A stretch of DNA of 32,536 bases. Origin: Actinomycetota bacterium. GTDB lineage: Bacteria > Actinomycetota > Acidimicrobiia > Acidimicrobiales > Ilumatobacteraceae. The translations under genes were made by a program, and so were the position numbers. This document shows, one piece after another, positions 1 through 32,536 of the stretch. The notes beneath the pieces were generated by a model. It ran no database searches and was not told where the DNA came from. It worked only from the letters and a program-made list of their open reading frames with translations. Within the stretch, counting starts at the first letter, position 1. Each line of letters starts with the position of its first letter. The stretch lies in contig JBJTGN010000056.1 in NCBI GenBank assembly GCA_046093905.1, forward strand, positions 1 through 32,536, read 5' to 3'.

Positions 1-485
1 CCACCGGCGGGCGCACCGGCCTTCTCGCCCTGCTGCGGACCCGGACCGCTGTAGCCCGACAGCAACTGGATGACCTGCTGGCGCACACGTGAGAGGTCGG
101 CGCCGAGCTTCACGAGCACCTGGGCAGCGACACCTTCACCCTCACGGATGAGACCGAGGAGGATGTGCTCGGTGCCGATGTAGTTGTGACCGAGTTGCAG
201 CGCCTCGCGCAGGGAGAGCTCGAGAACCTTCTTCGCCCGAGGAGTGAACGGGATGTGACCCGACGGTGACGAGCCACCCTGGCCGATGATCTCTTCGACC
301 TGTGCCCGCACGGCTTCGAGGGAGATTCCGAGCGTCTCCAGAGCTTTGGCAGCGACTCCTTCACCTTCGTGAATGAGACCGAGGAGGATGTGCTCGGTGC
401 CGATGTAGCTGTGGTTCAACAAACGCGCTTCCTCTTGGGCGAGAACAACGACCCTGCGGGCCCTGTCTGTGAAGCGTTCGAACAT
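1..485 (-). CDS. clpC: ATP-dependent Clp protease ATP-binding subunit ClpC, N-terminal part (continues past window start)
   Basis: The minus frame is open to the window edge, so it is absent from the ORF track. Translation from ATG at 485 gives [50 protein letters not shown]...[23 protein letters not shown]. These are the two Clp R (Clp_N) repeats. GAAAGG lies 6 nt upstream of the ATG. Confidence 0.9.
148..408. repeat. Perfect 36-bp direct repeat inside clpC (148-183 and 373-408, offset 225 bp = 75 codons)
   Basis: atgagaccgaggaggatgtgctcggtgccgatgtag occurs twice. Each copy encodes the [12 protein letters not shown] core of one of the two Clp R repeats. The flanks are similar but imperfect. 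Confidence 0.9.
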
Positions 486-671
486 GCTCGACCTTTCGTC
501 ACGGCTCACCCGTGGATCTGGGATCGGCGGCTTCGATTCGCCGGTCACAGCGGGATCCCCAGTTGTGTGTTCGCCGGACGAAACACGTTCCGGCCAGCGA
601 CTTGCGAGTCACTCTATCTACGGCGAACCGGCGCTGAGGATGTCGGTCCACAAAGTCGCGTGTGTCGTGGA

Positions 672-701
672 TGTGAGACATGACTCAGGTGTTGTCTCAC
701 A
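672..701. promoter_or_regulatory. 9-bp perfect inverted repeat TGTGAGACA-N12-TGTCTCACA in the clpC / polyprenyl-synthase divergent intergenic region
   Basis: Read directly. It sits beside the most AT-rich stretch of the window (about 700-760). It is about 190 nt upstream of the clpC ATG and about 165 nt upstream of the 866 ATG. The function (operator or leader hairpin) is inferred only. Confidence 0.3.
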
Positions 702-865
702 AAAAATGTGCAATTCGGGAATAAAAACTGGAAAAGTTCTCAGAAGCGATTCCTGACAACTCGTTTTCTTGGTCAGTCTTCGTGACAGAGATGTGACGCA
801 TGGGATTCGTGAATTTCCCTACCGGGTACGCAGTCGGTGACGACTACTGACATAGCCTCACCTGC

Positions 866-1846
866 ATGAGCACGACCCCGCTCTTTCGTCTCGAATCGTC
901 CGATGCCGACCGGCAACGGGTCGAGAACGCGTTGCGGGATTCGGTCAAGACATCCGATGCCTACCTCACCGATCTGGCATCTCACTTGTTGCTCGCCGGG
1001 GGGAAGCGCCTCCGACCGATGTTCTCCGTCGTGGCATCTCAGATCGCAGGAGCGCCCACAACCGAAGAGGCCGTTCTCGGTGGAATCTCGTGCGAGCTCG
1101 TCCACCTCGGCTCGCTCTACCACGACGACGTGATGGACGAGTCTCCGACCCGACGTGGCGTCGAGACCGTGAACGCGAAGTGGGGGAACCTTCAGGCGAT
1201 TCTCGCTGGAGACTTCTTGTTGTCCCGGGCATCGGAAATTGCCGCATCACTCGGAACCGACGTTGCAGGACTTCTCGCTCGAACCATCGGCCGTTTGTGC
1301 GAGGGCCAGATCGAGGAACTTCGCCACACGTACAACGTCGCTCGGCCAGTCGAGAGCTATCTGTCCTCGATCAGTGGCAAGACGGCGTCCCTGTATGCAA
1401 CTTCGGCGCGAATCGGCGGCATCGTGTCGAAATTCGACCGTTCGATCGTCGATGCGTTGACCGCATACGGCGAGGCGTACGGCATGGTCTTTCAGATCGT
1501 CGACGACCTGCTCGATCTCTCGGCGACCGATGAGGAACTCGGCAAACCAGCCGGACACGACATGGTCGAAGGTGTGTACACGCTTCCGGTTCTTCACACT
1601 CTCGCAAGTGGTGGAGTGCCAGCCCGTGAACTCGCCGACGTTCTGGGCAAGCCCCTCGATTCGATCGAGCGCGACAAGGCATTGGCGATCGTGCGCTCGA
1701 ACGGCGGTCTCGAATCGACGATCAAGATCGCCCAGGCATATGTGGACGAGGCTCAGTCAGTGACGAAAGCCTTTCCGAACTCCGCGGCCACACTTGCATT
1801 GCGCGAAGCACCGGCTGCTCTTCTCGCAACTGTTGCCGACCGCTGA
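866..1846 (+). CDS. Polyprenyl diphosphate synthase (trans-isoprenyl diphosphate synthase family)
   Basis: 326-aa ORF. Both Asp-rich motifs are present: LYHDDVMDES (first DDxxD region) and FQIVDDLLD (second DDxxD). GKRLRP is also present. Confidence 0.9.
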   Translation: MSTTPLFRLESSDADRQRVENALRDSVKTSDAYLTDLASHLLLAGGKRLRPMFSVVASQIAGAPTTEEAVLGGISCELVHLGSLYHDDVMDESPTRRGVETVNAKWGNLQAILAGDFLLSRASEIAASLGTDVAGLLARTIGRLCEGQIEELRHTYNVARPVESYLSSISGKTASLYATSARIGGIVSKFDRSIVDALTAYGEAYGMVFQIVDDLLDLSATDEELGKPAGHDMVEGVYTLPVLHTLASGGVPARELADVLGKPLDSIERDKALAIVRSNGGLESTIKIAQAYVDEAQSVTKAFPNSAATLALREAPAALLATVADR

Positions 1847-1889
1847 GCGTCGATCACGTCGACAGCGTCGACTGCGAGAGTGCGAACGG

Positions 1890-2882
1890 TTACGCCAGGA
1901 TCGACAGCAGGTGATCAGCCGCTGCGAGGCCCGAGAGAGAGGCTCCTTCGACCTTGGGTCCTGCGAATGCATCACCTGCGAAAACGAGTGACCCCATGGC
2001 CAGGAATGGTTCGGCCCATGGTCGACGAGGTGTTGCGAACCGCCACTTCTTGTACTCGCTCACGATGCAGTTCGACCGGCCGAAGTACGTGCGCGCGTGC
2101 TCGATCAGCAACTTCGTTCCGTCGTCGTTCGAGTCGTCCCAGTGCTTCGCACTCCACTGCGGATTCGCGTGGCATGTGAGAGCAGGGACATCGGAGATTC
2201 CCTTCAGGGCATTGTCACCGACCCACGAGAACACCTCATCGGGATCTTGTAGTCCTCCTGGCAGTTCGAGTCCCGACGGTCCGTCGAGAACTGCGAGCAG
2301 CCCGATCGTCCGGTCGTAGTCGGCCATGAGCAGATCACGCGGCAATTCGATTCCGGCTTCCACGGTCAATGAGTACGACTGCGCAATGGGACATGTGACG
2401 ATGACAGCATCGGCTGTGAGCCGGGTTCCGTCGTCGATCGTGATCGTGAAGGGACCAGAGCCCGTCGACTCGGATCTTGAGACTTCTTCGATCGAGAATA
2501 CGAGTGTCGACGTGTGCACATTGAGGTTCTTGGCAATGTGTTTGGCGAGAGACGTCATTCCGCCGGGTACGACATAGCGCGGATGACCGTCGTCTCGGTC
2601 GAAACCTCGACACCATTCACGAACGACTCCGTCTTGTGTCCAGCCTTCGACCAGGGAAGAGAACTGATCCGAGCGCACCGTGAAGAACTGTGCACCGTGA
2701 TCCAAAGTGGCTTGGCGTCCATCGGGTGTTGCAATTCGACGCGTGGCGAGTCGTCCGCCGACCCCGCGACCCTTGTCGAGTACGACGACTTGATGGCCGG
2801 TCTTGGTCAGGCGATCGGCTGCGAGAAGGCCGCTGATTCCGGCGCCGACGACGACGACATTCGACCCGGTCGCAGTGGCCAT
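1890..2882 (-). CDS. NAD(P)/FAD-dependent oxidoreductase, renalase-like (COG3380-type)
   Basis: Start trimmed to ATG 2882 (MATATGSNVVVVGAGISGLLAADRL), 5 nt after the upstream stop. Dinucleotide-binding GxGxxG is followed by VLDKGRGVGGRLATRR and DHGAQFFT, which are typical of renalase-like amine-oxidase-fold proteins. Confidence 0.75.
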   Translation of the reverse strand: MATATGSNVVVVGAGISGLLAADRLTKTGHQVVVLDKGRGVGGRLATRRIATPDGRQATLDHGAQFFTVRSDQFSSLVEGWTQDGVVREWCRGFDRDDGHPRYVVPGGMTSLAKHIAKNLNVHTSTLVFSIEEVSRSESTGSGPFTITIDDGTRLTADAVIVTCPIAQSYSLTVEAGIELPRDLLMADYDRTIGLLAVLDGPSGLELPGGLQDPDEVFSWVGDNALKGISDVPALTCHANPQWSAKHWDDSNDDGTKLLIEHARTYFGRSNCIVSEYKKWRFATPRRPWAEPFLAMGSLVFAGDAFAGPKVEGASLSGLAAADHLLSILA

Positions 2883-2887
2883 GGAAC

Positions 2888-3763
2888 TCAGGAGGCGGTG
2901 GGCACGGAATGCAGGTGCCGCTCGACCTGCGATGGTGCAGATGGTCGCGCAACCCATGCCTTCTCGGCGCGACCGAGAAAATCGCCGAGAACGCGATTGA
3001 ACGTCGTGGCGTGTTCGATCATCAGCCCGTGAGCAGCCCCCGACAGGACGGAGAGCTCTGCAGTCGGAATGAGATCAGCGAGCTCTTCACTGTCGCCACG
3101 AGGCGTCAGAACGTCCTGATTGCCGACGATGACAGCCGTCGGAACATCGATCGCGCCGAGTTGGTCGCGCAACGTGTCGTCGGCAGCGAGAATCGCCTGC
3201 ACCTGAGCTGTGAATCCATGAGAAGGACGCGACGTTGCAATCGGCCCGAGCCAGCCGAATGCCGGCCACATACGTCGCAGCGAACGCGGTCCGATCACCC
3301 AACGGGCGGCTTGAGCTGTCATCGCCCCCATACCTTGATCGCGCGCGACGTCGGCCCATGACGAGAGAAGATCGCGTCTCCACTGGTGATTGCTGCACGA
3401 CGTGCACACGAGCGAGAGCGAGCGAATGCGGTGTGGATGCATGATCGCCAGCACCTGCGAAATGGCGCCGCCCATCGACGCGCCGATCACGTGAGCGGTT
3501 TCGACTCCGGCGTGATCGAGAACAGCAATCGCATCATCGGCCATTTGCTCGAGAGAGTAGGAACCGAATGGCTTGTCGCTTCGCCCCGCACCGCGATTGT
3601 CGTGAGCGATCACTCGATAGCGAGTTGCGAACACGTACCGCTGGAGATCCCAGAGGTGCTTGTCAGCGCCCAGTCCCTGGATCATGAGAATGGGGGTTGC
3701 AGATCGACGCCCGATCGCTTCGTAGTGAAGACGAACTCCGTCGTTTGCAATCGCGTAGGTCAT
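2888..3763 (-). CDS. Alpha/beta hydrolase
   Basis: Start trimmed to ATG 3763 (MTYAIANDGVRLHYEAIG), which forms an ATGA overlap with the upstream stop at 3760-3762. HDNRGAGRS and the nucleophile elbow VIGASMGG (GxSxG) are present, and a C-terminal GAAHGLMIEH supplies the His. Confidence 0.85.
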   Translation of the reverse strand: MTYAIANDGVRLHYEAIGRRSATPILMIQGLGADKHLWDLQRYVFATRYRVIAHDNRGAGRSDKPFGSYSLEQMADDAIAVLDHAGVETAHVIGASMGGAISQVLAIMHPHRIRSLSLVCTSCSNHQWRRDLLSSWADVARDQGMGAMTAQAARWVIGPRSLRRMWPAFGWLGPIATSRPSHGFTAQVQAILAADDTLRDQLGAIDVPTAVIVGNQDVLTPRGDSEELADLIPTAELSVLSGAAHGLMIEHATTFNRVLGDFLGRAEKAWVARPSAPSQVERHLHSVPTAS

Positions 3764-4749
3764 GACACCACTTCCCAGGAGCGTTTGGGTGGGACGCGCA
3801 CAACACCCTCCCAGGTGAACAAGGAGTCGATGACACTCTGAGTGCTCATTGCGGGTTCCCAACCGAGTGCCTGGCGACAGCGAGAACTCGTCCCGCGACG
3901 GCCGTGATGCAGCACCTCCATCACATGTTCGGGCACGGGTGCTCCGAAGAGATGGGCGACGCGGCGGGTCACGGACCATTCGGGCCCGATCAGCGGCAGC
4001 GGAATGTGTCGGCTGCTGCGAGCGACGGAAAAGCCGCTGATCTCTCCTGGAGCGACGATATTGATCGGAGCTCCGATGGTCCGCTGAGCAGCAAGGATGA
4101 AAGCGCGTGCTGCATCGTCCTCGTGGAGGACGCTGAACATCGGCGAGCGCACGAGGTTGAACGGCACGAAAGGCAGACGCAGTAGACGGCCGAGTGGGCT
4201 CGGGATGTGCGGGCCGACGACTGGTGCAAGGCGAAGCGGAGTCACATCGACGGTCGACGATGTGAACATGGTGCGGGCGTACTCCTCCAGTTCGAGGAGC
4301 ATTCGCCCGTATTGGGAAGTCGGATTCGGCTTGGCGTCGTCGGATGGAATGTCAACGGAGTCCCGGCCTCGGCCGTACACCTCGAGTCCCGATCGGAGAA
4401 CGACATGCTCCAGAGTCGAACTCCAACGAGCAGCTTCGAAGAGAGAATGTGCTGCTTGGCGGGTGTACGTCTCGGCGTGACTCGGCTTGGCACGAGCATC
4501 TGGTTCCCAGACTGCGAGGTGGATCAGTACGTGAGGATCGGTGGCCTCGACGATCTCGGCCATGCGTGTTGCATCGGATGCATCGACGAGGTGGAAGGTG
4601 CTCCGGTTCAGGCGACGACGGGGAGGATCTGCATCGAGACCCGTAATCGATTCCACCCAGGGTTCGCGCTCCAACCTGGCGGCAACGAGTGAACCGAGTT
4701 GGCCACCCATGCCCGAGATCAAGACCCGGCGCCCGGTTGCTGTGGACAT
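3760..4749 (-). CDS. NAD-dependent epimerase/dehydratase-family protein (extended SDR fold, atypical active site)
   Basis: VLISGMGGQLGSLVA is the Rossmann GxxGxxG. The position of the SDR YxxxK motif reads YGRML (4297-4311), so the catalytic Lys is replaced by Leu. Confidence 0.8.
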   Translation of the reverse strand: MSTATGRRVLISGMGGQLGSLVAARLEREPWVESITGLDADPPRRRLNRSTFHLVDASDATRMAEIVEATDPHVLIHLAVWEPDARAKPSHAETYTRQAAHSLFEAARWSSTLEHVVLRSGLEVYGRGRDSVDIPSDDAKPNPTSQYGRMLLELEEYARTMFTSSTVDVTPLRLAPVVGPHIPSPLGRLLRLPFVPFNLVRSPMFSVLHEDDAARAFILAAQRTIGAPINIVAPGEISGFSVARSSRHIPLPLIGPEWSVTRRVAHLFGAPVPEHVMEVLHHGRRGTSSRCRQALGWEPAMSTQSVIDSLFTWEGVVRVPPKRSWEVVS

Positions 4750-4757
4750 CGCTGAAG

Positions 4758-5273
4758 TCAGCGTAGTAGGTGGGCGCGCAGGATCAATTCTCGTGCAGAT
4801 GGGTCGAGTTGGTGTCCGGCGAGCCTTTCTCCGATCGCAATGGCTTCCTTCGGGTCCTCGACGAGCCCGTACCAGCGAACGAATGCGCCCATCGCACCCA
4901 TGATGCGGTCACCGACTTCTTCACCGTGAACGACGACCTTGACATTGTTCGTCAGCAAGTTCTTCAATTCGTTGAACAAGCCGCGGGCCCAATCGTCGAC
5001 ATTGTCGGCATTGAACGGACGGTGTTGGTACGTCACGCCCAATTCGTCGTAATTGTGCAGATTGTGGGGTGCGGGGATGATGCTGATCAGGCAACCGAAA
5101 TGGTTCTCCCTGATCCAGATGATCTCCTCTTGTCGACGCACGCGCCGGTGATTGTCCCCGTAGCCGCCCGGTCGTTCACACACCGCCAACCGATCTTTGA
5201 GAATCCATGTGAAGTTCCGGGGCGTGATCCCTAGAGCCCATTTTCCTCGTAACTTCGGTGGCACAATCGACAC
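4758..5273 (-). CDS. Protein-tyrosine/dual-specificity phosphatase-fold protein lacking the catalytic Cys (pseudophosphatase-like)
   Basis: GTG start at 5273, 1 nt after the tilS stop. The layout is DSP-like: LAVCERPGG ... GVTYQHRPFNAD ... VVVHGEEVGDRIMG. The P-loop reads H-G-x5-R (4905-4928, CAC GGT GAA GAA GTC GGT GAC CGC) instead of H-C-x5-R. Confidence 0.6.
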   Translation of the reverse strand: MSIVPPKLRGKWALGITPRNFTWILKDRLAVCERPGGYGDNHRRVRRQEEIIWIRENHFGCLISIIPAPHNLHNYDELGVTYQHRPFNADNVDDWARGLFNELKNLLTNNVKVVVHGEEVGDRIMGAMGAFVRWYGLVEDPKEAIAIGERLAGHQLDPSARELILRAHLLR

Positions 5274-5274
5274 C

Positions 5275-6108
5275 TTAGTCGTGTATCTCGGGTGGGGTCA
5301 TCGACATCCGTTGATTCGTTCGACTGATCCGGATCCCGCCGGGCATCTCACACGCAATTGCGTCACCGCGGGCGACTGCAAGAACTCGTTCGACTGTTGC
5401 CGAATCGGGAGGGTGGACATCTTCGAGCCAGCGGCGCACCGCTCGACGGGCGACTGCAGTAGGTGCTCGCGCAAGCGCACGGGCATCGGTCGGATCGATC
5501 TGCGCACTGAGGTCGTCGAGAACATCAGCCTCGTCGGCGAGCAGGTCAGCTTGGCGAACAAGAATGGGAACGAGGTCGCGTCCGGCTGCATCGTTCATCG
5601 ATGGAAGGAGATCGAGTCGAATGCGATTGCGCAGGAGAGAGCGATCGGCATTGGTCGGGTCTTCGAACGGCGTCCATCCGAGTCGAGAGCAGACCTCGAT
5701 CGTCTCGGAGCGCCGGATGTCGAGCAGGGGATGGAGAATCCGACCGGTCGGCCCCCCCAGACGGCGCATTCCAGCGAGTCCATCGAGCCCGGCTCCACGC
5801 AGGAGATTGATGATCACGGTTTCGGCACGGTCATCTGCGGTGTGACCCGTGCTCACATCCTCGGGTAGGACGGCGTAGCGGGCCTCGCGCGCACGCGCTT
5901 CGAGATTGGGTCCGGGTTCGACGAGGACACGGTGGGAGACGAACGCAGCCCCCACGTCATCGGCCGCACGTGCAACAGCATCGGCTTCTTGATGTGACCC
6001 GGGTCGTAAGCCGTGATCGACGTGGATGGCAGTGACATCGAGACGGGCTGCACGGGCGAGTGCGAGCAGTGCAAGTGAGTCGGCGCCTCCTGAGACAGCG
6101 CAGGACAA
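5275..6108 (-). CDS. tilS: tRNA(Ile)-lysidine synthase TilS (5' end uncertain)
   Basis: PP-loop SGGADSLALL. The ORF-track start at 6108 is TTG, only 5 codons before the PP-loop. The same frame stays open upstream to the TGA at 6205-6207 and encodes a TilS-like N-terminus, but contains no ATG, GTG, TTG or CTG. Confidence 0.85.
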   Translation of the reverse strand: MSCAVSGGADSLALLALARAARLDVTAIHVDHGLRPGSHQEADAVARAADDVGAAFVSHRVLVEPGPNLEARAREARYAVLPEDVSTGHTADDRAETVIINLLRGAGLDGLAGMRRLGGPTGRILHPLLDIRRSETIEVCSRLGWTPFEDPTNADRSLLRNRIRLDLLPSMNDAAGRDLVPILVRQADLLADEADVLDDLSAQIDPTDARALARAPTAVARRAVRRWLEDVHPPDSATVERVLAVARGDAIACEMPGGIRISRTNQRMSMTPPEIHD

Positions 6109-6204
6109 TGCGCTACCTGGAGGAGGGAAAGTGCAACGCTCGACGAGTGTCGAGAAGAACGAAGATTCGAGACGGTCGAGAAGACGTCCCGTTTCGGGGA
6201 TGAC

Positions 6205-6360
6205 TCAGCCCTCGTCGTGACCGCGGCGTTGACGCCGACCGGGATAGCGATTCGCAGTGACCTGCTTCAGGTATCCACCGCCGAGAGCGGCAACGGTCAG
6301 AAGGCTGACAACCGTCAGCACGACCCCGATCCACCAGTGCCACACATTTGCCGCAAGCAT
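6205..6360 (-). CDS. Small single-pass membrane protein (51 aa), function unknown
   Basis: ATG 6360 gives MLAANVWHWWIGVVLTVVSLLTVAALGGGYLKQVTANRYPGRRQRRGHDEG, one hydrophobic helix plus a basic tail. It lies 17 nt after the rsrA stop, and its stop abuts the tilS frame. No clear SD. Confidence 0.4.
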   Translation of the reverse strand: MLAANVWHWWIGVVLTVVSLLTVAALGGGYLKQVTANRYPGRRQRRGHDEG

Positions 6361-6377
6361 GATGACAGCGTAGCGGT

Positions 6378-6662
6378 CTAGGTGTCGTCCCGACGAGTGT
6401 CGGCGGCGACGTCCACATCGAGGCACTCGAGCAATCGTCGACGGAGATCCTCGGGAAGCGGTTCCTCCTTCGATTTTCGACGGATATGAACCATCAACTT
6501 GGTTTCGAACTCGATGCGATCGCGACAGCCGGGGCAATCCCCGACATGAGATTCGATTTCGATGCGCAACTCCTCGTCGAGAAGTTCGTCGAGGTAGGCA
6601 TACAACTGACGCAGAGTCTCGTCACAGCTGGCCATCATCCCCCCTTGGTGCTCGTCGTTCAT
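6378..6662 (-). CDS. rsrA: Zinc-associated anti-sigma factor (ZAS), RsrA/RshA-like
   Basis: 94 aa and soluble. HVGDCPGC matches the HxxxCxxC ZAS motif, with an upstream Cys in [19 protein letters not shown] start/stop overlap with the sigma gene at 6659-6662. Confidence 0.85.
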
Positions 6663-7228
6663 GCAGGTGCATCGATCAAACCTCTTCGAGTCGCGAATGA
6701 AACAAGGGATTTCTGGAGAGCTTTACGACCTCGGTGCAATCGAGACATCACTGTTCCGAGCGGTACATCGAGGATCTCTGCGATTTCGTGGTACGAGAAC
6801 TCTTGGACATCGGCCAGCAGGATCGGGAGCAGGTAGACCTCAGGGAGTTCTTCAAGTGCTGTTCGCACCTCGTCGTCAGTGAACAGATCGAAGACCACAT
6901 CCTCGGCACTGCGACCGTGAAGTTTTTCGCTCATCTGACCCACATGTCTGTACAGATACAGGTCCGGGAGATCGCCGAGATCGTCCTCTTGTGGCCGAAC
7001 CTTCTTCGAGTTGTAGGAGTTGATGTACGTGTTCGTGAGAATTCGGAAGAGCCAAGCACGGAGGTTCGTTCCTGTCTCGAACGAGCCGTAGGCCTTGAAT
7101 GCCTTGAGCATCGTGTCCTGAACGAGATCCTCAGCGTCGGCACGATTGCGTGTCATTCGCAATGCTGTTCCGAAGAGTTGAGGTGCGATCGGCATCGCAT
7201 CGTCGGCGAAAGTGCGCTGATCAGCCAT
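6659..7228 (-). CDS. sigH: ECF sigma factor SigH/SigR-like
   Basis: [43 protein letters not shown] and [16 protein letters not shown] closely resemble mycobacterial SigH as recalled from memory. A ZAS anti-sigma gene is translationally coupled downstream. Confidence 0.85.
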
Positions 7229-7243
7229 GTTCCGAGTTCCGGT

Positions 7244-7780
7244 TCAGCCCGTCGTTCGACTCGGGTTCGGCTGAGACCCACCATCGAGGCCATCGACGAA
7301 ACTGTCGAGAGATCGGACGAATCGCTCCATCAATGATGCGAGCTGTTCGAATTCGACAGGCTCGTACGCCGACATGATGTGCTGGAGCAGTTCTTCGCGA
7401 CGAGTAGCAGCCTCGGCGTGGCGCGCGCGACCAGATTCCGACGCAGACACCATGACCACACGTTTGTCCGCTGTGCCTGTGCACCGTTGCGCGAGACCGA
7501 ACTTCTCCAGCCGTTGTATGGCCCGAGTCGCAGTGGATGGGTCGACCCGGAGTGCGTCGGCGAGGTCTCCCATTCGCCATTCGGGCTGTTGGACGAGGAG
7601 GTCGAGTGTGTCCATCTGGCCGATCTCGAGGGCATCCTCGCCCACGCCGAAGAAATGCTCCATGAGTCGACCCATGGATGCACCGCGTCGAACTTCGCGC
7701 CAGGCGCGACCGACGCGCAACGCATTTTCGCGTTGTATCGGGTCGTGAAAGTCGACTCGGACTCGATCGGGGGAGGCCAC
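7244..7780 (-). CDS. MarR-family transcriptional regulator (start uncertain)
   Basis: Winged-helix core MGDLADALRVDPSTATRAIQRLEKFGLAQR and KRVVMVSASESG. The ORF-track start at 7924 would overlap the divergent gene. In-frame candidates are GTG 7780 (chosen), TTG 7720 and ATG 7675. The stop is 15 nt before the sigH ATG. Confidence 0.75.
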   Translation of the reverse strand: MASPDRVRVDFHDPIQRENALRVGRAWREVRRGASMGRLMEHFFGVGEDALEIGQMDTLDLLVQQPEWRMGDLADALRVDPSTATRAIQRLEKFGLAQRCTGTADKRVVMVSASESGRARHAEAATRREELLQHIMSAYEPVEFEQLASLMERFVRSLDSFVDGLDGGSQPNPSRTTG

Positions 7781-7868
7781 CTCGGTCCCAGAGTACAAGC
7801 GCAGAACTAGGGTGCGGTCGATGGAGTCACCTCTCGCCGCTCTCGGAGTCATCGCTTCACAAAGCGCA

Positions 7869-8495
7869 ATGGTGACCGCATCGCTTCGCCACGTCGAGTT
7901 GTTCACCCTGCGTGGACTCGTCACGTTGATGTGGCACGAAGTTCCAGCGCCGATCTCTCGCGGCCCGGGAGCGATCGTCGCATGCGGCGGTGCTATGGGA
8001 GGTCTGCTCGGACCTGCCGATGGGCTGTATCAGGAGATCGGGGAGCGATGGTCGAGTCGGGGAGTGCCCGTCGTGCGTGTGTCGTATCGACGACCGAACG
8101 ATCTCGATGCATGTTGTCTCGATGTTGCTGCTGCTGTGCAGATGACGATCGAAGCCGGAGCAGAGCGCATCGTCGTGATGGGGCACTCGTTCGGTGGTGC
8201 TGTCGCCCTGCGTGTCGGTGTGGCCATGGACGAAGCAGCGGGCGTCGTCACATTTGCCACTCAGTCAGCTGGCTGTGAGATCGCTCCTGGCTTACGCGGT
8301 CGACCTCTGCTTCTCTTCCACGGCGACAACGACGAGATCCTGCCTCTGCAGAGCAGTGAGATCGTCGCAGCCATGGCTGGGCGCGGAGATGTCGTTGTCT
8401 GTACGGGTGACGGTCATTTGCTCTCGAGAAGCGGCGCGCTGATTCTCGACCGACTCGAACAGTGGATTCCGGAGACTCTCGGACTTCCCGTTTAG
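7869..8495 (+). CDS. Alpha/beta hydrolase, dienelactone-hydrolase-like
   Basis: Start trimmed to ATG 7869 (MVTASLRHVELFTLRG). The triad candidates are VMGHSFGG (GxSxG), LLFHGDNDEILP (Asp) and GDGHLL (His). Confidence 0.75.
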   Translation: MVTASLRHVELFTLRGLVTLMWHEVPAPISRGPGAIVACGGAMGGLLGPADGLYQEIGERWSSRGVPVVRVSYRRPNDLDACCLDVAAAVQMTIEAGAERIVVMGHSFGGAVALRVGVAMDEAAGVVTFATQSAGCEIAPGLRGRPLLLFHGDNDEILPLQSSEIVAAMAGRGDVVVCTGDGHLLSRSGALILDRLEQWIPETLGLPV

Positions 8496-8523
8496 GGAAG
8501 CCGTACCCAGCGAATCAGATGGG

Positions 8524-8841
8524 TCACTCGACTCCGTCACCCGGAAGTTCCGAACCGGAATCTTCCATGTCGGGGTTCTGCGAGCGGTAGTACTCCCACT
8601 CCTCGATGCGTGTTCCGTCGGGGAGGGTGCAGTAACCGACTTGACCATCAGCCTCGTCGACGATTTCCAGAGTTCCGCCTTGCTCGACGCAGAACACGGA
8701 AGCTGGGTTGGCGATCTGGGACGTGTCGTCGGAGCCCGACGTCGGCTCCGTGGTCGACGGCGAGTCGCTACCGCCGCACGCTGCGGCGAATGGCATGATG
8801 CCGGCGATCACGACGATCATCGAATGACGGCGAATGTTCAT
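8524..8841 (-). CDS. DUF333-family lipoprotein (putative hemolysin-like domain)
   Basis: ATG 8841 is preceded by AAGGAG at 6-nt spacing. Signal peptide with lipobox: MNIRRHSMIVVIAGIMPFAAAC. The DUF333 signature is NPASVFCVEQGG...GYCTLPDGTRIEEWEYYR. Confidence 0.8.
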   Translation of the reverse strand: MNIRRHSMIVVIAGIMPFAAACGGSDSPSTTEPTSGSDDTSQIANPASVFCVEQGGTLEIVDEADGQVGYCTLPDGTRIEEWEYYRSQNPDMEDSGSELPGDGVE

Positions 8842-8875
8842 GTCGGCTCCTTTCACCCGTACCGGCGGTACGAAG

Positions 8876-8951
8876 TGGAGCCCGAGAGGAGAATCGAACT
8901 CCTGACCTACGCATTACGAGTGCGTTGCTCTACCGACTGAGCTACCCGGGC
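8876..8951 (-). tRNA. tRNA-Thr (anticodon CGT), 76 nt, CCA encoded
   Basis: The reverse complement is GCCCGGGTAGCTCAGTCGGTAGAGCAACGCACTCGTAATGCGTAGGTCAGGAGTTCGATTCTCCTCTCGGGCTCCA. It gives a clean cloverleaf: 7-bp acceptor (one G:U), D arm GCTC/GAGC, anticodon stem ACGCA/TGCGT with loop CT-CGT-AA, and T arm AGGAG-TTCGATT-CTCCT. Confidence 0.95.
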
Positions 8952-9027
8952 AATGGACGCTCATGTTACCGGTTGAGTCTCGGGCGAACCATTCGCTGAA
9001 TGATCGGCCATTCGACAACCCGGTCCT

Positions 9028-10536
9028 TCAACGTCCGAGCCGAGAATGAACGGGGTGTCGGGGTTCGGGAACGTCGATACCTGCGCTGCGGAGCAGAATG
9101 TCGATCTCTTCGATGTGGTAGTCCGCGAGAGTCCACAGATCCGGGACGAGGTCACGTGCAGCCACGAGGCCGAAATCGAGGCGGTCGAGACAACTGTGAA
9201 CAGTGATGTTCAAACCCATTCCATCGGTCACGATCGAGATCGGAATGTACTGATCGAGTCGAGCCCCCGCGAAGTAGCGCGGCTGTCGAGGACCGGGAAC
9301 ATTCGAGACGACGACATTTGTTGGGAGATTGATTCGGTCTGCGAGACGAAGTCGAGATGCAAGACGAAGTGCCGCAGTCGAAATGACCGGAGAGGTGGCC
9401 TGAGTTCCCTCGGAGATCGTGTCTGCCGGTATCAACTCGAATTGCCTCTTTGCGTCTTCCATTGCAACTTGGCACAGACGAACGCGCTCGAGAGGATCGT
9501 CGGCGAGAGTCGGCAGTTCAGCCACGATCGCCGAAACTCGGGTACTCCATGGATCGTCTTCGTCCCCCGTTCGAATCGAGACGGGCACCATGGCGCGCAG
9601 TTCGCGATTGGGCAGAGCGTTCTTGTCGATCAAGTATCGACGCAGTGCACCCGAGCACACGGCCATGACGACATCGTTGACTGTTCCGCCGGTTGCGTCC
9701 TTGAGAAGTTTGATGTTGCTGATCCATGTCGAGCGCATGGCGAAGCGTCGATGTGCGGTGATCGTGCGATTCCACGGTGTGGGCGGCGCTGGACTGAGAG
9801 GAAGGCGAACACGTCTTTCGTTCTCGGGTCTCGCCGATTCGGAACGACCGACACGCCGAACGCTGCGTCGAAGTTGCGCAGCTGCCTGTCCGACACCGGA
9901 GGCGCCGACCATGTCCGCGAGAGCCTGCCCGAGTCGCAGTTGCAGTCGCATTGCCTTCACTGGATTGGCGGCGAGCGACGTGAACGTGCGTTGCAGCAGT
10001 TCGATCGGGCTCGGAATCGGCTCGGGTTCCCACGGGACGGGATCCGGATACTCGGGCGAATCGGGTTCGGACTCGGTGAGCATGTTCAACAGAAGCATTC
10101 CCGCTGCACCATCGATCGTTGCATGGTGGAGTTTGGTGAGCATCGCCCATCGACCGTCAGCGAGTCCTTCGATGACATAGACCTCCCACAGCGGACGAGT
10201 TCGATCCATCGGTCGTCCGATGATGCGCGCCACTTGTTCAGCGAGTTGATCATCGGCTCCTGGCGGCGCGAGACCGAGATGGCGAATGTGGTAGTCCAGA
10301 TCGAAATCTGGATCGTCGACCCAATAAGGATGATCGAGGCCGAAAGGAACTTCCACGAGGCGCCGGCGCAACGGCTCGGCGCGTCCGATCATCGAGCCGA
10401 ACTTTCGACGGACTGCCTCGAAGGGATCGAAGTCGTGGGACGGACGCGTGTAGATCGCGAGACCGTTCACATGACCGAAGGTCGTGGGAGTTTCCAGGTA
10501 CAGAAAACTTGCGTCGAGACCGGCCAACTGACGCAT
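9028..10536 (-). CDS. Wax ester synthase/diacylglycerol acyltransferase (WS/DGAT)
   Basis: Active-site HHATIDGAAG (HHxxxDG) and the C-terminal NVPGP motif are present. Start set to ATG 10536 (MRQLAGLDASFLYLE), with GAAGG upstream. GTG 10548 is the alternative. Confidence 0.9.
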   Translation of the reverse strand: MRQLAGLDASFLYLETPTTFGHVNGLAIYTRPSHDFDPFEAVRRKFGSMIGRAEPLRRRLVEVPFGLDHPYWVDDPDFDLDYHIRHLGLAPPGADDQLAEQVARIIGRPMDRTRPLWEVYVIEGLADGRWAMLTKLHHATIDGAAGMLLLNMLTESEPDSPEYPDPVPWEPEPIPSPIELLQRTFTSLAANPVKAMRLQLRLGQALADMVGASGVGQAAAQLRRSVRRVGRSESARPENERRVRLPLSPAPPTPWNRTITAHRRFAMRSTWISNIKLLKDATGGTVNDVVMAVCSGALRRYLIDKNALPNRELRAMVPVSIRTGDEDDPWSTRVSAIVAELPTLADDPLERVRLCQVAMEDAKRQFELIPADTISEGTQATSPVISTAALRLASRLRLADRINLPTNVVVSNVPGPRQPRYFAGARLDQYIPISIVTDGMGLNITVHSCLDRLDFGLVAARDLVPDLWTLADYHIEEIDILLRSAGIDVPEPRHPVHSRLGR

Positions 10537-10550
10537 GGCGAAACCCACCT

Positions 10551-10577
10551 TCGGAGCCGACCCCCCGCCGGCTCTGG
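10551..10577 (-). terminator. Hairpin between the holB stop and the WS/DGAT start
   Basis: 9-bp stem with two G:U pairs (core GAGCCG/CGGCTC) and a C-rich 9-nt loop. On the minus strand its 3' arm runs into the GAAGG SD of the WS/DGAT gene. No U-tract. The role (terminator or SD occlusion) is inferred. Confidence 0.25.
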
Positions 10578-10584
10578 GCTGACG

Positions 10585-11688
10585 TTACACCGTGATGTTG
10601 GGCAGGGACAGAAGAAGATTTTCGAGAAGTAGCCGCTCGTTGACATTTCGCCCGAGAGCGACACTGGCATCTCGAATGCGCTTGACCGCTCGGACGTAGG
10701 CGTCTGTTTGGTGATGGGCTGTCTCCTCGGTGGCCTTTTGCAAGGCGGTCCCGTATGCAATGGTCAGCAGACGAAGGCCGGAGCGAAATTCATCCGTTCG
10801 ATGTCGACGCACCTCGCGTTTGTGACGCTCCTCGAGTTTCCGCCTTCCACTGCCCCGTTCGCCGAACTCACGCTCGCGTTCGACGAGAACCTTCATCTCG
10901 AGGTCGTGTTTGGCTGCGAGAGGCGACATCGCTTCTTCGACGGCATCGATGATTTCGCTGACGATGTCGAGAACCCGTGACGCAGTGCCGTCGAGACGTT
11001 GCGGAATGCGCGTGAACAGATCCATTCGTTCCTGAAGGGCGGGGTCGGTGGCGAGAATGCGAGCTCGGTCGAGGTCGCCGGCAGCAACGACAGCCAGGCG
11101 ATCCGCTGTCGTGCGATCGACGCCTTCGGCGGTGAGCGTCTCCACGACGACGGAGTCAGACAGTTCGCGAAAGTCGATGCGAACGCACCGAGAGACGATT
11201 GTTGCCAGATGTTCGGGAACATCGTCGAGGAGAAGATCGATCATGGTCGTTTCTGCCGGCTCTTCGATCGTCTTGAGAACAGTCGAGCGGGCGTCGTCCT
11301 GAAGCAGATGGAAGTCATTGACGATGATCACGCGCAAAGGCGCCTCGACCGGAGATTGCACAGCAGCTGGAATGAACTCCTCGCGAATCTGATCGATGAG
11401 GATTCCAGCTCCCTCGCGTTCCATCTCGTGGACATCTGGATGAATTCCGCGCAGCACGAGATCTGCAGTGCGTCCAGTTGCACTCTCGTTGCCCTGGAGT
11501 TTCGCTGCGACGAAGGCGCGCGCAGCTGTGCGCTTTCCACATCCGGGTGGTCCGACGAACATGAAGGCATGAGCCGGGGAGCTCACGAGCGCACGCAGCT
11601 TTCGAATTGCGGCGTCCTGGCCGACGACGACGTCGTAGACCGAACCCGAATTCATGGCGGAACCTGCCGTAGCGTTCGACGCGTTCAT
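10585..11688 (-). CDS. holB: DNA polymerase III subunit delta-prime
   Basis: Start trimmed to ATG 11688, a TGATG overlap with the tmk stop. FMFVGPPGCGKRTAARAF is the AAA+ P-loop. The order topA-tmk-holB-tRNA-Thr is typical of Actinobacteria. Confidence 0.85.
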   Translation of the reverse strand: MNASNATAGSAMNSGSVYDVVVGQDAAIRKLRALVSSPAHAFMFVGPPGCGKRTAARAFVAAKLQGNESATGRTADLVLRGIHPDVHEMEREGAGILIDQIREEFIPAAVQSPVEAPLRVIIVNDFHLLQDDARSTVLKTIEEPAETTMIDLLLDDVPEHLATIVSRCVRIDFRELSDSVVVETLTAEGVDRTTADRLAVVAAGDLDRARILATDPALQERMDLFTRIPQRLDGTASRVLDIVSEIIDAVEEAMSPLAAKHDLEMKVLVEREREFGERGSGRRKLEERHKREVRRHRTDEFRSGLRLLTIAYGTALQKATEETAHHQTDAYVRAVKRIRDASVALGRNVNERLLLENLLLSLPNITV

Positions 11689-12311
11689 CACAGGCCCAGA
11701 CGGCCGGCAACGGTGTTCCACACTTCGGCGGCGATGTCGTCTCGTGATGCCATTGCGTCGATGACGACCCATTGGCTCGGATCCATCTCGGCCATCAGAT
11801 GAAATCCGTTTCGAACGCGAAGGAAGAACGATTCGTCCTCTTGTTCGAAACGATCGAGATGACGGCTCCGAAGACGGCGCATGGCTTCGACGTGAGAGAT
11901 GTCGAGAAGGATGACGAGGTCCGGCCAGCGACCTCCGAGCGCCCAGTCATTGACGGTTCGGACCATGTCGAGTGGAAGCTCACGTCCGTATCCCTGGTAG
12001 GCGATTGTCGAGTGAACGCTGCGGTCGCTCACCACGAGACGTCCGGCGGCAAGTGCTGGTGAGAGAACCTCTGCTCGGTGCTGCGCTCGGTCACCGGCAA
12101 TCAGGAGCGCTTCGGCGATGGAATCGAGATTGGTGTTCGTCGGGTCGTGAAGGACATCGCGAATTCGCGCACCAATCGAGGTTCCACCCGTTTCGCGCGT
12201 CGCGACGACATCGCAACCTGCTGCTGTGAGGCGTTCAGCGAGAGCGATTGCCTGCGTCGACTTGCCACATCCCTCGATTCCCTCGAAAGCGATGTACGCG
12301 AGACCCGTCAC
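11688..12311 (-). CDS. tmk: Thymidylate kinase
   Basis: IAFEGIEGCGKSTQ P-loop and DRSVHSTIAYQG. GTG start in a GTGA overlap with the topA stop. Confidence 0.9.
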   Translation of the reverse strand: MTGLAYIAFEGIEGCGKSTQAIALAERLTAAGCDVVATRETGGTSIGARIRDVLHDPTNTNLDSIAEALLIAGDRAQHRAEVLSPALAAGRLVVSDRSVHSTIAYQGYGRELPLDMVRTVNDWALGGRWPDLVILLDISHVEAMRRLRSRHLDRFEQEDESFFLRVRNGFHLMAEMDPSQWVVIDAMASRDDIAAEVWNTVAGRLGL

Positions 12312-15088
12312 GGCTCCGTGGACGTCACTTTCTCATCGGCGTCAGCATCGGCGGAGTCGGCCTTGCTCGCTGCCGCCTTTTCCGCGGCGGTCTTTCGCGG
12401 AGCCGCCTTCTTTGCAGCTGCCTTCTTGGCAGGGGTCTTCTTGGCGGCGGCTTTCTTCGCCGGAGCCTTCTTCGCTGCCGCCTTCTTCGCGGTGCCTTTG
12501 GACTTTGGTGTGATCCCTTTGTCAGCCATGTATTCACGGCGCAGGACGAGCAGTTCGAATGCTCGCTCCGGAAGCATGTCCTCCACGCGATCTCCGCGGC
12601 CGAGAGATGCGTTGATTTCTCCGTCGGTCACATACGTTCCGAACTTGCCGTCCTTTGCGACAACGGGCCGACCGCTCACCGGGTCGGTTCCGAATTCTCG
12701 CAATGGTCCGCTGTTTGGATTGCGCCCTCGTCGGTACACCTTGGGGAGCGAATAGATCGCGAGTGCCTGATCGAGCGTGATCGTCAGCAACTGCTCTTCG
12801 TTTTCGAGAGTGCGATAGTCCTTGCCCTTTTGCAGGTACGGACCGTATTTGCCGTTCTGAGCGACGATCGGTTCGTTGTCCGAGGGATCGATGCCAACTG
12901 TGCGAGGCAGGCTGAGAAGCTGCGTTGCCTCCTCCATCGTCATCCGCTCGAGAACCATTGTCTTGAACAGACTCACCATCTTCGGCTTCGGCATTCCGAG
13001 CGGCGGCTCCTCCATCGTTCCCCATTGGACATAGGGGCCGAATCGACCGTTCTTCAGAAAGACCGGATGGCCATCGATTTCCCCGATGGGCTCGTCGTTC
13101 TTCGGAAGAGCGAGAAGCCGCAGAGCTTCGTCGAGTGTCAGCTCATCGGGCGTGAGTGACTCGGGGACGGCTGCGTTCTCGTCACCGCGCTTGACGTACG
13201 GTCCGTATTTTCCGGGTTTGACTGCAACGACTTCTCCCGTGCCCGGATCAGCGCCAAGTGTGAACGAGTTGATCGCTGCTGCATCGATTTCTGCGATGTT
13301 CTGTTCGATCAGTCGCTTGAGGCCGAGTTCGAGCGATGTGCTGGCATCGGATGATTCATCCGTGCCGAAGTAGAAGTTTCGCAACCAGGTGTCCTTGGCG
13401 AGGTGCTTCTGGGCGATTTCGTCGAGGTCTTCTTCGACACCGGCGGTGAACTGGTAGTCGACGAGACGTCCGAAGTGCTGCTCGAGAAGATTCACGACAG
13501 CGAATGCAGTCCATGTCGGGACGAGAGCCTGACCCTTCTTCCACACGTACCCGCGATCCTGCACGGTTTGGATGATCGACGCCCACGTCGACGGGCGGCC
13601 GATGCCGAGTTCCTCGAGCTTCTTGACGATCGACGCTTCTGTGTAACGAGCCGGAGGAGACGTGTCGTGTCCACCCGGTTCGAGTGAAGAAACAGGAACG
13701 CGATCACCAACGCTCAGAAGAGGAAGGAGTGCTTCGGTTTCGGCAGCGTCCGCATCCTCGTCACGTGATTCCTCGTACGCGCGCCGATGTCCCGGGAATG
13801 TGATCGTGGTTCCACTGGCCGAGAATTCGCAGTCGGCCTGAGGATTCGCAGCGGATGCTGGAGCAACGGCTCCGAGTCGAATCGACACGGTCACACCATT
13901 GGCATCAGGCATCTGTGACGCGAGAGTTCTTTGCCAAATGAGGCGATACAGCGCAAGGTCCGGTCCACTCAGTTGGGAAGCGACTGATTCGGGGCTTCGC
14001 AGAGGCAGAGTCGGACGGATGGCTTCGTGAGCTTCTTGGGCGTTCTTGACCTTCTTCGTGTAGAGACGCGGCGCAGAGGGGACATAGTCCGTGCCGTAGT
14101 CGGTTCGGATCTGCTGGCGGACGGCATCGATTGCCTCGTCGGCGAGAGTGACCGAGTCGGTTCGCATGTAGGTGATGAAGCCGCGCTCATAGAGACCTTG
14201 AGCAGTGCGCATCGTCTGTTGAGCGGACAAGCGGAGTTTGCGACCCGCTTCCTGTTGCAGAGTGCTCGTCATGAACGGCGCCTTCGGTGACGAGCGATAC
14301 GGCTTGTCCTCGACCGACCGAACAGTGACAGCAGCATCCGACAGACGGTCGACGAGATCGAGGGTGAAGTCCTGCGACAGAACGACGACGTCGTCCTTCG
14401 GTCGACCGAAGCTGTCGAAATCCTTGCCGGTTGCGATTCGGCGGCCGTCGATCTCGAGGAGCGCTGCCTTGAAGGTCGGTGACGTGGCAGACAGCAGATC
14501 GATGCCCCAATACGACGCCGAAACGAAAGCGATTCGTTCGCGCTCTCGCTCGACGATCAGTCGTACTGTCGGGCTCTGCACACGGCCGGCAGACAGTCCG
14601 CGATTGACCTTGCGCCACAGAACCGGTGACACCTCGTAGCCGAACAGACGGTCGAGGATTCGCCGAGTCTCAGCAGCGTCGACGAGCCCATAGTCGAGGT
14701 CGCGCGGAGTGGCGAAGGCATGATCGATGGCCGTCTTTGTGATTTCGTGGAAGACGACTCGGTGCACCGGAGTTCCCGGTTTCACTGCCGACTTGAGGTT
14801 TTCGATCAAGTGCCAGCTGATGGCTTCGCCTTCGCGGTCTTCGTCCGTTGCGAGGTAGACCGCGCTCGCTTCTTTCACGAGTCGCTTCAGATCCTTGACG
14901 ACTTTGGCGCCACGCTCAGTCAGTTCGTAGGTCGGCTTGAAGTGATTGTCGACATCGACAGCCAGTCCTTTCGACGGCAAGTCGGCGACATGGCCCACCG
15001 AAGCCTGCACCTCGTACTCGGAACCGAGAAACGAAGCGATGGTCTTCGCCTTGGCTGGCGACTCGACGATGACAAGTGGCTTTGACAT
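12308..15088 (-). CDS. topA: DNA topoisomerase I (type IA), actinobacterial type with a Lys/Ala-rich C-terminal tail
   Basis: 926 aa. Toprim start MSKPLVIVESPAKAKTI. Four C-terminal GKYGPY-type repeats (KPGKYGPYVKRG, KNGRFGPYVQWG, QNGKYGPYLQKG, KDGKFGTYVTDG) and no Cys4 zinc fingers. The tail reads AKKAAAKKAPAKKAAAKKTPAKKAAAKKAAPRK. Confidence 0.95.
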   Translation of the reverse strand: MSKPLVIVESPAKAKTIASFLGSEYEVQASVGHVADLPSKGLAVDVDNHFKPTYELTERGAKVVKDLKRLVKEASAVYLATDEDREGEAISWHLIENLKSAVKPGTPVHRVVFHEITKTAIDHAFATPRDLDYGLVDAAETRRILDRLFGYEVSPVLWRKVNRGLSAGRVQSPTVRLIVERERERIAFVSASYWGIDLLSATSPTFKAALLEIDGRRIATGKDFDSFGRPKDDVVVLSQDFTLDLVDRLSDAAVTVRSVEDKPYRSSPKAPFMTSTLQQEAGRKLRLSAQQTMRTAQGLYERGFITYMRTDSVTLADEAIDAVRQQIRTDYGTDYVPSAPRLYTKKVKNAQEAHEAIRPTLPLRSPESVASQLSGPDLALYRLIWQRTLASQMPDANGVTVSIRLGAVAPASAANPQADCEFSASGTTITFPGHRRAYEESRDEDADAAETEALLPLLSVGDRVPVSSLEPGGHDTSPPARYTEASIVKKLEELGIGRPSTWASIIQTVQDRGYVWKKGQALVPTWTAFAVVNLLEQHFGRLVDYQFTAGVEEDLDEIAQKHLAKDTWLRNFYFGTDESSDASTSLELGLKRLIEQNIAEIDAAAINSFTLGADPGTGEVVAVKPGKYGPYVKRGDENAAVPESLTPDELTLDEALRLLALPKNDEPIGEIDGHPVFLKNGRFGPYVQWGTMEEPPLGMPKPKMVSLFKTMVLERMTMEEATQLLSLPRTVGIDPSDNEPIVAQNGKYGPYLQKGKDYRTLENEEQLLTITLDQALAIYSLPKVYRRGRNPNSGPLREFGTDPVSGRPVVAKDGKFGTYVTDGEINASLGRGDRVEDMLPERAFELLVLRREYMADKGITPKSKGTAKKAAAKKAPAKKAAAKKTPAKKAAAKKAAPRKTAAEKAAASKADSADADADEKVTSTEP

Positions 15089-15121
15089 ATATATGGCGTT
15101 ACTACATCACCGGTGGTCGAA

Positions 15122-17440
15122 TCACGTCGGCTGCTCTCCTGGCAGACGTGCGTGACCCTCCACATGGATGCGCGGCAGTACCTTATCCAGCCAACGGGGT
15201 ATCCACCAGTTGCGTGCTCCGAGGAGCTCCATCGTGGCTGGTACGAGCACCATTCGGACGAGTGTGGCATCGATCAACACTGCTGCGGCGAGACCGAGGC
15301 CGAAGAGTTTCACTGTGCGGTCATCTCCCGCCACGAAGCTTCCGAAGACAGCCACCATGATCAGAGCAGCAGCTGTGATCACACGCGCAGTGGATGCGAG
15401 TCCATCTGCAACCGCCGTGGCGTTGTCCCCGGTTCGGTCGTATTCCTCTTTCATTCGAGACAACAAGAAAACTTCGTAGTCCATCGACAGACCGAAGACG
15501 ATGGCGAAGAGCATCATCGGTACGAATGGGTCGATCGGTCCCGGACGACCCACGCCGATGAGGTCTGCTGCCCAACCCCACTGAAAGATGGCGACGACGA
15601 TGCCGTAGGCAGCGCCGATCGACAACAGGTTCATGACGACAGCCTTCAATGGAACGAGGAGGCTGCGGAAGACCGCCATCAACAAAATGAACGACAGGAA
15701 GAGGACTGCACCGATGAAGAGGAAGACGCGCTCGCCGAAGTACTGGCTGAGATCTACGCCGATCGCCGTGAAGCCACCGACATTCACTTTCATCTCGCTG
15801 TCACCGATCGCGTCGGGAATGACATCGGATCGCAGTCGGTGAACGAGGTCGGTCGTTCCAGATGCCTGGGGTGACTCTCGTTGAACCACTCGCCAGATGG
15901 TGATCTCTTCCGTTGCAGGAATCGGATCCGAGACGAACACGATGTCGGGATCGGCTCGCAGCGCTGACGTCAACGTCGACAGGGTGCCCTGGTCGAAGGG
16001 TTCCCCAGGTGCAGGCTCTGCGACGAGAGTCAATGGACCATTGAATCCCGGCCCGAAGCCTTTCGCGAGAAGGTCGTAGGCGCGACGAGCTGTCTGCCAC
16101 TCGGCGCGATTGCCGTTGTCGCTGAGAGCGAGACGCATGCCGAAGAGCGGAAGAGTGAGCATGACAAGACCGAGCAAACCGGAGATGAACGAAGTCCACG
16201 GGCGGTTCTGGATGAATCTGCTCCACCGATACCAGAGTTGTTCGTTACGCGGCTTGACGGGTCGATGACGAATCGGCATTCGCCACGAAGGAACGATGAA
16301 GCTCGAGACCATGATCACGGCTGCTGCTACGAGTCCGATCAGGACGAACGACAACGAGTGAAAGATGACCACGCCGACGAGCGACGTCGATGCGAACGCA
16401 ATCAGAGAGATCAGTGCAGCACGTGTCGTGACGTCGATGCGGTGGCCGACCCACGACAATAGGGCTGGCAGAAGTGTCAGCGATGCAATGACCATGACGC
16501 CGACGGAGATCGCACCCGCGACAGCGAGACCATTGACGAACCCCATGCCCATCATGAACATGCCGAGAAGCGAAATCATGACGGTGATACCGGCGAAGAG
16601 AACGGCTCGACCAGCGGAATCCGCAGCTTCGAGAGTCGCCTGTTGAGATGTCAGACCGGATCGAAGCGCTTCACGAAAGCGTGTGATGATGAACAGCGCG
16701 TAGTCGATACCGACACCCAGTCCGATCATCGCTCCGATCTGCAGAGCGAAATCGGGAACCTCGAGCACGTGACTCACGCTGATCATGAGCGCGACTCCCG
16801 CTCCAAGTCCCATGAGTGCAGTGCCGATCGGCAGTCCCATGGCGAGTACGGACCCGAAAGCGAGAACAAGAATGATGATCGCTGCGAGGAGACCGATCAC
16901 TTCACTTTCGGGGATCTCGAGCGAGACGAAAGGGTCTCCGCCGTATTCGACAACGAGGTCATCGGGAAGCGCACCCTGGTCGATCAGTCGATTTCCTGCC
17001 TGCATGATGTCGGTGCCGAGTTGCACCTGAGCTTCTTGGGAATCGACTTCGGGAAGACTGAGAACCGCATAGGCGATCATGCGCGATTGGCTGACCAGCG
17101 TCGGATCTTCGTAGGGACTGGTGATCTCGAGACCGGGAACGCGGGCCGCTACGTCATCGAGGAATTCGGTGATCGCAACAGCGACCCCGAGGTCGTCGAG
17201 TCCGCGTTGCGATTCGAAAACGATCTGGGCGTCAGTGATCGAGTCGATCTGCGGGAACGCCTCTTCGAGCAGGTCCAGAGCCCTCAAGCTCTCGGTTTCG
17301 GGAATCGAGAATCGAGTTTCGAAGGCATCACCTCCGAGTATTCCGTTGGAGACGCCGAAACCCGATCCCAGAGCCACGATCCAGATGAAGATGGTGAGCC
17401 AGTGGTGTCGAAAACACCATCCGGCAATTCGGACGAGCAT
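15122..17440 (-). CDS. MMPL-family (RND superfamily) membrane transporter
   Basis: 772 aa with two blocks of about six TM helices, each preceded by a soluble loop. MMPL-like motifs include GVGIDYALFIITRFRE and GLSMDYEVFLLSRMKEEY. Confidence 0.9.
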   Translation of the reverse strand: MLVRIAGWCFRHHWLTIFIWIVALGSGFGVSNGILGGDAFETRFSIPETESLRALDLLEEAFPQIDSITDAQIVFESQRGLDDLGVAVAITEFLDDVAARVPGLEITSPYEDPTLVSQSRMIAYAVLSLPEVDSQEAQVQLGTDIMQAGNRLIDQGALPDDLVVEYGGDPFVSLEIPESEVIGLLAAIIILVLAFGSVLAMGLPIGTALMGLGAGVALMISVSHVLEVPDFALQIGAMIGLGVGIDYALFIITRFREALRSGLTSQQATLEAADSAGRAVLFAGITVMISLLGMFMMGMGFVNGLAVAGAISVGVMVIASLTLLPALLSWVGHRIDVTTRAALISLIAFASTSLVGVVIFHSLSFVLIGLVAAAVIMVSSFIVPSWRMPIRHRPVKPRNEQLWYRWSRFIQNRPWTSFISGLLGLVMLTLPLFGMRLALSDNGNRAEWQTARRAYDLLAKGFGPGFNGPLTLVAEPAPGEPFDQGTLSTLTSALRADPDIVFVSDPIPATEEITIWRVVQRESPQASGTTDLVHRLRSDVIPDAIGDSEMKVNVGGFTAIGVDLSQYFGERVFLFIGAVLFLSFILLMAVFRSLLVPLKAVVMNLLSIGAAYGIVVAIFQWGWAADLIGVGRPGPIDPFVPMMLFAIVFGLSMDYEVFLLSRMKEEYDRTGDNATAVADGLASTARVITAAALIMVAVFGSFVAGDDRTVKLFGLGLAAAVLIDATLVRMVLVPATMELLGARNWWIPRWLDKVLPRIHVEGHARLPGEQPT

Positions 17441-17499
17441 GGTTGGGGTCCCCTCGCACGGTTTCGATGGTGTCGTGCTCCCTCAAGGCTACGGTCGTG

Positions 17500-18609
17500 A
17501 TGGTGAGTGGTGCTCGTCAGGCCCTGGGCTGGGATGTGACTTGGGACGATGTGTGGAACGACGTCTGCGCACGACACGGTTGGAGTTCCACTGATCACGC
17601 CACTCCTGGACGGGTGGCTCGCATCGACAGGGGATGGAGCACTGTCTGGTTCGCCCCGCCACGACACCCGACGATGTCGTCTACTGCGCCTCAAGAAGCT
17701 TCCGGCGATGTCGTGCGAGTGCGCAACATCGGGGCAGATGTCGCAGTTGGGGACTGGGTCGTCGTCTCGGGCGATTCCGAACGCGTCGAAGTCGTTCTTC
17801 CTCGACGCAGTGCGTTCATGCGACGAGCAAGTTTCGAAGGACAGCGCGCCGAGGCACATGTGATTGCGGCGAACATCGACGTCGTCTTTTTGCTGCATGC
17901 GCTGATCTCTCCACCCAATCAACGGCGACTCGAACGGGAACTCGTTCTCGCATTCGACAGCGGTGCACAACCTGTTCTCGTTCTGACCAAATTGGATCTC
18001 ATGGACGATCCACACGAGACGGCGCGCCGCGTCGCATCTCTGGAGGCAGTCGCGCCCGGTGTCCCGGTACACGTCGTCAGCGGAATTCGCGGTGATGGAA
18101 TCGACGGACTCCGTTCGTATGCAGCGAACTACAAGACCGTTGCGCTGCTGGGCGCGAGCGGTGTGGGAAAGAGCACGATCGTCAATGCCCTGGTCGGCAA
18201 CGTCGTCCAGAGCACTGCGGCAGTTCGAGAGAACGATCAGCGTGGTCGCCATACGACGACAGCAGTCCAGCTCGTGGCTCTTCCTGCGGATCCTGTGGGT
18301 TCTGCTGGCTGGCTGATCGACACTCCAGGTGTTCGGGCCGTCAGTCTCTGGTCGAGTGGCACCGGCATCGAACGAGCATTTGCAGACATCTTCGATTTGT
18401 CCGACTTGTGCCGCTTTCGTGACTGCAAGCACGAGGACGAACCTGACTGTGCAGTGCGACGAGCCGTCGAAGACGGTGTCGTCGATGTTCGTCGGTTGGA
18501 CAGTATGAAGCGACTCGTCGCCGAAGAAGCGGCGCTCGAAGAAGAGCAGAAGGCTCGCCTGAAAGTCGAGGACAGACGCGGTTTCCGTCGCACCAAGCCC
18601 CCCACTTGA
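17500..18609 (+). CDS. rsgA: Ribosome small-subunit-dependent GTPase A
   Basis: Circularly permuted GTPase: LVLTKLDL (G4) precedes LLGASGVGKSTIVNAL (G1). C-terminal zinc motif CRFRDCKHEDEPDCAV. Start is uncertain; ATG 17500 was chosen and the track gives 17443. Confidence 0.85.
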   Translation: MVSGARQALGWDVTWDDVWNDVCARHGWSSTDHATPGRVARIDRGWSTVWFAPPRHPTMSSTAPQEASGDVVRVRNIGADVAVGDWVVVSGDSERVEVVLPRRSAFMRRASFEGQRAEAHVIAANIDVVFLLHALISPPNQRRLERELVLAFDSGAQPVLVLTKLDLMDDPHETARRVASLEAVAPGVPVHVVSGIRGDGIDGLRSYAANYKTVALLGASGVGKSTIVNALVGNVVQSTAAVRENDQRGRHTTTAVQLVALPADPVGSAGWLIDTPGVRAVSLWSSGTGIERAFADIFDLSDLCRFRDCKHEDEPDCAVRRAVEDGVVDVRRLDSMKRLVAEEAALEEEQKARLKVEDRRGFRRTKPPT

Positions 18610-18642
18610 CGACGATCGATGCCGGTTGATCGCGAAGGGCGA

Positions 18643-20187
18643 TCAGAGTTCTCCCGACGCCAATTTCGTGCGCACTTCGACCGCCCTTTCCCGGACTTGC
18701 TCGAGATCGGCCAACTTGAATGCCGCCCGAACCTGTTGGGCGATTCGCGGATTACGGGCGAAGCGATTCTCGTGACGAGCCATGAAATCCCAGTAGAGAG
18801 TTGTGAAAGGACAGGCGTCGTCTCCGACTCTCTTCGCTCTGTCGTAGCGGCAACCACGGCAGTAGTTGCTCATCTTGTGTATGTATGCGCCACCCGATGC
18901 ATACGGCTTCGTTGCCATCATTCCGCCATCAGCGAATTGGGACATGCCGATCACATTGGGCAACATCACCCACTCGGCTCCGTCGACAAAGTTCGCCCAC
19001 ATCCAATCGTTGAGCTGCAGAGGATCGATTCCAGCGGTCAGACACAAATTGCCGATGATCATCAAGCGTTGAATGTGATGTGCGTAGGCGCGTTCACGCA
19101 CGCCGGACAGCACCTGTGACATGCAGTTCATGTGAGTTCTGCTGGGATCGGAAAAGACAGGTGGAAGATCTGCATCGGCAGCGAGCTCGTTGCGCGATCG
19201 ATACTCCGGCATCCACGACCAGTAGCGACCCCAGACATATTCACGCCACCCGATGATCTGGCGAAGAAAGCCTTCGGCAGACGCGATGGGCACCTGTCCC
19301 AATTCGTATGCAGCCTGCACACGGTCGCAGACTTCGCGCGGATGGAGGAGTCCGATGTTGAGATAAGGAGACAGCAGCGAGTGGGCGAGATGCCAGCTCT
19401 CCGTCGTCATTGCATCCTCGTGAGGTCCGAACTTTTCGAACATGTTGTCGATGAAATGATCGAGTCGGCGGAGAGCACCGGAGCGGCTGGTTGCCCAGAG
19501 TCCTGTCGGGTCGTCACCTGTGCACCACGGCCGCAGTTCCGAGATGACTGCACGATCGAGATCGTCGAGTTCGTCGTGCAGGGGAGCATTGAATGCGCGT
19601 GCGGCATCCTTCGGAGGAGGCTCGCGATTGTCGTGGTCGTAGTTCCACTGACCGGTCACGGGTTGCCCGTCGTCGGCCATGAGATAGCCGAGGCGTGATC
19701 GGTGCCAGCGGTAGAAGTCCTCCATCTTCAATGTCTTGTGAGTCTTCGACCGTTCGAGTGCGAAGGCGGCGAAGTCCTCGTAGTGACAGAGGAATTGATT
19801 GCTGCGCACGATCGTGCAGCCGAGAGAGCGAACGAGTTCGAGGCCGTCCCAACTCGCTGGTTCCATGACATGAACCGAGGAAGGGACGTATTCCTTGCAA
19901 TGGTTTTCGAAGCCGGCCCGGAGCGATGGGGCCGAGCGGTAGTCGACGTCGAAGCCTTCGGTACGCAACTCGGCAGCGAATCTCCTCATCGATGAAATGA
20001 TGAAGTGAGCGCGTTGGATGTGCCACTGTTTCGACTGGATCTTTGCTGCACTCTCGACGAAGAGAATTCGGTGAGTCTCGGGTGTGGCATCTGCGAGTGA
20101 AGCCGACTGGCGATTCAACTGATCCCCGAGAACCCAGATCGTCGGTCGTCCTGCGGCTCGCTGCTGACCTGAGGACTCCTGACCCAT
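18643..20187 (-). CDS. Cryptochrome/photolyase-family protein of the FeS-BCP / bacterial (6-4) photolyase (PhrB/CryB) type
   Basis: 514 aa. Four Cys have the spacing C-x88-C-x2-C-x12-C (HMNCMSQV ... NYCRGCRYDRAKRVGDDAC), as in the [4Fe-4S] ligands of PhrB. C-terminal PFTTLYWDFMARH. Confidence 0.8.
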   Translation of the reverse strand: MGQESSGQQRAAGRPTIWVLGDQLNRQSASLADATPETHRILFVESAAKIQSKQWHIQRAHFIISSMRRFAAELRTEGFDVDYRSAPSLRAGFENHCKEYVPSSVHVMEPASWDGLELVRSLGCTIVRSNQFLCHYEDFAAFALERSKTHKTLKMEDFYRWHRSRLGYLMADDGQPVTGQWNYDHDNREPPPKDAARAFNAPLHDELDDLDRAVISELRPWCTGDDPTGLWATSRSGALRRLDHFIDNMFEKFGPHEDAMTTESWHLAHSLLSPYLNIGLLHPREVCDRVQAAYELGQVPIASAEGFLRQIIGWREYVWGRYWSWMPEYRSRNELAADADLPPVFSDPSRTHMNCMSQVLSGVRERAYAHHIQRLMIIGNLCLTAGIDPLQLNDWMWANFVDGAEWVMLPNVIGMSQFADGGMMATKPYASGGAYIHKMSNYCRGCRYDRAKRVGDDACPFTTLYWDFMARHENRFARNPRIAQQVRAAFKLADLEQVRERAVEVRTKLASGEL

Positions 20188-20210
20188 GGAGTCAGGGTAC
20201 TCAGTGAGAT

Positions 20211-20615
20211 TCAGGGGCTTGTGGGCTCGCGAGTCATGACCAGTCGAGATCGCACCTGGATGGTCGGAATGAATCGTCCGATGATCGGAACATTGGTGTC
20301 CACTCGGCGAGAGACGGTGACAGTCACCGATGTCTCGTCGTAGATGACGTCGACCAATGATGTCGATCCAACCGGCAGAGAGGACGAAGCGGCTGCACGT
20401 GGATCTTCGGCAAGCGATGCAATCCTCGCCACGTGGCGAGTCTCGTCGACCACCTCGAGACGACTCATGGAGATGATCGTGATCTGGACGATGAGAGCAA
20501 TCACCCCGACGATCAGGGGAATGGTCAGGGCGAATTCGACCGTCGCTTGTCCGTCGCTCACCAGTGTGTGATCGGAGGGTCGATTGGTTTGGTCAGGGAA
20601 CGCGACGCGTGACAT
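20211..20615 (-). CDS. tadE: TadE-like pseudopilin/pilus assembly protein
   Basis: DGQATVEFALTIPLIVGVIALIV is the TadE N-terminal motif (G/xxxxEF plus a hydrophobic helix). Start is uncertain: ATG 20615 overlaps the flp end by 23 nt, and GTG 20561 is the alternative. Confidence 0.75.
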   Translation of the reverse strand: MSRVAFPDQTNRPSDHTLVSDGQATVEFALTIPLIVGVIALIVQITIISMSRLEVVDETRHVARIASLAEDPRAAASSSLPVGSTSLVDVIYDETSVTVTVSRRVDTNVPIIGRFIPTIQVRSRLVMTREPTSP

Positions 20616-20787
20616 CTTCGATGACTCGGTCGAACATCTGGCCGATCTTGCCAGCACCATCTCCGCTCGACGCCCATCCGACGGCAAGAAGTGCGATGAG
20701 GGCGGCAGCCAACATGACGAGCGCATATTCCGATGTGGCTTGGCCGCGGTCGCGTGCGGAAGAGGTTGTGTGGCTTTCGGTATTCAT
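20593..20787 (-). CDS. flp: Flp-family type IVb pilin
   Basis: 64 aa from ATG 20787, an ATGA overlap with the tadC stop. MNTESHTTSSARDRG/QATSEYALVMLAAALIALLAV matches the Flp G/xxxxEY processing motif plus a hydrophobic helix. Confidence 0.85.
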   Translation of the reverse strand: MNTESHTTSSARDRGQATSEYALVMLAAALIALLAVGWASSGDGAGKIGQMFDRVIEDVTRRVP

Positions 20788-21323
20788 GGTGTCGTTCCAT
20801 TCAGTCGGAGTTGCGCGATCGTTCCCATCACGATGGGGACGATGATCAGGAACACGAAGGAGGGAAGGGTGCACAGCACCAAGGGCAACGTCAGCCTCAC
20901 CGAGAGTTGGCGAGCAAGAATCTCACCCTGTCGACGTCGCGCAAATCGAGCTTCGTGATGGATGTGCACGACGAGCGATTCGGTAGGAATACCGAGTCTG
21001 ACGGCGGAGGCCAAGAGATCGATCAGGGACGAGAATTCCGGACCGAGTCGAGTGCGAACATCGGTGAGAGCTTCGTGCAGCGACCGTCCTGCAGCAATCG
21101 CATCTCGAAGGTGGACGAAATCCGCCCTCACGATCCTGGACGTGACGTCGCCGAGCTTCATCAGAGATTGTGGAAGCGAATAGCCGGCGCGCAGCATCGC
21201 CAGTAGGAAGTCCACCGTCTCGATTGCGGCATCGAGGCGGAGATGTGCGGCGCGGATCGATCTTCGGCGGCGCGAAGAACGAATGAGAAATGCTGTTGCG
21301 ATCACGATGAAGCCGATCAACAT
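20784..21323 (-). CDS. tadC: Type II secretion system F-family protein, TadC-like
   Basis: T2SSF-like LAMLRAGYSLPQSLMKLG, an N-terminal TM helix and two C-terminal TM helices. ATG 21323 was chosen (GAGG upstream, 7-nt overlap with the tadB stop). ATG 21350 is the alternative. Confidence 0.75.
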   Translation of the reverse strand: MLIGFIVIATAFLIRSSRRRRSIRAAHLRLDAAIETVDFLLAMLRAGYSLPQSLMKLGDVTSRIVRADFVHLRDAIAAGRSLHEALTDVRTRLGPEFSSLIDLLASAVRLGIPTESLVVHIHHEARFARRRQGEILARQLSVRLTLPLVLCTLPSFVFLIIVPIVMGTIAQLRLNGTTP

Positions 21324-21973
21324 GCGGAGACCTCGCGCTGCATCCACCATCGTCCGCACAGATTCAGTCCGACTCCGAGGGTCAGGCACGTCCAGCCGAG
21401 GAGCGATCCGAACAGGAACGATCGAATCGTTGCGCTGTCGGCGGACATCCATGCACCGCAGGCGAACGGAAGCCACGTCAGCAGATTCATCGACATTGCT
21501 GCCTGTGCGGCCTGAGCAGACCGCTCTTCGCGCAGGTGAACACGATCGTTCAAGGTGACGAGGAGTGCTTCCAGATGTTCAGCCACTCGTCCGCCCTCTG
21601 ACCCTGAGAAGGAAAGTACGTGAAGTGCGATCAGTGCATCCTGCTCTCGATGAGAAAGTCGACTGCGACTGTTCAATTCCTCGATCCTCGATTGGCACGC
21701 GGCTTCGAGCGATTTCCGGTCTGCCATGTGTGCATATACGGATCGGATCTCGTGAGAGCGATGAGCGAACGCAGCACTCGTGATCGCAGAATCGAGAGAT
21801 GCTCCCGACAGCACGAGTCGGTGACAATGGCTGAGAGCGCTCGTGAGTTCGTCGTCACGGCTTGCCTGGCGAGTACCTCGCCGACGTGAGCTCGATCCCC
21901 ATCGATTCGAACCGTGCCGTCCACGATGTCTGTGGAGTCTCCGGCGAACGAGTTGACGCGTGGGCAATCTCAT
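21317..21973 (-). CDS. tadB: Type II secretion system F-family protein, TadB-like
   Basis: LVLSGASLDSAITSAA is T2SSF-like, and the C-terminal TM helices are LLTWLPFACGAW and LLGWTCLTLGVGLNL. ATG 21973 forms an ATGA overlap with the tadA stop. The Arg/His-rich first ~40 aa are unusual, so the start is not certain. Confidence 0.65.
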   Translation of the reverse strand: MRLPTRQLVRRRLHRHRGRHGSNRWGSSSRRRGTRQASRDDELTSALSHCHRLVLSGASLDSAITSAAFAHRSHEIRSVYAHMADRKSLEAACQSRIEELNSRSRLSHREQDALIALHVLSFSGSEGGRVAEHLEALLVTLNDRVHLREERSAQAAQAAMSMNLLTWLPFACGAWMSADSATIRSFLFGSLLGWTCLTLGVGLNLCGRWWMQREVSAC

Positions 21974-22899
21974 GGACGCAAACCCGTCACTCCGTATCGT
22001 TCGTGGGTCACAGGGTCGACTGCGGCTACATGGTCGACGACCCGCCGGCCGTCTGCCGACCTTTCCATGTGCACGGCGAGGCCGATCGCGGAATCGACGA
22101 GAGAACGAGCGTCTTCGATCGTCCAGCCGACTGCTGCTGAGAGGATCAGGACATCGAGGCGATGCAGCCCGTCGAGTGCGGAATTGGCATGAAGTGTGGC
22201 CAAGCAGCGACGGTGCCCCGTGCTCATTGCTTGAACCAGTGTCAACGCTTCTCGACCTCGTACTTCGCCGACGATGAGGCGATCCGGGCGCAAGCGAAGC
22301 GCTGTTCGGAGCAGATCATCGATGCCGATCGCCCCTCGTCCTTCGTGTGTTGGATTCCGCGATTCCAGTCGAACGACATTCGGGTGTTCGATGACGAGTT
22401 CATACGTGTCCTCGATGACGATGAGTCGTTCACTCGGCGACGACATCGAGGCGAGAGATCCGAGAAGGGCACTCTTGCCCGAACCGGTTGCGCCGGTGAT
22501 CAAGATGTTGGCGGTCGAAGTTCGAATCAACTCCTCGAGACACACCCAACTTCGTTCGGAGTCGCTCGGGGCGAAATCTTCGAGGCTGAACGGGGTCTGT
22601 CGGAAGATCCGAAATGCTGCACACGTTCCACCGACAGCCACTGGTTCGATCACAGCGCACACCCGCGTTCCATCGGGCAGACGAGCATCGACCATGGGAG
22701 CCAACCGGTCGAGCCTTCTCCCGAGCGGAGCGAGAAGTCGTTGGAGTGTCACGTCGATCTCGCCAGGTCGAAGATCGGGAGAACGTTCGAGACGACCACG
22801 ACGTTCGACCCAGACCTCGGTTTCGTCGTTGACGAGGACGTCGGTCACTGCAGGATCTTCCCAATGACGACGGAGTTCGAATGGCAGACAGTCCAGCAT
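21970..22899 (-). CDS. tadA: Tad pilus secretion ATPase (CpaF/TadA, T2SS/T4SS ATPase family), short form
   Basis: Walker A ILITGATGSGKSALLGSL, Walker B region RLIVIEDTYEL, and PDRLIVGEVRGREA. At 309 aa it lacks the long N-terminal domain. ATG 22899 forms a TGATG overlap with the tadZ stop. Confidence 0.9.
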   Translation of the reverse strand: MLDCLPFELRRHWEDPAVTDVLVNDETEVWVERRGRLERSPDLRPGEIDVTLQRLLAPLGRRLDRLAPMVDARLPDGTRVCAVIEPVAVGGTCAAFRIFRQTPFSLEDFAPSDSERSWVCLEELIRTSTANILITGATGSGKSALLGSLASMSSPSERLIVIEDTYELVIEHPNVVRLESRNPTHEGRGAIGIDDLLRTALRLRPDRLIVGEVRGREALTLVQAMSTGHRRCLATLHANSALDGLHRLDVLILSAAVGWTIEDARSLVDSAIGLAVHMERSADGRRVVDHVAAVDPVTHERYGVTGLRP

Positions 22900-23591
22900 C
22901 AGCCATCACGCCATCGACTGACGACCGGTGTGAGAGCCCGAATCAGCTCTGTCGAGGGACGCGAAGTGATGATTCCTGCATCGACACGGCGGGCGATGTC
23001 TGCAGAGATGTCGAGCGTCGCTGCGATCGGCAATCCGAGGACTCGTGCAACGTCGGCTTGTCTGAGTGCGCGATCGGGTTCGGTCACGATGATGACGGCA
23101 TCCGATGAGTGATCGATGAGTCGCGCACGCCGCAATGCGAGGTAGCAAGGGCGGACGACGATGTAGCGATGGTCAGCGACGGATTCCAGTTCGCGTGGAA
23201 CAGGTCCTCGCCCAGCATCGACGATGATCGTGCAGCAGCTGGTCGACAAGTTGGTGAGTTCGGCCGCAAGACGCGACCATGCTCCAGAACGCGACTCGGG
23301 AAGGGTTGCTCTACCTCGGGGGAGAACTCCGAGTTCGGTCTCGCGGTCGACGATCAGTGTTCGGATGTCGAACGATGTCGGGTCGGAAATCCATTCGGCT
23401 ATTCCGACGAGAGGGTCTTCGATGCCGAGAATTGCCGGGACGTCGCCGGCGAGGTCGACGATGACAGTTCGTGCATCGTTGTTGCGATCGGTCGCCGAAC
23501 GTGACTCGACGATGGCAAGGCCTGTTGCGACGACAGACGTTCCCGAACCGCCCTTGGGAGACCAGCACAGCACCAACACGACACCCTCCAC
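22899..23591 (-). CDS. tadZ: TadZ/CpaE-like ParA/MinD-family ATPase (pilus assembly localisation protein)
   Basis: Deviant Walker A in LCWSPKGGSGTSVVATGLA. At 230 aa it is the ATPase domain only. GTG start at 23591. Confidence 0.75.
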   Translation of the reverse strand: MEGVVLVLCWSPKGGSGTSVVATGLAIVESRSATDRNNDARTVIVDLAGDVPAILGIEDPLVGIAEWISDPTSFDIRTLIVDRETELGVLPRGRATLPESRSGAWSRLAAELTNLSTSCCTIIVDAGRGPVPRELESVADHRYIVVRPCYLALRRARLIDHSSDAVIIVTEPDRALRQADVARVLGLPIAATLDISADIARRVDAGIITSRPSTELIRALTPVVSRWRDG

Positions 23592-23645
23592 ATCGAAACC
23601 CGATGGACTTCATGTGGGGAAGGAGACCGCAATTGCGGTGAGAGT

Positions 23646-23720
23646 CAGTCGGAGAGGATCTTGTTGATGGCGACAGCAATGAGTCCGATCAGCACGATCG
23701 CCATGAGAAGTCGACGCATG
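23646..23720 (-). CDS. Candidate 24-aa hydrophobic mini-protein (MRRLLMAIVLIGLIAVAINKILSD)
   Basis: Too short for the ORF track. It runs from ATG 23720 to TGA 23646, 54 nt upstream of the tadZ start. The peptide is one TM-length helix with basic N-terminal and acidic C-terminal ends. Third-codon positions are mostly G/C, as in neighbouring genes. Only a weak GGTGA lies upstream. Confidence 0.25.
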
Positions 23721-23784
23721 GGTTCACCATAGTGCTCATTGGTGACTCGCCGACGTGTATCGAATCGTCGCTACTGTGGTCGCC

Positions 23785-23877
23785 GGAGGTGTCCGAGTAC
23801 CTGGTGGACTCCGCCGCCTTCAAAGCGGTTGGGACGAGCGATCCTCGTCCGGCGGGTTCGATTCCCGTCCACCTCCG
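23785..23877 (+). tRNA. selC: tRNA-Sec (selenocysteine tRNA, anticodon TCA), 93 nt, CCA not encoded
   Basis: Folded by eye. The acceptor GGAGGTG(T)/(C)CACCTCC has 7 bp plus a U:C eighth position. The D stem GAGT(A)CC/GGACTC has 6 bp with one bulge and a 4-nt loop TGGT. The anticodon stem is GCCGC/GCGGT with loop CT-TCA-AA (anticodon 23820-23822). The variable arm has a 7-bp stem GGACGAG/CTCGTCC with a 5-nt loop. The T arm is GCGGG-TTCGATT-CCCGT and the discriminator is G. The arrangement parallels E. coli selC (8/5 stack, long extra arm). Confidence 0.8.
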
Positions 23878-23894
23878 CGAAGCGAGGTGACGGG
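23864..23894. terminator. Hairpin 1 (selC 3' acceptor/T-stem strand paired with downstream flank); candidate factor-independent, bidirectional terminator
   Basis: CCCGTC-C-ACCTC-C-GC GAA GC-GAGGT-GACGGG gives 13 bp with two single-C bulges and a GAA loop. No U-tract on either strand. It lies between convergent selC and the sigma gene. Confidence 0.35.
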
Positions 23895-23920
23895 CAATCG
23901 GGAGGAGTGCAACGACGGAT

Positions 23921-23951
23921 CCCGTCCACCTCCGCGAAGCGAGGTGACGGG
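23921..23951. terminator. Hairpin 2 (identical copy), 44 nt downstream of the sigma-factor stop on the minus strand
   Basis: Same 31-nt hairpin sequence as 23864-23894. It is the first structure met by transcripts leaving the sigma gene (stop at 23996-23998). Confidence 0.4.
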
Positions 23952-23995
23952 ACGCCGTCGCTCCACGACGGTCCCGATGACCATCCCCAGCGAGG

Positions 23996-24937
23996 TCAGA
24001 CGGCCAGGAGGTCGCGTGCGCCAGTGTCGCTCGACGGATGACGCAACTTGCTCATTGCACGAGCCTCGATCTGGCGGATGCGCTCACGGGTGAGGTTGAA
24101 GTGCTCTCCGACCTCTTCGAGTGTCCGCGGCTCGCCACGGTCGAGGCCGAAGCGCAACTTGAGAATCTCGCGCTCGCGTTCGTCGAGAGGTGCCAGCAGA
24201 CGCTGGATCTCCTCGGGCAGCAGAGCTGTGGCTGCCACTTCGAACGGGCTTTCGGCAGACCGGTCTTCGACGACGTCGCCGAGTTCGGCATCTCCGTCTT
24301 CGCGCAACGGCTCGCTGAGCGACAGGGGCTCGGCTGCGAAGCGCAGAGCTTCCGTCACCTTGTCCTCGGGCATCTCGACTTCTTCGGCCAGTTCGCGCAG
24401 CGTGGGCTGTCGGCCGAACTTGAGCTCGAGGCGGGTACGAGCCTTTTGCAGACGTGCCAGCGTGTCACCGGCATGGACGGGAAGGCGAATGGTTCGTCCC
24501 GTGTTGGCGATACCGCGGGTGATCGCCTGGCGAATCCACCAGGTGGCGTAGGTGGAGAACTTGAAGCCCTTGCGCCAGTCGAACTTCTCGACGGCGTGCA
24601 TCAGACCGAGGTTGCCCTCCTGAATGAGGTCGAGAAGGGGAAGTCCTGAGGCCTGATACTTCTTGGCAATCGACACCACGAGGCGCAGGTTCGATTGGAC
24701 GAATGCCCTCTCTGCGATCTCGCCCTCTTTGACGAGGTTGCGCAACTCTCGCTTGCGGGCCGGAGTCAGGCTCTTGTAGTCGGCCGCCTGGCTGGCTTCG
24801 ACAGCGGCTTTTCCGGCTTCGATCTGCTTGGCCAGACGAACTTCGTCGTCCTTGGTGAGGAGTGTGTACTGACCGATGTCGGACAGATACAGACGGACCA
24901 GGTCTTCTTCATCACGGTCGACGCGATCCTTGGCCAC
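23996..24937 (-). CDS. RNA polymerase sigma-70 family factor, RpoD-like without a long region 1.1 (group-2 / SigB-like)
   Basis: 313 aa. Region 1.2 is DLVRLYLSDIGQYTLLTKDDEVRLAKQIEAG. Region 2 is LRLVVSIAKKYQASGLPLLDLIQEGNLGLMHAVEKFDWRKGFKFSTYATWWIRQAI. Region 4.2 is LEEVGEHFNLTRERIRQIEARAMSKLRHP. GTG start at 24937 with GTGAGG 7 nt upstream. Confidence 0.9.
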   Translation of the reverse strand: MAKDRVDRDEEDLVRLYLSDIGQYTLLTKDDEVRLAKQIEAGKAAVEASQAADYKSLTPARKRELRNLVKEGEIAERAFVQSNLRLVVSIAKKYQASGLPLLDLIQEGNLGLMHAVEKFDWRKGFKFSTYATWWIRQAITRGIANTGRTIRLPVHAGDTLARLQKARTRLELKFGRQPTLRELAEEVEMPEDKVTEALRFAAEPLSLSEPLREDGDAELGDVVEDRSAESPFEVAATALLPEEIQRLLAPLDEREREILKLRFGLDRGEPRTLEEVGEHFNLTRERIRQIEARAMSKLRHPSSDTGARDLLAV

Positions 24938-24975
24938 TGGCGAACCTCACTTCTTCGATCGTTGCCCACTTGCTC

Positions 24976-25009
24976 CGAGTCGGATGCTCAGATCGATGCC
25001 TCCGACTCG
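24976..25009. promoter_or_regulatory. 9-bp perfect inverted repeat CGAGTCGGA-N16-TCCGACTCG in the sigma-gene leader / divergent intergenic region
   Basis: Read directly. It lies 40-70 nt upstream of the sigma GTG on the minus strand, within a 284-bp non-coding gap. The function is inferred. Confidence 0.25.
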
Positions 25010-25221
25010 TACAACATCGATGACGGGAGCATCTCCCCCATCTACGTCGTGTTGCGGGGAACGATACCGACGTCTGCGGGATCGCCAACCAGAACTCGCA
25101 ACTTCGACCGAGCTTTCGATGCGCCCGAAACGGAATTTTGTTGGCAGTCGATGTTGAAATATGCGAGCCGATCTGGTTTGCGCGCGGACTCAAGTTCTGG
25201 GCCACCGGGTATCGTGTGGCC

Positions 25222-26034
25222 ATGAGCAACCCACTTCTCAATGACAAGCGTCTCGAGCAAGCTGCAGCGGCTGATCGCAACGGGTGGGCCGCCCCTGATC
25301 CCGCACAACATGCACCGATCACTGATGGACCGATCAGCCCGTGGACCGGTGCGCAGCGTGCGATGACTGTCGGAGGCACCGCGAGTGCTGCTGCGGTCCT
25401 GTTCGTTCTGCTCCTGGCGGGAGCAACAGTTGGCTGGCTCGGCGTCGATGCGCCCGAGGGTGAGGTCTACACGTTCCCGACGTTTGCATTCGTCGGACTC
25501 CTCGTCGGCTTCGCACTCGCGATCTTTCTCGCCTTCAAGCCTCACCTCGCGAAATTCCTCGCTCCTGTCTACGCAGTAGCGGAAGGACTCTTCGTCGGTG
25601 CGATCAGTCGTGCCTACGAGACGTACTACGACGGCATCGTGGTGCAGGCGGCAGGCGCGACGATCGCAGTGTTCCTCTCGATGCTGGCTCTGTACGGCCT
25701 GAGGATCATCAAAGTGACCGACAAGTTCCGCCGTGTCGTCATTGGTGCAACGATCGGCATTGCCGTGTTTTACGGCATCTCGCTGTTGATGCACCTGTTC
25801 GGAGCCACTCCGCCGTTCATCCAGTCGACGAGCCTGTTCGGAATCGGATTCAGCTTCTTCGTGGCGGGTCTGGCGGCGTTCAATCTCGCACTCGACTTCG
25901 ATTTCATCGAGCGGGGTTCGAAGGAGAAGATGCCCGAGTCGGTCGAGTGGTTCGCTGCATTCGGTTTGTTGGTCACGGTCGTCTGGCTCTACCTGGAGAT
26001 TCTGCGACTTCTCGCCAAACTGCGCGAACGGTGA
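25222..26034 (+). CDS. Bax inhibitor-1/YccA-family membrane protein (actinobacterial BaxI_1 type)
   Basis: Start trimmed to ATG 25222 (MSNPLLNDKRLEQ). A soluble N-terminal segment is followed by about seven TM helices. The C-terminus AFGLLVTVVWLYLEILRLLAKLRER is typical of the family. Confidence 0.75.
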   Translation: MSNPLLNDKRLEQAAAADRNGWAAPDPAQHAPITDGPISPWTGAQRAMTVGGTASAAAVLFVLLLAGATVGWLGVDAPEGEVYTFPTFAFVGLLVGFALAIFLAFKPHLAKFLAPVYAVAEGLFVGAISRAYETYYDGIVVQAAGATIAVFLSMLALYGLRIIKVTDKFRRVVIGATIGIAVFYGISLLMHLFGATPPFIQSTSLFGIGFSFFVAGLAAFNLALDFDFIERGSKEKMPESVEWFAAFGLLVTVVWLYLEILRLLAKLRER

Positions 26035-26726
26035 ACGTCCTGCGGTCGGTTCGACGTGATTCGGACCGACCGGACGGGCGCCTCGTGAGCGTCTGTCTGA
26101 TCGCAATCGTCTGCCTTTGGTCGGCGCGATTCGCTCAGTATCTCGTACCCAGTGATTGGACGAGACTTGCGGAGTTGAACTGGTGGGCGGGAACCCAGAT
26201 CCTCTTCTACGGAATCGTTCCACTGGTGATGGTGCGAGTGATTGGCCTTGTTCCGGGTGATGTGGGCTGGCGATGGTCCGGTTCGTGGCGTCATGCCTCG
26301 ACGTACGCCGTTCTGTTCGCCATCGCATTGCCGTTCGTGATCGCTGTCTCCGGATCAGCCGACTTCTTGGAGCATTATCCGATTCTCGAAATCGAGCCGG
26401 GTCAGCAAGGGGTTTGGAACGATCTGTTGATCTGGTGGCCGTTCTACGCTGCTCAGTTCGTTGCGATCGAGTCCTTCTTTCGCGGCGTGCTCGTCCTCGG
26501 TCTGTCGAAGTACGTCGGCTCGGCGTCGATCCTCATCGCGGCGGTTCCGTACATGATGATTCACTTCGTCAAACCACCCGCTGAAGCACTGGCATCGGTC
26601 ATCGGCGGGTTCGTGCTCGGATATCTCGCATTGCGGACGCGCAGCATCGTCTGGGGTATTGCACTGCACATCGCAGTTGCCGCGTCGATGGATATCGCGG
26701 CACTCGCGCACAAAGGTTTCTTGTGA
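26031..26726 (+). CDS. CPBP-family (CAAX/Abi) intramembrane metalloprotease-like protein
   Basis: GTG 26031 forms a GTGA overlap with the BI-1 stop. CPBP motifs: AIESFFRGVL (motif 1, but IExxxR rather than EExxxR), MMIHFVK (FxxxH-like) and ALHIAVAASMD (HxxxD). Confidence 0.7.
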   Translation: MNVLRSVRRDSDRPDGRLVSVCLIAIVCLWSARFAQYLVPSDWTRLAELNWWAGTQILFYGIVPLVMVRVIGLVPGDVGWRWSGSWRHASTYAVLFAIALPFVIAVSGSADFLEHYPILEIEPGQQGVWNDLLIWWPFYAAQFVAIESFFRGVLVLGLSKYVGSASILIAAVPYMMIHFVKPPAEALASVIGGFVLGYLALRTRSIVWGIALHIAVAASMDIAALAHKGFL

Positions 26727-27695
26727 CTACAGCGTGCGGAGGAAACCGAGGAGTGCCTCGTTGAACTCCTTCGGCGCTTCTTGTTGAGTCCAATGACCCG
26801 CACCCGGGATCATCACTTTGCCGCGGTAGTTCGGAAGCAGGTCGTTCATCGCGTCGACGTATTCCGGTCGGCCAGCAATGACTCCGTCCTTCTCACCTCC
26901 GATGAAGAACGACGGCATCGACACAGCGGTCGTAGGAATGTCCTTCACCAGCGCGAAGTTGGCATCGAGGTTGCGATACCAACTCACTGGTCCGAAGAAG
27001 CCGCTGTTCGTGAACTGCTCGACGTAATAGTCGAGATCGGCAGCCGTCAGCCAGGACGGAAGGTGCTCAGGGACGTCCTTGAACATGTCGAGGAATCCAG
27101 TTCCCTCCATTGGTGGAAATTCCGTTGGCATGCCCTTGTACATCTCTCCCGATGCACCCCAGAGGATCTGATGCATGGTGTGGCGCACGTCTGCTTCGAG
27201 TTCGCGTTCGGCGGGGCCAACCGGTTGGAAATACAAGATGTAGAAGAAGCGGTCTCCCCACATTGCTTTCATGAGGTCGGTCGGTGGCGCTGGCCATGCA
27301 GTGAAGGGAACGCTGACACCGACGACGGCATCGACCCGATTCGGATGGAGTCGTGCTGCGTCCCAGACGACCATTGCGCCCCAGTCGTGGCCGACGAACG
27401 TCGCAGTTTCATGATTCGCAGCATCGAGCAGGGCAACGAGGTCTCCGGTGAGGTGACCGATGCCGTACGCGTCGACGTTCTGGGGTGCACTCGAGAACCC
27501 GTATCCGCGTTGGTCAGGAGCGATGACGTGATAGCCGGCGTTGGCAAGAACGGGAATCTGGTGACGCCACGAGTAGGCGGATTCCGGGAATCCATGGCTC
27601 AAGATCACACATGGCCCAGATGGATCTCCAGCCTCGGTTACGCGAAGGTCGACTCCGTTGACGTGGATCGTTCGTTGTTGCACAGTTACGCTCAC
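26727..27695 (-). CDS. Alpha/beta-fold epoxide hydrolase
   Basis: LSHGFPESAYSWRHQIPVLANAGYHVIAPDQRGYGFSS is the HGxP oxyanion motif. FVGHDWGAMVVW carries the nucleophile Asp, and the C-terminal GAGHWTQQE carries the His. GTG start at 27695. Its stop directly abuts the convergent CPBP stop. Confidence 0.85.
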   Translation of the reverse strand: MSVTVQQRTIHVNGVDLRVTEAGDPSGPCVILSHGFPESAYSWRHQIPVLANAGYHVIAPDQRGYGFSSAPQNVDAYGIGHLTGDLVALLDAANHETATFVGHDWGAMVVWDAARLHPNRVDAVVGVSVPFTAWPAPPTDLMKAMWGDRFFYILYFQPVGPAERELEADVRHTMHQILWGASGEMYKGMPTEFPPMEGTGFLDMFKDVPEHLPSWLTAADLDYYVEQFTNSGFFGPVSWYRNLDANFALVKDIPTTAVSMPSFFIGGEKDGVIAGRPEYVDAMNDLLPNYRGKVMIPGAGHWTQQEAPKEFNEALLGFLRTL

Positions 27696-27763
27696 GCGTC
27701 AATCATGCTCGTCGGGGTCGAGGCTCAGCGAGCCGAGATCCGCTGGCCGATCGACCTCTCCTG

Positions 27764-28057
27764 TCAGCGCGGGAGGCGACGCAGAAGAGGATTCTCTTCG
27801 AGAAGAGTTTCGGGGAGAGTTTCACCTGTGACTTCGTCGGTCCAGTAGGTGCCGGCATCGAGTCGACTGAGGGCCGCTTCGACGGCAGCGAGATCGCTTT
27901 CGATCGCACTGAGATCGGTCGAACCGGAACGAACGTCGACTGCTGTGGATGCCTGTGAAGGTTCATCCATCGGTTCACCCATGGAGATGTCGACACTTCC
28001 GTCGCTGCGCTCATCGGACACGGCTTCACAGTACTCACCGCTAGCCTCACTCACCAT
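27764..28057 (-). CDS. DksA/TraR-like protein lacking the zinc-finger cysteines
   Basis: ATG 28057 is preceded by AAGGAG at 5-nt spacing. An acidic N-terminal region is followed by LSAIESDLAAVEAALSRLDAGTYWTDEVTGETLPETLLEENPLLRRLPR. This matches the DksA/TraR C-terminal pattern (L..AL.RL..GtYG.Ce.CGe.I...RL...P), but every Cys position is substituted or truncated. Confidence 0.55.
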   Translation of the reverse strand: MVSEASGEYCEAVSDERSDGSVDISMGEPMDEPSQASTAVDVRSGSTDLSAIESDLAAVEAALSRLDAGTYWTDEVTGETLPETLLEENPLLRRLPR

Positions 28058-28124
28058 GCCCACTCCTTTCCCTCCCTTCGATGGATCAGCTCCCAAGTGC
28101 CAGACGTTCAAGGAGGAGCCCGAA

Positions 28125-28613
28125 ATGGGCATCGATGTCTCCAAGCGCTACACGGCAACGATGGAGACATCGATGGGAACGCTGGTGATCGCCCTCGATG
28201 CGGTCAAGGCTCCGCGCACGGTCAACAGTTTCGTGTTCCTTGCGCTGAACCACTATTACGACGGAGTGATCTTCCATCGCATCATCAAGGGTTTCGTGTG
28301 CCAAGGCGGCGACCCCACGGGGACCGGTCGCGGTGGCCCGGGATATCGCTTCGACGACGAGTTGCCGAAGGCCGGTCAGTACGAAATCGGCTCGCTCGCT
28401 ATGGCCAATGCCGGACCGAACACCAATGGTTCTCAGTTCTTCTTGATCAGCGGTCCCGATGGCGTTCGTCTCCCACCGGCGTATGCGCTCTTCGGAAAAG
28501 TCGTCAAGGGCCTCGACGTCGTGGAAGCAATGCAGAACGTGCCCACCGGTCCTGGTGACCGTCCGAAGACCGATGTGGTCATCGAGTCGGTGACCATCAG
28601 CGTGGCTGACTGA
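28125..28613 (+). CDS. Peptidyl-prolyl cis-trans isomerase, cyclophilin type
   Basis: ATG 28125 with AGGAGG 8 nt upstream. Cyclophilin signatures: FHRIIKGFVCQGGDPTGTGRGGPGY and MANAGPNTNGSQFF. Confidence 0.95.
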   Translation: MGIDVSKRYTATMETSMGTLVIALDAVKAPRTVNSFVFLALNHYYDGVIFHRIIKGFVCQGGDPTGTGRGGPGYRFDDELPKAGQYEIGSLAMANAGPNTNGSQFFLISGPDGVRLPPAYALFGKVVKGLDVVEAMQNVPTGPGDRPKTDVVIESVTISVAD

Positions 28614-28650
28614 TTCGTCGCGAAAGCTGTTCGGGAAGTCTCGACGCACG

Positions 28651-29418
28651 ATGCCAAACGGGAGACTCAAGCGTGAGTCGGTGACTCGACCTCATGTCGC
28701 CGTGGCAGGTCGCCTGGCGGCAGCTGGTCGGGTGTCTCGCAGTGAGATCTCTTTTGCAGGGCGCGTCTATCTCGATGCTGTCTTGCGTGCAGGCGGGGAA
28801 CCGTTGACGTTGAGCCCGCGCGAACTGCGACATGACGAGGCAGTTGATCTCTTGTCGCGATTCGGCGCTCTCGTTCTGATGGGAGGATCCGACGTCGATC
28901 CTCATCTGTACGGCCAGCAACGCCAGCCACATGTGTATGGCGTGAATCACGAACAGGATCACTTCGAGATCGCACTCGTTCGTGCGGCCATCGAGATGAA
29001 GTTGCCGACCCTTGCCATCTGTCGAGGGATTCAGATCGTCAACGTCGCACTTGGCGGCACGCTGATCCAGCACATCGGGGACATTCCCGGAGTGATCCAA
29101 CACGCGCCGGACAAATTTCCTGCGGGTCAGGATTACGTCTTGCACGAGGTCGAGGTGCTCCCGAGAACACGACTGTCGAAGGCGCTCGGCGCGACCAAAG
29201 TACGTGTTGCTTCATTCCATCATCAAGGTCTCGATCAGGTGGCGTCCGATCTGAAGGTTGTTGCAACCTCCTCGGACGGACTCGTCGAGGGACTCGAGCA
29301 TCGCGGTGCAGGTCAGTGGATCATCGGCGTTCAATGGCATCCGGAGGACACCGCTTCGACTGACCCACATCAACAGTCTCTCTACGATGCATTGATCGAC
29401 CAGGCACGTCGACGTTGA
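28651..29418 (+). CDS. Class I glutamine amidotransferase, gamma-glutamyl-GABA hydrolase (peptidase C26/PuuD-like) family
   Basis: LAICRGIQIVNVALGGTLIQH carries the nucleophile Cys, and GVQWHPE carries the catalytic His. The start may be GTG 28681 instead. Confidence 0.8.
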   Translation: MPNGRLKRESVTRPHVAVAGRLAAAGRVSRSEISFAGRVYLDAVLRAGGEPLTLSPRELRHDEAVDLLSRFGALVLMGGSDVDPHLYGQQRQPHVYGVNHEQDHFEIALVRAAIEMKLPTLAICRGIQIVNVALGGTLIQHIGDIPGVIQHAPDKFPAGQDYVLHEVEVLPRTRLSKALGATKVRVASFHHQGLDQVASDLKVVATSSDGLVEGLEHRGAGQWIIGVQWHPEDTASTDPHQQSLYDALIDQARRR

Positions 29419-29422
29419 CGAG

Positions 29423-30289
29423 TCAGACGTTGGTGAATGGCGCGCTCGGTGCCATTGCCCAGCGCAATGTCGTGACGAGAACACGACCGGCCGGTTGAAC
29501 GACCATCTTCTCGCTCACAGGAAGCCACGGAAGACGGAGCGGGATTCGGGCCCAAACGGGCAGCAATGAGATTGCGGCTGCAGAGAGAAGGCCGTACGCA
29601 GGACGCGCAACGACTGGCAATGGCGCGGAGAACAGCAGGTACTTGGCAGCATCACGTGCTTCGGGACTGCTGCGCAGTTCGGGGCGATACGAGCGGAGCT
29701 GGTCGTGCATGTCGGCAACAGTGCGCGGTGGATCGATGACACCGAGCGCCGATGCAATGCGAGCCATGTCTGCGATGTAGCCGTCTCGCTGATCATCGGT
29801 CAGGTGGACGTCTCCGTAGCAATCGTGAGCGGCAAGAAATGAATCGACCTCCGCAAGATGCACCCACTTGAGAAGATGCGGATCATTGGCCTCGTAGGGG
29901 AGACCGTCTCGGGTCGTCCCTGTGACCCGTTCGTGGACCTTTCGCACCATGTCGATCGCTCGTTGGGATTCCTGTGCAGGTCCGAATGTTGTCGCAGCGA
30001 GGAAGTCAGCTGTTCGCTGTAGACGCCCCCATGGATCGTGTCGATAGTCGGAGTGTTGGGCAACGCCCGCCATTGCACGTGGATGCAACGACTGCAACAG
30101 GAGAGCGCGACGACCGCCCACGAACATGCTCGTGTCGGAGTGAACGATCCTGATCGGTCGGTCGTCTGCGAACCAACGTTCACCATCCGCTTCGAACAGT
30201 TCTCGGGCTCGTTGATCCGGATCGGGCCCGACGACGCGAGAGCGCACGGCTCGAGCGACCAATTCTCTTGCCGGATCGAAGATGTTCAC
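29423..30289 (-). CDS. DUF2236 / MpaB-family oxygenase-like protein
   Basis: FVGGRRALLLQSLHPRAMAGVAQHSDYRHDPWGRLQRTADFL matches the conserved DUF2236 core as I recall it. Confidence 0.7.
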   Translation of the reverse strand: MNIFDPARELVARAVRSRVVGPDPDQRARELFEADGERWFADDRPIRIVHSDTSMFVGGRRALLLQSLHPRAMAGVAQHSDYRHDPWGRLQRTADFLAATTFGPAQESQRAIDMVRKVHERVTGTTRDGLPYEANDPHLLKWVHLAEVDSFLAAHDCYGDVHLTDDQRDGYIADMARIASALGVIDPPRTVADMHDQLRSYRPELRSSPEARDAAKYLLFSAPLPVVARPAYGLLSAAAISLLPVWARIPLRLPWLPVSEKMVVQPAGRVLVTTLRWAMAPSAPFTNV

Positions 30290-30348
30290 CCGTTCATCGT
30301 CTCACGGATGCCGACATCGTGCCCACGCGGGCTGGATACGCTCGTCAC

Positions 30349-31518
30349 ATGTCCGACACGCCTCCGGCACCGGAACAGAACTCGAACAAGATGCCTCGAT
30401 GGATCTGGAAGGCCGTCATCGTCTTCTGGCTCGGGTTCCTCGGGACGTTCTTCATCCGGTACGCCTACGACAAGTTGTTCTCCCTGTTCCTGCTCCTGCT
30501 CGTGGCGTTGTTCCTGTCGCTGGCGATCGAACCTGGGGTCAAACGATTGATCGGACGGGGTTGGCGCAGAGGGAGAGCCACTGGAGTCATCTTGTTGGGT
30601 CTGATAGCCGGTGTCATTTTCTTCATCGCAGCAATCGGAACTTTGGTTGCGACTCAGGCAGCAGACCTCTTGCAGAACTCGGATCGGTACGTCACACGGA
30701 CCGTGAACTTCCTGAACGACACCTTCGGGGCGAACATCGACCCCCAGGAAGTCAACGACAGCATTCAGGACCCCGATGGTCCGGTTCAGGAATTCATCCG
30801 CGGTCAGCAGGGCGAAGCGCTGAAGTTGTCGGTGACCGCACTCGGCCTTCTCCTGCAGGCGTTTTCTGTGATGCTGTTCACCTATTACTTGGTCTCGGAT
30901 GGGCCGCGTATGCGACGTTCGATCTGCAGTCGACTCGAACCGAAGAGACAGCAGGTCGTTCTCGAGACATGGGAACTCGCAATCGACAAGACCGGCGGCT
31001 ATCTCTACAGCCGCGCACTCCTCGCCGGCTTCTCTGCGTTCATCCACTGGGTTGCATTTCAATCGATCGGAACTGCAGCGCCCGTTGCCCTTGCCATTTG
31101 GGTCGGGTTGATCTCACAGTTCATCCCGGTGATCGGCACCTACGTCGCAGGTGTGCTGCCGATCCTCGTGACGTTCATCGACTCGCCAGTGAAGGCACTC
31201 GCCGTCGTTCTCGTGATCATCCTGTATCAGCAATTGGAGAACTTCTTGATCTCGCCGCGCATCACTGCGAGAACGATGGAAATCCATCCGGCGATCTCGT
31301 TCGGATCCGCCATCGCCGGTGGCGCGCTCCTCGGTCCAGTCGGTGCAATTCTCGGTTTGCCGGTAGCGGCGATGGCGGTTGCCCTTGCCAGCGCATACGG
31401 CGAGCGACACGACCTGATCGAGAACGAATTGATTGCCGAACATGCGCGTCCCGAGAAGCAGCGCAGGGTGATGTCGGCTGGTAAGAGATTGCGCTTGCGA
31501 CGCGGTCGCGGACGATGA
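30349..31518 (+). CDS. AI-2E family transporter (PerM/UPF0118)
   Basis: Start trimmed to ATG 30349 (MSDTPPAPEQNS). Multi-pass membrane protein with family-typical FIPVIGTYVAGVLPILV and LYQQLENFLISPRI. Confidence 0.8.
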   Translation: MSDTPPAPEQNSNKMPRWIWKAVIVFWLGFLGTFFIRYAYDKLFSLFLLLLVALFLSLAIEPGVKRLIGRGWRRGRATGVILLGLIAGVIFFIAAIGTLVATQAADLLQNSDRYVTRTVNFLNDTFGANIDPQEVNDSIQDPDGPVQEFIRGQQGEALKLSVTALGLLLQAFSVMLFTYYLVSDGPRMRRSICSRLEPKRQQVVLETWELAIDKTGGYLYSRALLAGFSAFIHWVAFQSIGTAAPVALAIWVGLISQFIPVIGTYVAGVLPILVTFIDSPVKALAVVLVIILYQQLENFLISPRITARTMEIHPAISFGSAIAGGALLGPVGAILGLPVAAMAVALASAYGERHDLIENELIAEHARPEKQRRVMSAGKRLRLRRGRGR

Positions 31519-32498
31519 CCTCTCAGGCGTTCGTCCCACTCGCAGTTGCGGATCGAAGTGGACACGACGAATCGGTTCATGTCGGGGCTCTCGTTCTTCT
31601 CGATCGCAACGGCGAAGTGCTGCTCGCGCTCGGCGACCCACATGTCGAGATCTACCCGCGTTCGAGCCTGAAGCCGCTCCAGGCATGGTCGATGCTCGAA
31701 GCGGGCCTCGATCTCCCCGATGATCTTCTGGCACTCGTGTGTGCGAGTCATGACGGTCGAACCCTGCACCTCGACGGTGTGCGGCGGATTCTTGCAAGCG
31801 CCGATCTCGACGAATCCTCGCTCGCCAATACTCCTGACCTCCCACTTGCAGCAGACGAAGCTGAGCGAGTCTTGATGACTGGCGGACAGCGATCGTCGAT
31901 CCAACAGAACTGTTCAGGAAAACATGCGGGCATGCTTGCGACGTGTCGTCACAACGGATGGCCGATCGAGACGTACCTCGATATGTCGCATCCGCTTCAA
32001 CGAGCCATTGTCGAAGGTCTCGCACATCTGATTTCGCGGCCGACCATTGCGCACATCGGCATCGATGGATGCGGAGCTCCCACACATGTGCTGCAGTTGA
32101 TCGATCTGGCACGGGCATTCCGAGCGATCGCATCTGGTGCGGCGGGATCGTCAGGTGAGCGGATCGCTCGTGCGATGACGACTCACCCGGAAATGGTGGG
32201 AGGTCCGGGGCACGTCACCACCGCCCTCATGAGGGGCATTCCCGGTCTGGTGCTGAAAGACGGTGCCGAGGGGGTGTTCGCCGGTGCGCTTGCCGACGGA
32301 CGAGCGTTGGCCCTCAAGATCGGCGACGGCTCGAATCGAGCTCGCCCCCCTGTGATGCGTGTCGCACTGCGAGCACTCGACGTCGACATGTCGGGAATTG
32401 AAGAGGCGGTCTTCGAGTCTCCGGTGCTCGGTCACGGGCACCGTGTGGGTCAGGTACGTTGTGTCGGAGAGTTGGCGACATTCGTCGACACGTGTTGA
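31515..32498 (+). CDS. Asparaginase-II family protein (PF06089-like)
   Basis: ATGA overlap with the upstream stop. YPRSSLKPLQAW, CASHDGRTLHL and QNCSGKHAGMLATC match the rhizobial-type asparaginase family. Confidence 0.75.
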   Translation: MTSQAFVPLAVADRSGHDESVHVGALVLLDRNGEVLLALGDPHVEIYPRSSLKPLQAWSMLEAGLDLPDDLLALVCASHDGRTLHLDGVRRILASADLDESSLANTPDLPLAADEAERVLMTGGQRSSIQQNCSGKHAGMLATCRHNGWPIETYLDMSHPLQRAIVEGLAHLISRPTIAHIGIDGCGAPTHVLQLIDLARAFRAIASGAAGSSGERIARAMTTHPEMVGGPGHVTTALMRGIPGLVLKDGAEGVFAGALADGRALALKIGDGSNRARPPVMRVALRALDVDMSGIEEAVFESPVLGHGHRVGQVRCVGELATFVDTC

Positions 32499-32516
32499 CC
32501 GGGGAGGAGGGGCACG

Positions 32517-32536
32517 ATGGCCGGCATCCCATTCGT
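32517..32536 (+). CDS. Start of an unidentified CDS (MAGIPF..., runs off window)
   Basis: ATG 32517 is preceded by GGAGGAGG. Only 6 codons are visible. Confidence 0.3.

Follow-up and report, generated by a model that had tools for sequence, protein, structure and literature searches.

Two described systems stand closest to the locus analysed here, the selC gene of Escherichia coli (b3658) and the tRNA-Sec genes of mycobacteria. The E. coli tRNA carries the anticodon UCA in a CUUCAAA loop, the discriminator base G73, a long D stem with a 4-nt loop, a long extra arm and 13 stacked acceptor and T positions, and its T stem opens with G-U followed by C-G. Its acceptor/T helix consists of 8 + 5 perfect pairs, its 6-bp D stem has no bulge, its CCA end is encoded, and the gene lies apart from selAB and selD (selC at 3.836 Mb, selAB at 3.758-3.761 Mb and selD at 1.847 Mb of the E. 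coli map). In mycobacteria, which belong to the same phylum, Actinomycetota, tRNA-Sec is ~93-95 nt long, the acceptor starts with GGAGG, and a 7-bp acceptor stem and a 6-bp T stem add up to 13 pairs (PMC13449736). In these bacteria selA-selB directly follow selC and selD adjoins it, making co-transcription possible, and the presence of selC matches that of selA, selB and selD (PMC13449736). More generally, tRNA-Sec is defined by G73 and by an acceptor/T helix of 13 bp, and variants with bulges have been described (PMC5330540). Secmarker variants with a 12-bp acceptor/T helix or with single bulges, including bulges in the D stem, were described in true tRNA-Sec genes from genomes that also have selA, selB and selD, mostly within selABC clusters; their bulges, at acceptor positions 3a-5a, at anticodon-arm position 43a and, in Clostridiales, at D-stem position 13a, are placed differently from the one in the gene analysed here (PMC5330540).

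The window, i.e., the whole stretch of DNA that was analysed, is one complete MAG contig of 32.5 kb (32,536 nt) with 59.8% GC from an Ilumatobacteraceae-like bacterium. It carries a tRNA-Sec gene that shares the listed traits of E. coli selC, from the anticodon loop to the opening of the T stem, and that is likewise encoded apart from selAB and selD. An arm-for-arm likeness to E. coli selC, noted in an earlier sequence-only reading of this DNA, was borne out by alignment with the annotated MG1655 record, which needed one gap. The window gene differs from the E. coli gene in its 7 + 6 pairs (or 8 + 5 with a U:C), in the purine that bulges from its D stem and in the lack of an encoded CCA. It resembles the mycobacterial tRNA in length, in the GGAGG start and in the 7 + 6 layout, but, unlike mycobacterial selC, it is flanked by a tad operon and a sigma-factor gene, and the sel genes presumably occupy other loci. 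Very probably, it is a functional selC, encoding tRNA-Sec (UCA), from an uncultured freshwater actinobacterium of the class Acidimicrobiia that resembles the Ilumatobacteraceae and whose sel protein genes lie elsewhere in the genome.

Detection and fold of the tRNA-Sec gene

The gene occupies positions 23785 to 23877 of the forward strand (93 nt including the discriminator G73), as delimited by ARAGORN, Rfam, the minimum free energy (MFE) fold and covariation. ARAGORN, applied to the window, reported a tRNA-SeC at 23785-23878 (+) with the anticodon tca at position 36, corresponding to window positions 23820-23822. An Rfam scan at curated thresholds matched RF01852 (tRNA-Sec) to 23785-23876 with 66.7 bits and E = 1.1e-11, where the gathering score is 47 bits; the match covers model positions 1-91 of 91, and the covariance model thus accepts the gene at full length and above its curated threshold. 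Both programs found the same two tRNA genes in the window, this tRNA-SeC(UCA) and a tRNA-Thr(CGU). The latter, at 8876-8951 (-), scores 71 bits against the Rfam tRNA model, adjoins WS/DGAT, holB, tmk and topA, and is an ordinary gene.

Using ViennaRNA, the cloverleaf was obtained as both the MFE and the centroid structure of 23785-23877 at -47.3 kcal/mol, compared with -35.1 ± 3.6 kcal/mol for shuffled controls (z = -3.44), and both structures keep TCA in the anticodon loop. The 5' strand of the acceptor stem, GGAGGUG (23785-23791), pairs with 23870-23876 in the fold and by covariation, and a 3-nt linker separates it from the D stem. The D arm (23795-23811) was found by fold and covariation to have a stem of 4 + 2 bp with a bulged A15 (23799) and a UGGU loop. 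The anticodon arm (23813-23829), on which ARAGORN, Rfam and the fold agree, has a 5-bp stem and the 7-nt loop CUUCAAA with the anticodon UCA at 23820-23822, and the long variable or extra arm (23832-23850; fold and covariation) has a 7-bp stem and a 5-nt loop. The T arm (23851-23869) folds into the 6-bp stem GGCGGG/CCCGUC with the loop UUCGAUU, in which G68-U84 is followed by C69-G83. The gene, all of whose parts are on the forward strand, ends with the 3' acceptor strand CACCUCC and the discriminator G at 23877 (23870-23877; sequence, fold and covariation). CGA comes right after this G, so CCA is not encoded.

The sequence-only reading had drawn much of this by hand. It proposed a tRNA-Sec architecture with a UCA anticodon at 23785-23877, comprising a 7-bp acceptor, a 6-bp D stem with one bulged A and a 4-nt loop, the anticodon loop CT-TCA-AA, a 7-bp extra arm and a G discriminator lacking an encoded CCA, and every one of these parts was recovered by the detectors and the computed fold. 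Its 8/5 layout differs from the fold in one detail. The 13 stacked positions are the same, but G67-C85 is closed as a sixth pair of the T stem, which makes 7 + 6 standard pairs and leaves no U:C. In an 8/5 drawing the eighth position is a U:C mismatch, whereas in a 7/6 drawing every pair is standard, and on the modelled fold the helix is better read as 7 + 6 pairs than as 8 + 5 with a U:C. Covariation is unable to choose between the two drawings, since the columns that decide between them never vary. The two ORFs described as reading across the tRNA (23739..24041 and 23755..24093) are both present in the mechanical ORF list and are to be discarded. Scans for a consensus promoter and terminator around selC gave no match. 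Two detectors that work independently, the computed fold and strong covariation all support the identity of the gene as tRNA-Sec.

Conservation and genomic position among relatives

Species-representative genomes were scanned with a pattern that fixes the D loop and the anticodon arm, and at least 120 related loci were obtained, nearly all of them from Acidimicrobiia or Ilumatobacteraceae MAGs, together with the isolate Desertimonas flava. The named relatives are Ilumatobacteraceae or Actinomycetota MAGs, some of them from freshwater. For the analysis of covariation, 69 distinct 93-nt tRNA-Sec sequences were used, which align without gaps. Standard pairs occupy 99.9% of the 2,139 stem cells, and 10 pairs change on both sides: six of the seven in the extra arm, D-stem pairs 12-26 and 13-25, and acceptor pairs 5-88 and 6-87 (GC to AU, UA to CG). 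None of 500 shuffles equalled any observed measure of pairing or covariation, and in a control where the partners were slid by 1-3 columns, pairing fell to 39-53% of cells. The bulged purine of the D stem, the discriminator G73, an invariant T arm and the pairing of all 13 acceptor/T pairs (7 + 6) were each found in 69/69 sequences. The anticodon arm is invariant as well, which carries no evidential weight because the search pattern fixed that arm.

The host loci span 50 to 77% GC, yet the tRNA sequence is kept across this range and stays GC-rich in 50%-GC genomes. In the sister species, the tRNA-Sec lies in the same place and is identical at 92/93 positions, the sole substitution being in the extra-arm loop, whereas the flanking DNA is ~84-86% identical to the window. 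The sigma-factor protein of the window occurs unchanged on the sister-species contigs. The tRNA of the more distant locus L010 shows 4 differences from that of the window, which amount to 2 compensatory pairs. Together, these patterns mark the tRNA-Sec as a functional RNA under purifying selection. G73 is followed by an encoded CCA in most Acidimicrobiia relatives and is not in the window, L001-L003, L091, L013 and L026, where the end reads GCGA (window, L001-L003, L091 and L013) or GCGC (L026). In the window's clade, where CCA is not encoded, it must be added after transcription.

On its 5' side, selC is divergent from a tad-type pilus operon at 20211..23591 (-), identified by Pfam and by gene calls in relatives. 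Pfam places a T2SSE ATPase, two T2SSF genes and TadE in this operon; the 230-aa gene that heads it has no Pfam match and is tadZ-like by position only. Also at the head of the operon is a 24-codon ORF at 23645-23719 (-), encoding the hydrophobic peptide MRRLLMAIVLIGLIAVAINKILSD; its DNA is almost invariant in L001-L003, and it is too small for the ORF list. On its 3' side, selC is convergent with a gene for a sigma-70 family factor with regions 1.2, 2, 3 and 4 (23996..24937 (-); Pfam). The other genes of the contig were surveyed by a Pfam scan of 30 of the longest ORFs, covering about 1-27.8 kb, which matched polyprenyl synthase, tilS-like, ECF sigma factor, MarR, WS/DGAT, holB, tmk, topA, MMPL, RsgA, DPRP, BaxI, Rce1-like and several hydrolase genes. 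Between 27.8 and 32.5 kb, synteny with the L001 gene calls gave peptidyl-prolyl isomerase, GATase/peptidase C26, MPAB, an AI-2E transporter and asparaginase II.

The sequence-only reading regarded selC as orphaned between these neighbours and as detached from its usual partners. An unusual position is not supported by the relatives. In tblastn comparisons, the 5' divergent neighbour is the 230-aa tad-heading gene or the T2SSE ATPase at 72 of 124 related loci, the 3' neighbour is the same sigma-factor gene (66-100% identical) at 47 of the 124, and E. coli-type SelA, SelB or SelD adjoins the tRNA at 9; 28 loci have none of these neighbours, often with the tRNA at the edge of its 8-kb block. The tad-selC-sigma order is the usual and commonest arrangement among the Acidimicrobiia loci sampled, so that selC lies between the tad operon and the sigma gene as its inherited position in the class. 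Since most sampled relatives keep selC in this place, the distance from the other Sec genes is normal and is no sign of an unusual genetic code; E. coli selC is also encoded apart. In three contigs of a related lineage (L007-L009), the sigma factor is at least 90% identical in protein (gene at about 10000-10940); no tad operon and no tRNA-Sec were found within 10 kb of it, and abhydrolase, NUDIX and CoA-transferase genes come after it instead.

The short interval between selC and the sigma gene holds an exact 32-nt direct repeat on the forward strand, with its copies 57 nt apart. In the first copy (23863..23894), the final 15 nt of the tRNA are followed by a further 17 nt. The second (23920..23951) is placed between selC and the sigma gene, which converge on it, and each copy folds into a strong hairpin. 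The region 23855-23960 folds at -57.3 kcal/mol (z = -4.35). The second copy is also present in L003, and L002 and L004 repeat a different downstream module. In Enterobacteria, selC is a hot spot at which genomic islands and phages insert, and the window locus is similar in that a partial duplicate of the tRNA 3' end lies downstream and the genes 3' of selC vary by species. It differs from that hot spot in the close spacing of the two copies and in that no integrase or transposase family was matched by any of 10 ORFs from six variable intervals. The repeat may terminate transcription in both directions or may be a scar left when an element integrated at selC, and each hairpin could simply act as a terminator. 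Across the class, the selC-sigma interval ranges from about 150 nt to 5.7 kb and holds unrelated cargo, such as an RHS-repeat protein, a P450, an RCK channel, an acyltransferase and an acyl-CoA dehydrogenase. A 380-aa gene of the PF00144 beta-lactamase family lies there in L001-L005, L049, L072, L091 and L107 (e.g., L001:10943-12189) and is absent from the window interval, 23878-23995. A PF00144 gene adjacent to selC in L134 was considered as an orthologue of the sister-species gene and rejected at 25% identity.

Selenocysteine machinery in the class Acidimicrobiia

As the sequence-only reading had stated, there is no selA, selB or selD in these 32 kb, according to the Pfam scan of the 30 ORFs, tblastn searches with Sel proteins of E. 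coli and of Acidimicrobiia, and, for the right-hand end, the L001 gene calls. Nor was a recognisable selenoprotein gene seen in the window by Pfam, tblastn, L001 synteny or a scan for in-frame TGA. This mechanical read-through scan gave 57 candidates, and those examined were rejected, being either the normal TGA stop of a gene with the following ORF in the same frame (e.g., 12310 in topA/tmk and 21972 in T2SSE/T2SSF) or reading frames with no Pfam support. Being a single MAG contig, the window says nothing on the rest of the genome.

The Sec machinery is present in the class Acidimicrobiia. Genes for selA, selB or selD adjoin the same type of tRNA in L021, L028, L030, L035, L065, L082, L083, L095, L097, L112 and L134, which represent ten species representatives and one further MAG contig, and every such locus has a GC content of 67-74%, compared with 59.8% for the window. 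In L028, a formate-dehydrogenase-H-like (fdhF-like) gene at 1113-3029 (-) adjoins selD and contains an in-frame TGA at 2606. This TGA aligns to Sec140 of E. coli FdhF, in the context ...IENQARV*HSS..., and a hairpin, GUCCCCA/UGGGGAC, begins 14 nt past it, suggesting from the sequence that the gene is a likely selenoprotein target in the class.

A protein search with E. coli SelA gave matches in Enterobacteria only, whereas searches started from the SelA of L083 and continued with P0172 yielded hundreds of SelA proteins from Acidimicrobiia, two of which sit in a selA-selB pair with Pfam SelB domains. One SelA match, P0249, was considered as a product of the window's own genome and rejected, since it and MBA2607528.1, on a contig of 2,741 nt, are one gene called with different starts. 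The amino-acid composition of the SelA matches, tried as a proxy for GC, gave no discrimination. This pair lies in a conserved block of PBP, ClpP, ABC, selA, selB, abhydrolase, whiB, nfeD, arsA and arsA, and no tRNA-Sec was found within 10 kb of selA-selB in L132, L133 and L136. A metagenome scan with a SelA alignment, from which 80 loci were kept with flanks of at most 10 kb a side, gave a similar result: a tRNA-Sec was present in only 3 of the 80, and the order selA-selB-whiB-nfeD(-arsA-arsA) was observed in about 30, at 40-74% GC. Most of the metagenomic selA-selB loci of this group adjoin whiB-nfeD, without a tRNA-Sec in flanks of at most 10 kb a side. The block selA-selB-(abhydrolase)-whiB-nfeD-arsA-arsA of L132, L133, L136 and L137-L186 (e.g., L132:10001-18146) has no tRNA-Sec or selD in its flanks (at most 10 kb a side), indicating that the Sec genes of those genomes are spread over at least three loci.

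Among the loci compared, no genome or contig was found to hold both a tad-selC-sigma locus and sel genes. The conserved arrangements of selC and of selAB are both widespread and their GC ranges overlap, which is most simply explained if the two occur together in the same genomes. By tetranucleotide correlation, no SelA locus from the window's genus was found among the 80 metagenomic loci; the best value with the window is 0.916, compared with 0.98-0.99 for loci of the same genus. No collinear block linking the selAB loci to the window was found, and only single genes are shared, namely MPAB (45-53% identity), PPIase (55%) and NUDIX (65-67%), a hint, from sequence similarity, that the selAB region and the window region can be close. 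A NUDIX gene with 65-67% identity is the immediate upstream neighbour of selA in L166, L169 and L172. From the constraint on the tRNA, the patterns across the class and the correspondence of selC with selA/B/D in mycobacteria (PMC13449736), we infer that the window's own genome carries selA, selB, selD and selenoprotein genes.

Alternative readings and meaning for the lineage

Several other readings of the gene were weighed. A planktonic lineage may have lost selA, selB and selD and kept selC as a relic, as a UGA reader that inserts serine or in some other role. Consistent with such a history are the 32.5-kb contig without sel genes, the high GC of all genomes in which sel clusters adjoin selC, and the failure to recover a SelA locus of the window's genus (best tetranucleotide correlation 0.916). 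Absence cannot, however, be shown by one MAG contig, and a relic would decay, yet this tRNA is 99% identical across species whose flanks are ~15% different and changes only by compensatory pairs, including in the 50%-GC genomes where it is still GC-rich. Moreover, SelA-SelB loci of the Acidimicrobiia type with no tRNA-Sec in their flanks exist at 40-65% GC, which implies that selC is kept elsewhere in those genomes. Ser-tRNA-Sec is also a poor substrate of EF-Tu, and the G-U/C-G pairs that open the T stem, known from E. coli as the EF-Tu antideterminant, are invariant in 69/69 sequences. Overall, a lineage that lost its sel genes is an unlikely explanation, and there is no positive evidence for the fallback raised by the sequence-only reading, a tRNA of Ser type that reads UGA where the genome lacks Sec machinery. 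A more specific version, in which a streamlined freshwater lineage of Acidimicrobiia lost selA, selB and selD while the tRNA-Sec at the tad-sigma locus was conserved for another selected role, such as low-level insertion of serine at UGA or regulation, is very unlikely.

It is hardly to be expected that the gene is a tRNA of tRNA-Sec shape that serves another amino acid and reads UGA without selenium, such as the selC*-type tRNA-Cys and allo-tRNAs reportedly described by the Soll laboratory. Such tRNAs can score as tRNA-Sec, and the acceptor/T helix departs here from the textbook 8/5 partition. For a tRNA-Cys of the selC* type, U73 is the identity element expected by CysRS. The window and all 69 sequences instead have G73, the Ser/Sec identity base (PMC5330540), and the 7 + 6 pairs are the layout of mycobacterial tRNA-Sec (PMC13449736). 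In relatives, the same type of tRNA lies beside selD-selA-selB and a TGA-containing fdhA. An equally far-fetched reading makes the gene a damaged copy left behind by an integration event, either a pseudogene or the tRNA-like terminus of a mobile element. It could draw on the repetition of the last 15 nt of the tRNA 57 nt downstream within the exact 32-nt repeat and on the different genes that different species hold 3' of selC, but the duplication concerns the downstream partial copy and not the gene itself. The copy at 23785-23877, the one full tRNA-Sec in the window, is of full length with every stem intact and matches its functional relatives, and the 0/10 count of ORFs matching integrase or transposase families speaks against a mobile element.

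A functional tRNA-Sec thus remains the preferred reading. Against it stand the window's lack of sel and recognisable selenoprotein genes, the failure to find a genome or contig with both the tad-selC-sigma locus and sel genes, the high GC of every locus where sel genes adjoin selC, the U:C at the eighth acceptor position when the helix is drawn in the E. coli 8/5 register, and the loss in the window's clade of an encoded CCA that most relatives keep. If the gene works as in the established bacterial pathway, its transcript would be trimmed at both ends and CCA would be added enzymatically. SerRS would then charge the tRNA with serine, relying on G73 and the long extra arm, and SelA, recognising the long D stem with its 4-nt loop, would turn Ser into Sec with selenophosphate made by SelD. 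SelB, not EF-Tu, would recognise the 13-position acceptor/T helix and bring the tRNA to UGA codons with a SECIS hairpin on their 3' side. The sel protein genes would be expected off this 32.5-kb contig, elsewhere in the genome.

The selC gene described here is a routine gene, correctly annotated by standard tools, and it leaves the known picture of Sec decoding unchanged. For the biology of the class, many Acidimicrobiia scatter their Sec genes, with selC by the tad operon and the sigma factor and selA-selB by whiB-nfeD, in contrast to the compact selD-selC-selA-selB cluster of mycobacteria. For the organism, the gene marks an uncultured lineage as a probable user of selenocysteine, and gene callers should allow for TGA codons in its genome that are not stops, formate dehydrogenase genes being one example.

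Follow-up and report, generated by a model that had tools for sequence, protein, structure and literature searches.

Tandem copies of the tRNA-Sec 3′ end downstream of selC in Ilumatobacteraceae: a probable gene-anchored minisatellite with stable hairpins and a candidate structured RNA module

Several described systems resemble, each in part, the repeats that follow the selenocysteine tRNA gene (selC) in certain Acidimicrobiia. Hairpin-only intrinsic terminators, referred to as I-shaped and lacking a U-tract, have been reported in Actinobacteria, and bidirectional terminators are known between convergent genes. tRNA-like minihelices and domains are represented by the TLD of tmRNA, the viral TLS, and mascRNA. 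Tandem units that begin inside a tRNA gene occur at the tyrT/tyrV locus of Escherichia coli K-12, where three 178-bp units follow one another, the sRNA rttR and the ORF tpr are annotated, and the first unit overlaps the last 19 nt of the tRNA. In PMC3318445, with reference to Bosl and Kersten 1991, the unit is described as giving rise to a processed small RNA, RttR. Islands at tRNA genes are defined by the tDNA itself, a displaced fragment of it in the same orientation, at least 2 kb of DNA between the two, and an integrase, and the known crossover subsites are the anticodon loop, the T loop, and the T/acceptor junction (PMC4383910). Selenocysteine machinery has been documented in Acidimicrobiia (preprint 10.64898/2026.04.03.716425), and a literature search on selC-linked repeats in Actinobacteria retrieved no description of an array such as the one presented here.

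The window, by which we mean the whole stretch of 32,536 nucleotides that was analyzed, is ordinary chromosome carrying topA, tmk, holB, an MMPL transporter, a Tad pilus operon, a sigma-70 family gene, and other housekeeping genes. Its host is not an enterobacterium. Pfam searches of about 30 ORFs detected no integrase in the window, as the first-pass annotation of this DNA had stated, and no recombinase either; sel genes are likewise absent near selC in the window. The gene for tRNA-Sec (anticodon TCA) occupies positions 23785–23877 of the plus strand through the discriminator G, with CCA not encoded; ARAGORN delimits it at 23785–23878 and Rfam model RF01852 at 23785–23876, with 66.7 bits versus a gathering score of 47. 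A −10-like hexamer, TACTGT (23772–23777, plus strand), a putative part of the selC promoter, lies 7 nt before the mature 5′ end. The corresponding motif TAC(C/T)(C/G)T is kept 7–9 nt upstream of selC in 16 of 16 lineages within a surrounding 40 nt that are 57% identical, while a consensus promoter scan returned no full sigma-70 promoter at selC.

On the minus strand, a 313-aa sigma-70 family protein with regions 1.2, 2, 3, and 4 (Pfam) is encoded at 23996–24937, its stop codon abutting the repeats, and gene and Pfam calls agree with the earlier description of selC and this gene as convergent. Acidimicrobiales usually have selC converging on the same sigma gene, with about 20–45 nt between the two, and the sigma protein is 89–100% identical across the clade. 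What immediately follows the repeats varies: no additional gene in the window, a beta-lactamase-like gene (PF00144) in the relatives L001–L003 and many more, and in L115 AA_synth together with a dehydrogenase. A cassette or integron reading of the beta-lactamase-like gene was rejected, since its distal side bears no repeat copy. In L072, which belongs to another Acidimicrobiia family, a defense-type gene adjoins selC.

The duplication itself is a 32-nt sequence, TCCCGTCCACCTCCGCGAAGCGAGGTGACGGG, present in two exact copies on the plus strand, at 23863–23894 and 23920–23951, with a period of 57 nt. No third copy within three mismatches was found in the window, and 100 shuffles yielded no match by chance. 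Repeat search and tRNA calls together bore out the earlier observation that the sequence occurs twice and starts within tRNA-Sec at the last T-loop base, from which it continues through the 3′ strands of the T stem and acceptor stem, the discriminator, and 17 nt of flank. Copy 1 consists of the 16-nt 3′ end of the tRNA (23863–23878) and the 3′ arm of a hairpin, S(a)1, this arm being an inverted copy of the tRNA 3′ end, and copy 2 consists of a second 16-mer (23920–23935) and S(a)2. Beyond copy 2 lie a type I spacer hairpin, CCGTCG-CTCCA-CGACGG (23955–23971, plus strand), homologous to CCGTCCTTCCACGACGG in L001, L002, L128, and L139, and a third, decayed copy, TCCCGATGACCATCCCCAGCGAGG (23972–23995, plus strand), whose sequence complements S(a)1 and the first part of the linker; it aligns with its decayed counterpart in L001 and L002 and makes up the outer arm of the long predicted hairpin described below. 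The third partial start that had been noted is thus present, as CGACGG followed directly by TCCCGAT at about 23966–23978, and has a homologous decayed copy in relatives. The description of the locus as an exact tandem duplication holds for the 32 nt but not in the sense of a clean duplication, given that the repeat covers just 32 nt of the 57-nt period and the two spacers are unlike each other; because the spacers differ, TRF called no tandem repeat at the selC duplication in the window. Derivation of the unit from 57 nt of the tRNA starting at the anticodon loop was rejected, an ungapped comparison by eye having shown no match beyond a short AAGCG and the terminal 16 nt.

Relatives were drawn from four sources. 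The first set comprised contigs encoding an identical sigma protein (L001–L006), at about 80–88% DNA identity. With one genome taken per species, a search for the 16-nt end of the tRNA plus NNNGCG gave at least 80 loci, and among the matches listed about half were selC of many Actinomycetota and the rest were chance matches in coding sequence. A metagenome scan for the junction GAYGGR plus the 16-mer gave 16 contigs, a set that over-represents the linker module because the linker/16-mer junction was required. Homologs of the neighboring MinD/ParA-like gene supplied loci chosen regardless of repeats. The related contigs are labeled Ilumatobacteraceae or Acidimicrobiia and originate from lakes, rivers, and estuaries. 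Exact-protein look-ups for the window's own lineage disclosed no population polymorphism, the only matching contig (L126) ending inside selC. Assemblies often break inside selC, and those of array-bearing organisms tend to break there because of the array.

In these relatives (Acidimicrobiia, Ilumatobacteraceae) the gap between selC and the sigma gene holds one to six head-to-tail units of 27–87 nt, and two to four 16-mer copies directly behind selC were counted in at least six genome loci, the 16 metagenome contigs, the window, L003, and L127. The unit can be written as TCCCGTCCACCTCCGC, a variable segment S, and the linker AATCGGGAGGAGCGnAGCGACGG(A/G), in which the first element is the 3′-terminal 16 nt of tRNA-Sec, the second a hairpin that varies, and the third a 24–25-nt linker, AATCGGGAGGAGCGnAGCGACGGA. 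Segment S takes at least three forms: (a), GAA(T)GCGGAGGT..., the window's form, in which S pairs with the 16-mer; (b), CAACGCCGNAGGCGTTG with a tail, which makes a free-standing hairpin; and (c), a longer variant in L112 and L124. Arrays can be mosaic (b-a-b in L116, b-b-a in L110), near-identical contigs differ in their 16-mer count (two in L118, three in L119), and perfect whole-unit head-to-tail repeats are found in L040, L051, L110, and L119, while L128 has expanded a 51-nt derivative unit to 3.4 copies with 96% identity (TRF period 51). The subclade of the window itself, L128 included, shows the whole range of these states: the locus in L001 equals that of the window minus exactly one 57-nt period, L002 and L003 are in-register hybrids of copies, L141, also counted among the hybrids, retains one copy that runs directly into the stop codon of the following gene, and the second copy is decayed in L139 and L140. 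The protein-anchored loci L131–L135 have no array.

The end of the array always coincides with the stop codon of the convergent gene, except in L115, where it coincides with a start codon, and four other tRNA genes in these lineages have no comparable 3′-end duplicate. Since whole units including the spacer are repeated head to tail, the locus behaves as a tandem repeat and not as a pair of island boundaries, and the variation in unit number and type, as read from the alignments, is tandem-repeat dynamics by slippage or unequal crossing-over. Linker variants track the sigma phylogeny, which argues for vertical descent and against conservation due to recent spread. Two further readings of the array were tried and rejected. 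Coding units are contradicted by unit lengths (56–59 and 71–74 nt) that keep no frame and by a Shine-Dalgarno-like GGGAGGAG without a start codon at a usable distance, and a CRISPR array by spacers that are homologous between units and lineages and by the lack of cas genes.

Folding reproduced the 13-bp hairpin that had been proposed for each copy, with two bulged C residues. The hairpin of copy 1 alone (13 bp) has a predicted energy of −19.0 kcal/mol (z −3.4), and an extended hairpin around copy 2, CGACGG ... CCGTCG (23913–23960, plus strand; 48 nt, about 20 bp), reaches −30.6 kcal/mol as RNA (z −4.9) and −19.6 kcal/mol as DNA (z −5.1). A long imperfect palindrome predicted on both strands (23879–23990) is centered on the copy-2 loop and constitutes a candidate bidirectional terminator or insulator. 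Minus-strand RNA, from about 10 nt past the sigma stop, is predicted to fold into one long imperfect hairpin of −67.3 kcal/mol (z −4.1), of which the plus-strand fold is the mirror image, and on both strands the array hairpins greatly exceed shuffled sequence in stability (−19 to −67 kcal/mol, z −3.4 to −4.9). A GC-rich hairpin that closes a transcription unit, as expected of an intrinsic terminator, is therefore present; no U-tract follows it, a consensus terminator scan of the window found no site on either strand, and the sequence contains no T-run. Nothing promoter-like was seen in the array interior, so that transcription would reach the array only from selC, making it the trailer, or from the opposite side, making it the 3′ end of the mRNA for the sigma or beta-lactamase-like protein; because it fills the gap between selC and the stop codon, it lies in that trailer and in the 3′ UTR of that mRNA. 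Termination by U-tract-less hairpins between the convergent genes, as put forward in the first-pass annotation, is plausible and would fit this anatomy. The first hairpin of the window type must displace the acceptor stem of the tRNA and may therefore terminate poorly.

Conservation close to that of the tRNA is seen in the linker M5′, AATCGGGAGGAGTGCAACGACGGA (23896–23919, plus strand). Its mean pairwise identity over 16 lineages is 88.5%, compared with 93% for tRNA-Sec, 58% for segment S, and 57% for the 40 nt upstream of selC, and fourfold-degenerate sites of the sigma gene are 40–64% identical between lineages, close to saturation. Within the 0.92 Mb searched, the exact linker motif occurred in selC arrays only, and the linker is equally well conserved in arrays that have a single one. 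At loci chosen without requiring a second copy, the secondary 16-mers are perfect in eight of nine cases and differ by a single change in the other; L040 has one C-to-T change in its secondary 16-mer, giving G.U, and no variant secondary 16-mer with compensating linker changes was found among the unbiased, protein-anchored loci. The linker module is missing from about half of the unbiased lineages (L001, L002, L128, L139, L140, and L141) and is thus dispensable, though conserved where present.

Together with the second 16-mer, the linker is predicted from the alignment to form a small three-way junction (R module, 23896–23935, plus strand). Briefly, helix I pairs 23901–23905 with 23929–23933 (GGAGG/CCUCC), mini-hairpin II pairs 23907–23908 with 23912–23913 around the loop GCA (2 bp, GNA triloop class), and helix III pairs 23914–23918 with 23922–23926 (GACGG/CCGUC) around the loop AUC; the predicted junction measures 33 nt, with the discriminator G next to it and, in most lineages, CCA encoded after that. 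The GGAGGAG of the linker resembles the 5′ GGAGGUG of the tRNA. Over 11 distinct modules the predicted pairs hold in 99.2% of cells versus 41–63% with the partners slid, the junction having been derived from the same sequences that entered this count. Both pairs of helix II are replaced in a compensatory manner (GU..AC in the window, AC..GU in L003, CU..AG in L106), the N of the GNA loop takes all four bases with G and A fixed, and a 6-bp hairpin stands in place of the mini-hairpin in L056. Helix III has undergone two changes, both giving G.U on the selC-sense (plus) strand, and helix I one change, giving A.C, besides its conserved A.A mismatch; the balance of G.U versus A.C pairs is three to one for the selC-sense strand, on too few pairs to be decisive.

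Covariation is limited to the 2-bp helix II, helices I and III showing none because their 3′ strands never vary, and the acceptor/T-like pairing is possible and 99% kept. RNAalifold applied to eight type-b units independently returned hairpin b with one compensatory and one wobble change, plus basal and apical stems. The energy of the three-way junction is not below that of shuffles (z +0.13 and −0.85), and in the window's unit type the competing copy-2 hairpin is about 18 kcal/mol more stable than the junction. Rfam, at the gathering score and at E up to 10, and ARAGORN reported only the genuine tRNA-Sec and did not recognize the repeats as tRNA, so that no known RNA family covers them. On this pairing model, the module probably folds in the selC-sense RNA as a compact three-way junction resembling an acceptor/T arm.

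Taken together, these observations favor, with rather better than even confidence, the explanation that the 32-nt duplication is one period of a minisatellite anchored on the 3′ end of selC and vertically inherited in a clade of freshwater and estuarine Ilumatobacteraceae, which combines a structured terminator or insulator with an RNA module, the linker plus the following 16-mer, that the comparative model places under structural constraint. Comparison of relatives shows gain and loss of units and in-register recombination among them, through slipped-strand mispairing or unequal crossing-over; the 16-mers stay identical to the functional tRNA end, and segment S either pairs with the 16-mer, as in the window type, or stands alone. 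The stable U-tract-less hairpins may act as a bidirectional terminator or insulator, and the junction in the selC-sense RNA would be a candidate processing signal, stabilizer, or tRNA mimic.

The first-pass annotation had read the duplication as a possible trace of integration, an empty or collapsed attachment site or one primed for tandem integration; on this view an integrase-borne island lost from selC left attL and attR 25 nt apart, or the copies are spare attB sites. Same-orientation duplicated 3′ tDNA fragments are the signature of tRNA-targeted islands, and the start of the repeat at the last T-loop base, on the boundary between T loop and T stem, is compatible with the T/acceptor-junction subsite (PMC4383910) without being diagnostic of it; gene content just past the array differs between relatives, and L072 has its defense-type gene beside selC. 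The variable genes, however, are not flanked by repeat copies, and no integrase was found in the window or near the selC arrays of the related Ilumatobacteraceae loci examined. Copies are spaced by 25 nt in the window and by 11–71 nt in about 25 related arrays, versus at least 2 kb for islands. Comparison of about 45 orthologous selC loci, which the first reading had proposed as a check, uncovered variation in unit number instead of island polymorphism, and no 16-mer copy away from selC. The search for a further copy bounding an integrase-bearing island was likewise negative: among the matches listed, all secondary copies lie at selC, directly downstream of the gene and 27–87 nt behind the previous one, and neither the 16 metagenome junction matches, all 16 of which are at selC, nor the hairpin-flanked genome matches listed, every one of which is there too, include a displaced copy. 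The 22 matches to the 16-nt core in IMG/VR were all due to chance in unrelated coding sequence, with no attP-like copy and no viral contig bearing the core in a tRNA or hairpin context. Whole units with their spacers stand in tandem, with boundaries conserved across lineages whose synonymous sites are saturated. With no integrase, no displaced copy, a repeated spacer, and only chance viral matches to the core, an att scar or a site primed for tandem integration is highly improbable; the founding duplication may have had an ancient att origin, but the present structure does not need it.

Of the two other rivals, the one that extends the RNA module furthest holds that tRNA-Sec-like mini-RNAs are cut from the trailer by processing of the RNase P/RNase Z type with CCA addition, and that they serve as decoys or regulators for factors that read the acceptor/T helix or punctuate trailer decay. 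The two conserved 5′ segments of the module, GGAGG and GACGG, find their partners in the proper order along a single uninterrupted 3′ strand of tRNA origin, which leads into the discriminator G and, in most lineages, the encoded CCA; linker conservation near that of tRNA, the eight of nine perfect secondary 16-mers in the unbiased sample, and the GNA loops and both helix III wobbles, which point to the selC-sense strand, accord with such a product, as does the fact that in type b, once the tRNA is folded, the upstream linker is the sole GGAGG partner for each secondary CCUCC. Set against this are the failure of tRNA covariance models and ARAGORN to detect the module, a T-like loop of 3 nt and not 7, the conserved A.A mismatch of helix I, a fold energy equal to that of shuffles with a far more stable competing hairpin in the window, and the loss of the module in many lineages with no sel genes nearby, so that the mini-RNA reading, role included, remains tentative and fairly unlikely. 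Its strongest form, a new class of small tRNA-Sec-derived RNA composed of linker and duplicated tRNA-Sec 3′ strand, which as the 33-nt junction with its GNA mini-hairpin would be released from the trailer in one to three copies and act on the selenocysteine pathway or on tRNA processing, for example as a decoy for enzymes that recognize the acceptor/T helix of tRNA-Sec, would be a distinctly long shot on the modeled pairing. At the opposite end, the array might be a functionless minisatellite in which DNA hairpins provoke slippage and neutral debris is homogenized by gene conversion with the tRNA end. Fast unit turnover, decayed copies, loss of the entire array in some lineages, expansion of a different 51-nt unit in L128, hairpins that are very stable as DNA too, and assemblies that often break inside selC would all suit this alternative; but the linker, for which the tRNA gene offers no template, keeps 88% identity alongside saturated neutral sites, shows compensatory substitutions, and is conserved equally well in single-linker arrays, which makes wholly neutral debris improbable.

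The selC-anchored minisatellite that we prefer bears on how such loci are annotated. A duplicated tRNA 3′ end beside a tRNA gene is by itself no evidence of past integration, and island finders as well as human readers can take a tRNA-anchored minisatellite for att sites. The array is a natural example of how a tRNA trailer can evolve into a structured element whose copy number varies and which separates convergent genes; its hosts are abundant, hard-to-culture freshwater Acidimicrobiia. If the array only terminates transcription, U-tract-less bidirectional terminators in Actinomycetota would gain a comparative case that is well documented, and if the module is processed into an RNA, bacteria would have in it one of their rare tRNA-derived regulatory or decoy RNAs, linked to the decoding of selenocysteine.

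With attL/attR of tyrosine-integrase islands, the array has in common that a 3′ fragment of the tRNA recurs as a direct repeat, oriented like the gene; it differs in copies only 11–71 nt apart, in the lack of an integrase, of occupied/empty polymorphism, and of an attP, and in a spacer that is itself repeated and conserved. Like I-shaped terminators, it presents long GC-rich hairpins without a U-run between convergent genes, about 10 nt past the stop on the sigma strand, but it is built from copies of the tRNA 3′ end, varies in unit number, and contains a conserved non-hairpin linker. The predicted module recalls tRNA-like domains in that its acceptor-like and T-like stems share a continuous 3′ strand followed by the discriminator and often CCA, whereas its loop has 3 nt without the T-loop motif, its stems have 5 bp, and tRNA models do not see it. 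Of the documented systems, the tyrT/tyrV locus is the nearest parallel: it resembles the array in having tandem units directly behind a tRNA gene, each starting with the tRNA 3′ end (19 nt there, 16 nt here), and in repeats that form part of the trailer of the primary tRNA transcript, at selC by prediction. In contrast to the 178-bp units of tyrT/tyrV, those of selC measure 27–87 nt and are almost wholly self-complementary and non-coding; the selC array stands behind tRNA-Sec in Acidimicrobiia, with no sequence homology to the E. coli repeats expected or seen, abuts a convergent gene, and possesses a separately conserved linker with structural covariation.

Across Acidimicrobiales, the position of the tRNA-Sec gene (selC) is conserved, with the Tad operon on one side and the sigma-factor gene on the other, and none of selA, selB, selD or selenoprotein genes was found near selC within the window (1-32536). 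The gene adjoining selC, at 22899-23579 on the minus strand, probably encodes the TadZ/CpaE-type ATPase of the adjoining Tad pilus operon. Its protein has no Pfam match; homologues are annotated as MinD-like ATPase or BcsQ in some sources, and are assigned to PF01656/PF06564 in a few. Between this gene and selC, and divergent from the latter, lies a 24-aa hydrophobic ORF (MRRLLMAIVLIGLIAVAINKILSD, 23645-23719, minus strand), which likewise receives no annotation from Pfam, and whose position and hydrophobic peptide character are kept in all related loci.

On the sigma-factor side, gene content differs among relatives. A gene for a 380-aa beta-lactamase-family protein (PF00144) separates the tandem array behind selC from the sigma gene in L001-L005, L141 and many metagenome contigs, all of them relatives with an identical sigma protein. 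The intervals compared are 6940-8130 in L001 and 23995-23999 in the window; the gene is absent from the window, L128, L139 and L140. In a further related locus, L115, the same interval carries an AA_synth gene (PF06684) and a dehydrogenase-like gene, oriented as selC. The array-sigma interval appears to be a small slot whose gene content varies, and no integrase is present in it.

Further tandem repeats are found on both sides of selC in L121, where a unit of approximately 32 nt (CATCGATACCGTGAGAYCGCGGGTATCGATT) is repeated about 80 nt 5′ of the tRNA gene, spanning the −10-like box of its inferred promoter, and another of approximately 38 nt (CAGCGAGGGGGACGACGTATCCCGGCTATGTCCAA) is repeated between the array and the sigma stop codon. 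In five independent assemblies of relatives (L126, L129, L130, L136 and L137) the contig ends inside selC, immediately ahead of the array, and in L087 and L042 the sequence is joined by a stretch of N that lies in the array. Short-read assemblies appear to be broken by the repeats, or by strain variation behind selC.

Two further loci come from Acidimicrobiia families other than that of the window. In L104 (approximately 4540-5400), a 3′-end fragment of the sigma gene adjoins selC, and is followed by lower-GC, foreign-looking DNA and then by the intact sigma gene; in L072 (1200-2350) a gene with a GMT-wHTH domain, of the defence-island type, lies immediately after selC. Such arrangements suggest that integration beside selC may occur elsewhere in the class.
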